Shown here piece by piece: positions 1-64,000 of a stretch of DNA of 64,000 bases; positions within the stretch are counted from its first letter, which is position 1; the number at the start of each line of letters is the position of its first letter. The notes beneath the pieces were generated by a model. That model was not told the origin of the DNA and did not search any database. It was given only the letters and a program-made list of their open reading frames with translations. This DNA is from Candidatus Marinacidobacterium sp. Its GTDB lineage: Bacteria; Acidobacteriota; Vicinamibacteria; Marinacidobacterales; Marinacidobacteraceae. Where the stretch lies: NCBI GenBank assembly GCA_965220965.1, contig OZ244852.1, positions 2,720,001-2,784,000 of the forward strand, written 5' to 3'. A program made the translations under genes and the position numbers.

Positions 1-1
1 C

Positions 2-1303
2 TACGTCCAGGACAGCCTGGTTCGGGGACGCCTCGCGCTCGATGTCGGGCTCCGCGCCGACTGGTGGAACGCCGGCTACCCCGACCAGACGAACCGGCCC
101 GGACCGTGGAGCGAGGTCTTCGCCGGGTTCGGGCGGCCGGGCGAAGTCCCCGCCCGGAATGATGTGGTGCGCTGGTTCGGGCTCGCGCCGAGGCTGGGCG
201 CGAGTTACGACCTGACCGGGGACGGACGCACGCTGATCCGGGTCAGCGCCGGGCGCTACCTGCACCAGGTGGGCGTCAGCGTCCCCCAGTTCGCGAACCC
301 GAATGCGCTGGCGCGGGCGATCTTCCGGTTCGAGGACCAAAACGGCGACCAGCTCGTGGATCCCGGCGAAGTCGACTTCTCCCGGCCGCTGAGCGTGTTC
401 CTGCCGCGGGAGAACGAGGTGGACCCGGACCTGAAGCAGCCGGTCACCGACGAGGTCACCCTGGGGCTCCACCGGGAGCTCCCCTGGGGAATCGCCGTCG
501 GCCTCACCGGGATCCTGCGGCGGGAGCGCCATCTGATCGAGGACATCGACGTCGGCGTCCCGGATTCGGCCTGGACCCCGGTTCCGCACCTGGATCCGGG
601 CCGGGACTTCGTGCGCGGGTCGGAGGACGATGCGCCGTGGACGCTTTGGGTCCAGGATCCGGCGACGCTGGGCCAGAGCCGGTTCCTGCTCACGAACCCC
701 GGGATCGGGTCGAGCTACCGGGGGGTGATCGCGGAGGCGAGAAAGCGCTACGCGAGCGGCTGGCAGCTCCTCGCCTCGGTCACCTGGAGCCGGTCCATCG
801 GCTGGCTGTCGGGTCCCGGCGAGGAGACCACGGTCGGGACCGGGTTCGCCGACATCCTGTTCAACAACCCGAACCACCGGGAGTTCCACGAGGGCCGGAC
901 CTTCTGGGACCGACCCTTCCTCGCCCGGGTCTCGGGGAGCGCGCGCCTTCCCTGGGGGCTGTCGGCGGCGGCCTCGTTCCGGGCGCATTCCGGCTGGCCG
1001 AACTACCGGACGGTCATCTTCACCGAAACGCTCGAGGGAGACCCGTTGCCGCAGGGCGCCACCGAGGTCGTCGTCGAGCCGCCGGGCGCGGCCCGCTCTC
1101 CGGCCGTTCCGCTGCTGGACCTGCGCCTCGATCACCGGCTGAGCCTGCCGGGAGCCGTCGAGCTCTCGACCTACCTCGACGTCTTCAACGCCCTGAACCT
1201 GAACAGCGTCATCGGGGAGGGCTCGCGCGACGACGGGTTCGGGGCGGTTGTCGGCATCCTGCCCCCCCGGGTGGCGCGTCTCGGGGTCCGCGTCCGCTTC
1301 TGA
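2..1303 (+). CDS. TonB-dependent receptor-like outer-membrane beta-barrel, C-terminal part (5' truncated by window edge)
   Basis: Frame is open from base 2 (YVQDS..LDVGLRAD); PRLGASYDLTGDGRT, LDLRLD, DVFNALN and C-terminal PRVARLGVRVRF (terminal Phe) are typical of Oar-like TBDRs. Confidence 0.85.
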   Translation, partial: YVQDSLVRGRLALDVGLRADWWNAGYPDQTNRPGPWSEVFAGFGRPGEVPARNDVVRWFGLAPRLGASYDLTGDGRTLIRVSAGRYLHQVGVSVPQFANPNALARAIFRFEDQNGDQLVDPGEVDFSRPLSVFLPRENEVDPDLKQPVTDEVTLGLHRELPWGIAVGLTGILRRERHLIEDIDVGVPDSAWTPVPHLDPGRDFVRGSEDDAPWTLWVQDPATLGQSRFLLTNPGIGSSYRGVIAEARKRYASGWQLLASVTWSRSIGWLSGPGEETTVGTGFADILFNNPNHREFHEGRTFWDRPFLARVSGSARLPWGLSAAASFRAHSGWPNYRTVIFTETLEGDPLPQGATEVVVEPPGAARSPAVPLLDLRLDHRLSLPGAVELSTYLDVFNALNLNSVIGEGSRDDGFGAVVGILPPRVARLGVRVRF

Positions 1304-1335
1304 GCGTCGCCCGGGTGGGACCGGGCGCTCCGAAT

Positions 1336-3462
1336 CTACCGGGGGGAGGAGGTGATTTCGTCGAGGCGGGCGCGGACCGGAGGCTGGTTCGGCTCGAGGT
1401 CGAGCGAGCGCTGGAGGGTGGCGCGCGCGTCCTCCATCCGGCCGGTGCGGGCGTAGGCGTCCCCGAGGACGTTCAGAAGCGGCGGGCCGGGGGTCCGGAG
1501 CGTGATCGCGTGCTCGAGATGGGTGATCGAGTCCTCGAGGCGGCCCTCGAAGAAGCGCACGAACCCGAGGCCGCTGACGACCTCGAAGGTGTCCGCGAAC
1601 CCTTCGGCCATCGGATCGAGCAGCGCGGCGGCCTCGGCGATCCGTCCGGTGTTCAGGTAACCGTGGGCGAGCTTCCAGCGGGCATCGGGGATCTGCGGGT
1701 TGCCGACCGCGACGGCCGCCTCGTACTCGGAAAGCGCCTCCTCGAAGCGCTGGAGCGCGAGGTACTGGTCGCCGCGGACGAGCGAGAGCAGTCCGGGCGT
1801 CCCGGCGTTGAAGCCGCGGCGGAGCATGAAGCCGGCGCGCGGAACGCCCGCCCGCGGCGAGACCGAGAGGCGTCGCTCCCGCTGGTCCAGCAGGGCGCCG
1901 TCGTCCGCCTCGAGCTGGCCGCGCAGCCAGTAGCTTCCGCCGATCCCGAGGTCGAGCGGGATCCTGGCCAGCACCGCGCCGCCCTCGACCACCGGCTGCT
2001 CGACAGTGGCGAGCACCTCGGATCCGGGCTGTCCGGCCTCGTCGCTCAGGATCTCGAACCGCACCCGGTGTCCGCTCCCGGCGTTCGTCGCGTGGGCGAA
2101 CGCGTAGAGCGTGTTCCCGAGCGCGAACAGGCCGTCGGCGGCCGGCTGGATGCGGACGCTTCCCACCTGAAACGTCCGGATCGCGTCCGCCGAGGCGGCC
2201 TCCGCCAGCTCCGTGCCGTCGAAGGCCGGCACCACATCGGCGAGCCTGGGCGCCCCGTCAGCGTCTTCCAGCCACGTCGTGTCGATCGTCGTCTCGAGGA
2301 CGGTGAACTGCTGCGCCGCCCGGTTCCGCACGATGACGCTGAACTCGTAGCGCCCCGGCAGCAGCGGGACGGAGTCCTGGTAGGCGAACGGCGAACTCCG
2401 CACCTGATCCACCTGGGTCCGGGAGAGCTCGATGAAGGCGGGGCGGTCCACCGCCAGCACCGTCACGTCGTCCTCGTTCACGGCTTCCGCGGAAACGTCC
2501 AGCGTCGTGTAGAACCGGGTCTGGTCCTCGTCGGTTTCGAGCGTGAAGTTCTGCGGGTCGATCTCCACGCTGTAGTGGACGAAGGGGGTCCCGTCGGGGC
2601 CTCCGGTGATCGCGAAGATGCCCCGGCTGGGGACGAAGTTGAACGAGTAATCGGCGCTGACCCGGTCCCGGTAGCGAAGCCAGGCGTCCGCATAGTCTGT
2701 GCGGATGGCCCGGCGCGGCGAGTCCTCGATCCGCGCGATGACCAGGTCGCTGCCGAGCGATGCCCGCCCCGAGGTCCAGTCCCCGGGTTCCGAGGGGTCG
2801 AGCGAGAGCGAGGCGTTCGCCAGCTCGGCGTCGATCCGCTGCAGGGTCTCGTAGGCCTGGACGTTGCCCTCGGGTCCCGGGCCCTGGGTGTACTGGCCGC
2901 GGACCAGCGACTGGGGCCCGTCCACCACCGGGTGGTAGAGCCGGTACTCGCCGATGTCGTGGCGCTTGAAGAAGACCAGATAGAAGAACGAGGGCAGCCC
3001 CTTCCGCACGTCACCCTGGTAGAACCAGATTTCGCTGGAGACTACCTCGTTGTAGCCGTCGAAGGAGTGGCGCTCGCGCGGCTCCCCGAGCAGGATGTAG
3101 TAGCGGCCGCGGTCCGTTCGCCAGCCTTCCCGGAAAGTGTCCCGGCCGAGGTACTCGTTGGCGTACTCGATGCGGCGGTAGTGCTCGTCCCGGAATTCGT
3201 TCTCCGGCGTCGCCGGGTAGGGGTCCCGCTTCTCCCAGAAGACCTCGATGAAGCGGTCCCGCTCCTCGACCGTGTCGAGGGTGAGGAAGACGTCCTCCTC
3301 GCGGTCCGTGATGATGTAGTTGACCTCTTCCTCGAGCCAGGTGCGGTGGTCCTCCCGCAGCCGTTCGAGGCGCTCCCGGCGGCTCAGTTCTTCCTGGGCG
3401 AGCGCGGTCCCGGCCAGCGACGCCATGGCGGCGGCGAGCGCGACAGCGGCGACGCGCCTCAT
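1336..3462 (-). CDS. GWxTD domain-containing protein with C-terminal TPR repeats
   Basis: Signal peptide MRRVAAVALAAAMASLAGTALAQ; WLEEEVNYII..FWEKRDP..EHYRRIEYAN..GWRTDRGRYYILLGEP motif; TPR-like C-terminus; ATG at 3462 overlaps the upstream stop (ATGA). The 1283-aa track ORF is over-extended. Confidence 0.9.
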   Translation of the reverse strand: MRRVAAVALAAAMASLAGTALAQEELSRRERLERLREDHRTWLEEEVNYIITDREEDVFLTLDTVEERDRFIEVFWEKRDPYPATPENEFRDEHYRRIEYANEYLGRDTFREGWRTDRGRYYILLGEPRERHSFDGYNEVVSSEIWFYQGDVRKGLPSFFYLVFFKRHDIGEYRLYHPVVDGPQSLVRGQYTQGPGPEGNVQAYETLQRIDAELANASLSLDPSEPGDWTSGRASLGSDLVIARIEDSPRRAIRTDYADAWLRYRDRVSADYSFNFVPSRGIFAITGGPDGTPFVHYSVEIDPQNFTLETDEDQTRFYTTLDVSAEAVNEDDVTVLAVDRPAFIELSRTQVDQVRSSPFAYQDSVPLLPGRYEFSVIVRNRAAQQFTVLETTIDTTWLEDADGAPRLADVVPAFDGTELAEAASADAIRTFQVGSVRIQPAADGLFALGNTLYAFAHATNAGSGHRVRFEILSDEAGQPGSEVLATVEQPVVEGGAVLARIPLDLGIGGSYWLRGQLEADDGALLDQRERRLSVSPRAGVPRAGFMLRRGFNAGTPGLLSLVRGDQYLALQRFEEALSEYEAAVAVGNPQIPDARWKLAHGYLNTGRIAEAAALLDPMAEGFADTFEVVSGLGFVRFFEGRLEDSITHLEHAITLRTPGPPLLNVLGDAYARTGRMEDARATLQRSLDLEPNQPPVRARLDEITSSPR

Positions 3463-4892
3463 CGCAGCGTCACCTCGGTCTCGGCGAGGACGGCGGGAGG
3501 GTTCTTCCGGCCGAAACGGATTCCGTGGCGTTTCAGCATCTCGTTCAGCGTGGTCGGCTTCAGACCGAGGACCTCGGCGGCCCGCTTCTGGACTCCGTCC
3601 ACGCGGTCGAGCGTATCGAGAAGCAGTTGCCGTTCCACCTCGGAAATGTACTCGCGGAAGGGGACTCCCGCCCGGGGCGAGGGGATCGCGGGCATTCCGG
3701 AGGGCGTCGCCCGCTGCCGCACCGCCTCCGGAAGGAAATCCGCCTCGATCGGCGAACCGGGGGCGAGCACGACGGCGCGCTCGACCGCGTTCTCCAGTTG
3801 CCGCACATTGCCCGGCCACGAGCAGTCCAGCAGCGTCCGCATCGCTTCCGCGGCGAAGGACATCAGCGGCTTCCGGTTCTCGCCGCAGTACTTGCGCAGG
3901 AAGTGGTGGGTCAGCGCCGGGATGTCCTCGCGCCGCTCCCGGAGCGGTGGAAGCGGAATGTTGATCACGTCCAGCCGGAAGTAGAGATCCTCGCGGAACC
4001 GGCCCTGTTCGGTGAGACGCTTCAGATCGGTGTTCGTGGCGGCGATGACCCGGACATCCACCTTGATCGTCTCGACCCCGCCGAGGTTCATGAATTCCTT
4101 TTCCTGGATGACCCGCAACAGCTTGGCCTGGGTCTCCATGTGGACCGTCCCGATCTCGTCGAAGAAGATGCTGCCTCCCTCGGCGACTTCGAACAGCCCC
4201 TTCTTCGGGGCCACCGCCCCGGTGAAGGCGCCCTTCAGGTGTCCGAACAGGTTCGATTCGAGCAGCTCGGGGGGAAGGCTTCCCGAATGGACGGTCACGA
4301 ACGGCCGTTTCCGCCGGGGGCTCCGGCGATGGATGGCCTTCGCCACCAGTTCCTTGCCGGTGCCGCTCTCGCCGGTGATCAGCACGTTGGCGCGCGACTG
4401 CGCCACCTGGTCGATCAGCGCGAAGACCTCGAGCATGCGCGGCGATTTGCCCACGATCTCGTCGAAGCGCTCCCGGCGAACGAGCTGATCGCGGAGCGAC
4501 CGGTTCTCCTGGGTGAGCTGGCGCTGGCGGATGCCGTTGGCGATCAGGTTCAGGACCTCGTCGTTCTTGAACGGCTTCGTCACGTAGTCGAAGGCCCCGC
4601 ACTTGATCGCCGCCACCGCCGTCTCCACCGAGGCGAACGCGGTCAGCATGACCACCGACAGTTCGGGATCGATCTGCCGGATCCGTTCGAGGACCTTCAG
4701 CCCGGAGATATCGGGCAGCATCACGTCGACCACCGCCAGGTCCACCGGTTCGCGGTCCACGATGCGAATGCCCTGCTCGCCGGTCTCGGCGAGGCGGACC
4801 GAGTACCCGGCCTGACGCAGGAGCGCTTCCAGAATCTCGCGCATGACCTGCTCGTCGTCCACGACGAGCACGGTTCCCCGGTTGCGGCTCAC
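3459..4892 (-). CDS. Sigma54-dependent response regulator (NtrC/AtoC family)
   Basis: Receiver domain (VLVVDDE, DVMLP), Walker A GESGTGKE, GAFTGA, FFDEIG, WPGNVRQLEN, Fis-type HTH. Confidence 0.95.
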   Translation of the reverse strand: MSRNRGTVLVVDDEQVMREILEALLRQAGYSVRLAETGEQGIRIVDREPVDLAVVDVMLPDISGLKVLERIRQIDPELSVVMLTAFASVETAVAAIKCGAFDYVTKPFKNDEVLNLIANGIRQRQLTQENRSLRDQLVRRERFDEIVGKSPRMLEVFALIDQVAQSRANVLITGESGTGKELVAKAIHRRSPRRKRPFVTVHSGSLPPELLESNLFGHLKGAFTGAVAPKKGLFEVAEGGSIFFDEIGTVHMETQAKLLRVIQEKEFMNLGGVETIKVDVRVIAATNTDLKRLTEQGRFREDLYFRLDVINIPLPPLRERREDIPALTHHFLRKYCGENRKPLMSFAAEAMRTLLDCSWPGNVRQLENAVERAVVLAPGSPIEADFLPEAVRQRATPSGMPAIPSPRAGVPFREYISEVERQLLLDTLDRVDGVQKRAAEVLGLKPTTLNEMLKRHGIRFGRKNPPAVLAETEVTLR

Positions 4893-7801
4893 CGTCCGGC
4901 CTCCAGCGCGGAGTCCACGCCCTCCGGCGGGCCCGGACGCCCCGCATCGGCGCTCTCCGCGGCCGCCGCGACCGGGAATCGGAGAACGAACCGGGTGCCC
5001 CGGTTCCCCTCGCTCTCGACTTCGATGACGCCGCCGTGCTCCTGCACGATCCCGTAGCTGATGGACAGCCCGAGGCCGTTCCCCCCGGTCTTCTTCCGGG
5101 TGGAGAAGAACGGGTCGTAGATGCGGCGGATGTCCTCCGGCGCGATCCCCTCCCCGGTGTCGGTGACCTCCGCGATGACCTGGTCACCGGAGGACCGGGT
5201 CGCGATCGTGAGCTGGCCGCCGGTCGACATCGCGTCGAAGGCGTTCACCGCGAGGTTGACGAACACCTGCTGCAGCCGGTTGTCGTCGCCGAGGATTCCG
5301 GGGAGGCCAGGGTCCAGTTCCTTCCGGATCCGGATGTGGGAGGCGCGCGCCTGGTGATCGAGCAGCGAGAGGACGTCGCTCAGAACGCGGTTCAGGTCGA
5401 TGCGGGTGAAGGCGGTGGGCTGGGTGCGGGCGAAGTTGAGCAGCCCGTTCACGATCTGGGAGGCCCGCTCGGTCTGCTTCTCGATCTTCCGCAGCAGCGG
5501 GGTTCTGGGGTCCTTGCCATCGGTCTGGTCCTGGAGCATCTGGGTGAAGCTCGAGATACCCGTGAGGGGAGTGTTCACCTCGTGGGCCACGCCGGCGGCG
5601 AGGACGCCCAGCGAGCTCATCTTCTCCCGGAGCTGCATCTCGTTCTCCATCCGGACCCGGTCGGTGATGTCCTCCAGAATCAGCAGCGCCCCGTGGTGTT
5701 CCCCCCCGCCAGAAACGAACGGCGCCGCCTTCACGTTCACCACCCGATCGGCGCCGTCGGCCGCCCGCAGGTTGAGCCGCGAGATTCCGCCGCCTTCTCC
5801 CCGGGAGAGCCAGCCGTCCCCCAGCCCGGCGTCGAGCGCCCGACGGAGCCGCTCGGGAAAGACCGCCTCGTAGCGCGCCTGGGCGACCTCGTGGCGGCTG
5901 CGGCCGTAGATCCGCTCCATGGACCGGTTCCACCGGACCACCCGCCCGTCCAGATTGAACACCACGACTCCGGCGCCGAGCGATTCGATCGTGTCATCGG
6001 ACTGTTCCCGGAGCGCGACGACTTCTTCGTGCTTCGCCTGCAGGGAACTGTAGAGCCGGGCGTTCACCAGCGCGGTGGCGGCCTGCGCCGCCACCGTGCG
6101 AAGGAGATCCAGGTCCTCCGAGGAGAGGTCGTCTCCGTCGACCGTGGGGCCGAGCAGGAAAGCGCCGACGACTTCGCCGCGGGCGAAGCAGGGGACGGCG
6201 TCCATGACCCAGGCGCCGTCGCGCACCGGAGCGGGCATGAGCGCGGCGCGGGCGATCGCGCCGTCCGCCAGACGCCGGCGAACCGATGCGGCCGCCGCGA
6301 AGCGCTCCGCCACCCCGACCTCCCCTTCATCGAGGCCGTGGGAGGCCACGACGCGCAGCGCGCGCGATTCGGGAGCCTCCGGCGCCGCCAGCAGCGCCAC
6401 CCGCTCGAGCCGGAACGTCTCGGCGATTTTCTCGACGAGGCGGGACGCCAGCGGGACGAGGTCCAGCCGGGAGTTCATCTCCGCCGCCAGCCCGGCCAGC
6501 GCCCGCCGGAAGTCGTAGTGCTCCCGGTAGAACATCCGGTCGATGAAGCGCTCGAACCGGCCGCGGAACGCTGGCGCCGCCAGGGCCGCGATGATCGCGG
6601 ACAGCACCGCGATGGTCAGCGAGTGCTCGTCTCCTCCCAGCCAGGACGTCCCGAGGAGAAACGCCCCCAGGTAGATGGCCGCGATGCCCGCCGCGATCGA
6701 GGCGAGCAGGATCCCCCGCTTGAAGAGGATCTCGACATCCATCAGCCGGTACTTGACGATGGCGTAGGCGAACGAAAGCGGCACCAGGGCCATCGGAACC
6801 AGCGACAGCTCCATCTCCGGCGTCGTCGGGAGTCCGCTGAAATAGGGAGCGGCGTAGATCACCGCGAACGGGAGCATCCCCGCGCCGGTCCCCCAGACGA
6901 TCCACTTGAGCTGTTTCGCCACCGTGACGCTCGTCGCGCTCCGGTAGGCGTCCACGAACGCGCCGAACGCCCCGAGCGAATAGACCGCCCACAGGATCGG
7001 CTCCACCCGGTCGAGGAAGACCTCGCTGCCGGTGATCACCCCCGGTCCGGGGCTGAAGGGCGAGAAATAGAGGAGCCGGGCGCCGAGGGAAAGCGCGAGC
7101 AGAAGGAACGACGGGACGTAGATCCGCTGGATGGCCTGTGGCCAGCGCGCGAGCAGTCGGCTCGGCGCCGGAAAGCTGAGGGAGAAGTGAAGGAAGACCG
7201 GCGGGAAGAAGAGGACCCCGATCCGGTCCAGCCAGAAGAAGATGTGGTCGAAGGCGTCCAGTTGGCCGGTGAAGGAGAACGAGAACGCGAGGAGCCAGAG
7301 GAGGCACAGACCGTAGAAGTGGGCGGCCGCCGACGCGCCCCGACGGAAGGCGTAGACGAACGCGCCGACGCAGCCGGCGAACACGCCCACCGCCGCGAGG
7401 AAGAAGTAGAGCGACGTGTTCCCGGCGGGCAGGGGCGCGACCGGCACGGTCATCCCGCGGCGTTCGCCCTCGCGCACCAGGACGTAGCGGAGCTGCTCCC
7501 CCTCGCCGGCCCCGTCGAGGGCGGCCCGCGCGTCTTCCGCGAACTCGATCTCGGTGACCGAGCCGCTCGACCGGTTCGTGATCGCCTGCAGGCTGTCGCC
7601 CACCCGGATGCCGGCCCGGTCCCCGGGGCCGCCTTCCTCGACCCGCTGCGCCACGACCCGCCCCAGCTCGTCGCTCCACAGCACGCCGTCGTCCATGACG
7701 CCGGTCGTCGCCTGGCGGAAGATGTTCGTCCCCGCCAGGGCGAGAAGCAGGGCGGTCGCCGCCACGGCGAGGGCGGAGCGGGTGGGGCCGCGAATCAGCA
7801 T
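4889..7801 (-). CDS. Membrane sensor histidine kinase (PDZ-like periplasmic domain, multiple TM helices, GAF, PAS, HisKA/HATPase)
   Basis: GPGDRAGIRVGD PDZ-like motif; about 10 hydrophobic segments; AHEVNTPL H-box; N box QVFVNLAVNA; DTGEGI, YDPFFST and GLGLSI boxes. Confidence 0.93.
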   Translation of the reverse strand: MLIRGPTRSALAVAATALLLALAGTNIFRQATTGVMDDGVLWSDELGRVVAQRVEEGGPGDRAGIRVGDSLQAITNRSSGSVTEIEFAEDARAALDGAGEGEQLRYVLVREGERRGMTVPVAPLPAGNTSLYFFLAAVGVFAGCVGAFVYAFRRGASAAAHFYGLCLLWLLAFSFSFTGQLDAFDHIFFWLDRIGVLFFPPVFLHFSLSFPAPSRLLARWPQAIQRIYVPSFLLLALSLGARLLYFSPFSPGPGVITGSEVFLDRVEPILWAVYSLGAFGAFVDAYRSATSVTVAKQLKWIVWGTGAGMLPFAVIYAAPYFSGLPTTPEMELSLVPMALVPLSFAYAIVKYRLMDVEILFKRGILLASIAAGIAAIYLGAFLLGTSWLGGDEHSLTIAVLSAIIAALAAPAFRGRFERFIDRMFYREHYDFRRALAGLAAEMNSRLDLVPLASRLVEKIAETFRLERVALLAAPEAPESRALRVVASHGLDEGEVGVAERFAAAASVRRRLADGAIARAALMPAPVRDGAWVMDAVPCFARGEVVGAFLLGPTVDGDDLSSEDLDLLRTVAAQAATALVNARLYSSLQAKHEEVVALREQSDDTIESLGAGVVVFNLDGRVVRWNRSMERIYGRSRHEVAQARYEAVFPERLRRALDAGLGDGWLSRGEGGGISRLNLRAADGADRVVNVKAAPFVSGGGEHHGALLILEDITDRVRMENEMQLREKMSSLGVLAAGVAHEVNTPLTGISSFTQMLQDQTDGKDPRTPLLRKIEKQTERASQIVNGLLNFARTQPTAFTRIDLNRVLSDVLSLLDHQARASHIRIRKELDPGLPGILGDDNRLQQVFVNLAVNAFDAMSTGGQLTIATRSSGDQVIAEVTDTGEGIAPEDIRRIYDPFFSTRKKTGGNGLGLSISYGIVQEHGGVIEVESEGNRGTRFVLRFPVAAAAESADAGRPGPPEGVDSALEAGR

Positions 7802-7965
7802 CCCGGGGAGGAAGTCAGCGGGCTCGAGGGAACGCGTAGTCCCCCAAAGAGCCGAACCGCGAGTCTATCCAACACAACGGATGCGCGACGGGCGCATCCA
7901 ATCCCTTGGAGCCCCCGCTACGGAGCCGAAGGAGCGGCCGCGTCGCGCGGAGCCGCGCGTTCGCT

Positions 7966-9894
7966 CTAAAACCGAACTGCGAGGCCGCCGACGAGTCGGC
8001 GAGGCGCCCGGGCGACCGCCAGCTCATCGAGCAGTGAACGGCTCACGAAGTCGCGGAAGAACAGGTCCCGGACCGCGAGCGACAGCTCCCACTCGGTGCC
8101 GCTCCAGTCGGCGAAGGGGATCAGTTGCACCAGCTCCACATCGAAACGCGTCGTGTGCTGGTCCCCGTTCCGGCCGGCGACCGCAACCGGGTGAATGCCG
8201 GGGTGGCGGATCCATCGGGTGGCGGCGTTGATCCGGGTTCCGGAAGGCTGGAGGACCGCCACGACTTCGGCCGAGAGGTCGTTCAGGACCGCGCCATCCG
8301 ACAAAAGCAGGACGGAAACCGGATCGAAACCGTCCGCAGACAGGGGTGGAGCGTCGTCTTCGGGACGATCCCGCACCACCGCCACGACCCACGAGACTCT
8401 CGCCCCCACATCCAGTTTGCCGGTCACCCGCGTCAGGTCGCGGATCCAGTCGATCCCGAACCCCTGGACGCTGGTGTTTCCGGCGTTCGATACATCGAAG
8501 TGGCCGCCGCCCACCGGCCCGGACTCGAACGCGCGCACCAGTTGGTCCGAGTTGTGTTCGCGGAAGACCCGGGCGCCCAGCGTGAAGCGCTCGTCGAGCC
8601 GCACCTCGGCCCCGGCCTGATACCGGGTGGTGCGCTGGGCCGCGAGCGACCGGTACCAGCCCGGATCGAGCGCGAGCAGGTCGGCGTGCGCGACCCGCGA
8701 CAGGAGCCCGGTGTCTTCCCCGAGCGGCCCGTCCACCCGGACGGCGACGCCGCCCTCGAGCGTGACCGAGGGCGTCACCGCGAACTCGAGCACCGCCCGC
8801 GGAGCGAGTCCCTGGTGGCCCTCGAGATGCGAGAACCGGCGGTAGGTCAACCCGGTGCTGAGGCGGGTGCGGCCGAGAGTGAAGTCATCGGCGACCCACG
8901 CCGCGCCATCCCACGCCGCCTGCGGATCGGCGAGCGGATTCAGGCCGGCGAGCCCTGTGAACGACAGGATCGGCGCCGACGGCGGGCGGAACCCCCCGAT
9001 GCCTTGGTAGAGGTGGCGCTGGTAGCCGAGGCCGGCGGCGAACTCGTGTCCGTCGAGTTCCTCCATCTCGTAGGAGAGGTTCATGGCCCAGGACGCGAAC
9101 GCCGACTCCATGAGACGGGCTTCGGCTTCCCAGCGGCCGCGGGCGGTCGAGGGCAACTCGAACCGGGTGTAGGCGATCCCCGAGTCCACCCCCTGGCTCT
9201 CGGCGAGCCCGAGCGAACTCCCGGAAGCGGCGAAGAAGCCGAATTCGCCTTCGATCTGGCCGAGCGCCGGGAAGCGCGGGCGGTCGTTCCAGTGGTCGGC
9301 GAACGGACGCGCCGAAAGATCCTCGGGGCCGAGTCCGGCTCGCCGCTCCTTCAGGATGTTGCGTCGACCGCGCTGGAGCAGCCAGCGGAGTTCGGAAAGG
9401 GTTCCGGCTCCGGGATTCGCGGTGGCGGCCGCCATCTGGATGAGCAGCGTGTCCGCGATCGAAGCTTCGCTCCGCACCAGAACCTGCGCCCTGGGGGAGG
9501 GCAGGAAACCGGCCAGATAGGCGCGCAGGCTGTAGAGCCCGGGGCCGGTGTCCACGACCTCGAAGCGCCCCTGCGCATCGGTGACCGCGAACTGCGCTTC
9601 GTCTCCGTCTTCGGCGTCGAAGACCGAGACGAGCGCCCCCGGCAGCGGGTGTCCTTCCTGGGTGGCGACGACCCCGGTGATCTGGGCGAGAACCACGACT
9701 CCGGCGCCGGGGTTCGAAGCGCTCCCGGCGGCGCCCGGCGAGCCCTCGGGCGTAGGGCCGGGCCAGGCTGTCGATGGGGCGCCGGAAGCCGCTCCCGCGA
9801 CCGCCAGCGACGCCGCCGCGGACAGAACCACCCCGATGAAGGAGGGCCCGGGACGCGGCAAAGGCCGGAAATCCCCATGGAACATCCGGGTCAT
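7966..9894 (-). CDS. Outer-membrane protein with N-terminal carboxypeptidase-regulatory-like domain (TonB-receptor-like barrel)
   Basis: Signal-like N-terminus; ITGVVATQEGHPLPGALVSV..TDAQGRF..PGLYSLRA..GF motif; C-terminal RRLVGGLAVRF. Start is 9894 or 9885; the upstream part of the track ORF is antisense to eno. Confidence 0.75.
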   Translation of the reverse strand: MTRMFHGDFRPLPRPGPSFIGVVLSAAASLAVAGAASGAPSTAWPGPTPEGSPGAAGSASNPGAGVVVLAQITGVVATQEGHPLPGALVSVFDAEDGDEAQFAVTDAQGRFEVVDTGPGLYSLRAYLAGFLPSPRAQVLVRSEASIADTLLIQMAAATANPGAGTLSELRWLLQRGRRNILKERRAGLGPEDLSARPFADHWNDRPRFPALGQIEGEFGFFAASGSSLGLAESQGVDSGIAYTRFELPSTARGRWEAEARLMESAFASWAMNLSYEMEELDGHEFAAGLGYQRHLYQGIGGFRPPSAPILSFTGLAGLNPLADPQAAWDGAAWVADDFTLGRTRLSTGLTYRRFSHLEGHQGLAPRAVLEFAVTPSVTLEGGVAVRVDGPLGEDTGLLSRVAHADLLALDPGWYRSLAAQRTTRYQAGAEVRLDERFTLGARVFREHNSDQLVRAFESGPVGGGHFDVSNAGNTSVQGFGIDWIRDLTRVTGKLDVGARVSWVVAVVRDRPEDDAPPLSADGFDPVSVLLLSDGAVLNDLSAEVVAVLQPSGTRINAATRWIRHPGIHPVAVAGRNGDQHTTRFDVELVQLIPFADWSGTEWELSLAVRDLFFRDFVSRSLLDELAVARAPRRLVGGLAVRF

Positions 9895-9903
9895 CGTCTT
9901 GTA

Positions 9904-9932
9904 AGTGAAGCGCGCGCGCGGCCCGGTGTCAA
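9904..9932 (-). promoter_or_regulatory. Putative sigma70 promoter of the outer-membrane protein gene
   Basis: Minus strand TTGACA-N17-TTCACT, ending 9 nt before the ATG at 9894. Confidence 0.4.
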
Positions 9933-9996
9933 ACGCAACCCCCCGATTCCGGGGGGCAGCGCGGCGGATCTGCGATCCCTCCCTAGAATTCACCGG

Positions 9997-11295
9997 ATGG
10001 CGACGAACGGTCTGGAGTCCGGCATCGAGCGGGTCCTGGCGCGCGAGATCCTCGACTCGAGGGGCCGGCCGACGGTGGAAGCCGAGGTGTGGCTCGACGG
10101 GGGCGCCATCGGCCGGGCGGCGGTCCCCTCGGGAGCCTCCACCGGAAAGCACGAGGCGCTGGAGCGCCGTGACGGAGACCCGGACCGTTACCGCGGGCGC
10201 GGGGTGCGGCGGGCGGTCGAGGCGATCGAGGGCCCCATCGCCGCCGAGCTCCTCGGCGAGGACGCCCTCGACCAGGCGAGCGTGGATGGACTGCTGGTGG
10301 AGCTCGACGGGACCCCGGACCGCTCCCGCCTGGGGGCGAACGCGATCCTGGCGGTGTCGCTCGCGAACGCGAAGGCGGCTGCGGCGGCCTCCGGCGTTCC
10401 GCTCTACCGCTGCCTCGGCGGCGCGCTCGCCGACACCCTCCCCGTCCCCTTCTTCAATGTGCTCAACGGCGGCGCCCACGCCGACAACGCCCTGCTGGTT
10501 CAGGAGTTCCTCGTGGTCCCGCTGGGACGCGAGAGCTTCGCCGAGGCGCTCCACGCCGGCGTCCTGGTGTTCGAGGCGCTCCGCGAGAAGCTCGCCGAGC
10601 GCGGGCTGTCGACCTCGGTCGGCGACGAGGGCGGCTTCGCTCCCGCGCTCGGGGACGCCGCCGAGGCGCTGACCCTGCTCGTCGAGGCGGCGGAGCGCGC
10701 CGGATTCCGGCCGGGCGAGGATCTGGGTCTGGCGCTCGATGTGGCGGCCACCGAATTCCAGCGAGCCGCGGGCTACCACTTCCCGGATCCCGGCGGACCG
10801 CCGGTTCCGGCGGAGGCGATGATCGAGACCTACGCCGGATGGGTGGAGCGTTTCCCCGCGCTGCGATCCATCGAGGACGCGCTCGGCGAAGACGACTGGG
10901 ATGGATGGCGGGCCCTGACCTCCGAACTCGGAGACCGGATCCAGCTCGTCGGCGACGATCTCTTCGTGACCCGCGAGGACCGGCTCGAGCGCGGCATCCG
11001 CGAGGGGGCGGCGAACGCGGTGCTGGTCAAGCCGAACCAGATCGGTGTCCTGACGGAGACCCTCGGCGTGATCCGCCGCTCCCGGCAGGCCGGTTGGGGC
11101 TCGATGGTGAGCCACCGGTCCGGCGAGACGACCGACACCTCGATCTCCCATCTCGCGGTGGGCGCCGGCGCCGGGCAGATCAAGGCGGGAGCGCCCTGTC
11201 GCGGCGAGCGGGTCGAGAAATACAACGAGCTTCTGCGGATTCAGGAGGACCTCGGTCCGCGCGCCCGGCTGGCGGCCGATCCCGGACCCCGGTGA
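9997..11295 (+). CDS. eno: Enolase (phosphopyruvate hydratase)
   Basis: AREILDSRGRPTVE, VPSGASTG, VGDEGGF, VGDDLFVT, KPNQIG, SHRSGET, GQIKAG..ERVEKYNELLRI. Confidence 0.98.
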   Translation: MATNGLESGIERVLAREILDSRGRPTVEAEVWLDGGAIGRAAVPSGASTGKHEALERRDGDPDRYRGRGVRRAVEAIEGPIAAELLGEDALDQASVDGLLVELDGTPDRSRLGANAILAVSLANAKAAAAASGVPLYRCLGGALADTLPVPFFNVLNGGAHADNALLVQEFLVVPLGRESFAEALHAGVLVFEALREKLAERGLSTSVGDEGGFAPALGDAAEALTLLVEAAERAGFRPGEDLGLALDVAATEFQRAAGYHFPDPGGPPVPAEAMIETYAGWVERFPALRSIEDALGEDDWDGWRALTSELGDRIQLVGDDLFVTREDRLERGIREGAANAVLVKPNQIGVLTETLGVIRRSRQAGWGSMVSHRSGETTDTSISHLAVGAGAGQIKAGAPCRGERVEKYNELLRIQEDLGPRARLAADPGPR

Positions 11296-11900
11296 CGGCG
11301 CCCGACTCTCCCTACCGCATCCGGCAATACCCGCTGGACAGCGGGGCCCTCGAGATCCAGTTCATCGAGGAATTCTTCGGCGAGTTCGACCGGAAGAAGA
11401 CCGTTCCCGAGATCCTCTCCCGGCTCCGGGGGCGGGAGCACGCGATCCTGATGGTCGAGGCCGAGCTGCCCGAGGAGCCGGGCCGCTGGGCGCCGGTCTC
11501 CTACCGCGTCGCCCACGAACTGCGCGCGGGAGACGAGGACCCCAGGCTGGCGGATCTGGTGGAGCGGCTCTCGGGAAGGGTCCGGTTCGCCGGGCAACGC
11601 GTTCTCTACGCCTGGCTGGGCGGGACGCGCAGCGACTGGCGAGGGCAGGGGCACTTCCGGGCGCTGTCGGAGTCGCTCGAGGAGTGGGCGGTGGAGCAGG
11701 GGTTCCGCGAGATCGTGGTCAAGACGAAGAACCGCTACTACGAGATGCGCGGCACGCTGACCCACCTCGACTTCGACGTGATCCACTACGAGCCGCATCC
11801 GCTGCACAACGGCGAGTCCAAGGTCTATCTCTCGAAGCGCCTCGGATCCAGCCTGCGCCGCCGTCCGCGCCTTTCGCTGGATCGCTACCAGGCGGTCTGA
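11292..11900 (+). CDS. GNAT-family N-acetyltransferase
   Basis: GTG start overlaps the eno stop (GTGA); acetyl-CoA motif WLGGTRSDWRGQGHFRAL, then EWAVEQGFREIVVKT. Confidence 0.75.
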   Translation: MTAPDSPYRIRQYPLDSGALEIQFIEEFFGEFDRKKTVPEILSRLRGREHAILMVEAELPEEPGRWAPVSYRVAHELRAGDEDPRLADLVERLSGRVRFAGQRVLYAWLGGTRSDWRGQGHFRALSESLEEWAVEQGFREIVVKTKNRYYEMRGTLTHLDFDVIHYEPHPLHNGESKVYLSKRLGSSLRRRPRLSLDRYQAV

Positions 11901-11972
11901 CCGCGGGGCGGAACCCCCGTCCGGGTGCGGTATCTTCGGCGCCGGTCGCTCGACGCGGCCCGGGAGCCGGTC

Positions 11973-14039
11973 ATGATGAGAACTGCTCGCCGGGGTTTCC
12001 TCCTGGCGCTTTGCCTTGCGCTATCACCCGGCGCCGCCGGCATCGCGACCGGCGAAGTCGTGGGGTTCGAGATCACCGAGCGTTCGGACCTTCTCGACGG
12101 GCGGTCCTTCGGGCTGGCGGGGCCCTACGAGCGGATCGTCGGCGTCGTCCGCTTCGCGTTCGATCCGGACAACGAGGCGAACCGGATCATCGCGGACATC
12201 GGTCTCGCCCCGAGGAACGACGAGGGCCGCGTCGAGATGTCGGCCGACTTCCACCTGCTGCGCCCGAAAGTGATGCAGAAGGGACGGGGAACGCTTCTCC
12301 TCGAAGTGAACAACCGGGGGCGGAAGGGTCTCCTCGGCTACTTCAACATGGCCGAGGGAAGCCTCATGCCGCGCACCGAGGCGCACTTCGGGGACGGCTT
12401 CCTGATGCGGCGGGGCTTCACCCTGCTCTGGCTCGGCTGGCAGTGGGATGTCCCTGACGACGACCCCCTGCGCATGCGGATGCATCCCCCGGTCGCGACC
12501 CATCCCGACGGATCGCCGATCCGCGGTCTGGTGCGCGCCGACTTCGTCGTGCAGAGCCAGCGGCCGCATCACACCCTCGCCGACCGGAACCACCGCCCCT
12601 ACCGGGTCGCCGACCCCGACGACGGGGCGAACGTGATGACCGTCCGGCGCCGCGTCGAGGACGAGCGCGAAGAGATTCCCCGGGAGCGCTGGGGCTTCGG
12701 CCGCGTCGTCGACGGTGAAGTCGTTCCCGACGATGGGTCGGTCCACCTCGAGGGAGGCTTCCAGCCCCACCGGATCTACGAGGTGGTCTACCGGTCGGAG
12801 AACCCGCCGCTCGTGGGTCTGGGCCCGGCCGGGATCCGGGACTTCGTGACGCTGTTGCGCCACGACGGCCACCAGGATCTCGGCATCGAACCCGGCGACA
12901 TCCGGAACGCCCTCGGGTTCGGGATCTCCCAGAGCGGACGGTTCCTGCGCACCTTCCTCTATTACGGGTTCAACGGCGACGAGCAGGGCCGCCGGGTCTT
13001 CGACGGGGTGATCTCCGATGTGGCCGGCGGGGGCCGCGGCAGCTTCAACCACCGCTTCGCCCAGGCCTCGCGCGACGCGCACCCCTACCTGAACCAGTTC
13101 CACCCCACCGACATCTTTCCGTTCACCGATGTGGAGCAGACCGATCCGGACACCGGAATGACCGCCGGCCTCCTCAGCCGGCAGCGGGAAGCGTTCTATC
13201 CCAGGGTCTTCTACACGAACTCCTCTTACGAGTACTGGGGGCGCGCCGCCAGCCTGATTCACACCACGATCGAGGCGGACGAGGACGCGCGGATTCCGGA
13301 CCATGTCCGGGTCTACATGTATGCGGGGACCCAGCACGGACCCGCCGGGTTCCCGCCCCGGGTCACGATCGGACAGCAGCGCGCCAACCCGAACAACTTC
13401 CGCTGGGGACAGCGGGCCCTGCTCCTCGCGATGGACCGCTGGGCCTCCGGCGGCGCGCCGCCGCCTCCGAGCCGCTACCCGAGCGTCGAGGCCGGCACCG
13501 CGGTGGCGGCGGAAGAGCTGGGCTTTCCGGCGATCCCCGGAGTCGTGACGTCGGACCGGGTCCACAAGGCCTACCGGGCCGACTACGGCCCCGACTTCGC
13601 CACTCGCGGGATCGTGACCCAGGAGCCGCCGGTCATCGGACGCGCCTTCCCGATCCGGGTCTCCTCGATCGACTCCGACGGCAACGAGGTCGCCGGGGTC
13701 CGCCTCCCGGAGGTCATGGTCCCGCTCGCGACCTACACCGGCTGGAACCTGTTTCACGAGGACGCTGGCCCGCCGGACGAGCTGTCCAGCATGGTCGGCT
13801 CCTTCCTGCCGTTCCCGCGGACCGCGGCCGAGCGGGAGGCCAGCGGGGATCCGCGCCGCTCCGTCGAGGAGCGCTACGCCGGCCGGGCTGACTACCTCGG
13901 CCGGTTCACCGAGGCGGCGCTCGATCTGATCGACGCCGGCTACCTCCTCGGCGAGGATCTGCCTGCGCTCACCCGCCACGCCGGCGCGCTCTGGGACCAC
14001 ATCATGGAAGAAGGCCCCGCCGGGGGCTCCTCGCGTTGA
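11973..14039 (+). CDS. Secreted alpha/beta hydrolase domain protein (Abhydrolase_10-like)
   Basis: Signal peptide; GPYERIVG, EVNNRG, nucleophile GISQSGRFLR, SSYEYWGRAASL, DSDGNEVAGVRLP, DPRRSVEERY. Confidence 0.8.
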   Translation: MMRTARRGFLLALCLALSPGAAGIATGEVVGFEITERSDLLDGRSFGLAGPYERIVGVVRFAFDPDNEANRIIADIGLAPRNDEGRVEMSADFHLLRPKVMQKGRGTLLLEVNNRGRKGLLGYFNMAEGSLMPRTEAHFGDGFLMRRGFTLLWLGWQWDVPDDDPLRMRMHPPVATHPDGSPIRGLVRADFVVQSQRPHHTLADRNHRPYRVADPDDGANVMTVRRRVEDEREEIPRERWGFGRVVDGEVVPDDGSVHLEGGFQPHRIYEVVYRSENPPLVGLGPAGIRDFVTLLRHDGHQDLGIEPGDIRNALGFGISQSGRFLRTFLYYGFNGDEQGRRVFDGVISDVAGGGRGSFNHRFAQASRDAHPYLNQFHPTDIFPFTDVEQTDPDTGMTAGLLSRQREAFYPRVFYTNSSYEYWGRAASLIHTTIEADEDARIPDHVRVYMYAGTQHGPAGFPPRVTIGQQRANPNNFRWGQRALLLAMDRWASGGAPPPPSRYPSVEAGTAVAAEELGFPAIPGVVTSDRVHKAYRADYGPDFATRGIVTQEPPVIGRAFPIRVSSIDSDGNEVAGVRLPEVMVPLATYTGWNLFHEDAGPPDELSSMVGSFLPFPRTAAEREASGDPRRSVEERYAGRADYLGRFTEAALDLIDAGYLLGEDLPALTRHAGALWDHIMEEGPAGGSSR

Positions 14040-15046
14040 GTCTCTCGCGCCTCTCCGTTGGGGGGTTCCTCGCCGCGGCGCTCGCGGGCGCCCTGGCGGG
14101 AGCGTGCGGGCCGGATGGAGACGGCGTGACGGTCGTCCGGGTCGGCCACATCGGGTTCACCGGTTCGCCGTTCGATTACGGCGCGGGGCGATTCGAGGAA
14201 CTCGTCGAGGCGCGATTCCCGGGGCGGGTGGATGTCCGGGTCTTCGGGGCCGCCCAGCTCGGCGAAGACCGCGAGATGCTCGACGGGCTCCGGCTGGGGA
14301 CGCTGCAGATGCACATCCCGTCGTCGGTGCTCCACTCGGTGGCCCCCGAGTTCGCGCTGTTCGATCTGCCGTTCCTCGTCCAGGACCGGGAACACTTCGA
14401 GCGGATCGCCGCCGGCCCGATCGGCGAGAGCCTGCGCGCGACGCTCCGCCGCGACCACGGCCTCGTCCTGCTGGCGTTCTGGGAGAACGGGTTCCGGGTC
14501 ATCACGAACAACGTCCGTCCGGTCGTGACCCCGGCGGACCTCGGGGGAATCCGTCTGCGGACGCCGAAGGATCCCGAGCGGGTGCGGCTGTTCGAGGTCC
14601 TCGGCGCGAGCCCCGCCTCGATGAGCTTCACCGAGGTGTTCTCGGCGCTGCGGCAGGGCGTCGTGGATGGCCAGGAGAACCCGCTCGCGCAACTGACCGC
14701 GGCCCGCTTTCACGAGGTGCAGCGGTTCCTCTCGGTGTCGAACCACGTCTACACGCCCGCCTACCCGCTCGTTCCGGCCCGGTGGTTCGACGCCTTGCCG
14801 CCGGATGTTCAGGAAGGACTCCTCGCCGCCGCCGAGGAGACCGGCGCCTGGCTGCGGGAGTTCCTCGAAGAGGAGGACCGGCGGCTCCTCGCGATGGTCG
14901 GTGGCGAGCTCGAAGTGAACGAGGTGGACCGCGCCGCCTTCGCGGAAGCCGCGGCGCCAGTGTTCGACCACTACCGGGAGCGCTTCGGCGGGGACTGGAT
15001 CGACGCGGCGCGCCGGCTGGAGGAGACCCCTGCCGGACGTCCCTGA
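14036..15046 (+). CDS. dctP: TRAP transporter substrate-binding protein (DctP family, lipoprotein)
   Basis: Lipobox LAGAC; QLGEDREML, FDLPFL, WENGFR, LRQGVVDGQENP. Confidence 0.93.
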   Translation: MSLSRLSVGGFLAAALAGALAGACGPDGDGVTVVRVGHIGFTGSPFDYGAGRFEELVEARFPGRVDVRVFGAAQLGEDREMLDGLRLGTLQMHIPSSVLHSVAPEFALFDLPFLVQDREHFERIAAGPIGESLRATLRRDHGLVLLAFWENGFRVITNNVRPVVTPADLGGIRLRTPKDPERVRLFEVLGASPASMSFTEVFSALRQGVVDGQENPLAQLTAARFHEVQRFLSVSNHVYTPAYPLVPARWFDALPPDVQEGLLAAAEETGAWLREFLEEEDRRLLAMVGGELEVNEVDRAAFAEAAAPVFDHYRERFGGDWIDAARRLEETPAGRP

Positions 15047-15551
15047 GTCGGCCGGCGCCGGGCGCCCCCGGGCCGCCGGCGAGCGGCTGCTGAACGGCGT
15101 CTGCTCGATCCTCCTCGGCGGGCTCGCGCTCCTGTGCCTGGTGGAGGTTCCGCTGCGCTACGGACTCGGGGGAGGGGTCGGCTTCTACGACGAGCTCGCC
15201 GGGTTCGGGCTCGTGTGGCTCACCTTCCTGGGCGCCGTCCTGGCGCGGCGCGACGGCGCCCACATCGGGATCCGCGATCTGGTGCGACGGCTGCGCCCGG
15301 GGCTCCGCCGATGGGTGCGGCTCACCGAGCACTTGCTCATGGCGCTCCTGCAGCTCGTGATCCTCTGGTTCGGAAGCGTCCTGGCGCTCCGGTTCGCCGC
15401 CGAGCGCGCGATCACCATGCCGCTCCCCATGGGGCTCTTCTATCTGGTTCTGCCGCTGTCGGCCGCCCTGACGCTGTGGCTGGAGACCCGCCGCCTGGTC
15501 GCCGTCTGGCGGCGCGCGGAGGTCGAACCGGCGACCGGGCCGGGAGTCTGA
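15030..15551 (+). CDS. dctQ: TRAP transporter small permease (DctQ family)
   Basis: VPLRY..YDELA..VWLTFLGA...HIGI; four TM helices. The first TM lies upstream of the track start (15141); an in-frame CTG at 15030 follows a GGAGGAG RBS, so the start is uncertain. Confidence 0.85.
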   Translation: MPDVPESAGAGRPRAAGERLLNGVCSILLGGLALLCLVEVPLRYGLGGGVGFYDELAGFGLVWLTFLGAVLARRDGAHIGIRDLVRRLRPGLRRWVRLTEHLLMALLQLVILWFGSVLALRFAAERAITMPLPMGLFYLVLPLSAALTLWLETRRLVAVWRRAEVEPATGPGV

Positions 15552-16847
15552 GTGGAGATCCTGGTCGCGCTGCTCGCGGCGGCGCTCTTCGTGCTGATCG
15601 GGATGCCGATCGGCTACGTGCTCATCGCCGCCTCGGCGCTCGCGATCTGGCTGACCACCGACACGCCGCTGGTTGTGGTGCCGCTGCGACTCTTCAACGG
15701 GACCGACTCCTTCCCGCTGATCGCGATTCCGCTGTTCATCCTCGCCGGGGCGCTCATGAACGCGTCCGGGATCTCCCGGCGACTCACCGATCTGGCGGCG
15801 GCGCTGGTCGGGTGGATGCGGGCCGGGCTGGCGATGACGACGACCGCCTCGAGCATGCTGTTTTCGGAGATGTCGGGATCGGCGGTGGCCGATGCGGCGG
15901 CGCTCGGGAGCGTGCTCATCCCGGCGATGAAGGAGCGGGGCTACCCGGCGCCCTTCGCCGCGGCGGTGCTCTCTTCCTCCGCCACGATCGCGATCCTGAT
16001 CCCGCCGTCGATCCCGATGATCCTCTACGGCGCGGTGACCGGAGCGTCCATCGCCGAGCTCTTCCTCGCCGGCGTCGTTCCCGGCGTGCTGGCCGGGGTG
16101 CTCATCATGCTGGTGAGCCGGGCGCTCGCGCGGCGCGGCGGCTTCGGGGAGTCGGAGGCGTTCCGGTGGAGGCGGACGGTCTCGGCGGCGCGGGCGGCGG
16201 CGTGGCCGCTGCTGATCCCGGCGGTCATCCTCGGCGGAATCTTCCTCGGCTGGTTCACCGCGACCGAGGCGGCGGCGGTGGCGGTGCTGCTCGCGGCCGG
16301 GATGGGGTTCGTCGGCTACCGATCGCTGCGGCGGGCGGCCGCCGCCGAGGCGTTTGTCGAGTCCGCGCGCCAGACCGCGGTCGTCATGCTGCTGGTCGCC
16401 GGATCAGCCGTGCTCGGGTGGTATCTGGCGAACCAGCAGGCGCCGGCGCGGCTGACCGGGTTCGTGCTCTCGCAGGTGGAGGCCCCGTGGGTCGTCGCGC
16501 TCGTGCTCGACGGGATCCTGCTCCTCGCCGGGACGATCCTCCACAGCGCCGCGGCGGTCGTGCTCCTCGTCCCCATCCTGCTCCCCCTCGCCGAGGCGGC
16601 CGGGATCGGTCCCGTGCACTTCGGGATGATGGTCACCGTCAGCCTCGCGGTGGGTCAGCAGACGCCGCCGGTGGCGTCGGTGCTGATCGCCACCTGCTCC
16701 ATCGCGAAGACCGGCATCTGGCAGGTCATGCGCGTCAACATCTTCTTCATCGCCGCGCTGCTTGCGGTCCTCGCCCTCGTCACCTTCTGGCCGCAGGTGA
16801 GCCTCTTCCTGCCCGATCTCCTGCTCGCGGACGGATCGAGCGGCTGA
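15552..16847 (+). CDS. dctM: TRAP transporter large permease (DctM family)
   Basis: SFPLIAIPLFILAG, SGSAVAD, ILIPPSIPMILY, FTATEAA, QTPP. Confidence 0.95.
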   Translation: MEILVALLAAALFVLIGMPIGYVLIAASALAIWLTTDTPLVVVPLRLFNGTDSFPLIAIPLFILAGALMNASGISRRLTDLAAALVGWMRAGLAMTTTASSMLFSEMSGSAVADAAALGSVLIPAMKERGYPAPFAAAVLSSSATIAILIPPSIPMILYGAVTGASIAELFLAGVVPGVLAGVLIMLVSRALARRGGFGESEAFRWRRTVSAARAAAWPLLIPAVILGGIFLGWFTATEAAAVAVLLAAGMGFVGYRSLRRAAAAEAFVESARQTAVVMLLVAGSAVLGWYLANQQAPARLTGFVLSQVEAPWVVALVLDGILLLAGTILHSAAAVVLLVPILLPLAEAAGIGPVHFGMMVTVSLAVGQQTPPVASVLIATCSIAKTGIWQVMRVNIFFIAALLAVLALVTFWPQVSLFLPDLLLADGSSG

Positions 16848-16892
16848 CCAGCCGCGATCCGGGACGATGCGGGGGCTGCAGTCGGGTGGCGG

Positions 16893-16987
16893 CGGAAGCG
16901 TGTGGGAATCGAACCCACCATCCCGGGGGTTAGCCCGGGATCAACGGATTTGAAGTCCGCGGGGGCCGCCAGACCCCATGCGCTTCC
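16893..16987 (-). tRNA. selC: tRNA-Sec (UCA)
   Basis: Minus strand GGAAGCG.../...CGCTTCC-G; 6-bp D stem with 4-nt loop; anticodon loop CTTCAAA; long variable arm ATCCCGGG/CCCGGGAT; T arm GTGGG-TTCGATT-CCCAC. Confidence 0.93.
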
Positions 16988-17039
16988 GGGAAAACCAGCC
17001 CGCGAACCCGCGGGTCCCGAACCCGCTCGGGAGGTCCGG

Positions 17040-17112
17040 TGGAGCTGACGGGGATCGAACCCGTGACCTCGTGAATGCCATTCACGCGCGCTCCCAGTTG
17101 CGCCACAGCCCC
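17040..17112 (-). tRNA. tRNA-Ala (GGC)
   Basis: Minus strand GGGGCTG..CAGCTCC-A with G3:U70; anticodon arm CGTGA-ATGGCAT-TCACG; CCA not encoded. Confidence 0.96.
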
Positions 17113-17311
17113 GAACCGGACGACCTTCGCGGGTTCTCCCGCAGGTCGGGAACCCGCGACTCTACCGCAGCTCCCGCTTCGATGAGGTTATCCGGCCTCG
17201 CTGCGGGAACCCGAAACCAGGCCTCGTTTCGTCGTCTGGCCCGCACGGCGACCCGGTCTCCTGCAGTAGTCAGTTTCTGACTACCCGCGTGCGTATATTC
17301 GGGGGCGCACC

Positions 17312-19717
17312 GTGAGCCAGACAGCGACGCCCTCTCCGCCCCGCCGACTGTCGCGCCGGGTGCGCCCGCGGTCGGGCGCCGATTCGCTTGCGCCGACGCA
17401 GAAGCCGGCCCTCATCCGTTCGCTGGTGGACGATCTGGCGTCCCACCCCACGCTGCGCGGCGTGACCGCGCTGCGGCGCTTCCCGGCGGAGCCGGCGGAC
17501 TACCGCGACTTTCCCGACCACCTCTCGCCGGAACTCGTCGACGCCTACCGGCGACGCGGCGTCACCCGGCTCTATTCGCACCAGCGCGAAGTGCTCGACC
17601 GCGTCGCCCGCGGCGAGCACGTGGCGGCGGTGACGCCGACGGCCTCGGGCAAGACCCTCTGCTACAACGCTCCCGTTCTGGACGGGATTCTCCGGGATCC
17701 GGACACCCGCGCCCTCTACCTGTTCCCCACGAAGGCGCTCTCCCGGGACCAGCTCAAGGAACTCCACGAGCTCGGACGCCTCCTCGGCCCCGAAGTCGGC
17801 GCCGATGTCTACGACGGGGACACTCCGGCGGACGCCCGCCGGACGATCCGTTCGCGGGCTCACGTCGTGGTCACGAACCCCGACATGCTCCATTCGGGGA
17901 TCCTGCCCCACCACACGAAGTGGGCCAAGCTGTTCGAGAACCTCCGGTTCGTCGTCCTCGACGAGATGCACACCTACCGGGGAGTCTTCGGAAGCCACCT
18001 CACGAACCTCCTCCGCCGGCTGCGCCGGATCTGTCGCCACTACGGCTCGGACCCCCTCTTCATCCTGAGCTCCGCCACGATCGCCAACCCGAAGGAGCTC
18101 GCCGGGAACCTGATCGAGCGCCCGGTTTCGCTGGTGGACCGAAGCGGCGCTCCCCGCCCGGAGCGGTACTTCGTCTTCTACAACCCGCCGGTCGTGAACG
18201 CCGAATTGGGGATCCGCCGGTCGGCCCGGCAGGAGACGCGCCGGATCGCGCGGGGCTTCCTCGAGCAGGGCCTTCAGACGATCGTCTTCTCCCGTTCGCG
18301 CAGCTCCACCGAGGTGCTGCTGCGCTACCTCCAGCACGACCTCGAGGATCGCCCGGACCGCAAGGGCGAAGTCCGCGGCTACCGCGGGGGCTACCTCCCG
18401 AAGGAGCGCCGCGCCATCGAGGCCGGCATCCGGAGCGGCGAGATCCGGGGCGTCGTCTCGACGAACGCGCTGGAGCTCGGCATCGACATCGGCGGGCTCG
18501 ACGTCGCCGTTCTCTCCGGCTACCCGGGGACCATCGCGTCCACCTGGCAGCAGGCCGGCCGCGCCGGCCGCCGCGGAGGGGCGGCGGCGGCCGTCCTCGT
18601 CGCCAACTCGGAGCCGGTGAACCAGTTCGTCATCCAGCACCCCGATTTCTTCTTCGAGGCGACTCCCGAGCACGGCCTCGTGGACCCGGACAACCTCGCG
18701 ATCCTCGTCGAGCACATCAAGTGCGCCGCCTTCGAGCTGCCGTTTCAGGCGGGGGAGACGTTCGGCGGCGAGGATCTCGAGGAGCTCCTCGGTCTCCTCG
18801 AGTCCGAGCGCATCCTCTACCGGAGCGGGGACCGCTGGTTCTGGACCGCTGACGCCTATCCGGCGAACAGCGTGAGCCTGCGCTCGGTGAGCTCGGACAA
18901 CTTCGTGGTGCACGACCGGTCGAGCGGCAGGATCATCGGCGAGGTGGACTTCGTGAGCGCCCACTCCTCGCTGCACGAGAAGGCGATCTACATGGTCCAG
19001 GGCGAGACATTTCTGGTCGAGCTGCTGGATCACGCGAAGCGGCGCGCCGAGGTGAACCCGGTGAACGCCGACTACTACACGACGGCGATCACCTACCAGA
19101 AGGTGAGCGTGCTCGACGCCGAGGCCGCCGCTCCGTCGGAGGAGGCGCCGGCGTTCCACGGTGAGGTCCACGTGCGGACTCAGGTCGTCGGCTTCAAGAA
19201 GATCCGCTTCCACACCGGCGAAAACGTGGGGTCGGGCGAGGTCGGGATGCCCGAGGTGGAGATGCACACCACCGCCTTCTGGCTGGAGACGCCGCTCGAG
19301 GTCCTGGCGGAGCTGCCCGGTTCCAACGAGGATCGCCGGGACGGCATCCGGGGCGTCCGGAACGCGATGCGGACCGTGGCGGCGACCTTCCTGATGTGCG
19401 AGCCGCACGACATCGGATCCGCTATCGGGAGCCTCTCTGCGCAGGAAGACGAGGGCGACGCCGCGTCCGGGACGGGCGACCTCCCCGGCCGGCCGCGCAT
19501 CTTCATCTACGACAACTACCCGGGCGGGATCGGGTTCTCGGCGCCGCTCTTCGAACGGCGAAACCGGCTCCTCGCCGACACCCTCGGCCTGATCGAGGCT
19601 TGTCCGTGCGCCGCCGGATGCCCGTCGTGCGTGGGGCCGAAAGGGGAGGTCGGGAGACGGGGCAAGGAGGTCGCGGCGGCCCTCTTGCGCGGCCTGCTGG
19701 GCGGGGCGGCGGAGTGA
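17312..19717 (+). CDS. DEAD/DEAH-box helicase with C-terminal DUF1998 Zn domain (MrfA/YprA-like)
   Basis: LYSHQ, TPTASGKT, FPTKALSRDQ, DEMH, STNALELGIDIG, QQAGRAGR, YDNYPGGIG, CPCAAGCPSC. Confidence 0.93.
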   Translation: MSQTATPSPPRRLSRRVRPRSGADSLAPTQKPALIRSLVDDLASHPTLRGVTALRRFPAEPADYRDFPDHLSPELVDAYRRRGVTRLYSHQREVLDRVARGEHVAAVTPTASGKTLCYNAPVLDGILRDPDTRALYLFPTKALSRDQLKELHELGRLLGPEVGADVYDGDTPADARRTIRSRAHVVVTNPDMLHSGILPHHTKWAKLFENLRFVVLDEMHTYRGVFGSHLTNLLRRLRRICRHYGSDPLFILSSATIANPKELAGNLIERPVSLVDRSGAPRPERYFVFYNPPVVNAELGIRRSARQETRRIARGFLEQGLQTIVFSRSRSSTEVLLRYLQHDLEDRPDRKGEVRGYRGGYLPKERRAIEAGIRSGEIRGVVSTNALELGIDIGGLDVAVLSGYPGTIASTWQQAGRAGRRGGAAAAVLVANSEPVNQFVIQHPDFFFEATPEHGLVDPDNLAILVEHIKCAAFELPFQAGETFGGEDLEELLGLLESERILYRSGDRWFWTADAYPANSVSLRSVSSDNFVVHDRSSGRIIGEVDFVSAHSSLHEKAIYMVQGETFLVELLDHAKRRAEVNPVNADYYTTAITYQKVSVLDAEAAAPSEEAPAFHGEVHVRTQVVGFKKIRFHTGENVGSGEVGMPEVEMHTTAFWLETPLEVLAELPGSNEDRRDGIRGVRNAMRTVAATFLMCEPHDIGSAIGSLSAQEDEGDAASGTGDLPGRPRIFIYDNYPGGIGFSAPLFERRNRLLADTLGLIEACPCAAGCPSCVGPKGEVGRRGKEVAAALLRGLLGGAAE

Positions 19718-21255
19718 GCGCGCCCCGGGCGAGCCTCGCCGAGCGGCTGGCGAGAAGCCGGGCGCGGGTCGTCGATTCCCCGGCAAAGCCGGATTCCTCC
19801 CCGGCAAAGCCGGATTCCTCCCCGGCGAAGCCGGATTCCCCGGCAGAGCCGGGTTTCGTTGCAGAGCCGGATTTCGTAGCAAAGCCGGATTCCGTCAACG
19901 CGCCGGTTTCCTCCGGCCCGCCGGTTTCCTCCGGCGCGCCGCCGCGGGCCGGGCGGCCGGACGGCGGTCCGCAGGATGAGGCCGGGCGTCGGCTGGCGCG
20001 CCTGGAGCAGGCCCGCCGGCTGCTGCGCCAGACCGAGGACCGCTGGAAGCGCTCCGTCCGGGAGCGGCCGGTGACCGCGCGCCCCCCGGCCGCGCCCGCA
20101 GTCCCGGTCGGCCCGGCGGTCCGGGAGCCCTTCCGGCGCGAGGACCACGAGTTCCCGCTGGACTCGGACTACGCCGGGGGCGCGCTCGGGCGACTTCCGC
20201 TCGTGAGCCCGGAGCTCGCGGCGCGGCTGAATCTCCAGCCGGACGAGCCCGGCGTGGATCTCGGCCGAGCGGTCTTCGTGGATACCGAGACGAGTGGTCT
20301 GGCGGGTGGGACCGGGACCTTCGCGTTCCTGATCGGCGCCGGCTGGGTCGAGGACGGCCGGTTCCGGATCGCGCAGTTCCTGCTGCGCGACCCCTCGGCC
20401 GAGCGCGCCATGCTGGAGTCGTTCGCCGGTCTGGTGGACGCCGGGCGCGACCTCGTGACCTACAACGGAAAGTCCTTCGACGTCCCTCTGCTGGAGACCC
20501 GCTTCGCGCTGAACGCGCTTCCGGCGCCGTTTCGGCGCTCGGCGCACCTGGATCTGCTGCCTCCGGCGCGCCGCCTGTTCAAGCCGGGTCACGAATCAGC
20601 GAAGCTCGGCCATCTCGAGCGGAGCGTGCTGGGGGTGGAGCGCGACGACGACATCCCGGGCGCCGGGATTCCCCAGGTCTTCTTCGAATTTCTCCACGCC
20701 GGCCACCACCCGCTGATGAAGTCCGTCCTGTCGCACAATCGCTACGACCTGCTGACTCTGGCCGCGCTCGCGGTCCGGGCCGCGGAGCGCCTCGAGGACG
20801 ACTGGGACAGCGAGGACCCGGCGTCGCTCCACGGCGTCGGCGACCACCTCTGGAGGCGCGAGGAGTCCGAACGCGCCGTTTCGTTCCTGGAGCGCGCGCT
20901 CGCCGCCGGGCTGGGGGGCCGCCTCCGCGACCGCTGCCTCCTCCAGCTCGGCGAGCACTGGAAGCGTCTCGATCGCTGGGATGCGGCCTGCGACCTGTGG
21001 GGCCAGGTCGCGGACCTCGACATCCCCGAGCGCCTCGACGCCCTCGTCTGGTTCGCGAAGCACGAGGAGCATCGTCGGGGCGACTTCGGCGCCGCGCTAC
21101 TCCATGTCGAGGACGCCCTCGAGCGCCTCTCCCGCGTCCCGCTGCGTCCCGAGCGCCTGCGCGCCTGGCGCGAGTCCCTCGACCATCGCGCGGCCCGCCT
21201 CCGACGCCGCGCTGGCGAGCAGGGCTCTCCGGCGGCGGAGCGACGCGCCGGGTAG
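19714..21255 (+). CDS. RNase H-like DEDD exonuclease with TPR-like C-terminus (MrfB/YprB-like)
   Basis: GTGA overlap with the helicase; VFVDTETSGLAGGTGT, TYNGKSFDVP, HLDLL, DDIPG, HNRYDL. Confidence 0.88.
   Translation: MSAPRASLAERLARSRARVVDSPAKPDSSPAKPDSSPAKPDSPAEPGFVAEPDFVAKPDSVNAPVSSGPPVSSGAPPRAGRPDGGPQDEAGRRLARLEQARRLLRQTEDRWKRSVRERPVTARPPAAPAVPVGPAVREPFRREDHEFPLDSDYAGGALGRLPLVSPELAARLNLQPDEPGVDLGRAVFVDTETSGLAGGTGTFAFLIGAGWVEDGRFRIAQFLLRDPSAERAMLESFAGLVDAGRDLVTYNGKSFDVPLLETRFALNALPAPFRRSAHLDLLPPARRLFKPGHESAKLGHLERSVLGVERDDDIPGAGIPQVFFEFLHAGHHPLMKSVLSHNRYDLLTLAALAVRAAERLEDDWDSEDPASLHGVGDHLWRREESERAVSFLERALAAGLGGRLRDRCLLQLGEHWKRLDRWDAACDLWGQVADLDIPERLDALVWFAKHEEHRRGDFGAALLHVEDALERLSRVPLRPERLRAWRESLDHRAARLRRRAGEQGSPAAERRAG
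19774..19935 (+). repeat. In-frame degenerate tandem repeat (21/18-bp units) in the exonuclease 5' region
   Basis: ccggcaaagccggattcctcc-type units encoding DSPAKP/DSSPAKP/FVAEP, followed by ccggtttcctccggc twice. Confidence 0.85.
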
Positions 21256-21269
21256 GGCGCGCCCCGGCC

Positions 21270-22622
21270 TCAGCGGGCCCCGACGCCGCGGAGGTCCGCC
21301 GTCGAGGGCGGCCGCGTCCCGCGCAGTCGGTCGGCGGTCGCCTCCACCTCGCGGAAGGCGCGGAGCAGGTTGTTCGCGGCGATCGCCTCGAGGTCGCTCC
21401 TCGACCAGCCGCGGCGCAGCAGTTCGGCGAAGAGAACCGGGAAACGGCTCACGTACTCGAGTCCCTCGACCATCGAAGGGCCACCCGGGTCGTAGTAGTC
21501 GGAGCCGATGCCGATGTGCTCCACGCCGGCGACGTCCCGGATGTGCTCGATATGCATGGCCACATCGGAGACCGTCCCCCGGGGCATCGGGTGGTCCGCC
21601 TCCCAGCGCGCGACGCCCTCCGCGACCGCATCGTCATCGACGGGGAACGCGGCGCGGAGGCGTTCGAGTTCGCGGTGGCGGCGGGCGCCCCAGACGGGTT
21701 CGTACGCGCCGAGCCCCATGGCGGCGCGATCCTCTTCGGCCTCGATGCCGGTGCGGGCCAGCCACTCGGGCGGGGTGGGGACCGTGTAGCCGGGGATGAA
21801 ATCCACCATGACGACCCCGCCGTTGTCGCTCACCCGCCGGAGCACATCGTCCGGGACGTTGCGCGGGTGGGCGTTCACGGCGCGCGCGCCCGAGTGGGAG
21901 AAGAGGACCGGCGCCTCGCTCACCCGGAGGGCGTCGCGCATCGTCTCGGCGCTTACGTGGGACAGGTCCACGAACATGCCGAGACGGTTCATCTCCCGCA
22001 CGACCTCTTCGCCGAACGATGAGAGGCCCCGGTGGCGCGGGGCGTCGGTCGCGGCGTCGGCCCAGTCGTGGGTCGCGAAGTGGGTCAGCGTCATGTAGCG
22101 GGCGCCCAGGTCGTAGAGCATCCGGAGCGCGGCGGTGGAGCCCTCGATGGCGTGGCCCCCCTCGACCCCGATCAGCGAGGCGATCCGACCCTCCCGGTGC
22201 GCCCGCACGATGTCGTCCGCCGTCGTGGCGAAGGCGAAGTCGTCGTAGCGGTCCACGAAGCGGTGGATCACGTCGATCTCCCGAAGGACCTGGCGGAGCG
22301 ATTCGCCGCTCGCGATGTAGTCCACATCCACGTACGCCGACCAGAACTGGGCGCCGACGGCGCCCTCGCGCAGGCGCGGAATGTCGGCCGGCAGCTCCGG
22401 CTGGACCCGGCTCAGGTCGGCGCGGGCGTCCTCGAGGTCTCCCCGAACCACCTCGAGCAGCGAACTCGGAAGGTCGTTGTGGCCGTCGGTGAACGGGACG
22501 CCGCGGAGCAGTTCGCGGGCGCGCTCGACGAGTTCCGGCGTGATCCCGGGGGGCAGCGGCTGGGCGGCGGCGAGAGGGGTCATGGCGAGCGAAACGAGCA
22601 GGACCAGAAGGCGAAACGGCAT
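21270..22622 (-). CDS. Membrane dipeptidase (M19 family), secreted
   Basis: Signal peptide; DGHNDLP, GAQFWSAY, GVEGGH, YMTLTH, DLSHVS, SHSGA, HPRNVPD, HIGIGSD. Confidence 0.95.
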   Translation of the reverse strand: MPFRLLVLLVSLAMTPLAAAQPLPPGITPELVERARELLRGVPFTDGHNDLPSSLLEVVRGDLEDARADLSRVQPELPADIPRLREGAVGAQFWSAYVDVDYIASGESLRQVLREIDVIHRFVDRYDDFAFATTADDIVRAHREGRIASLIGVEGGHAIEGSTAALRMLYDLGARYMTLTHFATHDWADAATDAPRHRGLSSFGEEVVREMNRLGMFVDLSHVSAETMRDALRVSEAPVLFSHSGARAVNAHPRNVPDDVLRRVSDNGGVVMVDFIPGYTVPTPPEWLARTGIEAEEDRAAMGLGAYEPVWGARRHRELERLRAAFPVDDDAVAEGVARWEADHPMPRGTVSDVAMHIEHIRDVAGVEHIGIGSDYYDPGGPSMVEGLEYVSRFPVLFAELLRRGWSRSDLEAIAANNLLRAFREVEATADRLRGTRPPSTADLRGVGAR

Positions 22623-22706
22623 GGCGCTCCTTCCCGGTTTCGGGGGATCCCGAATGTACCTTCGGAGGCTCGCCCCGGCTTCCGCTTCGCGGCAGCCTGT
22701 CTCGCG

Positions 22707-22958
22707 CTACCCCCCGCTGACCGGGGGGAGGAAGGCCAGTTCGTCCCCGGGCTCGACCGGGGTGTCGCGCGGGACGAATCGCTGGTTGCGCGCCACGCTG
22801 ATCGAGCGGTCGAGCGGCGCCAGGCCCGGGCAGTCGCGCACCAGCCCGCTCCAGACCTCGGCGGCGGTGAGACCGGGGCGGTGCTCCACTTCCATCTGTC
22901 GGCGGCCAAAGGCCTCGCGGGCCGCAGCGAACAGGAGAACGGTGACCGGAGCGCTCAC
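22707..22958 (-). CDS. moaD: Molybdopterin synthase sulfur carrier subunit
   Basis: VLLFAAARE..., C-terminal GDELAFLPPVSGG; GTG start overlaps the moaE stop. Confidence 0.92.
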   Translation of the reverse strand: MSAPVTVLLFAAAREAFGRRQMEVEHRPGLTAAEVWSGLVRDCPGLAPLDRSISVARNQRFVPRDTPVEPGDELAFLPPVSGG

Positions 22959-23386
22959 CCGGTGACCGGCTCCTTCGGGCCCTCGACCCACACGTCGCCT
23001 CCCTCGAAGAACTCGCGCTTCCAGATGGGAGCGATGCGCTTGATCTCGTCCATCGTGTGTTTTCCGGCAAGGAAGGCGGCGCCCCGGTGACCCGAGGCGA
23101 CCACCACGACGACGCTCGCTTCTCCGACCTCGACCCGGCCAAGGCGATGGTGGATCCGGATCGCCGAGACGCCGAAGCGCTCCCGCGCGGCGTCCGCGAT
23201 CCGCTCGAGGACCGGAATCGCCATCGCCTCGTAGGCCTCGTACTCCAGATGGAGCACATCGCGCCCCTTGTTCCTGCCCCGGACGACCCCGGAGAACACG
23301 ACCACCGCCCCGTCCGCCGCCCCGGTGATTCCGCGCGCGATCCCGGCCTCGTCGAGCGGGTCGGTCGTCAGCCGGAACGGTTCCAC
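22955..23386 (-). CDS. moaE: Molybdopterin synthase catalytic subunit
   Basis: GAVVVFSGVVR, LEYEAYEAMA, HRLG, HRGAAF, PIWKRE. Confidence 0.95.
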   Translation of the reverse strand: MEPFRLTTDPLDEAGIARGITGAADGAVVVFSGVVRGRNKGRDVLHLEYEAYEAMAIPVLERIADAARERFGVSAIRIHHRLGRVEVGEASVVVVVASGHRGAAFLAGKHTMDEIKRIAPIWKREFFEGGDVWVEGPKEPVTG

Positions 23387-23390
23387 GGCG

Positions 23391-24194
23391 TCAGTTTCCT
23401 ACAAGACCGCCCGGGAGGTGTCCGAGGGGCCCGTGGCCGGCGCCGAGCGGCGCCGCCCGCTCCATCGCCCTCCGCAGGTAGTCGCGCGCGCCGGCCACCG
23501 CCGCCCGCAGCGTCGCCCCCCGCGCGAGGCGCGCCGTGACCGCCGCCGACAGCGTGCAGCCGGTGCCGTGGGTCGATCGGGTGTGGATGCGGGGGCTCCG
23601 GAACTCGTGGATCTCGCCGTCCGCGAAGAGCAGATCCACGACCTCGTCGCGCTCCAGGTGGCCGCCCTTGACGAGAACCGCGCCCGCCCCCAGCGCGAGC
23701 AGCCGCTCTCCCGCGGCGCGCATCCCCGCCTCGTCCTCGACCGGGCGCCCGGTGAGGTCGGCGGCTTCCGGCAGGTTCGGGGTCAGGAGCGCGGCGCGCG
23801 GGAGGAGCTCCTCCCGCACCGCCGCGACCGCGTCGTCGCGGAGCAGCCGGTGGCCGCTCTTCGCCACCATGACCGGGTCCACGATGACCGGGCAGGCCAG
23901 CCGCTCGAGCGAGCCGACGACCGCCAGGATGATCTCCGCCGAGGACAGCATCCCGGTCTTGGCGGCGAGGGGGGCCAGGTCCTCCGCCACCGCATCGATC
24001 TGGGCGGTGACGATCTCCGGACGGATCTCCTGGACGCCGGTCACCCCCAGCGTGTTCTGCGCGGTGACTGCGGTGAGCGCCGAAACCCCGTAGACGCCGT
24101 GCGCCGCGAAGGTCTTCAGATCCGCCTGGATCCCGGCGCCGCCCCCCGAGTCGGACCCGGCGATGGTCAGCGCCACCGGAACCGCGGTGCTCAC
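23391..24194 (-). CDS. thiD: Hydroxymethylpyrimidine/phosphomethylpyrimidine kinase
   Basis: [57 protein letters not shown]. Confidence 0.96.
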
Positions 24195-24228
24195 GCGGCC
24201 CTTGTCCGGGCCGCCGCGCACGGACGGA

Positions 24229-25578
24229 TCAGGAAGAGGCCGTCCGGAACGAGAGCACCCGGACGGCGTCCTCGCCCCAGACGGCGGCGAGGGGATCGGG
24301 CTCGAGCTGCTGGCCGTGCTCGTCCTCGATCTCCCGATAGAGGATGAGTCGAAGTTCCCGTTCCGGATCGAGCATCCCGTTCGGGTTCACCACCAGCGTG
24401 CGGCTGCCCTCCTCGTAGGTGACTTCCAGCTCGGGGAACGGGTTCTCGTCCGGCTCGTCGTCATAGAGGAGGTCGACCGATGCGTGGAAGCTCTGCTCGA
24501 CCATCCGGTTGGAGAACTGGACGCGGAAGCTGGCGTCCAGCGGGATCTCGCGCTCGCCGTCGAGCGGCAGCGCGAAGACGATCTCCAGCGGACCGAAGTT
24601 CGCCTCGCGCTCCTCGCGCTCGGCGACCCGGATGTCCACCGGCTCGAGGGCCTCGTTCCCCGGGTCGTCGGCCATCTCGATCCGTTCGGCCCGGAGGTAG
24701 ACCTTGCCGTCCGCGAGCCACGGCCGTCCGAAGACCCGGAGCCACTTGTTCGTGTCTCTCCGGCGCTTCGGGTCGAGGCGGAACCCCTGGCCCGCCGGCC
24801 GCATTCCGGTGACCCAGATCGCGTCGGTCGCGGTCTTGAGGACGAAGTCGCGCGGCGTCTTCTTGTCGCGGATGGACAGGTCGCCGTAGAGGTTGTTGCC
24901 GCGGAACTTGCCCACGATCTCGATGCGGTGGCTCAGCCAGGGATCCGGCTCCGCGGTCAGCTCGCCGATGTCCACCGCCGGGACGCTGCCGGCTTCGACC
25001 TTGACGGCGTCGCCGATCTCCATCTCGGCGCGGGCCTCGCGCTCGCGCCTCGTAGCGAGGTCCTCGGTGGCGCGGATCGGGGTGACCGCGACCGCCGCCA
25101 GATAGCCCTCGGTCCGGGTGTCCATCGAGTTCTTCCAGTTGGGGTCGTACGGGTAGTTGCGGAGGACCGGGTGCGACCGGAGCGTGAAGTCGTCCACCAT
25201 CCTCGTTGAGAAGAACCAACCCTCCACTTCCAGGTCGTTCCCGCCGACGAAGGCCAGCTCCGAGCCGCTCATGTAGGACATGGCCATCAGGATCTCGGCC
25301 ATCGGGGCGTCAGGGTCTTCGAACACCTGGACCCGGAAGTCGTTTCCGTAACCGAATCCCAGGCGTCCCCGCACGACGACCGCCCGTTCGTGGTAGCGCG
25401 AAGGCGCGCGGGCCAGATCGGCGACCGTCACCGCCTCCGGCTGGTCGGGGAAGTAGCCGAACTGGGCCGCGAACGCCGCCGCCGCGGTGAGCGCTCCGGC
25501 GCCCAGCAGCCCAGCCGCGGCGGTGCGGATCAGCCGCAAAGATGCTGAAGCGGAGCGGACCTGGCGAACGGCGAACAC
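24229..25578 (-). CDS. Exported protein with two OB-fold-like repeats and a C-terminal Ig-like (Big_5-like) domain
   Basis: Signal peptide [16 protein letters not shown]; repeats [21 protein letters not shown] and [21 protein letters not shown]; [22 protein letters not shown]. Start uncertain. Confidence 0.6.
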
Positions 25579-25738
25579 GGCTCTCGCATCGTAGCAGGGC
25601 CGGTACCACCTCTGCCGGAAACCCACAACGGCGGACCCGCCGGCGCGGCGGGCGACTCCGCCGACCGTTCCGGGGGTCGGATGTCCCTGGGATCCGTCAC
25701 AATGAACCCGGTTCGGGAAGGTCCGAACGCCTTCGATC

Positions 25739-26245
25739 GTGCCGGATCCCACCCTGCCCCGGAAGCCGCCGCCCCTGCGCCTGACCCGGGCGCCCGCCGT
25801 GACCGAGGCGGAGCGCCGGCAATTCGAGGCGGCCGTGGCGGATACGCCGTTCCACCCCTCACCGGGAGTGCTGGCGGCGCTGGCGGCGCGCGAGGGGGCG
25901 AGGCGCCCGGTCACGTCGCCCCATGCGCTGTTGCGTGATCTGCAGGCGGGCCGGCGACGGGTGGCGGACGATTGCGAGATCTCGCTGCGGCAACGCACCC
26001 AGGCCGAGGCGCGGGATCTCCTCGAGGGGTTCCTGCGGGCGCGACGGGTGGCGGGGGCGCGTTTCGTGCGGGTGATCCACGGCAAGGGCTACGGCTCGCC
26101 CGGCGGGCGCGCGGTGCTCGCGCAGCGGGTTCCCGAGTGGCTCGCGGCGTGGAAGCCCGAACTGGTGACGGCCTGGGGCGAGGCGCGGCGGGAGGACGGC
26201 GGGTCCGGGGCGCTCTACGTCGTGCTGGCCGGTTCGGAACGCTGA
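25739..26245 (+). CDS. Smr/MutS2 domain endonuclease
   Basis: [16 protein letters not shown] and DGGSGALYV Smr motifs. Confidence 0.9.
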
Positions 26246-26290
26246 CCGGCGAAACGAACCGCCGGGCGCGCCACGCCTAACATTGGCGCC

Positions 26291-27694
26291 ATGAGTGACA
26301 CCCGCGAATTCCTGGACCGGTTCTGGGAGGAGGAAATCCTCCCCTCGCTGAGCGAGTACATCGCGGTCCCGGCGGTCTCCGTGCTGTTCGACGCCGACTG
26401 GGAAGCCAACGGGCACATGGAGGCGGCGCTCGGGCTCGCGACCGCCTTCGTCGAGAAGCATGCTCCGGACGACGCCACGCTCCACGTCGGGCGGATCCCG
26501 GGGCGGACCCCGCTCCTGCTGCTCGACTGCCCGGGCGAGGCCGAGGGCTCGATCCTGATGTACGGCCACCTCGACAAGCAGCCGGAAATGGTCGGCTGGC
26601 GCGAGGGTCTCGGCCCCTGGTCGCCCGTGCGCGAAGGCGACCGCCTCTACGGCCGCGGCGGGGCCGATGATGGCTACGCGCTCTATGCGGCGCTCGCGTC
26701 GCTCAAGGCGGTCGCCCGCGAAGGAAAGAAGCGGGCCCGGGTCCTCGTTCTGATCGAGTTCTCCGAGGAGAGCGGATCCCCCGACCTGCCCGCCTACATC
26801 GAGGAGTTCGCCGGGGTCATCGGCAGCCCCGACCTCGTGATCTGTCTCGATTCGGGGGCCGGGAACTACGACCAGCTCTGGTCCACCAACTCGCTGCGCG
26901 GCATCGTGGGGGGGACGCTGCGGGCCGATGTGCTCACCGAGGGCGTCCATTCCGGGGATGCGGGCGGGGTCGTTCCCACGCCCTTCCTCGTGCTCCGGAA
27001 GCTCCTCGACCGGCTGGAGGACCCGGCGAACGACCGGATGACCCCTCCGTCCCTCCACGTCCCGATTCCGGAGCAGCGGATCGCGCAGGCGGAGGCCGCG
27101 GCCGAGACGCTCGGCCCCGACGCCTTCGACCGGTTTCCCTGGGTCGAGGGCTGTGGTCCTGCGAACCTGCCGATGCGCGACCTGATCCTGAACCGGACCT
27201 GGAGGTCGAACCTGGCGATCACCGGCGCGGGGGGGCTGCCGCCGGTCGAGAAGGCGGGGAACGTCCTGCTTCCGCAGGTGACGCTTAACTTCTCGATCCG
27301 CATGCCGCCGACGTCGGACCCTCACGCCGTCCAGCGCGAGATCCGCGACCTGGTGGAGAAGGATCCGCCGTTCGGGGCGAAGGTGTCCGTCCACTTCCAC
27401 GAGCCGGCGCAGGGATGGAACGCTCCGCCGCTCGCGTCCTGGCTGGACGAGGCTCTCGACGAGGCCTCGAACGAGGCGTTCGGGAAGCCCGCGATCCACA
27501 TGGGTGAGGGCGGCTCGATCCCGTTCATGGCGATGCTCGGCGCCCGGTTTCCGGAGGCGCAGTTCGTGGTGACCGGCGTGCTCGGTCCCGGTTCGAACGC
27601 CCACGGGCCGAACGAGTTCCTCCACGTGGCCTACGCCAAGCGCCTGACCGGGGCGGTGGCCACCGTGATCGCCCGCCACGCCGAGCGCGCCTGA
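26291..27694 (+). CDS. M20/M25/M40 metallopeptidase (dipeptidase-like)
   Basis: [42 protein letters not shown]. Confidence 0.95.
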
Positions 27695-27740
27695 CCGGCC
27701 TCCCGGGACACTCCGCTCCGGGACATTCATGGAATGCCGT

Positions 27741-27770
27741 TTGCTTGGTTCGGTTCCGAGCGCATAACGT
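27741..27770 (+). promoter_or_regulatory. Putative sigma70 promoter for the poly-GD/hydroxylase pair
   Basis: TTGCTT-N18-TAACGT in a relatively AT-rich intergenic stretch. Confidence 0.4.
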
Positions 27771-27950
27771 GAGGCCGGGAAGAACGTGAGACCGGGAAGG
27801 ATGATGCCGCCGAGGCCGAAGCAGTCGTTTTCTGTTCCGGCGGGAAGGCTGTGCGCCCCGCGCGAGGGAGACTGGCGCAGGTCGGCCCTCGATCCCCGGA
27901 CGAGGGCGTCCGGCGCCGGATCAGCCTCGGACCCCTTCGGAGCGGCGGAC

Positions 27951-28649
27951 GTGGGACTCCCGCCGCGCTCGATCTGGCGCGCGCTGGTGGCGTTGCTGAT
28001 CCTGTTGGCCCTCGTCAGTTGGAGTTGCGCCGTTGACGGGAATCCGTTGGCGCCGGCGACCCCGACGCCCGCGAACCGGGCGGCGCTGCTCGCCGGCTTC
28101 GCCGCTGGCGGCGGGGATGGGGACGGCGACGGCGACGGTGATGGCGATGGCGACGGAGACGGGGATGGCGACGGAGACGGGGACGGGGACGGTGATGGCG
28201 ATGGAGACGGCGACGGCGATGGGGATGGAGATGGGGACGGCGATGGCGACGGGGACGGCGATGGAGATGGGGACGGAGACGGGGACGGCGATGGAGATGG
28301 GGACGGAGACGGGGACGGCGATGGCGACGGTGATGGCGACGGCGACGGGGATGGCGACGGGGACGGGGATGGCGACGGGGACGGGGATGGCGACGGCGAT
28401 GGAGATGGCGACGGCGATGGAGATGGCGACGGCGACGGAGATGGCGACGGCGACGGGGATGGCGACGGAGACGGGGACGGCGACGGCGATGGAGACGGGG
28501 ACGGCGACGGAGACGGCGATGGTGACGGGGACGGCGATGGAGACGGGGACGGCGATGGTGACGGGGACGGCGATGGTGACGGGGACGGCGACGGCGACGG
28601 GGACGGTGATGGCGACGGCGATGGGGATGGAGACGGCGACGACTGGTAG
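27951..28649 (+). CDS. Exported, possibly lipid-anchored (Gly-Asp)88 repeat protein
   Basis: GTG start 8 nt after GGAG (alternative starts 27786/27802); signal [19 protein letters not shown]; short linker, then (GD)88-D-W-stop. Confidence 0.75.
28113..28640 (+). repeat. 528-bp hexamer repeat (GGN GAY)88
   Basis: Only third codon positions vary (ggc/ggg/gga/ggt; gac/gat); no indels and no GAR codons. Confidence 0.97.
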
Positions 28650-28664
28650 CGACCTGCCGGGCGG

Positions 28665-29465
28665 TTGGTCGCCGCGGAACCAGGGAGCGGCGCTCCGGCG
28701 CTGGACCACCCGGCGGACACCGGCGCCCGGGAAGGGCGTTCCCCCTCGCCTTTCCTGACCCGGGTGCTCAGCGCCGCGCTGTTCCGTCGGCTCAAGCGAC
28801 GACGCGCTCGTCCCGACGACCCCGCATCAGCCCCGCCGCCAGGGGATTCCCCGAATTTCCTCCGGATCGCTCATGGGATCGATGTGTCGCCGCTGCTTTC
28901 GGAGGTGGCGGCGGCGCCCGACATGTGGCATGCCGACACCAGCCGGCAACGGAAGGTCCGTTGCCAGCGCGACACCCTGAACATCTTCCTGCGCGTGGCC
29001 CGGAAGCCCCTTCCTCCCGGAGCGAAGAACGCCAACGATGTCCATGAGAGCCGGACCGCCCGGTCGGCGGCCATGTTTCCGCGCGCCATGTCCTTCTGTC
29101 GGGAGCTCGCCCGGTCCCGGCGGGCCGAATTGGGCCGCGCCACCCTCGTGTGCCTGAGGCCGGGCGGCTGGGTGCGGCCCCACGTCGACGCCGGCGCCTA
29201 CTACCGGATCCGGGACCGCTTCCACCTCGTCCTGCACAGCCCGGGCGGCAGCCCGCTGACCTCCGGCGGGGACAGCGTCGTGATGCGCGAGGGCGAACTC
29301 TGGGTGTTCAACAACAAGGTGGAACACGAAGCGCGGAATCCCACCGGGGAACCCCGGGTGCACCTCATCTTCGACCTGCTGCCGGCGCCCGGAAGCGGCT
29401 GCTACGCGGCGCTGGCCGGGGAGGCCGGCGCCCGCAGCAGCTTGACCGCCGCGGCCAGCGCGTGA
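28665..29465 (+). CDS. Aspartyl/asparaginyl beta-hydroxylase-family 2OG-Fe(II) dioxygenase
   Basis: [12 protein letters not shown] (HxD), [26 protein letters not shown] (distal His), PRVHLIFD (2OG-binding Arg); start uncertain. Confidence 0.85.
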
Positions 29466-30988
29466 GCGGCTGAATCCAGCCGCACCGTGTTGTCGTACGC
29501 CTCGGTGCGCAGCGCGCCCAGGACGCGATCCGGCCGCGAGACGTAGAACGCGTCGGTCTGGTCGCGGAACTGAAGCTGACGCAGCGAGCGTAGTCCGCGC
29601 CGGATCGCGCGTTCGTAGGCGTCGGCCCGGGCGCCGTCGCCCAGCCCCCGGGCCAGCGTCCGGGCGTCCGCCAGCCCCTCCAGATAGGCGCCGGTCGAGG
29701 CCGCGTGCGGCGGTCCGAAGTCGGGTCGCCGCGGGTTGTAGAAGCGCCCCCACAGGTCGGGCGGCAGCTTCCCCCACTGCTGCATCGGGAGGAGCCAGTC
29801 GCTCATCTCCAGCGCGAACTCCGCGAATTCGCGGCGGCCGGACTGCTGGAACAGGGAAACGCACGCCTGCGTGTGCCAGGGGACGAACGCGGGGTTGCGG
29901 GCGCGCCGATGCCGGTCGCGGCAGCGCTCGAAAGCGGCGGCGCAGCGCTCGAGCGAGGGCGCTCCCGGCATCCGTCGGCGCCGGGCCTCCGCCTGGAAGA
30001 GCAGCGCCTCTCCGGAATAGAAGTTCCAGTTCTGCCCTTCGCGCTCCGGGGGGAAGAAGAACGTGCGGAACCCCTCGCGCTCGTCCTCGAGCGAAGCGAT
30101 GCCCCGCGTGAGCATCTCCAGTTCGGAACCGAACTCGCCGGCCGATGGACTCTCCAGGATGGCGAGCGCGGCGAGCGCGGCGGCGCCCAGCTTGGCGCCG
30201 GTCGGCTCCACGATGGCGCCGCGCCCCTCGCCGATGTTCCGGAAGTACCGCTTCAGGTTGAAGCGCAGGTTGCGGCGGGCGGCCTCACGGATTTCGGCGC
30301 TTCCCCGAAACTCGCCCAGCCGCGCCAGCGAGAGGGTCGCGAGGAATCTTCGAATCGCGTTGTCGGCCTCGGACTCCGTTCCTCGGCTCGGCCAGTACTT
30401 GTAGGGCAGCGAGCCGTCAGCCGACTGGTTGCGTAGCATCCACCGGGAGATGCCCTCCGCCAGCAGGCCGGCGCGGTCTTCGTCGGACGCCGGTTCCGGA
30501 GGAACGAGCGTCGCGCCGCGATGGAGCTCCGTCACGTTGCCGGCGCCTCCCGCGACCAGGAACTGTCGGGCGTCGAACGCGCGCAACCTGCCGTGGACGG
30601 CGAACTCCTCCCGGCTTCGGTTGCGCTTCTCGAGATAGCGCTCCAGCGCCCGCTCGAAGCCCAGATTCCCGGCGATCATCCGCGTCGGCGCGATCCGGAA
30701 CGCCTCGCCACGATCCACGATTTCCATGCCGAGCAGCCCGCGCGCCCGGTGGAGGAAGACCCGGCGCTCCCGCTCCGGCGCCACCGGACGCGGCGCCTCG
30801 GCGAGGCAGACCTCGATGACTTCGCCGGGTTCCGCTCCGACCCGGCGGGACAGGTCATCGAGGCCGGCGCCGGGAATCCAGCCGCTGCGCCGGGCCCGGC
30901 CGCCCCTTCGGATGCAGAACCAGGTGGAGGCTCCGCGCTGGGCCGGCTCCTTCACCGGATCCTCCCGGCGCCGGTTCCCCGTGGTCAC
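29402..30988 (-). CDS. Uncharacterised protein: degenerate AMMECR1-like N-terminus plus alpha/alpha-barrel-like domain
   Basis: RGLLGMEI..F..FDA N-terminal region; [64 protein letters not shown] helical repeats. Family assignment recalled, not searched. Confidence 0.6.
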   Translation of the reverse strand: MTTGNRRREDPVKEPAQRGASTWFCIRRGGRARRSGWIPGAGLDDLSRRVGAEPGEVIEVCLAEAPRPVAPERERRVFLHRARGLLGMEIVDRGEAFRIAPTRMIAGNLGFERALERYLEKRNRSREEFAVHGRLRAFDARQFLVAGGAGNVTELHRGATLVPPEPASDEDRAGLLAEGISRWMLRNQSADGSLPYKYWPSRGTESEADNAIRRFLATLSLARLGEFRGSAEIREAARRNLRFNLKRYFRNIGEGRGAIVEPTGAKLGAAALAALAILESPSAGEFGSELEMLTRGIASLEDEREGFRTFFFPPEREGQNWNFYSGEALLFQAEARRRRMPGAPSLERCAAAFERCRDRHRRARNPAFVPWHTQACVSLFQQSGRREFAEFALEMSDWLLPMQQWGKLPPDLWGRFYNPRRPDFGPPHAASTGAYLEGLADARTLARGLGDGARADAYERAIRRGLRSLRQLQFRDQTDAFYVSRPDRVLGALRTEAYDNTVRLDSAAHALAAAVKLLRAPASPASAA

Positions 30989-31016
30989 GGCGCCTGCGGG
31001 TTCCGGACTTCCGGGG

Positions 31017-32630
31017 TCAGTCGGGGGCGCCGACCAGAATCCCCGAGGGCGTGGACGCGGCGGCGTCGCCGTCCGCCGGCGCCCGGATCGGCCGGTCCCG
31101 CTCGCTGTCGACGACGCACAGGAAGCCGAACGGCTTCTTCGTCCGGTTGACGAGCTGATGGACCTCCAGCGGGCCGACGGTGGCCAGATCGAGCGGCCGG
31201 AGCGGCATCTTGCGTTCGCCGACCTGAAGCACCCCTTCCCCCCGCGCGCCGATCACCACATGGGTGTGGACGTGTCGCTCCAGGCTGGTGTAGCCCCCCG
31301 GCTCGACCTCGAAGTAGCGGACGTGGCAGCGGGTCCGTTCACCGAACTTGCCGACCAGCTCGACCCGCCGCACGCCCCGGAACGCGAGATCGGTCGCGTC
31401 CTTGTAGGGCGAACTGGCGCGGCCCTCCCATTGCCCGTCGCCCAGGAACGCCAGCCGGCGCGGCCCGGGAAGTTCGGGCGGCAGGGCGGGCTCCGGCGCG
31501 ATCGCGACTTCGGGGAATTCCTCCCGGAGAGCCCCCAGCAGTTCCCGCGTTCCGGCTTCCACCCCGGCGGGATGGGTCAGGAGGGCGCCGCCGATCAGCA
31601 GCACCGAGTCCGGGCCGTAGCGGCGGGCGACCTCCGGGACTTCGGCCACCCCCATGCCTCCCGCCGGAGCGGGCCACGCCGGGGCCAGACTCCCGAGGTC
31701 GGTCCGCAGCGCCCGGACGATCGAGTCGCACGCCGCCTCCGGGTAGCGAAAGCGGCCGCCGCGGTCCGGGAAGACCACGACATCCGCGCCCGCCAGCCGG
31801 AAGAGCGTCCCGAGCAGCACTCCCGCGTCCATGCCCCCGGGGTCCCCGTGGGTCGCGGCGCCGGTGAGCGACGGGTGCGCCATGAAGATGAGCGGGTACC
31901 GCGCCGCCAGGTTCCGGACGGCGTCGAGGCCGACGAGCATCGGGCAGACGAGGACGCCGGGGAGCCCCGCCTCCGCCACGAACTCGACGTACCGCTCGAT
32001 CCGGTCCGCCGGAGCGCCGGCGTGCGGCAGATAGAGGGTCTGGCCGCCAGTCGCCTGGTTTCCCCGATCCACCGCCTCGGCGCAGGTCGTGACGCGCGTC
32101 CGGAACGCCTCGAAGTCGTCGGTCAGGTTCTGGTCGTCCTTGACCAGGTCGCCGCCGCCCCGGGCGAACCCCTCGGCGATGGCGGCCAGTTCCTCGTTCG
32201 ACAGCCCTCGCGGCTTCACCGCGGTGGCCAGCAGCGGCCGCCCCAGGACGCCGCGCTGTCGCCGGACCCCCTCGACCCCGTGGTTGGGCCCCCGAAGGTC
32301 GTTCAGGAGCGAGGCGGGCGGTTCCAGCTCGAGGAGCCGGACCCCCGGGAACATCGAGACGTTCCCGAACGAGACATTCAGCAGCCCGAAGAGGTCCGCC
32401 GCCAGCTCCGCCGGGTAGGACAGCTCCACCCGGGAGGCCTCGGGCGCCTCCGGGTCCGCGGCGATCGCTTCGATGCGGCCGACGAGCTCTGCCGAAGGGC
32501 TCCCGGCGGGAAGCAGCGCTTCGGGGACCTCGACCGTCTGTTCGATCGCGATCCGGCGGGCGGACGCCTCGGCGTCCGCCTCCGCCGCCGGGATCCGGTA
32601 GACCGCCCGGAGCCGGTCCTCGGTCAGCAA
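31017..32630 (-). CDS. RuBisCO-like protein (form IV) fused to a C-terminal cupin
   Basis: IAIEQT, FGNVS, RPLLATAVKPRG, GGGDLVKDDQ, MAHPS, RLAGAD, PAPAGG, LLIGGAL; cupin YFEVEPGGYTSLERHVHTH..HQL..GFLCVVDSERDRP. Confidence 0.9.
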   Translation of the reverse strand: MLTEDRLRAVYRIPAAEADAEASARRIAIEQTVEVPEALLPAGSPSAELVGRIEAIAADPEAPEASRVELSYPAELAADLFGLLNVSFGNVSMFPGVRLLELEPPASLLNDLRGPNHGVEGVRRQRGVLGRPLLATAVKPRGLSNEELAAIAEGFARGGGDLVKDDQNLTDDFEAFRTRVTTCAEAVDRGNQATGGQTLYLPHAGAPADRIERYVEFVAEAGLPGVLVCPMLVGLDAVRNLAARYPLIFMAHPSLTGAATHGDPGGMDAGVLLGTLFRLAGADVVVFPDRGGRFRYPEAACDSIVRALRTDLGSLAPAWPAPAGGMGVAEVPEVARRYGPDSVLLIGGALLTHPAGVEAGTRELLGALREEFPEVAIAPEPALPPELPGPRRLAFLGDGQWEGRASSPYKDATDLAFRGVRRVELVGKFGERTRCHVRYFEVEPGGYTSLERHVHTHVVIGARGEGVLQVGERKMPLRPLDLATVGPLEVHQLVNRTKKPFGFLCVVDSERDRPIRAPADGDAAASTPSGILVGAPD

Positions 32631-32631
32631 C

Positions 32632-34584
32632 CTAAGCCGATTTCCGGGCGTATCGGAGCGGGATCGCCACCAGGAACCAGCCGAGCGCGAGGAACACCAG
32701 GAATCCCGGCGCCCCCGAAGGCGTCGCCACCGGAGTCGGCAGCGTGAAGTTCCAGACCGCGAACCCGGAGAGCGCCACCCCCATCAGGGCTTCGCCGGCG
32801 ATGAGTCCCGAAGCGATCAGGGTTCCGGCGCTCTCGCCCCGGGTCCGTCCGGCGGCGTCCATCGACGCCATCCTCCGGTCCGCCAGCCAGCGGAAGCACC
32901 CGCCGACCAGGATCGCGAACGTCGTCTGGAGCGGCAGGTACATCCCCACCGCAATGAGCATCGGGGACGGCGCCCGGATCAGGATGAGGAACAGGCACAG
33001 CGCCAGCCCGAACACCACGAGCGGCCACCGCATGTCCCCGCCGACGATGCCCTGGGAGAGCAGCGCCATGAGGCCCGCCTGCGGCGCCGGCAGCTCTTCG
33101 CCTCCGACCCCGATGCCTCCCGCCGCGATGTCTCCCCGGTGGAGCAGCATCATCGGCAGTACGAGGAAGGCCGAGGCGAAGACCACGCCGATGATCTCGG
33201 CCCACTCCATCCGGAACGGCGTTCCGCCGAGGAGTTGCCCGACCTTCAGATCCTGGAGCATGTCTCCGGCGACCGCGCAGGCGCAGCAAACCACCGCGGC
33301 CACCCCGAGAACCGCCGTCACCCCCTGGGTTCCGGTGACGCCGAGGAAGGTCATGAGCAGCGCCGCCAGCAGCAGCGTGGAGATGGTCAGCCCGGACACC
33401 GGGTTCGAGGAGCTCCCGATGACGCCGACGAGGTACCCGGCCACCGCGGAGAAGAAGAACCCGGCCACGATCATCACGATCGCCGAGCCGAGCGCTCCCA
33501 GCGGCTGCCCGGTGTAGTAGTAGTAGAGGAGGAACGTCGGAACGATCAGGGCGACGACCCCGGCCGTCGTCCAACTGAACGGGATGTCGCGTTCCTTCTC
33601 GTCGCCGCTGGCGGCCGGACCGTGGCCGGAGCGAAGCTCGGCGATCGAGCGGCGGAGTCCCTCCCCGAGCGACTTGCGCATCCGCAGCAGCGTCCAGACC
33701 GCTCCCGCGATCATCGCTCCGACCGCGATCGGGCGGACCAGTTCGGCCCAGACGACCCCGCTGACCGCGGCCCAGTCGGCGCCGGCGGACGCCAGCCGCC
33801 CGGCGTCGGCGAAGTCCGGGTTGAAGAACAGGACCGCCGGGATCATGAACCACCAGGCGAAGACGCCTCCGGAGAACGTCAGCGCCGCCAGCCGGGGTCC
33901 GATGATGTATCCGACCCCCAGATAGGCGGGCGAGGCCGCCGGAGTCGAAAACGGCAGGACCCCGGGCTGCGCCGCGGCGCCGAAGGACTGTCCCCCCACC
34001 GCGATCGCGCCCTGGAAGGAGCCGTAGCCGAAGGCGCCGGCGATCCGGTCGGTGAAGAGCTGGATGCCCTTCGAGTTCTTCAGGACCTCGATGAGCGCGC
34101 CGGCGCCCATCATCTGGAACAGCAGTCGCCCGCCTCCCCCGGCGCCGGCGCGGTGGATCTCGGCGGCGGCGACCGATTCGGGGAAGGGCAGCTCGGGGTC
34201 GTTCACCATGCTCCGCCGCAGGATGACGACGAAGAGGATCCCGAGCAGCCCCCCCACCAGCATGAGAAGCGTGCTCTCGAGGTAGTTGAACTCCTCCCAC
34301 GCTCCGGCCATCAGGAACGCCGGCAGCGTGAAGATGGCGCCGGCGGCGAGCGCCTCGCCCACCGACGCGGTCGTGCGGGCGATGTTCTCCTCGAGCAGGC
34401 TGCCGCGGAACAGGCCGCGGATCACGACCATCGAGACGACGGCGGCCGGGAACGTCGCCGCGACCGTCTGGCCGGCGCGGATCCCCAGATAGGCGTTCGC
34501 CGCTCCGAGGACCACGGCCATGAGCAGGCCGAGCAGGAGAGCCCGGAGGGTGAACTCGCGGGGGGTTCCTTGGGAATTCGCCAT
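32632..34584 (-). CDS. OPT-family oligopeptide transporter
   Basis: EFTLRA..ANAYLG, LEENIART.ASVGE, LPFPE..A, SSSNPVSG, DMLQDLKVG..LGGTP, LPAPQA, ASGLIAGEAL; RBS GAGGAGG. Confidence 0.95.
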   Translation of the reverse strand: MANSQGTPREFTLRALLLGLLMAVVLGAANAYLGIRAGQTVAATFPAAVVSMVVIRGLFRGSLLEENIARTTASVGEALAAGAIFTLPAFLMAGAWEEFNYLESTLLMLVGGLLGILFVVILRRSMVNDPELPFPESVAAAEIHRAGAGGGGRLLFQMMGAGALIEVLKNSKGIQLFTDRIAGAFGYGSFQGAIAVGGQSFGAAAQPGVLPFSTPAASPAYLGVGYIIGPRLAALTFSGGVFAWWFMIPAVLFFNPDFADAGRLASAGADWAAVSGVVWAELVRPIAVGAMIAGAVWTLLRMRKSLGEGLRRSIAELRSGHGPAASGDEKERDIPFSWTTAGVVALIVPTFLLYYYYTGQPLGALGSAIVMIVAGFFFSAVAGYLVGVIGSSSNPVSGLTISTLLLAALLMTFLGVTGTQGVTAVLGVAAVVCCACAVAGDMLQDLKVGQLLGGTPFRMEWAEIIGVVFASAFLVLPMMLLHRGDIAAGGIGVGGEELPAPQAGLMALLSQGIVGGDMRWPLVVFGLALCLFLILIRAPSPMLIAVGMYLPLQTTFAILVGGCFRWLADRRMASMDAAGRTRGESAGTLIASGLIAGEALMGVALSGFAVWNFTLPTPVATPSGAPGFLVFLALGWFLVAIPLRYARKSA

Positions 34585-34631
34585 GGGGCCTCCTCGGTCG
34601 CCAGCCCCTTGAGGCTCTGGGGGCGAGTCGC

Positions 34632-34640
34632 GTTATATCA
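34632..34640 (-). promoter_or_regulatory. Putative extended -10 promoter of the OPT-RLP operon
   Basis: Minus strand TG-A-TATAAC about 50 nt upstream of the ATG. Confidence 0.5.
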
Positions 34641-34685
34641 CCGGCGGACGCCGGTTCCCGCGTCCCCGGCTTGCCGCGCGACGCC

Positions 34686-35750
34686 TTACCGGTATCGGTG
34701 GGAGCGGCGGGGGCCCTCCTCGCCGAGCCGCAGACCGGTGTCGGCGGTGAGCTCGGGGCCGTCCTGGTCCCCTCTGCGGAGCGCCAGCCAGCCGGCGGCG
34801 GCGATCATGGCGGCGTTGTCGGTGGACAGCAGGATCGACGGAGTGAACACCGGAAGTCCCCGCTCGGCGCCCAGCTCCTGGAACCGCTCGCGCAGCGCCG
34901 AGTTCGCGGCGACGCCCCCGGAGAGCAGGATCGAGGCGGCTTCGACGGTCTCGAGCGCGCGCTCCACCGACCGGGCCAGCGCCCGGACGACGGCCGACTG
35001 GAAGGACGCCGCCAGATCGCGGATGTCCTCGCGCTCGAACGGGTCCTCGCCGTCCCCGACCGGCGCGATCCCGTCGCGCTCGATGAGCCGCAGCACCTGG
35101 GTCTTGAGCCCCGAGAAGCTGAAGTCCAGCCGGGCCCCGTCGGAGAAATGGGGCAGCGAGAACACGTGGGCGCCGGGGTCGCCTCGGCGGGCCAGACGAT
35201 CCATGATCGGGCCGCCGGGGTAGCCGAGTCCGAGCCGCTTCGCCAGCTTGTCGTAGGCCTCTCCGGCGGCGTCGTCGCGGGTCTTGCCGAGCAGCCGGTA
35301 GTCGCCGTCGCGCTCGCTCAGGAAGAGGCTGGTGTGCCCGCCGGAGACGACGAGCGCCAGCGCCGGATGGGGGACGTCCGGGCCGTCGAGGTAGCACGCC
35401 CGGATGTGTCCCTCGATGTGGTCCACGCCGATCAGCGGGAGCCCGCGGGCGAAGGCCAGCGCCTTGGCGAAAGAGACGCCCGCGAGGAGCGCCCCGATGA
35501 GCCCCGGCCCCCGGGTGACCGCCACCCCGTCGATGTCGTCGAGGCCGGCTCCGGCGTCGGTGAGCGCCCGGTCCACCACCGGGCGCAGGTTCACCAGGTG
35601 CTGCCTCGAGGCGATTTCCGGAACGACCCCCCCGTAGGGCGCATGCGCCGCGATCTGCGAAGACACGACGTTGGACAGCACCCGCCGCCCGTCCTCCACC
35701 ACCGCCGCCGAGGTCTCGTCACACGAGGTCTCGATCCCCAGGATCTTCAT
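34686..35750 (-). CDS. tsaD: tRNA N6-adenosine threonylcarbamoyltransferase
   Basis: ILGIETSCDETS, GGVVPEIASRQH, HIEGH, VSGGHT, DDAAGEAYDK, FSFSGLKT, GGVAAN, TDNAAM. Confidence 0.98.
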   Translation of the reverse strand: MKILGIETSCDETSAAVVEDGRRVLSNVVSSQIAAHAPYGGVVPEIASRQHLVNLRPVVDRALTDAGAGLDDIDGVAVTRGPGLIGALLAGVSFAKALAFARGLPLIGVDHIEGHIRACYLDGPDVPHPALALVVSGGHTSLFLSERDGDYRLLGKTRDDAAGEAYDKLAKRLGLGYPGGPIMDRLARRGDPGAHVFSLPHFSDGARLDFSFSGLKTQVLRLIERDGIAPVGDGEDPFEREDIRDLAASFQSAVVRALARSVERALETVEAASILLSGGVAANSALRERFQELGAERGLPVFTPSILLSTDNAAMIAAAGWLALRRGDQDGPELTADTGLRLGEEGPRRSHRYR

Positions 35751-35842
35751 GTCCCCGGGTTATAGCGCCTCTTGCGAATCCGACTCCCCGGCGACGGCGC
35801 GGTCCGTTCGTTGTGGTCGCGATCCCTCGCTGACCAGGGAGG

Positions 35843-37315
35843 TCAGCTCCCGTCGGAGAACGCCGCCAGGATCTGCGAAACGGTCGTGTTGAGGTACTCG
35901 TCGAAATGGCCCGGGCTCGGGCCCAGCCGCACCAGGACCACGTCCTCCGACGGGATCACCATCGTGACCTGCCCCATGAATCCCGCGGCCCAGTAGGCGT
36001 CGCTCGGGATGTCGGGGTGACGTCCGCCCCGGTTCAGCCACCAGAGCCCGCCGTACTCCTGTTCCGCTGCTCCCGGGGAGGGAGCGCTCACGAAATCGGA
36101 CCAGCCCTCCGGCAGGATCCGGTCCCCTTCGAAGACGCCGTCCCACAGGTGGAGGAGGCCGAAGCGCATCCAGTCGGCGGCGCTTCCGTACTCGTAGCCG
36201 CTCAGGATGAAGTTGCCCCAGGGGTCCGGCTCAAGCACGAAATCCCGCGACCCGATCCGGTCGAGGAACAGGCGCTGCGGGTGGGTCAGGTACTCCCGGT
36301 CGTTGTTCTCGACCGTCTCCCGGACGATCCGGCCGAGGGTCAGCGGGTCCGAATTGCGGTAGCGGAACTCCGTTCCCGGCTCGATCCCGTAGGGCTGCCC
36401 GGAAGCGTGCTCGAAGACGTTCAGGGCGTCGAAGTAGACGCGCATGTGCTCGTTCTCGGGGACGAGCGACGCGGGGCCCTCGAGGCCCAGGTTCGTCATG
36501 TCGAGCCCGCTGGTCATCGTGAGCAGATGGCGCATCAGGATGGCGCCGCGAGGATCCCCTTCCTCCCTCCACTCCGCGATCGGAGCGGGGGTGTCCAGCG
36601 TGAAGTGGCCCTTCTGCATCAGCGTCCCGATGAGCGCCGCCGTCAGGCTCTTTCCCTCGGACCAACTGATCTGCGGGGTGTTTCGGGTGAAGCCGGGCGC
36701 GTACCGCTCCCCCACGATCCTTCCGCGCCGCACGACCGCGAGCGCGCGGGTGTTCTGCGGCGCCGCCATCGCGGCGTCCAGCGCGGCGTCGAGCGCCGCC
36801 CGGTCCACGCCCGCCTGATCGGGCTCCTCGGCCCCCACATCGCCGAGCGGCCAGTCGGTCTCGTCCGCCGGCGGCTGGTCCCGCGGAACCGCGACCGGCT
36901 CGAAGCGAACCGTGTCCATCCCGTCTTCCAGCAGCGTGCAGCCCTGGTCCCCGTGGTGCTTCGCGGTCCTCGGGTTCACGTCGGCGGCCCACACCGTCGC
37001 GCTCCGCGCCTCGGTGTCCACGGTCCACTCGAAGTCATCCTGCCATCCGAACGCCGGGAAGGGCTGGATGTCCTCCGCCAGCACTGTCTCCGGCGACCGC
37101 TCGGTCACCCGCCCGACGACGAACACCCCGGAACAGAGGTGGTGCGCCGCGATGCCGGCGGCGTAGCGGCGGAACCGCTCGTCGAGGTCGGCGCCCTCCG
37201 GTTCCGACCCGCCGTTCGTCATGCAGGCCGGGACCGCGATCAGCCCGATCCCGAGCAGCGCCAGCAGCGCGATCGTGAGCGTCGTTCCGACGCGGTTCTT
37301 CGTTGACTTGATCAT
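35843..37315 (-). CDS. Serine hydrolase (beta-lactamase/amide hydrolase family), exported
   Basis: Signal or lipo-signal peptide; AHHLCSGVFV, SxxK (WSEGKS), LLTMTSG, FRYRN, AAGFMGQ, VVLVRLG. Confidence 0.9.
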   Translation of the reverse strand: MIKSTKNRVGTTLTIALLALLGIGLIAVPACMTNGGSEPEGADLDERFRRYAAGIAAHHLCSGVFVVGRVTERSPETVLAEDIQPFPAFGWQDDFEWTVDTEARSATVWAADVNPRTAKHHGDQGCTLLEDGMDTVRFEPVAVPRDQPPADETDWPLGDVGAEEPDQAGVDRAALDAALDAAMAAPQNTRALAVVRRGRIVGERYAPGFTRNTPQISWSEGKSLTAALIGTLMQKGHFTLDTPAPIAEWREEGDPRGAILMRHLLTMTSGLDMTNLGLEGPASLVPENEHMRVYFDALNVFEHASGQPYGIEPGTEFRYRNSDPLTLGRIVRETVENNDREYLTHPQRLFLDRIGSRDFVLEPDPWGNFILSGYEYGSAADWMRFGLLHLWDGVFEGDRILPEGWSDFVSAPSPGAAEQEYGGLWWLNRGGRHPDIPSDAYWAAGFMGQVTMVIPSEDVVLVRLGPSPGHFDEYLNTTVSQILAAFSDGS

Positions 37316-37426
37316 CCTTCCGGCCCTCTCCTGTCTCAGCGGAACAGGTACTTGAGTGCGGCTACGAACAGCGCCGTAGATTGAAGCACGAGCCCCCTCG
37401 CCGTCCATTCATCAAGGGCCAGCCAT

Positions 37427-37659
37427 GCAGCCCGTTGACAAAGTCCCGCGGCCCGGTTCTCCCGGTAGGGGCTCGAGCGGCGATGGCCCCCACCGGGAGA
37501 ACTGGCCCCGCCCGAATCACGCCCCTTCGGGGCGCTCATCGTTGCGCTTCATTCGGCATCCCGATGCCGGTTCTCCCGGTAGGGGCCCTCGCTCACGCGC
37601 CTTGTCGGCCGGGCGCCTCACCGCTCTCGGCGCTGCACGCGACTTTATCAACGGACTGC
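37427..37659. mobile_element. MITE-like non-autonomous element (about 233 bp)
   Basis: Terminal inverted repeats GCAGCCCGTTGACAAAGTC ... GACTTTATCAACGGACTGC (17/19 match); internal direct repeat CCGGTTCTCCCGGTAGGGG twice, plus hairpins; no transposase. Confidence 0.75.
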
Positions 37660-37693
37660 TAGGCCGGAGCCCACCGGTTCGATTCCCGTCCCA

Positions 37694-38176
37694 TCAGGCA
37701 TTCGTGATCCGGTACCCCATCATGAGTTCGGAAACCCCGAACGCCCGCGCCAACCTGGGAATTGGCACATGCCGGACGGGCTTCAGAAGCGCCGACGGCA
37801 CGAGAAGGTTTGCGGCGAAGTGGTTGGCTTCCTTTTCCAGAGGATCGTCGTCCGCGGTCAGGTCAGAACGTCGCGGGAGCACGCGGTACCGCCCTGGGTC
37901 GGCCTCGTACGCCTCGCGGTGGAGTAGCCAGTGGCCCAGCTCGTGCCCCATCGTGAAGCGCTGTCTCGTGACCGGATCGGCGACGTTGACGTAGATCCTG
38001 CTGTTGGGGAAGTCGCAACATCCGGAGACGCGGTCCGAGAACTCCCCGAAGCCGGTGAAGACGAGTTCCGCGCCGTTCGCCTCGATCAACTCGGCGACCG
38101 GGATCGGCGGCGTCGGGATTGATGCGGTCAGTTCCGCGGCCCTTTGACGGGCTCTCCGGTAGTCGGGGCTCCTCAC
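37694..38176 (-). CDS. ImmA/IrrE-family metallo-endopeptidase
   Basis: PPIPVAEL, IYVN..DPVTRQRFTMGHELGHWLLH (HExxH), EKEANHFAANLLVP, LARAFGVS; start could extend to 38320. Confidence 0.9.
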   Translation of the reverse strand: MRSPDYRRARQRAAELTASIPTPPIPVAELIEANGAELVFTGFGEFSDRVSGCCDFPNSRIYVNVADPVTRQRFTMGHELGHWLLHREAYEADPGRYRVLPRRSDLTADDDPLEKEANHFAANLLVPSALLKPVRHVPIPRLARAFGVSELMMGYRITNA

Positions 38177-38466
38177 GTTTCGACCCGCCAACTCATGATG
38201 CCCAACCTCCGGCTTCACAGCGTAGCTGTCAGGGAACCGCGAGCGAACGCTGTAGGTGTCGAAATCTACCACTTGCCATGAACGGTGATCTGTTCGTGAG
38301 GGCTCGAATATGACATCCACGGTCGTATCGCGCGCCGTTATCGGCTGTCGGACTGGGCGCCGAGAGTGAGCAGGCGGATCATCTCGACAGTCCCGGGTGT
38401 TGCCGGCTCCTCCGCGACGCCCGCGTGGCCTCCAGCGGCGGCCCTCCCCGCCACACCGCCCGCTTC

Positions 38467-38496
38467 TTGACAGGGAACCCGGCGGGACGGTAGGAA
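38467..38496 (+). promoter_or_regulatory. Putative sigma70 promoter for the leader peptide/ABC operon
   Basis: TTGACA-N18-TAGGAA, 7 nt before the ATG at 38504. Confidence 0.55.
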
Positions 38497-38503
38497 TTGA
38501 CCC

Positions 38504-38779
38504 ATGCGAGGCGGTTGGCGGGGACTCCTGCGCTGGAGCGTGCTGCTTGCGCTCCTGCCGCTCGCGCTGGCGGCGGCTCCCCACTTCCACGACGACGGCG
38601 AAGTCGAGGACGGCCGCTGCGTCCTGTGCCAGGCCAACGAAGGCCCGGCCGTCATGGACGCGGATCCGCAGCCACCTCTCGCCGCTGTTCGCCACGCCTC
38701 GTTCGCCGGTGAGGCGGCGCCCCATGGCGACGCCTGTCTCGAGGGCCTTTCGGCCCGGGGCCCTCCCATCCGAGCCTGA
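38504..38779 (+). CDS. DUF2946/CruR-like leader peptide (TM/signal segment, His, CxxC, C-terminal RGPP)
   Basis: Hydrophobic N-terminus, PHFHDD, CVLC, and ARGPP three codons before the stop. Confidence 0.8.
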   Translation: MRGGWRGLLRWSVLLALLPLALAAAPHFHDDGEVEDGRCVLCQANEGPAVMDADPQPPLAAVRHASFAGEAAPHGDACLEGLSARGPPIRA

Positions 38780-38916
38780 CAACACCCGGGCGGGCCCGCC
38801 CGCCCACGCCCGTTGTCGCGCTGACGCGGTGATTCCGCGTCCGCGCTCCATCCCCGACCAGGGGATCGTGTCCCGGAGACTCGTCTGGAGGCCCCGGGAC
38901 TCTCCGGAGGCTCTCC

Positions 38917-39705
38917 ATGAACCAGTCCGAGGACCGAGCGCGGTCCCAAACCACCGGGAACGGTTCGCTCGCCGTTCTTGAAGCCCGGGCGCTCTCGAAG
39001 CGCTACGGCGACACCGAGGCGGTGAGCGACCTCGACCTCCGGGTGCGTCCCGGCGAGATCTACTGTCTGCTGGGGCCGAACGGCGCCGGCAAGACGACCA
39101 CGATCCATCTCTTTCTCGGATTCGTGGATCCCACCTCCGGGAGCGTGCGGGTCGGCGGTCAGGACGTTTCCGAGGCTCCGCTGGAGTCCAAGCGCCGCCT
39201 CGCCTACATCCCGGAGCAGGTCATGCTCTACCCGAACCTGACCGGCCTCGAAAACCTCGAGTACTTCACCGCGCTCGGCGCCGGCGCCAACCGGAATGGC
39301 GCCGTTTCGCCCAGCGCGCTCGCTGACACCCTGGTCGCCGCCGGTCTCCAGCCGGACGCGGTCCGTCGCCGCGTGTCGGGCTACTCGAAGGGAATGCGCC
39401 AGAAGGTGGGCGTCGCCATCGCCATGGCGAAGCAGGCCGATGCGCTCCTGCTCGACGAGCCCACCTCCGGCCTCGATCCCCAGGCCTCGAACGAGTTCTC
39501 GGCGCTGCTCGGCCGACTGCGCGAGCAGGGCGCCGGCATCCTCATGGCGACCCACGACCTCTTCCGCGCCAAGGAAACGGGAACCCGCGTGGGGATCATG
39601 CGGGAGGGCCGCCTGGTCGACGAGTTCTCGACCGAAGAGATCGGACACGCCGATCTCGAACGCATCTACCTTCGCCACATGGCCCTGACGGGAGGTTCGT
39701 CATGA
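38917..39705 (+). CDS. ABC transporter ATP-binding protein
   Basis: GPNGAGKTT, YSKGMRQK, LLLDEPTSGLDP, MATHD. Confidence 0.95.
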   Translation: MNQSEDRARSQTTGNGSLAVLEARALSKRYGDTEAVSDLDLRVRPGEIYCLLGPNGAGKTTTIHLFLGFVDPTSGSVRVGGQDVSEAPLESKRRLAYIPEQVMLYPNLTGLENLEYFTALGAGANRNGAVSPSALADTLVAAGLQPDAVRRRVSGYSKGMRQKVGVAIAMAKQADALLLDEPTSGLDPQASNEFSALLGRLREQGAGILMATHDLFRAKETGTRVGIMREGRLVDEFSTEEIGHADLERIYLRHMALTGGSS

Positions 39706-41111
39706 TTCGTACGATCGCCAGAAAGGAATTCACCGATCTGCTTCGCGACGGCCGCTTCCGGTGGGCCGCCGCTCTGGTGGGAGCCCTGCTCCTCGTCTCC
39801 CTCGGCGCCGGATGGGTGCAGGCGGACCGGGCTGCGCGTGAACACGCGGCCGCCCAGGCGACCGCGCGGGATCACTGGGAGTCCCAGGGCGACAAGAACC
39901 CGCACTCCGCGGCCCATTACGGCATCTACGCCTTCAAGCCGCGCCTCCCGCTGTCGTTCCTGGACCAGGGAGTCGATCCGTACGCCGGAACCTCCGTCTG
40001 GCTCGAGGCGCATCGTCAGAACGAGTTCCTGATGCGCCCGGCGCAGGACCGGACCGCCGGCCAGCGCCTCGGCGCCCTGACCGCGGCCAGTGTGCTGCAG
40101 CACCTCGTGCCGCTGCTCGTGATCCTGCTCGGCTTCGGAGCGCTCGCCGCGGAGCGGGAGCACGGAACGCTCCGGCAGCTCCTGGCGGCCGGGGTCTCGC
40201 GGAGCCGTCTCGCCGTTGGCAAGGCGCTCGGCGTGGCGGGCGCGCTATCGCTGCTCGTCGTTCCCGCCGCCGTGCTGGGGGTCGCGGCCCTCGTGCTGGC
40301 GACGCCGGGTCCCGCAGCTTCTCCCTTCGCCCGCGGCGCGGTGCTGGTCGCGGTTTACCTCGCCTATTTCGCGGCCTTCATCGGGCTCGCGCTGGCCGTT
40401 TCCGCATGGGCCCGGACCTCGCGCGCCGCGCTCGTCGTGCTCCTCGGGATCTGGGTGGCGAACGGCCTGCTCGTCCCGCGGGTGGCGGTGGATCTCTCCC
40501 GCAACCTGCATCCGACGCCATCGGCCGTCGAGTTCGCGCGGGACATGGAGCGCGACATGGCGTCCGGGGCGCCCGGGATCGAACGGCCTGATCGCGCCGC
40601 GCTCCAGCAGCAACTGATGGAGGAACACGGGGTGCACCATGTGGAGGACCTCCCGTTCAACGAGGTGGGCGTCTATCTCCAGGCCAGCGAGGAGTACAGC
40701 AACCAGATCTTCGACCTGAACTACACCGATCTGTGGGACCGGTTCGAAAGGCAGGGACGGGTGCACGAGACCGTCGGGGTCATCTCTCCGCTGCTGGCGG
40801 TCCGGACGCTGTCCATGGGTCTCGCCGGGACCGATGTCGAACAGCACCGCCACTTCGCCGCCGCCGCCGAGGAGTACCGGCGGGATCTGATGCGCCGGAT
40901 GAACGGCGATCTCGCCGAGAACTCGCGCACCGGGGACACCTACATCGCCGACGCCTCGCTGTGGGAGTCGACGCCTCCCTTCGAATATGACGCCCCGACG
41001 CTGGGCTGGGTCCTGGCCAACCGGTCGCTCTCGCTCGGTGTGCTGGGGCTCTGGCTGGTCGCGGCGGTTCTGGCGGCGGGGGTCAGTTTCCGACGCGCCG
41101 AGGTGGCCTGA
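39702..41111 (+). CDS. ABC-2 type permease (DUF3526-like)
   Basis: IARKEF..RDGR, KNPHSAAHYG, WLEAHRQN, EREHGTLR. Confidence 0.85.
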   Translation: MIRTIARKEFTDLLRDGRFRWAAALVGALLLVSLGAGWVQADRAAREHAAAQATARDHWESQGDKNPHSAAHYGIYAFKPRLPLSFLDQGVDPYAGTSVWLEAHRQNEFLMRPAQDRTAGQRLGALTAASVLQHLVPLLVILLGFGALAAEREHGTLRQLLAAGVSRSRLAVGKALGVAGALSLLVVPAAVLGVAALVLATPGPAASPFARGAVLVAVYLAYFAAFIGLALAVSAWARTSRAALVVLLGIWVANGLLVPRVAVDLSRNLHPTPSAVEFARDMERDMASGAPGIERPDRAALQQQLMEEHGVHHVEDLPFNEVGVYLQASEEYSNQIFDLNYTDLWDRFERQGRVHETVGVISPLLAVRTLSMGLAGTDVEQHRHFAAAAEEYRRDLMRRMNGDLAENSRTGDTYIADASLWESTPPFEYDAPTLGWVLANRSLSLGVLGLWLVAAVLAAGVSFRRAEVA

Positions 41112-41113
41112 CC

Positions 41114-42556
41114 ATGATTCGTCGGGCTGTCTTCCGCCATGAATGGCGGCTTCTCCTCGCCGACCGGGCGCTCTGGATCGCGCTCGTCGGCTTCATCGCG
41201 CTGTTCGGCTACGCGCTGGCGAACGGAGCCGCGTGGCGATCGTTCCAGGACCGCACGGTCGAGGCCGCGCTGGCGGCTAGCGCGGAACGCGCCGAATCGC
41301 TCGCCAGCCAACTGGAGGACATCGCGGCCGGAGGGCAGCCGTCATCGCCGTTCCGGGATCCCCGGCGGGCGAACGTGCTCGGCGGAGCCGCTGGCGCGCG
41401 TTCCGCTGCGCTCGAGCCCGGTCCCCTCACCGCGCTCGCCGTGGGTCAGAGCGATCTCCTGCCCTATGTCTACGACGTCAGCATCTACACGAACGAGTCT
41501 TCCTTCCTGCAGAACGGGGAGGTCGAGAACCCGCTGAACCTGATGGTCGGCCGGTTCGACGCCGCGTTCTTCGTGATCTACCTGCTGCCGCTCGTGGTTC
41601 TCGCCATGAGCTTCCGCGTGCTCTCCGGCGAACGGGAACAGGGGACGCTGGCGCTGGCGCTGTCTCAACCGGTGTCCGCGCGGAGCCTGGTGGCTGCGAA
41701 GCTCACATTCCGGGCGCTCCTGGTCGTCGGGATGGCCATCGGGGTCTCGCTGCTCGGAGCGTTGGTGGCCGGGCAGGCGGGCGCCGACCGGATCCTGATC
41801 TGGTGCGGAACCGTTCTCGTCTACTCGCTGTTCTGGTTTGCGCTCGCCGCGTGGGTGAACAGCCTCGGGCGGTCCTCCGCCTGGAACGCGACGGTGCTCG
41901 TCGGAGCATGGCTCATGCTCGTGGTCGTGCTCCCGGCTGCGGGGAACATCGTGGCCGATGTGCTCCATCCCCTCCCGTCCCGCGTCGAGATGGTGACGGC
42001 CCAGCGGGAGGCCTCGAACGAGGCGGTCAACCGCCGCAGCGAACTCCTCGCCCGCTATCTCGAAGACCACCCGGAGATGGCGGAGGGAGTCGTTGACGCG
42101 AGCGAGAACTTCGCCGCGCTCTCCTGGGCGGCGACCGAGGCGGTGAACGAGCGCCTCGAAGAAGTTACGGCGCTCTACGACGAGCGGCTGGCCGGGCAGC
42201 GCGAGCTGATCGGTCGCTACCGGTTCCTCTCGCCGGCGCTCCTGGCGCAGGAGGCGCTTCTCGACGCCGCCGGGACCGGCGACGCCCGTTTCCGCGAGTT
42301 CCAGACGCAGGTCCGCGATTTCGCCGAGGAGTGGAGGCTCTTCTTCGTCCCGAAACTCCTGGCCGGTGAGCTGATGACGGCCGACGTGCTGGATTCGGCC
42401 CCCGGGTTCCGCTTCGAAGACGAGGCTGGCGCAGAAGTCGTGCGCCGGGCGAGCGTCCCCTTCGGCGCGCTCTTCCTGCTGCTCGGGCTCGTCTCCGGCG
42501 CGGCCGCGGTGCGGCTGGGGCGGGTCAAGCCTCGCGCAGAAGGGAACGACGGCTAG
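41114..42556 (+). CDS. ABC-2 type permease (DUF3526-like), second subunit
   Basis: FRHEWRLL, ALAVGQSDLLP, ENPL..GRFD..F.IYLLPL, EREQGTL, FLSPA..AGT. Confidence 0.85.
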   Translation: MIRRAVFRHEWRLLLADRALWIALVGFIALFGYALANGAAWRSFQDRTVEAALAASAERAESLASQLEDIAAGGQPSSPFRDPRRANVLGGAAGARSAALEPGPLTALAVGQSDLLPYVYDVSIYTNESSFLQNGEVENPLNLMVGRFDAAFFVIYLLPLVVLAMSFRVLSGEREQGTLALALSQPVSARSLVAAKLTFRALLVVGMAIGVSLLGALVAGQAGADRILIWCGTVLVYSLFWFALAAWVNSLGRSSAWNATVLVGAWLMLVVVLPAAGNIVADVLHPLPSRVEMVTAQREASNEAVNRRSELLARYLEDHPEMAEGVVDASENFAALSWAATEAVNERLEEVTALYDERLAGQRELIGRYRFLSPALLAQEALLDAAGTGDARFREFQTQVRDFAEEWRLFFVPKLLAGELMTADVLDSAPGFRFEDEAGAEVVRRASVPFGALFLLLGLVSGAAAVRLGRVKPRAEGNDG

Positions 42557-42637
42557 CAAGCAGCCGACCCCACGGACCGCCCCTCTTCCCCGCGCACCCG
42601 CTCGCGGGGAACGAGGGGGCGCGGCGTTTTCGGCCTC

Positions 42638-44563
42638 CTACCCGACGTGGGCGCGGATCCGCTGGAGCGCTTCCGCGATCCGCTCCTCCGACGCGAGCAT
42701 CGACACCCGGGCGTACCCGGTCCAGCGGGCGCCGAACGCGGTCCCCGGAAACATGAGGACGCGCGCCTCCCGCAGGAGACGGCGGCAGAAGGACTCCGCC
42801 GGCATCCCGAACCGGGAGATGTCCGCCCACACGAAGAACCCGCCGCCGTGCGCGGCCGTCGGGATGCCCAGCTCCTCGAGGCCGTCGAGAAGCAGGCGGC
42901 GCCTCGGCCGATAGATCTCCCGCAACCGGGCCGGGAACGCATCCCCCATCCGGAGCGCCGCCGCCGCGGCGCGCTGCGAAAACAGCGCCACCGGCCCCGA
43001 CATCGCCGCCTTGATCCGGGCGCACGCCCCGATCGCGTCGCTCGGCCCGGTCAGGTAGCCGACGCGGAACCCGGTCATCGCGTAGCTCTTCGAGACGCTC
43101 CCGAGCGTGAGCGTCCGGCGGCGCATCCCGGGAAGCGACGAGGGGGAGAGCACCGGTCCCTCCCCGTCGAGCGCCATGTCGGCGTAGACCTCGTCCGACA
43201 GCAGCCACAGGTGCGCCCGGTCCACGAGCGCCGCGAGTCCCTCGACTTCCTCGCTCCGGGTTCGCGCGCCCGTCGGGTTCTGGAAGTTCACGATCGTCAG
43301 CAGCCGGGGACGCGCCGCCCGCCCGAACGCCTCCTCCGCCGCTTCGGCGCGCATCCCGAAGTCCTCCACCCCGTCGCGCTCGAGGCCCCCGCACGCCACC
43401 GGCGCGAGCCGGCCGCCGGCCAGCGCCGCCGCCTGTCCGTAGGAGGTGTAGTGCGGATCCCCCAGCAGCACGTCCTCTCCCTCGCCCACCAGCGCCAGGA
43501 TCGCGACGGCGATCCCCTCCTGGGCGCCGCCGGTGACGAGCACTTCGGTCCGGGGGTCCCACCGGACGCCGGTGCGCGCTTCCTCCCGGTCGGCGATCGC
43601 CTCGCGCAGCCAGATCTGACCCCTCGGATCCAGCGCCTCGCCCGCTCCGGGCTGCGCGCACGCCGCCTCGATGACGGCCGCCGGCGCGTCGGCGTCCGGG
43701 TCCCCGCGGCCGAAGCTCACGACGTCGTCCAGACGGCTCGCCAACTCCATGAGCGAATACCGCGAGTCGTCGTCGCCGATCGGCTTCGGTTTCGCCTTCG
43801 CCGGCGGGGCCGCCTGGACTCGGGCGCCGAGCGCCAGGGCGGCCGCTCGCTGCGAGGGCGCCGGGGTGCAGATGGACAGCGCCTGCTTCCAGCGCCGCAG
43901 CAGCCCGATCAGGCTGCTCGGGGCGTAGAGGAACCCCACCCGGAACGGCGCCAGTCCGGGGAGGCCGTCCAGCGACCCCACGACGATCGCGCCCTCGGGA
44001 GACCCGCCGAAGGCGGTTCCCCCGGTGGGGCCCCCGCCGTCCTCCAGCAGCGCGGCGCCCAGGTCCACGATGATCAGCGGGCCCGGCGCCGCCGGGGAGG
44101 ACGCCCGCGCCGCGGTCCCGCCCGGAAGGACGGCGGCCACCGCCTCGGGCCAGTCCCCGGGGACCTCGAGCATCGGCTCGGGCGTCAGTTCGAGCGCCTG
44201 GCACGCCGCGTAGACACCGTCGAAGTCGGCGAGTCCCGGGAACAGCAGGGCTCGCCGTCCCCCGTTTTCGCCCCCGTGCTCCCGGGCCCCGGCGAGCGCC
44301 ACGAAGCGCGCCTCCTGGACGCCCGCGGTGATGACCGCTTCGCCGCCGGAAGCGACGCCCGCGGCCTCGATGCGCCGCGCGACCTCGGTCCGCAGCTCGG
44401 TAAGCCCCGGTCGGGGCGTGTAATGCGTTTCGCCGCCGAGGAGCGCCGCCCGGAGCCCGTCCCGGACTTCGGCGGCGAGCCCGGCCGACTCCGCCGGTTC
44501 GGGTGTTCCTTCGCGCAACCGGTGTGTCCGGTCGGCGATGGGAACCCCGCAGAAATGGGTCAT
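42638..44563 (-). CDS. PLP-dependent class I/II aminotransferase with an N-terminal degenerate aminotransferase copy
   Basis: C-terminal domain has VTGGAQEG, QNPTG, SDEVY, GSVSKSYAMTGFRVGY; N-terminal region has THYTPRPGLTELR, ITAGVQEA, GSLDGLPGLAPFRVGF. Confidence 0.85.
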   Translation of the reverse strand: MTHFCGVPIADRTHRLREGTPEPAESAGLAAEVRDGLRAALLGGETHYTPRPGLTELRTEVARRIEAAGVASGGEAVITAGVQEARFVALAGAREHGGENGGRRALLFPGLADFDGVYAACQALELTPEPMLEVPGDWPEAVAAVLPGGTAARASSPAAPGPLIIVDLGAALLEDGGGPTGGTAFGGSPEGAIVVGSLDGLPGLAPFRVGFLYAPSSLIGLLRRWKQALSICTPAPSQRAAALALGARVQAAPPAKAKPKPIGDDDSRYSLMELASRLDDVVSFGRGDPDADAPAAVIEAACAQPGAGEALDPRGQIWLREAIADREEARTGVRWDPRTEVLVTGGAQEGIAVAILALVGEGEDVLLGDPHYTSYGQAAALAGGRLAPVACGGLERDGVEDFGMRAEAAEEAFGRAARPRLLTIVNFQNPTGARTRSEEVEGLAALVDRAHLWLLSDEVYADMALDGEGPVLSPSSLPGMRRRTLTLGSVSKSYAMTGFRVGYLTGPSDAIGACARIKAAMSGPVALFSQRAAAAALRMGDAFPARLREIYRPRRRLLLDGLEELGIPTAAHGGGFFVWADISRFGMPAESFCRRLLREARVLMFPGTAFGARWTGYARVSMLASEERIAEALQRIRAHVG

Positions 44564-45360
44564 TCGGCCAGTTCCTTCCACGCCTGCAGCGGGAGGCGCG
44601 CTCCGGATGCCCGCGCTCTCTCCGCCACCCGATCACAACGGAAGCGCTGTCCGGTGGGGGCGCCGTCTTCCCCTCCGAGGAGCGCGAGCGCCACGAACGC
44701 CGCCCCGAGCGGTTCCGAAGACCCCCACGCCCGCCGGTTCGCTGTCAGCTCCCGCTCCTCCGCGACCGTCATGCCGGTCGGCTTGATCCGGGCCCCCGGC
44801 GTGACGGTGTTCACGACGACGCCGGAACCGCGGCGCTCGGCGGCGGCCGCCCGCGCCAGCCCTTCGACGCCGAACTTGCTGGCGCAGTAGGCCGCCTCGT
44901 CGGCGAAGCCCGACACTCCGGCCCGCGAGCTCGTCAGAACCACCGACCCGCCGCCTCCGGCCTCGAGCGCGGGGAGCAGTTCCCGCAGGAACACGAACGC
45001 CGAGGTCAGGTTCACCGCGAGCGTCTCGTCCCACGCCTGGTCGTCCGTCAACCCCAGGCTTCGGCGCGACAGCACGCCGGCGCAGTGGACGAGCGCCCCC
45101 AGATCTCCGCGGGCGAAAGTGGCGGCGTGCGCCGCCGCGTCGGCCTGGCCGCCCCGGTCGGCGAGGTCCGAGACCAGGACTTGTGCGCCCCCGGACATCG
45201 CGCCCGCCGTCTTCGCCAGCTCCACCGCGCTGCGGTCCACCAGCAGGCAGTGCGCTCCCGCCCGGGACAGCGCCAGCGCCGCCGAGGCGCCGAGGCCCCG
45301 CGCCGCCCCGGTCACGACGACCCGGCGACCGGCGAGCGGACCCCCGACGGTCGAACTCAC
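44560..45360 (-). CDS. SDR-family oxidoreductase
   Basis: VTGAARGLG, HCAG, VNL, SS, YCASK. Confidence 0.93.
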   Translation of the reverse strand: MSSTVGGPLAGRRVVVTGAARGLGASAALALSRAGAHCLLVDRSAVELAKTAGAMSGGAQVLVSDLADRGGQADAAAHAATFARGDLGALVHCAGVLSRRSLGLTDDQAWDETLAVNLTSAFVFLRELLPALEAGGGGSVVLTSSRAGVSGFADEAAYCASKFGVEGLARAAAAERRGSGVVVNTVTPGARIKPTGMTVAEERELTANRRAWGSSEPLGAAFVALALLGGEDGAPTGQRFRCDRVAERARASGARLPLQAWKELAE

Positions 45361-46505
45361 CCGGGCAGCCACCCCCGCAGCAGGCCCGCCGTCAGGAACC
45401 CCAGGTAGTTCCCGAGTCCGTAGCCGAAGATCCCGACGATCACCGCCGGCGCGATCCGCGCCTTCCACTGGAGCGCCATGCCGAGCGCCAGCGCCGACCC
45501 CGGCCCTCCGACGGCGGCCTGGCTCGCGAGCGTCACGGTGGCCAGGTCGAAGCGCGCCAGCCATCCCACGCCGTAGACCACGAGTGCGTGGATCGCGATG
45601 ATGAGCACCATGTAGATGAACAGCCACGGGCCCGCCGCCACGACCTCCCGGACGTCCGAGGCCGCTCCGATCACCAGGAAGAAGAGGTGGAGCGCGAAGT
45701 AGGACAACATCGCGGAACCCTTCAGCCGGGCCACCGCCGGGATCTGCCCGAGCGCCAGCGCGATCGTGGTCAGCCACAGGACTTCCGGCACGCCGGGGGC
45801 CAGCGTCCCCAGGAACCGGGCCATGGCGAGCGCCAGCAGCGGCAGCGCCGCCAGCACCGCCAGGTGGGACACCGAAAGCGCCGCCTCGGTCCAGACGCGC
45901 CGCAGCGCGTCGGAGTCGACGTTGGCCCCTTCGCCCTCGGCCTCGGGCGGCCCCGAGCGGCGCAGGAACACCGCCGCGAGCGCGGAGGCGAGGGCCACCT
46001 GCGCCAGCATCCACGGAACGGTGGACAGGTTGTCCACCACGAACGCCCCGGCGAACAGGCTCGGCGTCATCTCGAGCCCCTGACCGACCGCCGCGAAGTT
46101 CAGACCCCCTCCGAAGAACGCCCCGGCGAAGGTCCCTCCCAGCTTCCAGGTCTCGGATCCCAGCACCCGGAAGAAGAGCAGGCTGGCGATGACCGCGCCG
46201 CAGAAGGTGCCGAGTCCGGCCAGGCCGAATCCGAGCACCATCCGTGGTCCCGCCTTCCTCAGGTCGGCGAACCGGGTGGACAGGACGAACAGCACGATCG
46301 CGTAGGGGATCGCGTAACGCGACAGCGAGTCGAGGAACTCGCTGCCCCGGGGGATGACGCCCAGGTTCGCGAGCAGGATCCCGAGGAGGGTGCAGACGAC
46401 GGCGGAGCTCACCTTCCGGATCACCGGGAAGCGCTCCTCGGCCTCGCGCGCTCCCCACACCATGGCCAGCAGGAACGCCAGCAGAAGCAGCGGTTCGGCG
46501 ATCAC
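45357..46505 (-). CDS. DUF819-family membrane protein (putative transporter)
   Basis: ILLANLGVIP, GAFFGGGLNFAAV, VVDN, ASQAAVGGPGSA, GYGLGNYLG. Confidence 0.85.
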   Translation of the reverse strand: MIAEPLLLLAFLLAMVWGAREAEERFPVIRKVSSAVVCTLLGILLANLGVIPRGSEFLDSLSRYAIPYAIVLFVLSTRFADLRKAGPRMVLGFGLAGLGTFCGAVIASLLFFRVLGSETWKLGGTFAGAFFGGGLNFAAVGQGLEMTPSLFAGAFVVDNLSTVPWMLAQVALASALAAVFLRRSGPPEAEGEGANVDSDALRRVWTEAALSVSHLAVLAALPLLALAMARFLGTLAPGVPEVLWLTTIALALGQIPAVARLKGSAMLSYFALHLFFLVIGAASDVREVVAAGPWLFIYMVLIIAIHALVVYGVGWLARFDLATVTLASQAAVGGPGSALALGMALQWKARIAPAVIVGIFGYGLGNYLGFLTAGLLRGWLPG

Positions 46506-47542
46506 GGCGTCTCTCCCGGCGAGCGCCGCGCGGGCGGCTCGACGTCCACGAACTCCGCCTCCCCGCAGAACAGCGTCCAGTCTCCGGCGGTCGTCGAGGG
46601 GTGCGTCCGGAAACCGAACAGGACGCCGTCGCAGGGGGCCTCCAGGCTCTCCACCGGTTCTCCCAGCAGGTCATGGATCCTGAGGAGCGGCTGCCCCTTC
46701 CGGATCGGACGCTTGAAGTGGTCGGCGGCGCCCCCCGCGAACGGGACCAGCACGCCGCTCCGGCCCGCCATGCGGACCGCCTGCCGTCCGCGCCAGAGCC
46801 GCGGCGCGTAAGCGGGTTCTCCGTCCAGCAGGCCGTAATGGCGGCAGACGTTCGTGAACGCCCGCTTCAGCGTGTCGACCATGTCCCGCAGTCGGCCGGG
46901 CAGGGTCCCCGCGCTGCCGCCGAGCTCCACCGTGATCGCCGCCCGGCCCCGCCCGGTCATCGCCGCCATCGGCGAGCCGGCGGGATGCGGCGTGTCCAGC
47001 ACGATCGTCCAGTCGGGCCCCATCGCCTGCGCCAGTTCGAGCCCCCTGGCGTCTCCCGAGGTCGTGAAGATGGTCTCGCCGAGAAAGCAGATGTTGCCTC
47101 CCGAGTGCACGGTGATCTCGAGGTCCGCGAGCGCCCCCGCGGTCTCGAAGTGGGTCGCCGCCACCCGGTCGGTCAGGTAACCGGCGGACCGACCCGGATA
47201 GATCCGGTTCATGTCGTGGGTGTGGGTGTCCCTCGGGTTCCCCCGCGACATCGCCTCGAACGCCGCCACGTTCATCAGCGGGACAGCGACCACCGCGCCG
47301 GCGAGCGCCTCCGGGTCCAGCTCCCGGGCGAACTCGGTGACCGCGATGACTCCCTCCTGTTCATCGCCGTGGATGCCCCCGTCGAGCAGGAGGACCGGGC
47401 CCGGCCGCCTCCCGTTGACGACGATCACCGGGAAGCCGAGGCCGGTCCCGTCCACCCGCTCCACCGCGGTCACGAAGCCGGACGCGCGTTCGCCCGGCCC
47501 GGCGCCGACCCCGCCGACGGCGAGCATCTCCTTGTGGCTCAT
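46502..47542 (-). CDS. Succinylglutamate desuccinylase/aspartoacylase-family (M14) deacylase
   Basis: GPVLLLDGGIHGDE, DMNRIYPG, VHSG, ITVELG; C-terminal biotinyl-like domain (APCDG). Confidence 0.9.
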   Translation of the reverse strand: MSHKEMLAVGGVGAGPGERASGFVTAVERVDGTGLGFPVIVVNGRRPGPVLLLDGGIHGDEQEGVIAVTEFARELDPEALAGAVVAVPLMNVAAFEAMSRGNPRDTHTHDMNRIYPGRSAGYLTDRVAATHFETAGALADLEITVHSGGNICFLGETIFTTSGDARGLELAQAMGPDWTIVLDTPHPAGSPMAAMTGRGRAAITVELGGSAGTLPGRLRDMVDTLKRAFTNVCRHYGLLDGEPAYAPRLWRGRQAVRMAGRSGVLVPFAGGAADHFKRPIRKGQPLLRIHDLLGEPVESLEAPCDGVLFGFRTHPSTTAGDWTLFCGEAEFVDVEPPARRSPGETP

Positions 47543-48552
47543 CAGGTCTCTCCTTCTCTGTTCTCGACCGCGAAGGCGTCGCGGATCGTCGAAGCCACCC
47601 GCTGGAACAGCTCCCGCGTTCCACCGGCCCCCGCTCCCCCGGTGTGCGGCGCCAGCACGACGCCCGGGGCGCCCAGGAGGGGATGCGAGGCGGGCAGCGG
47701 CTCCTCCCGGAACACATCCAGTCCGGCGCCCCCGAGCCGCCCGGAACGGAGCCGGTCCACCAGCGCCGCTTCGTCCACGAGTCCGCCCCGGGCGGTGTTC
47801 ACCAGGATCGCGCCCGGCCGCATCCGGTCGAGCGCGCCGGCGTCCAGCAGACGGTCGGTCGCTTCGGTGTGCGGCAGGTGGAGGCTCACGACATCCGAGG
47901 CCGCGAGCAGTTCCTCGAGCGAGCCCGCCTGGCGGACTTCCAGCCGGTCCGCCCACACGGTCTCCAGCGGGGTGCGCTGGAAGACCAGCACCCGCATGCC
48001 GAACCCCTGCGCTCGCCGCGCCACCTCCTGGCCGATGGCGCCGAAGCCGACCAGTCCCAGCGACCTGCCGGCGAGCGTCACGATGTCCCTCCGTCCCAGC
48101 CAGTTGAACGCGAAGGAGGACTCGGTCGTCGCCGCCGGCGTCAGGCCCCGGCCCTCGTACTCGGCGCTTCGCACCCCGCGATCCCCCTCCACCACCCGCC
48201 GCGCCACCGCGAGGAGGAGCGCCATCGTGTGGTCCGCGACCGCGATCGCTCCCGGGTGGGGAACCGCGACGACCCGGGCCCCGCGCTTTCGCGCCGCCTC
48301 CTCGTCCACGCTCATGGGGTGGCGCCCGAGGGCGACGATGAGCCGCGCTCCGGACCCTGCGATCTCGGGGGCCCCGACCCGGCGCCGGCGGGCGAGCAGC
48401 ACCCGGGCTCCGGCGACCGCCTCGAGGACCGCGGCCTCCTCGTCCGATGCCGGGATCCGGAGATCGAGGCCGGCGAGCTCCCGGGCGGCGGCCCGCTCGA
48501 CGAGTTCCGGGGGCCGCTCGGCGAACGCGACCCGGACCGGGCGCTCGCTCAA
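47542..48552 (-). CDS. D-isomer-specific 2-hydroxyacid dehydrogenase
   Basis: AVADHT..LLLAVARR, GLVGFGAIG, DVVSLHLP, LVNTARG, GLDVFREEP, APHTG; TTG start overlaps the upstream stop. Confidence 0.92.
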   Translation of the reverse strand: MSERPVRVAFAERPPELVERAAARELAGLDLRIPASDEEAAVLEAVAGARVLLARRRRVGAPEIAGSGARLIVALGRHPMSVDEEAARKRGARVVAVPHPGAIAVADHTMALLLAVARRVVEGDRGVRSAEYEGRGLTPAATTESSFAFNWLGRRDIVTLAGRSLGLVGFGAIGQEVARRAQGFGMRVLVFQRTPLETVWADRLEVRQAGSLEELLAASDVVSLHLPHTEATDRLLDAGALDRMRPGAILVNTARGGLVDEAALVDRLRSGRLGGAGLDVFREEPLPASHPLLGAPGVVLAPHTGGAGAGGTRELFQRVASTIRDAFAVENREGET

Positions 48553-49478
48553 AGCAGCACGACCCCCACGTAGGCCGCATACGCCGCGAGGAGCGCCGCG
48601 CCCTTCAACCGCCCCATCCGGGGGCCGAGAAACAGCGCGGCGCCCGCCAGCAGGGTCAGGAGCACGACCCCCGGCACTTCGGCGGCGAGCAGGCGCGGTT
48701 CGACCGCCACCTCGGTGATCGCGGCGGCGAACCCGAGCGCCCCCAGCACGTTGAACAGATTCGAGCCGATCACGTTTCCGGCGGCGATCTGGGTCTCGCC
48801 CCGGCGCACCGCCGCCACCGAGGCCGCGAGTTCGGGCAGTGAGGTCCCCACCGCGACCAGCGTCAACCCGATGGTCGTCTCGGAAGCTCCCAGCTCCCGG
48901 GCGATGTCGGACGCCCCGCGCACCAGCAACTCGGCGCCCACCAGGAGGACGGCGAGTCCCACGCCGGTCGCCGCGAGGCTCCTGCCGAGGGCGGGCGGGT
49001 CGCCGTCCCCCGGGTTGGAGACGCCCCGCTTCCGGCTCCAGTGGATCGACAGCAGGTTGAACGCCACGAGGAGAGCCAGCAGCAGAAGTCCGGCGGTTCG
49101 GCCCACGCCCCCCACCGCGGCCATCGGCCACAGCAGGCAGGTCACCGCCAGCATGAAGCCGAACTCCCGGGAGAGCCCCGTCCGGTTCACCCGAAACGGC
49201 CGCATGATCGCGGTCAGCCCGAGGATGAGCCCCAGGTTCGCGGCGTTCGACCCCACGACGTTCCCGACCGCGAGCCCGGGACTGTCCCGCAGCACCGCCA
49301 CCACGCTCGCCCCGATTTCCGGCGCCGACGTCCCGTAGGCCACCACCGTCAGGCCGATGACGAGCGGACTGACGTGGAACCGCCGGGCCAGCCCCGAAGC
49401 CCCGTCGACCAGCCAGTCCGCCCCGTACGCGAGGCCCGCCAGTCCGCCGCCGACGAACAGCCAGGCGACCAGGGACAA
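48549..49478 (-). CDS. Calcium/sodium antiporter (YrbG/CaCA family)
   Basis: Alpha repeats IGLTVVAYGTSAPE..GNVVGSN and IGLTLVAVGTSLPE..GNVIGSN. Confidence 0.95.
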   Translation of the reverse strand: MSLVAWLFVGGGLAGLAYGADWLVDGASGLARRFHVSPLVIGLTVVAYGTSAPEIGASVVAVLRDSPGLAVGNVVGSNAANLGLILGLTAIMRPFRVNRTGLSREFGFMLAVTCLLWPMAAVGGVGRTAGLLLLALLVAFNLLSIHWSRKRGVSNPGDGDPPALGRSLAATGVGLAVLLVGAELLVRGASDIARELGASETTIGLTLVAVGTSLPELAASVAAVRRGETQIAAGNVIGSNLFNVLGALGFAAAITEVAVEPRLLAAEVPGVVLLTLLAGAALFLGPRMGRLKGAALLAAYAAYVGVVLL

Positions 49479-49724
49479 AGAAAGCCAGAGCCCCCGCGCG
49501 GGGCGGGAACCGACTCTACCAGAGCCGAACCGGCCCCCGGCCCCTTCCCGCGCGGAGTCGCGTCAAGGCCGCGAAGTAGGATGCCGGGGAACACCGCCCG
49601 AGAAACCATCGTTGAATCGGGGTTGCCGCGTCAGGATGCGTCGCGGCCCGGGAACGGCGAGTCCGTTCCCCTCCGTCCGGCGGCCGGCGCGCCGCCTTGG
49701 GACGTTCCCCTCGAAGGAGAACCG

Positions 49725-51323
49725 ATGCCGTCCCCCGTGTCCCGCGAACGCGGCCGCCCTCGAAGTGGCCTCCTCCTCGCGCTCGCCCTGGCGGCCGCGG
49801 CGCTGATCCCGACCTCCGTCGGAGCGCAAACCGGCGCGACGCTCACGAACGAGGTTCTCGACCAGTACCGCGACCTGATCGGTCAGGAGACCCTTCCGTT
49901 CACGATCGCCCAGGCGGTCGAAGTCGCCCAGTTGCTGCACCCGAACGTCCGCCGCAGCGCGGAGCGGCTCGAAGAGTTCCCGCACCTGGTCCGCGAGGCC
50001 CGCGCGCCGTATCTCCCCCAGCTCGACCTCACGCTGCAGGCGCTCGAGACGCGCGACCCCGGCTTCCGCAACAGTCCGTTCTTCTCCCGCCTCATCGAGG
50101 ATCCGGAGGCGGCCGGCGATTCGCCCTTCGGGGACGACCCCGAGGCCTTCGGCGGGGCGTTCACCTTCGGGACCTACGGCTGGAACTTCCAGCTCTCCCA
50201 GACGCTGTGGAGTTTCCGGTTCCGTCCCGCCATGCGGGGCGTGGACATCGGTCGCCGGATCGCCGAAGTCGACCTCGCCGAGGTCAAGAACCTGGTGGCC
50301 AGGGACACCGCCACGTCGCTCTACGGGTACCTCCTGCGGGAGCGCACCCGCGACGTGCTCCAGCAGGCGATCACCACCCGGGAGCGCGCGCTGCGCATCG
50401 CCGAGGACCGCCTCGAGCTGGGCGCCGGCTCCCGCCTCGACGTTCTCCGGGCCCGCGTCGGGCTCAGCCGTCTGCGCCGGGAGCTCCAGGAAGCGGAGGA
50501 TGCGGTCACGGTGCAGCGGGCGGCGATCAACGCCCTTGTGGGCCGCGACCAGGACCTCGCGATCCAGGTCCTCGATCCGCTGACCCTCCCCGATCCGCTT
50601 CCCCGGGTCTTCCCTCCCGAGGCCCTGATGGAGCTCGCCGGCGAGCATCGACCGGAGCTCCGCCGGTACCGCCTGGATCAGGATCGCCTGCGCCTCGAGC
50701 AGGATCTGGTGAGCGCCGACTCCCGCCCCGAGGTCCGCGCGAACGCCTCCTACGGGATCAGCACCTTCGCGATGGAGAACACCTGGGACTTCTCGCTCCA
50801 CAACTGGACCGCCGGGGTCTTCGTGAACTGGCGGCTCTTCGATGGCCTTCAGACCGGGAGCCGCGCCGCCGGCCTCCGATCGCAGGAGACCCAGAGCGAG
50901 TGGGACCGCAGTCAGTACGAATCGGTCCTCGAAGTGGATCTCCGCGCCGCCGCCGCGAGCTGGCGGGGAGCGCTCGCCGCTCTCGAGGAGGCGACGCTCG
51001 CCGTCGAGGAGGCTCGCGAGGCCGAGCGCGTCGCCGAAGAGGAGCTCGCCGCCGGCGCCGCGACTCCGCTCGTCGTTCTCGAGAGCGCCCAGGTTCGCCG
51101 GGAGATCGAGCTCGAGCTCGCCCGGAACACCCACGACGCCCTGAACGCGCTCGCGGAGATCAAGTACCTCGTCGGTTTCCCGGCGAGCGCCCCGCATTCG
51201 GTCATAGCGGACACTTCGTTCCGCACCAGCGACGCCGCGCCACCCGCGGAGGACCGAACCGCTCCCGAGACTTCCCCGCCCGCCGGACCGGCGGGCGATC
51301 CCCGGATGGAGGACCGCCGGTGA
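49725..51323 (+). CDS. TolC-family outer-membrane efflux protein
   Basis: RBS GAAGGAGA; signal peptide; two TolC repeats (ARAPYLPQL, RLELGAGSRLDVLRA; WRLFDG, AGAATPLVVL). Confidence 0.9.
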   Translation: MPSPVSRERGRPRSGLLLALALAAAALIPTSVGAQTGATLTNEVLDQYRDLIGQETLPFTIAQAVEVAQLLHPNVRRSAERLEEFPHLVREARAPYLPQLDLTLQALETRDPGFRNSPFFSRLIEDPEAAGDSPFGDDPEAFGGAFTFGTYGWNFQLSQTLWSFRFRPAMRGVDIGRRIAEVDLAEVKNLVARDTATSLYGYLLRERTRDVLQQAITTRERALRIAEDRLELGAGSRLDVLRARVGLSRLRRELQEAEDAVTVQRAAINALVGRDQDLAIQVLDPLTLPDPLPRVFPPEALMELAGEHRPELRRYRLDQDRLRLEQDLVSADSRPEVRANASYGISTFAMENTWDFSLHNWTAGVFVNWRLFDGLQTGSRAAGLRSQETQSEWDRSQYESVLEVDLRAAAASWRGALAALEEATLAVEEAREAERVAEEELAAGAATPLVVLESAQVRREIELELARNTHDALNALAEIKYLVGFPASAPHSVIADTSFRTSDAAPPAEDRTAPETSPPAGPAGDPRMEDRR

Positions 51324-52444
51324 ACCGCCCTGACGCCGAGACCGCCGAAACACCCCGACGGGCCGCCGGGTCACCCCCGGGGTTCCTTGCAACCCGCGCG
51401 ACTGGGGTGCTGGCCGCCCTTCTGATCGGCGCCGCGCTGACCGCGGCCGGGTGCGGGGAGGGTCCCGGATACGCGGACGAACCTCCCGCCCCCGAAGCGG
51501 ACCTTCGTCCCACGGTGTCGGTTACGCCGGTCACCACCACGACGCTGACCGACGTTCTGGAGATCTCCGGACAGTTCGAACCCCGGGCCGAGGTCGTCAT
51601 CTCCTCCGAGGGGGGCGGCATGGTCGAAGAGGTGCTTTTCGACAAGGGGGACCGCGTGGAGGCCGGCCAGTTGCTCGCCCGCGTCAACACCGACCTGCTC
51701 CGCGTCGCGCTCCTCGAGGCGGAGGCCGATCTGGCCGGCGCCCAGGCGGACCATGACCGCGTCCGCCAGCTCGTGGAGCGGGAAGCGACCCCCGAGGAGC
51801 GTCTGACCGAGACCGAGACCCGGCTCCGGATGGCCGAGGCCCGGACCGAGGCCGCCCGCCTCCGGTTCGCCCGCTCCGAGGTCGTCGCGCCGGCGGCCGG
51901 GATCATCGTAAGCCGCGATCTCGAGCCCGGCGAAGTCCTCGCCCCCGGCAGCCGCGTCGCGGTGCTTCACGACACCTCGTCGCTCAGGGCCACCGTCGGC
52001 ATCCCCGAGACCGATATCGCCTGGTTCCGGGTGGGGGCGCCCGCCGAAGTGACCCTGGACGCCTACCCCGACCGGATCGTTCAGGGCCGCATCACCTGGA
52101 TCGCGCCGAACGCGACCCAGCCGGGCCGGAACTTCCTGACCGAGATCGAGGTCCCGAATCCCGACGGCTCGCTCCGTTCCGGCCTCATCGTCCGGACCCG
52201 GCTCGAGCGCCGGGTCTTCGAGGAGGCGGTCGTGGTCTCGCGGGACGTTCTGGTGGAGCGCGACGCCGTGCTCTACGCCTTCGTCCTCGAGGACGGCCTC
52301 GTCGCCCTGCGCGAGGTCACGCTTGGCCCCGACGAGGGGGATCGCGTCGTCGTCACCTCCGGGCTGGACGTCGGCCAGACCCTGCTCGTCGCCGGCCACC
52401 GGAACCTGATCGCGGGCGAGGCGGTCCGCGTCGTCGAGGATTGA
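51320..52444 (+). CDS. RND efflux periplasmic adaptor subunit
   Basis: TM/lipobox AAGC; SEGGGMVEEV..GDRVEAGQLLA, VVAPAAG, LRSG, VTSGL. Confidence 0.92.
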   Translation: MNRPDAETAETPRRAAGSPPGFLATRATGVLAALLIGAALTAAGCGEGPGYADEPPAPEADLRPTVSVTPVTTTTLTDVLEISGQFEPRAEVVISSEGGGMVEEVLFDKGDRVEAGQLLARVNTDLLRVALLEAEADLAGAQADHDRVRQLVEREATPEERLTETETRLRMAEARTEAARLRFARSEVVAPAAGIIVSRDLEPGEVLAPGSRVAVLHDTSSLRATVGIPETDIAWFRVGAPAEVTLDAYPDRIVQGRITWIAPNATQPGRNFLTEIEVPNPDGSLRSGLIVRTRLERRVFEEAVVVSRDVLVERDAVLYAFVLEDGLVALREVTLGPDEGDRVVVTSGLDVGQTLLVAGHRNLIAGEAVRVVED

Positions 52445-52514
52445 GGAAACTGACTGCCGCCCCGGCGCAGCCGGGGACGCGCCGGGCGCGCTCCCGCCGC
52501 CCCTGAGGACCCAC

Positions 52515-55500
52515 GTGCGCATCACGAACTACGCGATCCGGCACCGGCTCACGGTGTATTTCCTGATCCTGATCCTGTGTCTCGGCGGAACCGGCGTCTA
52601 CGTGTCGCTTCCGCGCGAGTCCTTTCCCGAGGTCCAGGTCCCGTTCATCGTCGTCTACACGGTCTACCCCGGGGTCAGCCCCACGGACATGGAGACGCTG
52701 GTCACGCGACCCATCGAGACCGAGCTCAAGACGCTCACCGGCGTCAAGGAAATCAGCTCCACGACGAGCGAGGGCCTGTCCAGTATTTCCGTCGAGTTCA
52801 ACCCGGAAGAGGATCTCGACACCGCGCTCGCGTCCGTCCGGGAGAAGGTGGATCTCGCGAAGCCCGACCTACCGGCGGAGGCCGAGGACCCCCGGGTCCA
52901 GGACGTGGACTTCTCGCAGGTTCCGATCCTGCTGCTGACCCTGTCCGGCCCGGTGGGGACCCACCAGCTCACGCAGGTCGCCGAAGCGATGCAGGACGAC
53001 TTCGAGGCGATCTCCGGAGTGAACCGGGTGAACCTGATCGGGAATCGCCAGCGCGAGGTTCACGTCCAGGTGGACCCGAGGCGGCTCTCCTTCTTCGAGT
53101 TGAGCCTTTCCGACCTCGTGCTCGCTGTCGCCCGCGAGAACCGCAACGTTCCCGGCGGTGAGATCGCCGTCGGCGGGCTGGACTATCTGGTCCGGCTCCC
53201 GGCCGAGGTCCGCGACCCCACCGAGATCGAGGACTTCGTCGTCAAGGTGCGCGAGGGTCAGCCGGTCTTCATCCGGGACGTGGCGGATGTGGTCTTCGGC
53301 TTCGAAGACGAAGCCACCCGTTCCCGGGTCGATGGAGAGCCGTCCGTCACCCTCGCCGTCGAAAAACGCACCGGCGCGAACCTCGTCGAGGTCGCCGACC
53401 GGGTCCATGAAGAACTCGATCGCTGGGACGAGCAGCTCCCGGCGGGCATCCAGACCGCGGTCGTCGGGGACATCTCGGTGGAGATCCGCCGGATGGTGAA
53501 CGAGCTCGAGAACAACGTGATCTCGGGGCTCCTCCTGGTCGTCGCCTGCCTCATGGCGTTCGTGGGTTTCCGGAACTCGTTCTTCGTGGGAGTCGCGATT
53601 CCGCTGTCGATGATGGCCTCGTTCCTCGTGCTCGGCTGGATGGGCTACACGCTGAACATGATGGTGCTGTTCAGCCTCATCCTGATGCTCGGCATGCTGG
53701 TGGACAACGCCGTCGTCATCGTGGAGAACATCTACCGGCACCGGGAGATGGGGAAGAACGGACCCGACGCCGCCGGCGTCGGAACCCGCGAAGTCGCCCG
53801 TCCGGTGATCGCCTCGACCATCACGACGCTCTGCGCGTTTTCCCCGCTGCTGATCTGGCCCGGGATCATCGGGGACTTCATGTCCTATCTGCCGGTGACC
53901 CTCATCATCGGGCTGAGCGCCTCGCTCCTCGTCGCGCTCATCATCAATCCGACGCTGTGCGCCTGGCTCATGAAGCCCCCGAAGCGGGCGGCGGCCACCG
54001 CGCCCGGCGAGGAGCACGCCTTCCGGCGCGCCTACCGCCGGCTCCTGACCTGGGCGCTTCAGTCGGGCGCCGATGTCGGGACCCGGGGCTGGTTCCTCCG
54101 GAACTGGCTTCTGCCCTCCGCCTTCGTGCTGTGTCTGGGAGTCGCGGTGGCGCTCGCCCTGGGCGGCATGTTCTTCCAGACGAACGCGTTGCTGCCGGTC
54201 GTGGCGGCCCTCGCCGGGATCGGGGTGGCGGCCTTCGCGCTCCAGGGCGTGCTCTGGCTCCTCTGGAGCATCGGTCGCGCGCTTCGCCGGGGCGCCGGGG
54301 CGCTGCTCGGGTCCGACGGACGTCGGTTCGGCCCCTACATCACCGACCATCGTTCCGGCCTGATCTGGACGATGTGCGCGGTCCTGGTGGCGACCGTCGG
54401 CGTCTACCTCGTCGTGGGGCAGGGGGTCGAGCTGTTCCCCGAGGTCGAGCCGAGGCAGATCGTCGTCTCGGTCGACACGCCCGCCGGCTCCACCCTCGAC
54501 GCCTCGGACTCCATCGTCCGGCGCATCGAGAACCTGACCCGCGACACCGACGACATGCTCCACCAGATCGCCAACGTGGGGAGCACCGGCGTCAGCGTGA
54601 GCCCCGACGGGAGCGGCGGCGGCGGAAGCCCGACGACGAGCCAGGTCACGCTCTACCTCGAAGAGCGCAAGGACCGGACGGTCCGGAACACCTTCACCAC
54701 GCTCGAAGTCGCCCGCGCGGCGCTCGCCGATGTGGTGGGGGCCACGATCAAGGTGGACGCCCCCCAGGACGGCCCGCCCACCGGGGCTCCGGTGTCCGTC
54801 CGGATCATCGGTGACGACCTCGACCAGATCGCCCGGCTCACCGAGGAAGCGATGTCGCGGATCCGCGGCATCGAGGGCCTCGTCAATCTCGACCACGATC
54901 TCGACCGCGGCAAGCCCGAACTTCGCGTCGAAGTGGACCGCGAGGAGGCGATGCGCGCCGGGGTCAACACCCAGGTCATCGCCGGAACCGTCCAGACGGC
55001 GATCCTCGGGACCGAGGCTTCGAAGTACCGGGTCGGCGAGGACGAGCACGACATCCGCGTCCGGCTGGCGCCCGACGCCCGCCGCTCGCTCGATGACATC
55101 GCGGAACTGACGGTTCCCGACGAGGACGGGATCCCGGTCCCGATCCGCACCGTCGCCGCGCTCTCCCACGGCGTGGGTCCCTCGGCGGTGCGCCGGGTGG
55201 ACCTGAACCGCGTCGCCACGATCGAGGGCGACGTCGTCCGGGACTCCGGGCGCACCGAAGCGGCTGTCCGCGAGGAGGTCGCGGCCGGGCTGGACTCGAT
55301 GGAGTGGCCCCCCGGTTATCGCTGGGCGTTCTCCGGCGCCAACGAGGAAGAGCTCCAGGCGACCGCCTTTCTCTCCCGCGCCTTCGTGATCGCCCTGCTC
55401 CTGATCCTGATGGTGCTCGTGACCCAGTTCGACTCGCTCGTGCTCCCGCTCACCATCATCACCTCGGTCGGGCTCTCGGTCATCGGGGTCCTCTGGGGCC

Positions 55501-55967
55501 TGATGATCACCGGCACCCCGTTCGGGATCATCATGACCGGCATCGGGGTGATTTCGCTGGCCGGAATCGTGGTGAACAACGCGATCGTCCTCTGCGACTT
55601 CATCCGACAGCTACGGGCCAAGGGGCTGTCCCGTCGGGAGGCCGTCATCGAGGCGGGTTCGATCCGTCTGCGTCCGGTGCTCCTGACCGCGGTCACGACC
55701 GTGCTCGGCCTCGTCCCGCTCACGCTCGGCCTGAACCTCGACTTCTTCAACCTCGCGTTCTCGACCGGCGGGGAGAGTTCCCAGTTCTGGGCCTCGATGG
55801 GAGTGGCGGTGATCTTCGGCCTGACCGTGGCGACGGTTCTGACCCTCGTCGTGGTCCCGGTCACCTACGACTCGCTGGACGGGCTCACGACCCGGCTCGA
55901 GGCCTGGCGCGCCCGGCGCCGGGAGGACCGCGCGCTGCCGTCGTCCACCGCCGACGCCCCCGTCTGA
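52515..55967 (+). CDS. RND efflux permease (AcrB/AcrD/AcrF family)
   Basis: LPRESFP, LVTRPIE, AIPLS, GMLVDNAVVIVENI, GIVVNNAIVL, RLRPVLLT. Confidence 0.95.
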   Translation: MRITNYAIRHRLTVYFLILILCLGGTGVYVSLPRESFPEVQVPFIVVYTVYPGVSPTDMETLVTRPIETELKTLTGVKEISSTTSEGLSSISVEFNPEEDLDTALASVREKVDLAKPDLPAEAEDPRVQDVDFSQVPILLLTLSGPVGTHQLTQVAEAMQDDFEAISGVNRVNLIGNRQREVHVQVDPRRLSFFELSLSDLVLAVARENRNVPGGEIAVGGLDYLVRLPAEVRDPTEIEDFVVKVREGQPVFIRDVADVVFGFEDEATRSRVDGEPSVTLAVEKRTGANLVEVADRVHEELDRWDEQLPAGIQTAVVGDISVEIRRMVNELENNVISGLLLVVACLMAFVGFRNSFFVGVAIPLSMMASFLVLGWMGYTLNMMVLFSLILMLGMLVDNAVVIVENIYRHREMGKNGPDAAGVGTREVARPVIASTITTLCAFSPLLIWPGIIGDFMSYLPVTLIIGLSASLLVALIINPTLCAWLMKPPKRAAATAPGEEHAFRRAYRRLLTWALQSGADVGTRGWFLRNWLLPSAFVLCLGVAVALALGGMFFQTNALLPVVAALAGIGVAAFALQGVLWLLWSIGRALRRGAGALLGSDGRRFGPYITDHRSGLIWTMCAVLVATVGVYLVVGQGVELFPEVEPRQIVVSVDTPAGSTLDASDSIVRRIENLTRDTDDMLHQIANVGSTGVSVSPDGSGGGGSPTTSQVTLYLEERKDRTVRNTFTTLEVARAALADVVGATIKVDAPQDGPPTGAPVSVRIIGDDLDQIARLTEEAMSRIRGIEGLVNLDHDLDRGKPELRVEVDREEAMRAGVNTQVIAGTVQTAILGTEASKYRVGEDEHDIRVRLAPDARRSLDDIAELTVPDEDGIPVPIRTVAALSHGVGPSAVRRVDLNRVATIEGDVVRDSGRTEAAVREEVAAGLDSMEWPPGYRWAFSGANEEELQATAFLSRAFVIALLLILMVLVTQFDSLVLPLTIITSVGLSVIGVLWGLMITGTPFGIIMTGIGVISLAGIVVNNAIVLCDFIRQLRAKGLSRREAVIEAGSIRLRPVLLTAVTTVLGLVPLTLGLNLDFFNLAFSTGGESSQFWASMGVAVIFGLTVATVLTLVVVPVTYDSLDGLTTRLEAWRARRREDRALPSSTADAPV

Positions 55968-55970
55968 TCG

Positions 55971-55999
55971 GGAGGCCGCCCTGGAGTTCGGCGGCCTCC
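55971..55999 (+). terminator. GC-rich hairpin after the RND operon (possible terminator)
   Basis: GGAGGCCGCC-N9-GGCGGCCTCC perfect 10-bp stem; no U-tract. Confidence 0.4.
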
Positions 56000-56053
56000 G
56001 GTCCCCGGGGCGGGCGCGTCCGGGCGCTCCACTAGAATCCTCCCGCCGGTCCC

Positions 56054-56140
56054 GGAGGGGTGCAAGAGCGGCTGAATTGGCCAGCCCGGAAAGCTGGTGT
56101 ACCGGCAACGGTACCGTGGGTTCGAATCCCACCCCCTCCG
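56054..56140 (+). tRNA. tRNA-Ser (GGA)
   Basis: GGAGGGG/CCCCTCC-G acceptor stem; anticodon arm CCAGC-CCGGAAA-GCTGG; long variable arm; GTTCGAATC; upstream -10 TAGAAT. Confidence 0.93.
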
Positions 56141-56180
56141 CCGCCTCGCTCCCGCGCCCGGGCTGTCAACAGGCCGCCAG

Positions 56181-57833
56181 ATGACTCCCCCCGACGCCCC
56201 GACGCTCTTCGGGGGTTCCGCGTCCGCGCCGAGCGAGCCCGAGCCCTCCACCGAGCCCTCCGCTCCCGAATCGCCCTCGCCTCCGGCCGCTCCCGAGGTG
56301 GAAGCCGCCCAGACCGCCGAGCCGGCGCCGGAAGCGGAACCCGCTCCGGAGACGACGCCCGCGGAGCCCGCCGCGGTCGAGGAGTCCGCGGCCGCCGGGG
56401 AATCCGCCTCGACGCCCGCCCCGCTCCCGGAGAAGGCCTCCCCGTCCGCCGCGTCCGATGAAGCGGCGCCGCCGCCGGTCGCGGCGGACGCCTCCGGTGG
56501 CTACCAGGTCCTTGCGCTTCGCTACCGCCCCCAGACCTTCTCCGATCTCGTCGGGCAGGAGGCCATCGCCCGCACGCTCCAGAACGCCATCACCAAGGGG
56601 CGCATCTGGAACGCCTTCCTGTTCGCCGGGCCCCGGGGCGTCGGCAAGACGACGACCGCCCGCCTTCTCGCGAAGGCGCTCAACTGCCACGCCGCCCCCG
56701 CGCCGACTCCCGAACCCTGCGGAGACTGCTCCTCGTGCCGGGAAATCGCCGGCGGCTTCTCGCGCGATGTCCCGGAGATCGACGGGGCGAGCCACAGCGG
56801 GGTCGCGAACGCCCGCGAAATCATCGAGACCGCCCAGTACGCGCCGAACCGGGACCGGTTCCGGGTCTTTCTGATCGACGAAGTCCACATGCTGAGCCGG
56901 GAGGCGTTCAACGCCCTCCTCAAGACGCTCGAGGAACCGCCCCGTCATGTGAAGTTCCTGTTCGCGACGACCGAGATCCACAAGATCCCCGACACGATCC
57001 TCTCCCGTTGCCAGGAATTCGAATTCCGCACCGTCGCCCCGAAGGCCATCGCCGATCGGTTGCGCTGGATCGCGGAGGACCAGGGGGTCGAGGTTTCCGA
57101 AGACGCCCTCGCCCAGGTCGCCCGCTTTGGCCAGGGAAGCCTGCGGGACGCGCTCTCCGCCTTCGATCAGGTCATCGGCGCGGTGGATGGCGCGATCGGC
57201 GCTTCCGATGTCAGCGACATCCTGGGCGTCCCCGATGTAGCGCTCTGCCGGCGGGTCGCCGCCGCGATCGCCGAGGCCGACCGCCGCGCGGTCTTCGAGG
57301 TCGTCTCGGAGCTGATGGAGGGCGGTCGCGACCTGCGCCACTTCGTCCTCCTCCTGACCCACTACCTGCGCGATGTCCTCGTTGTCCGGTCCGCTCCCGA
57401 ACACCTCGACCTCCTCGAATGGTCCGGCGAACGCGACCACCTCACCGCGTTCGCGAAGACGTTCTCCGAGGAAGATCTGCTCCGGAGCCTCGACGTGCTG
57501 ACCCAGGCGGAGCAGGGGCTGCGCTGGTCCGCGGAGCCCCGCTTCCACCTCGAGATGGCGCTCCTCAAGCTGGTGGAGATGCCGCGTCTCGCCGCCTTCG
57601 AGGATCTGCTCGAACAGGTGGCCAGACCTCCGGCTCGTTCCGCTCCCCGCCGCGCCGCCTCGTCGGCCGCGCCGCGCCCCGCCGCGTCGCCGGCCGCGCA
57701 GCGTCCGGCCCCTCCGCCATCAGAAGCGTCGCCGTCCCTCGAAGTCGAGCCGCCCCAGGTGGTCAAGGACTACCAGAAGGCCTTCGGCGGCGCGATCGTT
57801 TCCACCCGGCGTATCGCCCCCGACGGGGAATGA
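56181..57833 (+). CDS. dnaX: DNA polymerase III subunit gamma/tau
   Basis: YQVLALRYRPQTF, GPRGVGKTT, PCGDCSSC, IDEVHML, FNALLKTLEEPP, SRC. Confidence 0.97.
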   Translation: MTPPDAPTLFGGSASAPSEPEPSTEPSAPESPSPPAAPEVEAAQTAEPAPEAEPAPETTPAEPAAVEESAAAGESASTPAPLPEKASPSAASDEAAPPPVAADASGGYQVLALRYRPQTFSDLVGQEAIARTLQNAITKGRIWNAFLFAGPRGVGKTTTARLLAKALNCHAAPAPTPEPCGDCSSCREIAGGFSRDVPEIDGASHSGVANAREIIETAQYAPNRDRFRVFLIDEVHMLSREAFNALLKTLEEPPRHVKFLFATTEIHKIPDTILSRCQEFEFRTVAPKAIADRLRWIAEDQGVEVSEDALAQVARFGQGSLRDALSAFDQVIGAVDGAIGASDVSDILGVPDVALCRRVAAAIAEADRRAVFEVVSELMEGGRDLRHFVLLLTHYLRDVLVVRSAPEHLDLLEWSGERDHLTAFAKTFSEEDLLRSLDVLTQAEQGLRWSAEPRFHLEMALLKLVEMPRLAAFEDLLEQVARPPARSAPRRAASSAAPRPAASPAAQRPAPPPSEASPSLEVEPPQVVKDYQKAFGGAIVSTRRIAPDGE

Positions 57834-57858
57834 CGCTCTTGCCAGAGAAGAACACTTC

Positions 57859-58170
57859 ATGCTCTCGAAGCCAGGAAAGGCAATCCAGCAGATCCGCCAG
57901 CTCCGTCGGGTCAGGAAACAACTGGAGGCGATCACCACCGAAGGCGCCGCCGGGGGCGGGAAGGTCACGGTCCGGGTGGACGGCGCCCGCAAGGTCCGCG
58001 AGGTCTCCATCGCGCCGGAACTGGTCGAGGCCGGGGACGCCCGGCTGATCGAGCGGCTGGTCCAGACCGCGGTCAACGACGCGATGAAGAATCTTGACCG
58101 CCAGCTTCAGGCGCAGATGAGCCGGATGCCGGATCTCGGCGGGATGCTCGGCGGGATCGGAGGGGCGTGA
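57859..58170 (+). CDS. ybaB: YbaB/EbfC nucleoid-associated protein
   Basis: EGAAGGGKVTV.VDG, AVNDA; lies between dnaX and recR. Confidence 0.92.
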   Translation: MLSKPGKAIQQIRQLRRVRKQLEAITTEGAAGGGKVTVRVDGARKVREVSIAPELVEAGDARLIERLVQTAVNDAMKNLDRQLQAQMSRMPDLGGMLGGIGGA

Positions 58171-58763
58171 GCGGGTTACCCGAGCCGTTGCTGCGGCTCG
58201 TGCGCGAGCTGAAGCGGCTTCCCGGGATCGGCGAAAAGTCCGCGGTCCGCATCGCTTTCCACCTCCTGGCCGGCGACCGGGAGCGCGCCGACGCGCTGGC
58301 CGCCGCCGCCGGAACGCTCCACGATCTGGTCGCCCGCTGCCAGGTGTGCGGCAACTTCACCGAGGCCCAGCCCTGCGCGCTCTGCCGCGCCGACGACCGA
58401 AGCGAACCGGTCCTCTGCGTCGTCGAGGATCCGGCGGACATCGCCGCGGTCGAGAAGGCGGGCGCCTTCCGGGGCCGCTACCACGTCCTCGCCGGCGCCC
58501 TCTCCGGCCGTCACGCTCCCGAGGACGACCCCCAGATCCGCAAGCTGATCCGGCGCGTCCGCGAGGGTGCGTTCGAGGAAGTCCTTCTCGCCACGAACCC
58601 CACGAACGACGGTGAGTCGATCGCCGCCCTCATCGCCCATCTCCTGAAACCGGAGGAGATTCGCGTCACCCGGATCGGCATCGGCATCCCGATGGGCTCC
58701 GAGCTGGTCCACACCGACGAGACCACGATGGCGGAAGCTCTCCAGCACCGCTCGACGCTCTGA
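58167..58763 (+). CDS. recR: Recombination mediator RecR
   Basis: LPGIGEKSA HhH motif, CQVC..CALC Zn finger, CVVE, YHVL, ATNP TOPRIM. Confidence 0.96.
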   Translation: MSGLPEPLLRLVRELKRLPGIGEKSAVRIAFHLLAGDRERADALAAAAGTLHDLVARCQVCGNFTEAQPCALCRADDRSEPVLCVVEDPADIAAVEKAGAFRGRYHVLAGALSGRHAPEDDPQIRKLIRRVREGAFEEVLLATNPTNDGESIAALIAHLLKPEEIRVTRIGIGIPMGSELVHTDETTMAEALQHRSTL

Positions 58764-58865
58764 ACCGGCGTCCGCGATCCGGACATCCCGCCCTCCGAAT
58801 CGCCGGTTCCCGGCGCTCTCGGGTCTTCGCTATGATTGCGTTGTGGTAGGGGTGTGCAATGGGGA

Positions 58866-58940
58866 TCCACGGTAGCTCAATGGCAGAGCAGCGGACTGTT
58901 AATCCGTTGGTTGTAGGTTCAAGTCCTACCCGTGGAGCCA
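58866..58940 (+). tRNA. tRNA-Asn (GTT)
   Basis: TCCACGG/CCGTGGA-G-CCA; anticodon arm GCGGA-CTGTTAA-TCCGT. Confidence 0.97.
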
Positions 58941-59011
58941 CCCGGTTCCGCGTCGTGGAGCGAGGGCGGGTGACAGAGGGGGAGTCAGGTCGACATCGGT
59001 ACGCTCCGCTC

Positions 59012-60025
59012 GTGCGCGTCCCGATCGCTCCCGCTCTCCTTCTGGCTCTCCTGGCGCCGGCGGTCTTCGCCGCGGACTCCCCGCCGCGGCCCGATCCTCC
59101 GGAGGAGGGAGTCGAGGCGGCTCTCCAGGCGGATGATGAGGAGGCTCCCCCGATCGACTTCCATTTCCGGATTCGCGGGCGGTTCCTCGACGAGGTCTCC
59201 GACCCCGGAGACATTGCGTTGCAGCGCCTTTCGCTGTGGTCGGATACAAGAGTCGGCGAGCGGGTCCAGATCCGCGCGACCTGGGACGTCGGTGACGATC
59301 GCGTCCACGATCTCTGGGCCCAGGTCGATCTCGGCGGGGGCCTGAAGCTTCGCGCCGGACGGAGCGCTCCGACCTGGATCCCCGAGTTCACCGACCCTCC
59401 GTTCGCCTTCCAGATGGTCGGGTCGGCCCAGGGGGCCGCGCTGACGCGGATCCGCGAGACCGGCGCCTTTCTCCTCTGGGACCGCGGGCCCTGGAACGCC
59501 CGCCTGCATCTGGTCGCCGGCAATGGCTTCCAGCCCGACGAAAACTCGAATCAGGACGTTCTCTTCAGCGTGGGCCGCTCTTTCCCCGCCCTGGGCCGGT
59601 CGTGGGATCTGGACGTTGGCCACTACGAGGGAACCGACGGGCCGGACGACGCGCTCACCCCGGTGCGCGAGACGGCGGTTCACCTCGACGGGGACCTCGG
59701 CGACGCGCGGTACCTCCGGGCGGTGGTCTTCCGGCGCGAGGAAGAGGGGCACCAGCACCTCGGCGCTTTCGTCCGGGCGCGCAAGCGCTGGCCCAATGGG
59801 CTCTGGGGCGCGGTCGAGGTCGCGGGGGAGTCGAACCACGAAGCCGGCGAGCACGGCGACCCGAAGAACCTGAACTCCGTCAAGGTCGGCGCGCGCTACG
59901 AGCTTCCGTGGGTCCTGACCCACATTGCGGCGGACTACCGCTGGTACTTTGGCGCGGTGTCGGATCACGAGGTGCTCGTGGTGTTCCAGTGGGTCTTCGA
60001 CTTCCGGAACCCGCGCCGGAACTGA
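59012..60025 (+). CDS. Putative outer-membrane porin (OprO/OprP-like)
   Basis: Signal peptide ALLLALLAPAVFA; alternating beta-strand pattern, DLWAQV..LKLRAG, RETG; start inferred. Confidence 0.55.
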   Translation: MRVPIAPALLLALLAPAVFAADSPPRPDPPEEGVEAALQADDEEAPPIDFHFRIRGRFLDEVSDPGDIALQRLSLWSDTRVGERVQIRATWDVGDDRVHDLWAQVDLGGGLKLRAGRSAPTWIPEFTDPPFAFQMVGSAQGAALTRIRETGAFLLWDRGPWNARLHLVAGNGFQPDENSNQDVLFSVGRSFPALGRSWDLDVGHYEGTDGPDDALTPVRETAVHLDGDLGDARYLRAVVFRREEEGHQHLGAFVRARKRWPNGLWGAVEVAGESNHEAGEHGDPKNLNSVKVGARYELPWVLTHIAADYRWYFGAVSDHEVLVVFQWVFDFRNPRRN

Positions 60026-60121
60026 ACCTCGCGCGCCGTCAGGTCGTTTTCTGGTCCGGGTCCTGCACCCTCTGACCACCGGCTCACGAACCGAGCCTCT
60101 TCCGGCGAAGGAGATCCCCCC

Positions 60122-60616
60122 ATGGCCAAGGCGGCCCACTACATTCCTCCCCGCGCCCACGGCGTCACTCCCTACCTCGTGGTGGATGAGGGTCAGAAGG
60201 CGCTCGCCTGGTACACCGCGGTGCTCGGCGCCGAGGTGGAGTCCGTGATGGACGGTCCGGGCGGGGCGGTCATGCATGCCGAGATCAGGATCGGCGACGC
60301 CCAGGTCTACCTCTCCCAGGAGTTCCCCGGGGCGCCGGGCTTCGTCTCCCCGAAGACCCTCGGCGGGACGGCGACCAGCATCCACCTCTACGTTCCCGAC
60401 ATCGACGCGACCCACAAGCTCGCCCTCGAGAACGGCGCGGAGGAACTCGCTCCTCCGACGGATCAATTCTGGGGAGACCGCCACTCGACGGTCGTGGATC
60501 CCTTCGGCCACCGCTGGTCCTTCGCGACCCACAAGGAAACCCTCGAGCCCGAGGAGCTCGAGCGCCGCGCCCGGGAAGCGGCCGCCGAGTTCGCCGCCTC
60601 CGGGGGAGGCTCCTGA
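60122..60616 (+). CDS. VOC/glyoxalase (PhnB-like) protein
   Basis: VTPYLVV, MHAEIRIGD, LYVPDID, DQFWGDR..DPFGHRW. Confidence 0.92.
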   Translation: MAKAAHYIPPRAHGVTPYLVVDEGQKALAWYTAVLGAEVESVMDGPGGAVMHAEIRIGDAQVYLSQEFPGAPGFVSPKTLGGTATSIHLYVPDIDATHKLALENGAEELAPPTDQFWGDRHSTVVDPFGHRWSFATHKETLEPEELERRAREAAAEFAASGGGS

Positions 60617-60621
60617 GAGCC

Positions 60622-61203
60622 ATGACGCGCTGCGCCGCCGAGCCCGCTCGGGCGCTGCGCGCTCGCCGCGCGCATCGGGTCCGTGAGTTTCTTCCGGTGG
60701 CCGCGCTGCTCGCCGCGTTGCCGGCGGCCTTCGCCTGTCAGACGGCTTCGACCCCGGACGAGCCAATGACGGATCCGGCCGCGGACGCGACCGTGGTCGC
60801 CGCCGCGGATACGACGCCTCCTCCGTCCCCCGCGATGGGGGCCGTCGTGAACGCCGGCGGTGATGCCGCCCTCGGCGATGACGCCTTCGAACTGAACTCC
60901 GCGGCCATCGTCGATGACCGGCTGGAAGTCTCGGTCTCCTACGGCGGCGGCTGCGCGGAGCACGAGTTCACCCTCGTGCTGGCGGAGGCCTTCCGCGAAA
61001 CCTTCCCCCTGCGGCTGCCGGTCGATCTGCGCCACGAAGCGAACGGCGATGCCTGCGAGGCCTGGCTGACGACCGACTACGTATTCGACCTGACGCTGGT
61101 GCGGACGCGCTACCGGGAGGGCTACGGGTCCGGCCCCGGGAGCGTCATCCTGCAGCTCGAGGGAGTCGGGCCCGACAGCCTGCTCTACGAATTCCCCGGG
61201 TAG
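60622..61203 (+). CDS. Hypothetical lipoprotein (possible NigD-like C-terminal domain)
   Basis: Lipobox-like AAFAC; D.FEL..LEVSVSYGGGC..HEF.L, LRHEANGDACEA. Confidence 0.55.
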   Translation: MTRCAAEPARALRARRAHRVREFLPVAALLAALPAAFACQTASTPDEPMTDPAADATVVAAADTTPPPSPAMGAVVNAGGDAALGDDAFELNSAAIVDDRLEVSVSYGGGCAEHEFTLVLAEAFRETFPLRLPVDLRHEANGDACEAWLTTDYVFDLTLVRTRYREGYGSGPGSVILQLEGVGPDSLLYEFPG

Positions 61204-61225
61204 GCGGACGCGCGCCGCCCGGCGG

Positions 61226-63079
61226 TCAGAGCGTTCGCAGGAACGCGATGAGGGCGGGGAGATCGCCCTCGGAGACCACGATCCCGTGTCCCGGATGGAC
61301 CCGGAGCACTTCCTCCAGCGAGTGCGCGGAGCCGTCGTGGAGAAGGCGGCGGCGCGTGCGGACCCCGCGCAGCGACGGCGGATTGAAGTGCGCGTTTCCG
61401 CGCTCGTCGGTCAGGCCCACATCGTGAGCGCCGGGGGAGGTGTAGAGCGGCTCGGTGTGGCAGCGGTTGCAGGTGTAGGCCGAGAAGGCGTCCCGCCCGC
61501 GCGCCACCAGCGCGGCGTCGGTTGAGGCCTCTCCCATCTCGGGAAGTTCGAGCGTCAGCAGGTAGGCCGTCAGGTCGTCCACCTCGCGGGGGGCGAGATC
61601 CCGGCCGCGCAGCGTCGTCTCGACCGACTTGACGACCTGGTGCTCGAGTTTCCGGATCTTCCCGTTCCAGGCCCACGGGCCGGTGTCGCGGACGCCCAGC
61701 AGCGAGAGAACCCGCTTCGGAGCGCCGTAGGCCCCGTCCCCCAGCGTGTCGGAAAGCCGGTGGTTCGTGTGCCCGTTCGTGTGGCAACTGTTGCAGCTCA
61801 TCCAGCCGCGGAGCGACAGGGTCGCGTCGTGGAACAGCAGTTCGCCCCGGTCCGCCGCGGTCAGCGCGGCGGGTGGGCCGAGCGGCATCCGGGCGGTCTC
61901 GGTGCGGTCGGTCAGCGAGACCACCGACACCGAGTCGGACCAGGTGTTCGCCACGAACAGCTCGTCGCCGCTGAGCGCGAGCGCCGAGGGACCGGCCCCG
62001 ACCCGGACCTGACTGACCTGTCGGGCCGCCGGAGCGCCGAAGGCCAGCCGCCCGACGCCCGAGAGCGCCACCACGAGCTGTCCGTCCCCGGCCGCCAGGA
62101 TGGCCGCCGGATCGCCCGAGGGGGAGGAGACCGTCCCCAGGTCCAGGACCCGGGCGCGCCGGTGCATCCGGGGATCGCCGGCGATCAGGTCGTCCACCGG
62201 AAACAGCCGGACGCTGTTCGTCAGGAACACTCCCCAGCGAATGTCATCCGAACTGGTGTGCATCCCGGAGTGGAGCTGCTGATGGACGATGGCGACCTGC
62301 TCCCGGTCCGGAGTGAGCGCGAGTCCCCGCAGGTTGTGGCTGGGCAGTTCGAACGAGCGCTCGAGCGCGCCGGTCGCCGCATCGAGCAGGGCGAGTCCCC
62401 CGCCGAAGGCGTCCGCCACCAGCAGATGCTCCGGGTCGAGGAAGAGCAGCTCCCCGGCCTCGAACGGCAACCGTCCGGTCCAGGCGGGCTCGAGCGTCAC
62501 GCCCGCCCCGATCCCGAGCTCGTAGCCCCGCACCTCGCGCGGCCACAGGCACGAAACGGCGAGCGCCTGCTCCTCGATGACCGCGCGCCGGGGGTTGCGG
62601 CAGGTCGGGAACGCAGCGTCCACCGCAAGGACCGGTCGGCTCCGCGCCGCCGGGAAGAGATCCCCGCCCGGCGGGCCGGGCCGGACGTCGTCCTCCACCC
62701 GGAGGACCAGCAGCCGGCCCCCCCGGTGGTCCACCGCCAGCAGCCGGGGCGGGTCGCCGGCGGCGCCCGGCAGCACGGCCAGCGATGTGATGTCGCCGCC
62801 CACCGGCGTCTCCCCGAGGAGCGTGCGGTCCGAGGCCCGGATCACGCTCACCGCGCCGGTCCGGTGTCCCACGACGACGGCGTCTCCGCCCCCGGGGAAT
62901 GAAGCGACCGCGATGGCCTGCGGCCTCCGTCCGCCGCCGGCCCCCGTCCCGAAGTCTCCGTCTCGCGCTCCGGCCCGCTCTTCGGGATTCCCCGGCGCGA
63001 ACGCGCTCAGCGCGAGCGCCGCAACCGCCGCCAGAGTCCGGCGAAGCGTCCGACCGGGGGGCGGGAACGAACCGCGCAT
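61226..63079 (-). CDS. Exported beta-propeller (YncE-like) plus di-heme cytochrome c (peroxidase/MauG-like) protein
   Basis: Signal peptide; propeller motifs (VGAGPSALA, FVANTWSDSVSVV); GELLFHD, CNSCH, SLLGVRDTGPW.WNG, CNRCH, PSLRGV, LHDGS. Confidence 0.85.
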   Translation of the reverse strand: MRGSFPPPGRTLRRTLAAVAALALSAFAPGNPEERAGARDGDFGTGAGGGRRPQAIAVASFPGGGDAVVVGHRTGAVSVIRASDRTLLGETPVGGDITSLAVLPGAAGDPPRLLAVDHRGGRLLVLRVEDDVRPGPPGGDLFPAARSRPVLAVDAAFPTCRNPRRAVIEEQALAVSCLWPREVRGYELGIGAGVTLEPAWTGRLPFEAGELLFLDPEHLLVADAFGGGLALLDAATGALERSFELPSHNLRGLALTPDREQVAIVHQQLHSGMHTSSDDIRWGVFLTNSVRLFPVDDLIAGDPRMHRRARVLDLGTVSSPSGDPAAILAAGDGQLVVALSGVGRLAFGAPAARQVSQVRVGAGPSALALSGDELFVANTWSDSVSVVSLTDRTETARMPLGPPAALTAADRGELLFHDATLSLRGWMSCNSCHTNGHTNHRLSDTLGDGAYGAPKRVLSLLGVRDTGPWAWNGKIRKLEHQVVKSVETTLRGRDLAPREVDDLTAYLLTLELPEMGEASTDAALVARGRDAFSAYTCNRCHTEPLYTSPGAHDVGLTDERGNAHFNPPSLRGVRTRRRLLHDGSAHSLEEVLRVHPGHGIVVSEGDLPALIAFLRTL

Positions 63080-63182
63080 CCCCGCATTGTATGGCCCTTC
63101 GGGGGGCGGACGCCGGGCCCTCCCGGGGCGCCCTCCCGCTAAAATTCCCGGTTCCCCTCTCCCCGAACTTGAGGTACCTCGA

Positions 63183-63950
63183 ATGACCGAACCGATCATG
63201 ATCGAGGCGCGCGATCTCAGCAAGTTCTACGGCCCCTTCGTGGCGGTCGAGCGCGTGCGCTTCGCGATTCCACGGGGCCAGATCGTGGCCTTTCTGGGTC
63301 CGAATGGCGCCGGCAAGACGACCACGATGAAGATGTTGACCGGCTATCTGGCGCCGAGCGAGGGGTCCGCCCATATCGCCGGTCTGGATGTCCGCGAGGA
63401 CCGCATCGGAGCTTCCAGGCGCCTCGGCTACCTGCCCGAGAACGGCCCGCTCTACCCCGACATGACCCCGGCGGAACTCCTTCGCTTCTTCGGCGAGGCC
63501 CGCGAGATTCCGGCCACCCGCCTCCCCGGCCGGATCCGGGAGGTCGCCTCGCTCTGCGCGCTCGAGGAAGTCCTGGAAAAGCCCATCGGGAAGCTCTCCC
63601 GGGGCCTCCGCCAGCGGGTGGGGGTCGCCCAGGCGCTCCTCCACGATCCCGACGTGCTCGTCATGGATGAACCCACCTCCGGGCTCGACCCGAACCAGAT
63701 CCGGGAGTTCCGGACGAACATCCGCCGGATCGGCGCCGAGAAGACCGTGCTCATTTCCACTCACATCCTCCGCGAGGTCGAAGCGGTCGCCGACCGGGTC
63801 CTGCTGGTGAACCGCGGCAGGCTGGTCTTCGACGGCGCGCCCGCCGACCTCGAGAAGGACGGATCGCTCGAGGAGACGTTCTACCGGCTCACCTCCGATC
63901 CGGCCGCGAGCGGCGCCGAGGCGCCGACGACAGCCAGGGAGGCCGCCTGA
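63183..63950 (+). CDS. ABC transporter ATP-binding protein (GldA-like)
   Basis: GPNGAGKTT, GYLPENGPLY, LSRGLRQRVG, MDEPTSGLDPNQI, STHIL. Confidence 0.93.
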   Translation: MTEPIMIEARDLSKFYGPFVAVERVRFAIPRGQIVAFLGPNGAGKTTTMKMLTGYLAPSEGSAHIAGLDVREDRIGASRRLGYLPENGPLYPDMTPAELLRFFGEAREIPATRLPGRIREVASLCALEEVLEKPIGKLSRGLRQRVGVAQALLHDPDVLVMDEPTSGLDPNQIREFRTNIRRIGAEKTVLISTHILREVEAVADRVLLVNRGRLVFDGAPADLEKDGSLEETFYRLTSDPAASGAEAPTTAREAA

Positions 63951-63951
63951 C

Positions 63952-64000
63952 ATGCCCGGCTTCGCAGGCCTTCCCGACGTCCGCCGCAACGTCGTCGCCG
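63952..64000 (+). CDS. Start of next gene, probably the ABC permease (truncated by window)
   Basis: ATG 1 nt after the previous stop with GGAGG upstream; MPGFAGLPDVRRNVVA. Confidence 0.45.
   Translation, partial: MPGFAGLPDVRRNVVA

Follow-up and report, generated by a model that had tools for sequence, protein, structure and literature searches.

A three-gene module for a putatively tailored (Gly-Asp)n surface polyanion recurs in distant bacteria

In this study we describe a set of three genes, found together in bacteria of at least three classes, in which a gene for an exported protein made up largely of 88 Gly-Asp (GD) dipeptides is accompanied by the genes of a 2-oxoglutarate/Fe(II) oxygenase and of a basic barrel protein. 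With somewhat more confidence than doubt, we read this set as a module whose exported polyanion is tailored before export by two cytoplasmic basic enzymes and is probably hydroxylated at the beta-carbon of Asp. The analysis covered a 64,000-nt stretch of the genome of Candidatus Marinacidobacterium sp. (contig OZ244852.1, positions 2,720,001 to 2,784,000), hereafter the window, and all coordinates refer to it (Table 1).

Table 1. Features of the three-gene module and its upstream region, in window coordinates
Feature	Position	Strand	Properties and source
Two tandem 17-nt units upstream of the GD gene	27766..27799	+	94% matches (Tandem Repeats Finder)
(GD)88 exported-protein gene	27951 (GTG)..28649	+	232 aa, net charge -87 (ORF list, translation)
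Signal peptide of GD protein	27951..28028	+	basic n-region with two Arg, 12-residue hydrophobic core, Cys26 at its end
Linker from Cys to tract	28029..28112	+	residues 27-54, Pro/Ala/Thr-rich
(Gly-Asp)88 tract	28113..28640	+	residues 55-230
PF05118 2-oxoglutarate/Fe(II) oxygenase (hydroxylase)	28665..29465	+	largest possible ORF; Pfam 6.7e-18
Basic block of hydroxylase	28935..28994	+	20 residues, 7 of them Arg or Lys
Catalytic motif of hydroxylase	29181..29357	+	His140-x-Asp142, His188, Arg198 (numbered from 28764)
Third module gene (barrel protein)	29402..30988	-	528 aa, net charge +18, pI 10.3; convergent with hydroxylase gene
Overlap of the convergent 3' ends	29402..29465		64 nt
Six-hairpin (alpha/alpha)6 barrel of third protein	29429..30481	-	residues ~170-520 (AF2)
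N-terminal alpha/beta domain of third protein	30509..30931	-	residues ~20-160 (AF2)

The first gene encodes an exported protein with an uninterrupted Gly-Asp tract

Translation of the first gene bore out what a preliminary description of this DNA had read from it, namely a signal peptide up to Cys26, a 28-aa linker, 88 uninterrupted GD units and a terminal DW-stop. The sequence GGAG lies 8 nt upstream of the GTG start codon, and the hydrophobic core of the signal peptide reaches a mean Kyte-Doolittle value of 3.43. Judged by motif, the S-W-S-C box before Cys26 resembles a lipoprotein signal but is atypical with respect to L-[AS]-[GA]-C; in acidobacterial relatives this position is occupied by a canonical [IVA]-A-S-C box. 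A P-L-x-P-T-x-P motif in the linker is common to this protein and its relatives. The tract is unique in the 3.25-Mb genome, where all 83 overlapping matches to (GD)>=6 fall inside it and the reversed control gave 0. Pfam detected no PF00353 nonapeptide repeats in the protein. Its TrAA12 match (2.1e-14) was discarded as a low-complexity artefact, the profile region ~381-447 matching every GD tract tested. The NCBIfam matches to MSCRAMM proteins (ClfA/B, SdrC/D) arose from the SD regions of these models, involved the repeat only and scored 66-71 bits against cut-offs of 999-2500, so the GD protein and these adhesins are unrelated.

A stretch of this kind could be no gene at all, either a hexanucleotide microsatellite or part of an (SP)n ORF on the opposite strand. 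Long spurious ORFs arise from high G+C, one sampled genome (G074) has a perfect GGCGAT microsatellite, and the minus strand of the tract also translates as a perfect (SP)n. Nevertheless, the minus-strand ORF (25859-28795) would cross the M20 peptidase gene, and the codon pattern matches GD and not SP. Relative to the codon usage of four neighbouring genes, the (SP)n reading requires that Pro be written CCR in 88/88 cases (P ~1e-18.6) and that AGC/AGT Ser codons be absent altogether (P ~1e-13.4). In the GD frame, Gly is encoded by GGC (39), GGG (26), GGA (16) and GGT (7) and Asp by GAC (55) and GAT (33). The tract is not a plain microsatellite: no exact DNA repeat inside it exceeds 47 nt, and Tandem Repeats Finder resolved it into 18- and 30-nt units with 81-85% matches. 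In addition, the signal peptide and linker of the plus frame are kept across genomes and the tract is retained, at 5-182 units, in 39 loci. The codon pattern and the conserved flanks rule out both the minus-strand and the plain-microsatellite readings, and we assign practically no probability to the absence of a real gene.

The shared promoter postulated upstream was not recovered, since a scan of 27600-31200 gave 0 promoter-like sites, a result that says little because only the sigma-70 consensus was used. Terminator-like sites in the same interval also numbered 0. The 16-nt core of the 17-nt direct repeat upstream of the GD gene occurs at two places only in the window against 0.22 expected, and may be a regulatory site whose membership of the module is uncertain. 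It was rejected as a conserved operator because, among 160 loci, the core was confined to loci of this genome. No RNA sequencing runs containing the module were listed; the one DNA run listed is probably the source sample.

The second gene encodes a PF05118 oxygenase

The preliminary description had recognised a 2OG-Fe(II) oxygenase with HxD...H...R motifs in the second gene, which agrees with a PF05118 match of 65.5 bits (cut-off 22.6) and with the invariance of His140, Asp142, His188 and Arg198 in 23/23 aligned sequences. PF05118 is present in the 120/120 homologues listed, and the only other Pfam match of the 266-aa ORF was a weak one to Cupin_2. The double-stranded beta-helix fold, the Fe(II) triad and the 2OG-binding Arg are all present according to the AF2 model (mean pLDDT 78.7), Foldseek and the alignment, the best fold matches being 4p7w and human AspH. 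The distance of 15 nt from the end of the GD gene given earlier holds if translation starts at TTG 28665; from GTG 28764 the gap would be 114 nt. Because the homologues, 192-241 aa in length, align only from residue 56-65 of the ORF, the GTG start, which yields a 233-aa protein, is at least as likely.

As regards the substrate, PF05118 and the closest solved folds include a free-proline hydroxylase, a nucleoside hydroxylase and AspH, all at 16-19% identity, and LpxO and a nonproteinogenic-amino-acid hydroxylase gave weak matches (E 0.006-0.009). The PF05118 label therefore does not fix the substrate. The cytoplasmic location suggested previously is in keeping with the lack of a detectable signal peptide and with the finding that 0/120 homologues have an N-terminal hydrophobic segment; an enzyme without a signal peptide would act before export. 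The protein is basic throughout its family, with a net charge of +1 to +13 in 23/23 homologues, and contains a basic block in which 15/20 positions are invariant across the 23/23 aligned homologues and another 2 reach at least 90% conservation. We propose this block as a docking site for the polyanion.

The third gene encodes a basic barrel protein of an undescribed family

The third gene, present in single copy in the genome, faces the hydroxylase gene tail to tail, an arrangement also seen in L022 and L041. Searches against Pfam, NCBIfam and PDB sequences and profiles returned nothing usable for its product, and a NAT_N match (0.0027; 8/32 members) was rejected as lying under its cut-off. 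The protein belongs to an undescribed family. Its AF2 model (mean pLDDT 85.5, pTM 0.88) comprises an alpha/beta domain followed by a six-hairpin barrel. In Foldseek the barrel resembles squalene-hopene cyclase, GH76 and AGE-type epimerases (E 8.5e-7 to 1e-4, 9-20% identity), with 63 chains at E <= 0.001 and a target-normalised TM of up to 0.73, a likeness of fold only. The N-terminal domain alone gave no usable match against the Atlas, and PF01871 (AMMECR1) was found in 0/32 family members at E up to 5. In hhalign only the barrel aligned to a distant relative; the N-terminal part of that relative matches PF01871 at 1.8e-16, and AMMECR1 occurs in 12-13% of the members of Atlas clusters, so that we treat the AMMECR1 likeness of the N-terminal domain as a lead only. 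Like the hydroxylase, the third protein is consistently basic (net charge +6 to +24 in 32/32 homologues) and its homologues show an N-terminal hydrophobic segment in 0/120 cases. In contrast to the uniformly basic enzymes of the module, two unconserved neighbours have pI values of 4.9 and 5.3.

The three genes, and only these, are conserved together

The preliminary description had suggested looking for Asp-rich ORFs beside hydroxylase homologues in other genomes. We compared 40 loci from Acidobacteriota and Alpha- and Gammaproteobacteria, each with a close homologue of the hydroxylase (56-77% identity), and found such an ORF, with a (GD)>=5 tract, in 39 of them; at least two of these loci coincide with L005 and L006. 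In this and the other comparisons, related genomes are not independent samples and several loci are duplicates. In 33/40 loci the tract immediately precedes the hydroxylase gene on its own strand, no more than 379 nt ahead of the conserved core of the enzyme, and at the single locus without a tract a DDE transposase occupies that spot. The pairing was also present in 4/4 close relatives. In a single fixed set of 401 Acidobacteriota genomes, the (GD)8 DNA pattern occurred in 8, six of which are exactly the six that hold the enzyme pair, each with the tract at the module; the remaining two contain the GGCGAT microsatellite of G074 and a single 8-unit match.

The proposal of a two-gene precursor-plus-modifier cassette has to be enlarged, since the third, convergent gene was found in 43/44 loci (57-73% identity), the missing case being a contig end. 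This gene is conserved to the same degree as the hydroxylase, and the third gene and the close hydroxylase occur in the same 5 genomes among 61 relatives. Two further neighbours, the M20 peptidase (26291-27694) and the RuBisCO-like/cupin protein (31017-32630), were dismissed as module members, each being found beside the module in 0/44 loci. The conserved set at the loci thus consists of three genes only.

In other genomes the GD tract is carried by proteins of different build, namely lipobox, TM-anchored, large secreted and RTX-repeat types, of which it is the sole common feature, and it occurs in proteins of up to ~950 aa. A hydrophobic export-type segment was present in 31/35 GD ORFs whose N-terminal part was visible. 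The other four (L014, L016, L019 and L050) have RTX-type repeats, recognised by eye, after the GD tract; PF00353 was confirmed, at 8.9e-64 and 1.3e-85, in 2/2 of those tested, L014 and L019.

These data bear on two other readings. The tract may be an unmodified, passive acidic stalk or Ca2+ spacer, and the enzymes mere neighbours with a different target in the envelope (a lipid, sugar or free amino acid, for example). Indeed, PF05118 includes lipid A and free-amino-acid hydroxylases (compare the weak LpxO matches and the 4p7w match), sugars are the usual substrates of six-hairpin folds, and in one relative the tract has, like a stalk, a lipobox on one side and a weak lectin-like domain on the other. 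However, the loci share no conserved gene of a lipid or sugar pathway, the flanking genes vary, both enzymes are uniformly basic, and the GD tract stays with the enzymes through four protein architectures and in at least three bacterial classes. We consider a passive stalk improbable.

Alternatively, the gene set could be a RiPP-type factory, in line with the "RiPP-like" label given to it before, in which the 88 core units would be hydroxylated and then cut into many small beta-hydroxy-Asp chelators. A repeated core next to a modifier would suit such a factory, and siderophores are known to use beta-hydroxy-Asp as an Fe(III) ligand. The label was not sustained by the loci, at which no conserved protease, transporter or TonB receptor was found; the GD proteins use several kinds of export signal, and elsewhere the tract is often embedded in large secreted proteins, including the RTX-repeat type. 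Pfam saw no RiPP recognition element in the module. We regard this reading as very improbable.

The barrel family accompanies Gly-Asp tracts more widely than the hydroxylase

The family of the third protein is large, with 1880 representatives at E <= 0.001, 458 at E <= 1e-30, and more than 1,100 proteins in a word-indexed search. For representatives P0241-P0390, genomic context was available only where their loci had come by other routes. Among 80 metagenome loci of barrel relatives (32-48% identity), a GD tract adjoins the barrel gene in 31 and a hydroxylase occurs in 7, where it is fused to the barrel protein. In 24 loci, distributed among many branches of the family tree, the GD tract accompanies the barrel gene without any hydroxylase, so that the latter appears as the add-on of one clade and not as the defining modifier, and of the two partners of GD tracts the third gene is the more general. 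Note that the available DNA of the other 49/80 loci contained no GD tract. Several of these loci span 12-14 kb, and a tight clade among them comprises 14 near-identical sequences; the family is therefore not tied to such tracts everywhere.

Fusions connect the barrel family with other enzymes. Seven of 32 long representatives are fused to PF05118, in both domain orders, and in one of them (P0301) the two parts are 47% and 44% identical to the window hydroxylase and barrel, respectively. Other fusions among the 32 involve Mur-ligase M/C (4), PGA_cap (3) and ATP-grasp/RimK (1), and a PGA_cap-like membrane protein, with motifs judged by eye, adjoins 5/80 metagenome loci. Some members of the wider family have a lipobox or TM segment of their own, and barrel function hence cannot need cytoplasmic cofactors in every member.

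The barrel protein might then make the defining change itself. A cofactor-free rearrangement of Asp-Gly (succinimide or isoaspartate formation, epimerisation or cleavage) would produce a non-standard backbone, and hydroxylation would be a clade-specific decoration. No other sequence forms succinimides as readily as Asp-Gly, the fold is common to isomerases, epimerases and hydrolases, and both the 24 hydroxylase-free loci with a tract and the predicted extracytoplasmic location of some family members are consistent with it. Against this, no catalytic residues can be assigned in the barrel protein, neither sequence nor profile links it to any characterised enzyme, and it may merely bind the tract. 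We hold a rearrangement of this kind to be rather unlikely.

A working model for the module

Our preferred reading, tailoring by both enzymes, can be laid out as follows. The product of the first gene would be exported and probably lipid-anchored at Cys26, its sole long feature being a disordered (Gly-Asp)88 polyanion. Before export, this tract would be the common client of the second and third proteins, both predicted to be cytoplasmic, strongly basic enzymes. The second protein most likely hydroxylates the Asp beta-carbon at many sites along the tract. The third, presumably older as a partner of GD tracts and more widely associated with them, would bind the tract and perform a second step. 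The end product would be an acidic polymer tethered to the cell surface, where it probably binds Ca2+ or another metal cation, or else a protected acidic stalk; Fe or Ca binding and mineral nucleation by the tract, as suggested in the preliminary description, are likewise conceivable.

A broader possibility, which we put forward tentatively, is that (GD)n tracts are the ribosomal backbones of an unrecognised class of tailored acidic biopolymers. Paired with or fused to PF05118, Mur-ligase/ATP-grasp, PGA_cap, radical SAM or methyltransferase proteins, depending on the lineage, the barrel family might take part in remodelling the Asp-Gly chain by beta-hydroxylation, backbone isomerisation or cyanophycin-like side-chain ligation, giving an extracellular cation-binding or mineral-controlling material.

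If the model is correct, a compact module, probably spread by horizontal transfer, turns an encoded dipeptide repeat into a modified surface polyanion in bacteria of at least three classes, and bacterial biology would gain protein-bound, poly-site Asp hydroxylation. The model would also offer a first way into the function of a large family of orphan proteins, link ribosomal repeat proteins with the enzymology of poly-amino-acid capsules, and provide an acidic polymer whose length (5-182 units across loci) is defined and can be programmed genetically, for metal-binding or mineralisation studies. Overall, the same gene set in distant bacteria points to an unstudied route to a tailored acidic polymer.

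Comparison with known systems

The view that no such system has been described was shared by our literature search, which covered few subscription journals: it found no description of GD dipeptide tracts with either the hydroxylase or the barrel family. Several known systems resemble parts of the module. The staphylococcal Ser-Asp repeat (SDR) adhesins are reported to be bound and covalently modified by the cytoplasmic SdgA/SdgB, and the modification to shield the repeat from proteolysis (PMC3794999; see also PMC8561734). The module shares with them a long X-Asp dipeptide repeat in an exported surface protein and dedicated cytoplasmic enzymes, here proposed as modifiers. It differs in having a 2OG oxygenase and a protein of an undescribed family in place of glycosyltransferases and in its Gram-negative environmental hosts; a repeat of GD instead of Ser-Asp, moreover, offers no hydroxyl for glycosylation.

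Human AspH shares with the hydroxylase the PF05118 domain and the double-stranded beta-helix fold (5apa, E 5.8e-8; 6yyy and others), and its substrate is protein-bound Asp, as proposed here for the second gene. In contrast to AspH, the window enzyme is 233 aa in all, shows only 17-19% identity to it, and has neither a TPR domain nor a membrane anchor; its proposed substrate is a disordered GD repeat without Cys pairs instead of a disulfide-defined EGF loop. AspH uses two His only, whereas the window enzyme has the full HxD...H triad. Prolyl 4-hydroxylases, including viral and bacterial ones, hydroxylate collagen-like repeats, and the structures 5c5t, 4iw3 and 4j25 are among the fold matches of the hydroxylase. 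In those (Gly-X-Y)n substrates a Gly-rich repeat is hydroxylated many times by a 2OG oxygenase, as we propose for the GD tract, although here the residue would be Asp and not Pro, the oxygenase belongs to another subfamily and the product is a polyanion instead of a triple helix.

RTX (GGxGxD) proteins are also Gly/Asp-rich and secreted, and bind Ca2+, but the strict dipeptide repeat of the GD protein is incapable of forming their nonapeptide beta-roll. Finally, poly-gamma-glutamate (CapB/CapA) and cyanophycin are, like the proposed product, exported or stored polyanionic amino-acid polymers, and relatives of the third protein are fused to Mur-ligase, PGA_cap and ATP-grasp/RimK domains, which, going by their family names only, would make such polymers. 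Unlike these polymers, the GD polyanion has a ribosomal backbone, and the module in the window contains no ligase gene.

A predicted exported Gly-Asp repeat protein is encoded upstream of a 2OG/Fe(II) oxygenase

The G+C content of the window is 71.0%, and the host genome comprises 3.25 Mb in two contigs. Reading of the 232-aa ORF of gene 1, which starts at a GTG with GGAG at −8, bore out each detail that the preliminary description had given of this protein: an export signal ending in Cys, a linker and 88 Gly-Asp units before the last two residues. The net charge of the protein is −87. All four Gly codons (39/26/16/7) and both Asp codons (55/33) are used inside the tract, and its longest exact DNA repeat spans 47 nt, so that the tract is perfect as protein and imperfect as DNA. 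Across the host genome, the (GD)≥6 pattern occurs only at this tract. Because GGN-GAY reads backwards as TCN-CCR, the minus strand also encodes a perfect (SP)n. We rejected this frame, since it would need CCR at 88 of 88 Pro codons (P ∼1e-18.6) and Ser without AGC/AGT (P ∼1e-13.4), and it would also traverse the M20 peptidase gene. Among its Pro codons would be 33 CCA, a triplet found at 2 of 135 Pro positions of four neighbouring genes. Other genomes conserve the plus-frame signal peptide and linker. Upstream of gene 1, the 17-nt unit has no further copy in the window and is absent from the loci of other genomes.

Features of the module, its surroundings and selected other loci (window positions unless a locus or genome is named)
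Feature	Position	Strand	Details
Tandem repeat	19774–19893		18–21-nt unit; 6.3 copies; 82–97% matches
Further short repeat array	19901–19941		adjoins the preceding repeat
17-nt unit	27766–27799	+	two tandem copies; ∼150 nt 5′ of GD gene
Gene 1 (GD protein)	27951–28649	+	
Gene 1 n-region	N-terminal		basic
Gene 1 hydrophobic core			12 residues; mean hydropathy 3.43
Gene 1 Cys26			followed by 28-aa Pro/Ala-rich linker
(Gly-Asp)88 tract	28113–28640	+	no interruption; then Asp-Trp-stop
Gene 2 (oxygenase)	28665–29465	+	
Gene 3 (barrel protein)	29402–30988	−	528 aa; convergent with gene 2, 3′ ends overlap by 64 nt
RuBisCO-like/cupin protein	31017–32630	−	537 aa; RuBisCO large-chain catalytic domain 2.7e-23, C-terminal cupin 2.5e-8
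Transposase ORF	L031:2552–3613	+	PF01609 3e-28; DUF4372 1e-28
GD protein of nearest relative	L022:2956–3849	+	lipobox, (GD)58, C-terminal stretch
(EG)110 tract	L149:2–331	+	at contig start; ORF start off contig
Acidic ORF (poly-Asp runs or kinase-like, see text)	L144:3588–3923		adjoins fused barrel-hydroxylase gene
Acidic ORF (poly-Asp runs or kinase-like, see text)	L160:2385–4139		adjoins fused barrel-hydroxylase gene
Distant barrel relative (31% identity)	L069:1383–3980	+	fused to B12-binding radical SAM domain; PF04055 9.7e-12, PF02310 8.2e-7
Perfect GGCGAT array	G074:C33:243688–243783		at least 16 units

Gene 2 matches PF05118 with 65.5 bits (cut-off 22.6) and is a sound member of this family, a membership that does not settle its substrate. 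Its homologues measure 192–241 aa and align to the ORF only from residue 56–65, making the GTG at 28764 (233 aa) the likelier start; the gap to the GD gene, previously described as 15 nt, may thus be 114 nt. All 23 aligned sequences share His140-x-Asp142, His188 and, ten residues beyond this second His, Arg198; a basic block of 20 residues containing seven Arg/Lys is near-invariant (15 of 20 positions do not vary). The AF2 model is a double-stranded beta-helix (mean pLDDT 78.7), whose closest solved folds, each 16–19% identical in sequence, belong to L-proline cis-4-hydroxylase (7.7e-9), human AspH (5.8e-8) and a hydroxylase of a nucleoside antibiotic. Sequence links are weak (4p7w, E 0.098; LpxO, 0.0058).

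The pairing is conserved across distant taxa

The closest homologues of the module genes belong to records titled Vicinamibacterales/Acidobacteriota. Strong hydroxylase matches were present in 5 of 61 related genomes, the window's own included; a GD tract adjoins the hydroxylase in the four others and in none of the seven loci with only weak matches. Scanning one genome per species yielded 40 loci (hydroxylase identity 56–77%), at least two of which coincide with loci already seen in the four relatives. Record titles assigned them to Vicinamibacterales, other Acidobacteriota, Bryobacterales, Alphaproteobacteria (Defluviicoccus, Thalassobaculaceae), Gammaproteobacteria/Pseudomonadales and Immundisolibacterales. 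The expectation that Asp-rich ORFs would sit beside hydroxylase homologues held, as 39 of the 40 loci carry a (GD)≥5 tract: 33 directly upstream on the same strand, two on the same strand but farther off, three upstream on the opposite strand and one downstream. Tract length across loci ranges from 5 to 182 units (median 69). At the only close locus without a tract, L031, a DDE transposase occupies the usual position of the GD gene, which was therefore probably displaced or destroyed by the insertion.

We also examined the pairing starting from the tract, using a single, evenly drawn set of 401 Acidobacteriota genomes. Six carry the enzyme pair, three of them at places already counted among the other loci, and the tract is adjacent in all six. 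A (GD)8 DNA pattern matched eight genomes, that is, the same six, with 41–81 overlapping matches each at the module, and two others, one with a perfect GGCGAT microsatellite and one with a single match; a reversed control pattern matched one genome. The GGCGAT array of G074, a genome lacking the enzyme pair, is a simple microsatellite, unlike the tracts at the module, which draw on diverse codons. Many contigs start or end inside the GD tract (L003, L006, L018, L020, L040, L047, L052 and several metagenome loci), and masked runs lie inside the tracts of L024 and L037. Short-read assemblies are interrupted at such tracts, so counts of the module from draft genomes are probably too low.

Neither the M20 peptidase gene nor the gene for an apparent fusion of a RuBisCO-like protein with a cupin was found beside the module in any of 44 loci; the products of these two unconserved neighbours have pI values of 4.9 and 5.3.

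A third gene encodes a barrel protein

The two-gene cassette initially proposed retained its GD/hydroxylase pairing but had missed a third gene, a homologue of which (57–73% identity) is present in 43 of the 44 loci, the lone exception being a contig that ends just past the hydroxylase. Among the 61 relatives, gene 3 occurs in exactly the five genomes with a close hydroxylase, and its distribution is patchy (2 of 16 genomes within one genus). The protein has no sequence match in Pfam, NCBIfam or PDB. Its AF2 model (mean pLDDT 85.5, pTM 0.88) comprises an alpha/beta N-domain (∼20–160) and an (alpha/alpha)6 barrel (∼170–520), for which Foldseek returned only generic six-hairpin relatives at 9–20% identity: squalene-hopene cyclase, GH76, unsaturated glucuronyl hydrolase and AGE epimerases. 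The possibility of an AMMECR1-like N-domain is no more than a lead: in a distant barrel relative, a true PF01871 match directly precedes the barrel and the AMMECR1 family appears in 12–13% of members of Atlas clusters; hhalign of the third protein with the PF01871-bearing relative aligned only the barrels, and the N-domain alone had no match in Atlas.

Barrel-family fusions and loci lacking the hydroxylase

Searching 1.84 billion cluster representatives with the third-protein profile retrieved 1880 at E ≤ 0.001, of which 458 reach E ≤ 1e-30. Fusions were surveyed in the 32 longest (643 aa or more) of 150 listed representatives, the other 118 being left out; these 32 included fusions to PF05118 (7), Mur-ligase M/C (4), PGA_cap (3), ATP-grasp/RimK (1) and a methyltransferase plus FAD-binding domain (1). 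Barrel-hydroxylase fusions occur in both domain orders, and in the fused representative P0301 identity to the window's own proteins is 47% for the hydroxylase and 44% for the barrel. Such gene fusions are evidence that the two proteins would act together. In addition, the distant barrel relative of L069 is joined to a radical SAM domain.

A metagenome scan with five fused proteins as seeds gave 80 wider-family loci, 32–48% identical to the window protein. A (GD)≥6 tract is present in 31 (15/28 of loci of at least 9 kb, 12/33 of 5–9 kb and 4/19 of shorter ones), and the hydroxylase (profile from the homologue alignment, A2) in only seven, always fused to the barrel protein and with a GD tract just upstream. 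Thus, 24 loci combine tract and barrel protein without hydroxylase. A FastTree phylogeny of 112 rows (109 distinct) places the loci with an adjacent hydroxylase (32 rows, window included) on a single well-supported branch and the fused group (7 rows) on another. GD loci without hydroxylase are dispersed, and the starred branches force at least nine changes. These loci bear on the main alternative, which we regard as unlikely, namely that the defining change would be made by the barrel protein, acting on Asp-Gly bonds without a cofactor.

The remaining 49 loci show no tract. Fourteen of them form a tight clade whose sequences are nearly identical, and several long ones have no acidic low-complexity ORF either. 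At L149, (EG)110 replaces the GD tract upstream of a barrel-family gene and may represent a Glu variant of the system. At L144 and L160, the fused genes are flanked by ORFs with long poly-Asp runs and by a gene that, by eye, resembles a sensor histidine kinase bearing an acidic Asp/Tyr-repeat stretch; a second, ∼236-aa ORF family shared with seven loci may be the response regulator of this putative kinase.

GD proteins differ in architecture and appear to be exported

The GD proteins have only the tract in common, in many cases accompanied by a run of poly-Asp. Four architectures were distinguished: a lipobox [IVA]-A-S-C followed by a Pro-rich linker (Acidobacteriota; two alphaproteobacterial loci have a box of similar type); one N-terminal TM segment plus a conserved C-terminal motif (Proteobacteria); a signal at the N-terminus of a large protein; and proteins without hydrophobic segment in which RTX repeats follow the tract. 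A hydrophobic segment is present in 31 of the 35 GD ORFs whose N-terminal part is in view; the other four (L014, L016, L019, L050) have RTX-like repeats by eye, confirmed by PF00353 in L014 (8.9e-64) and L019 (1.3e-85). Hence, all forms look exported, by differing routes. In L022, the C-terminal stretch has a weak, below-cut-off match to a bulb-type lectin (PF01453, 4.9e-5), a layout that would make the tract a stalk. Positions ∼381–447 of the PF22807 (TrAA12-like) profile score every GD tract tested (E 2.1e-14 to 8e-4), sometimes above the gathering cut-off, so automatic annotation may mislabel these proteins as TrAA12-like.

Both enzymes are basic, with net charges of +1 to +13 (hydroxylase, 23/23 homologues) and +6 to +24 (third protein, 32/32). 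None of 120 close homologues of either has an N-terminal hydrophobic segment, a feature found in 46 of the 150 listed representatives of the wider barrel family.

A model for processing of the tract

The three-gene set is conserved, genes 2 and 3 are fused in relatives, and the tract is all that gene 1 products have in common; catalytic residues are intact, basic enzymes face a polyanion, and export signals are found on gene 1 and on neither gene 2 nor gene 3. We propose that the two enzymes would handle the unfolded tract in the cytoplasm, prior to secretion. The oxygenase would repeatedly hydroxylate Asp beta-carbons and the barrel protein would bind the tract and carry out a second step of unspecified chemistry. 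Tethered through Cys26, the product would bind cations or act as a protected acidic stalk; the RTX fusions of relatives point to a Ca2+ setting. We judge it highly probable that both enzymes have the tract as their client. For Asp beta-hydroxylation by gene 2 the balance is roughly even, and the mechanism as a whole is slightly favoured.

Comparison with known systems

The GD protein and its hydroxylase were thus confirmed as initially observed; their pairing was retained in the interpretation, the feature proved larger than described, and its assignment as RiPP-like was not upheld. Checked against the class criteria for MSCRAMM, RTX, RiPP and AspH-type systems, the window module belonged to none. 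GD tracts with these enzymes were not described in the titles and abstract openings of the literature searched; the feature is real and widespread and, as far as this literature goes, undescribed. We rate the module as a repeat protein with dedicated tailoring enzymes, the core enzyme family being uncharacterised. Poly-gamma-glutamate and cyanophycin resemble it in the type of product proposed and, through the barrel-family fusions, some enzymology. AspH acting on EGF domains and prolyl hydroxylases acting on collagen-like repeats have the enzyme class or the repeat logic in common with it. The closest conceptual parallel comes from staphylococcal adhesins, whose Ser-Asp repeat, according to PMC3794999, is bound and glycosylated by SdgA and SdgB and thereby shielded against proteolysis; the proposed logic is alike, whereas the repeat and the enzymes differ.
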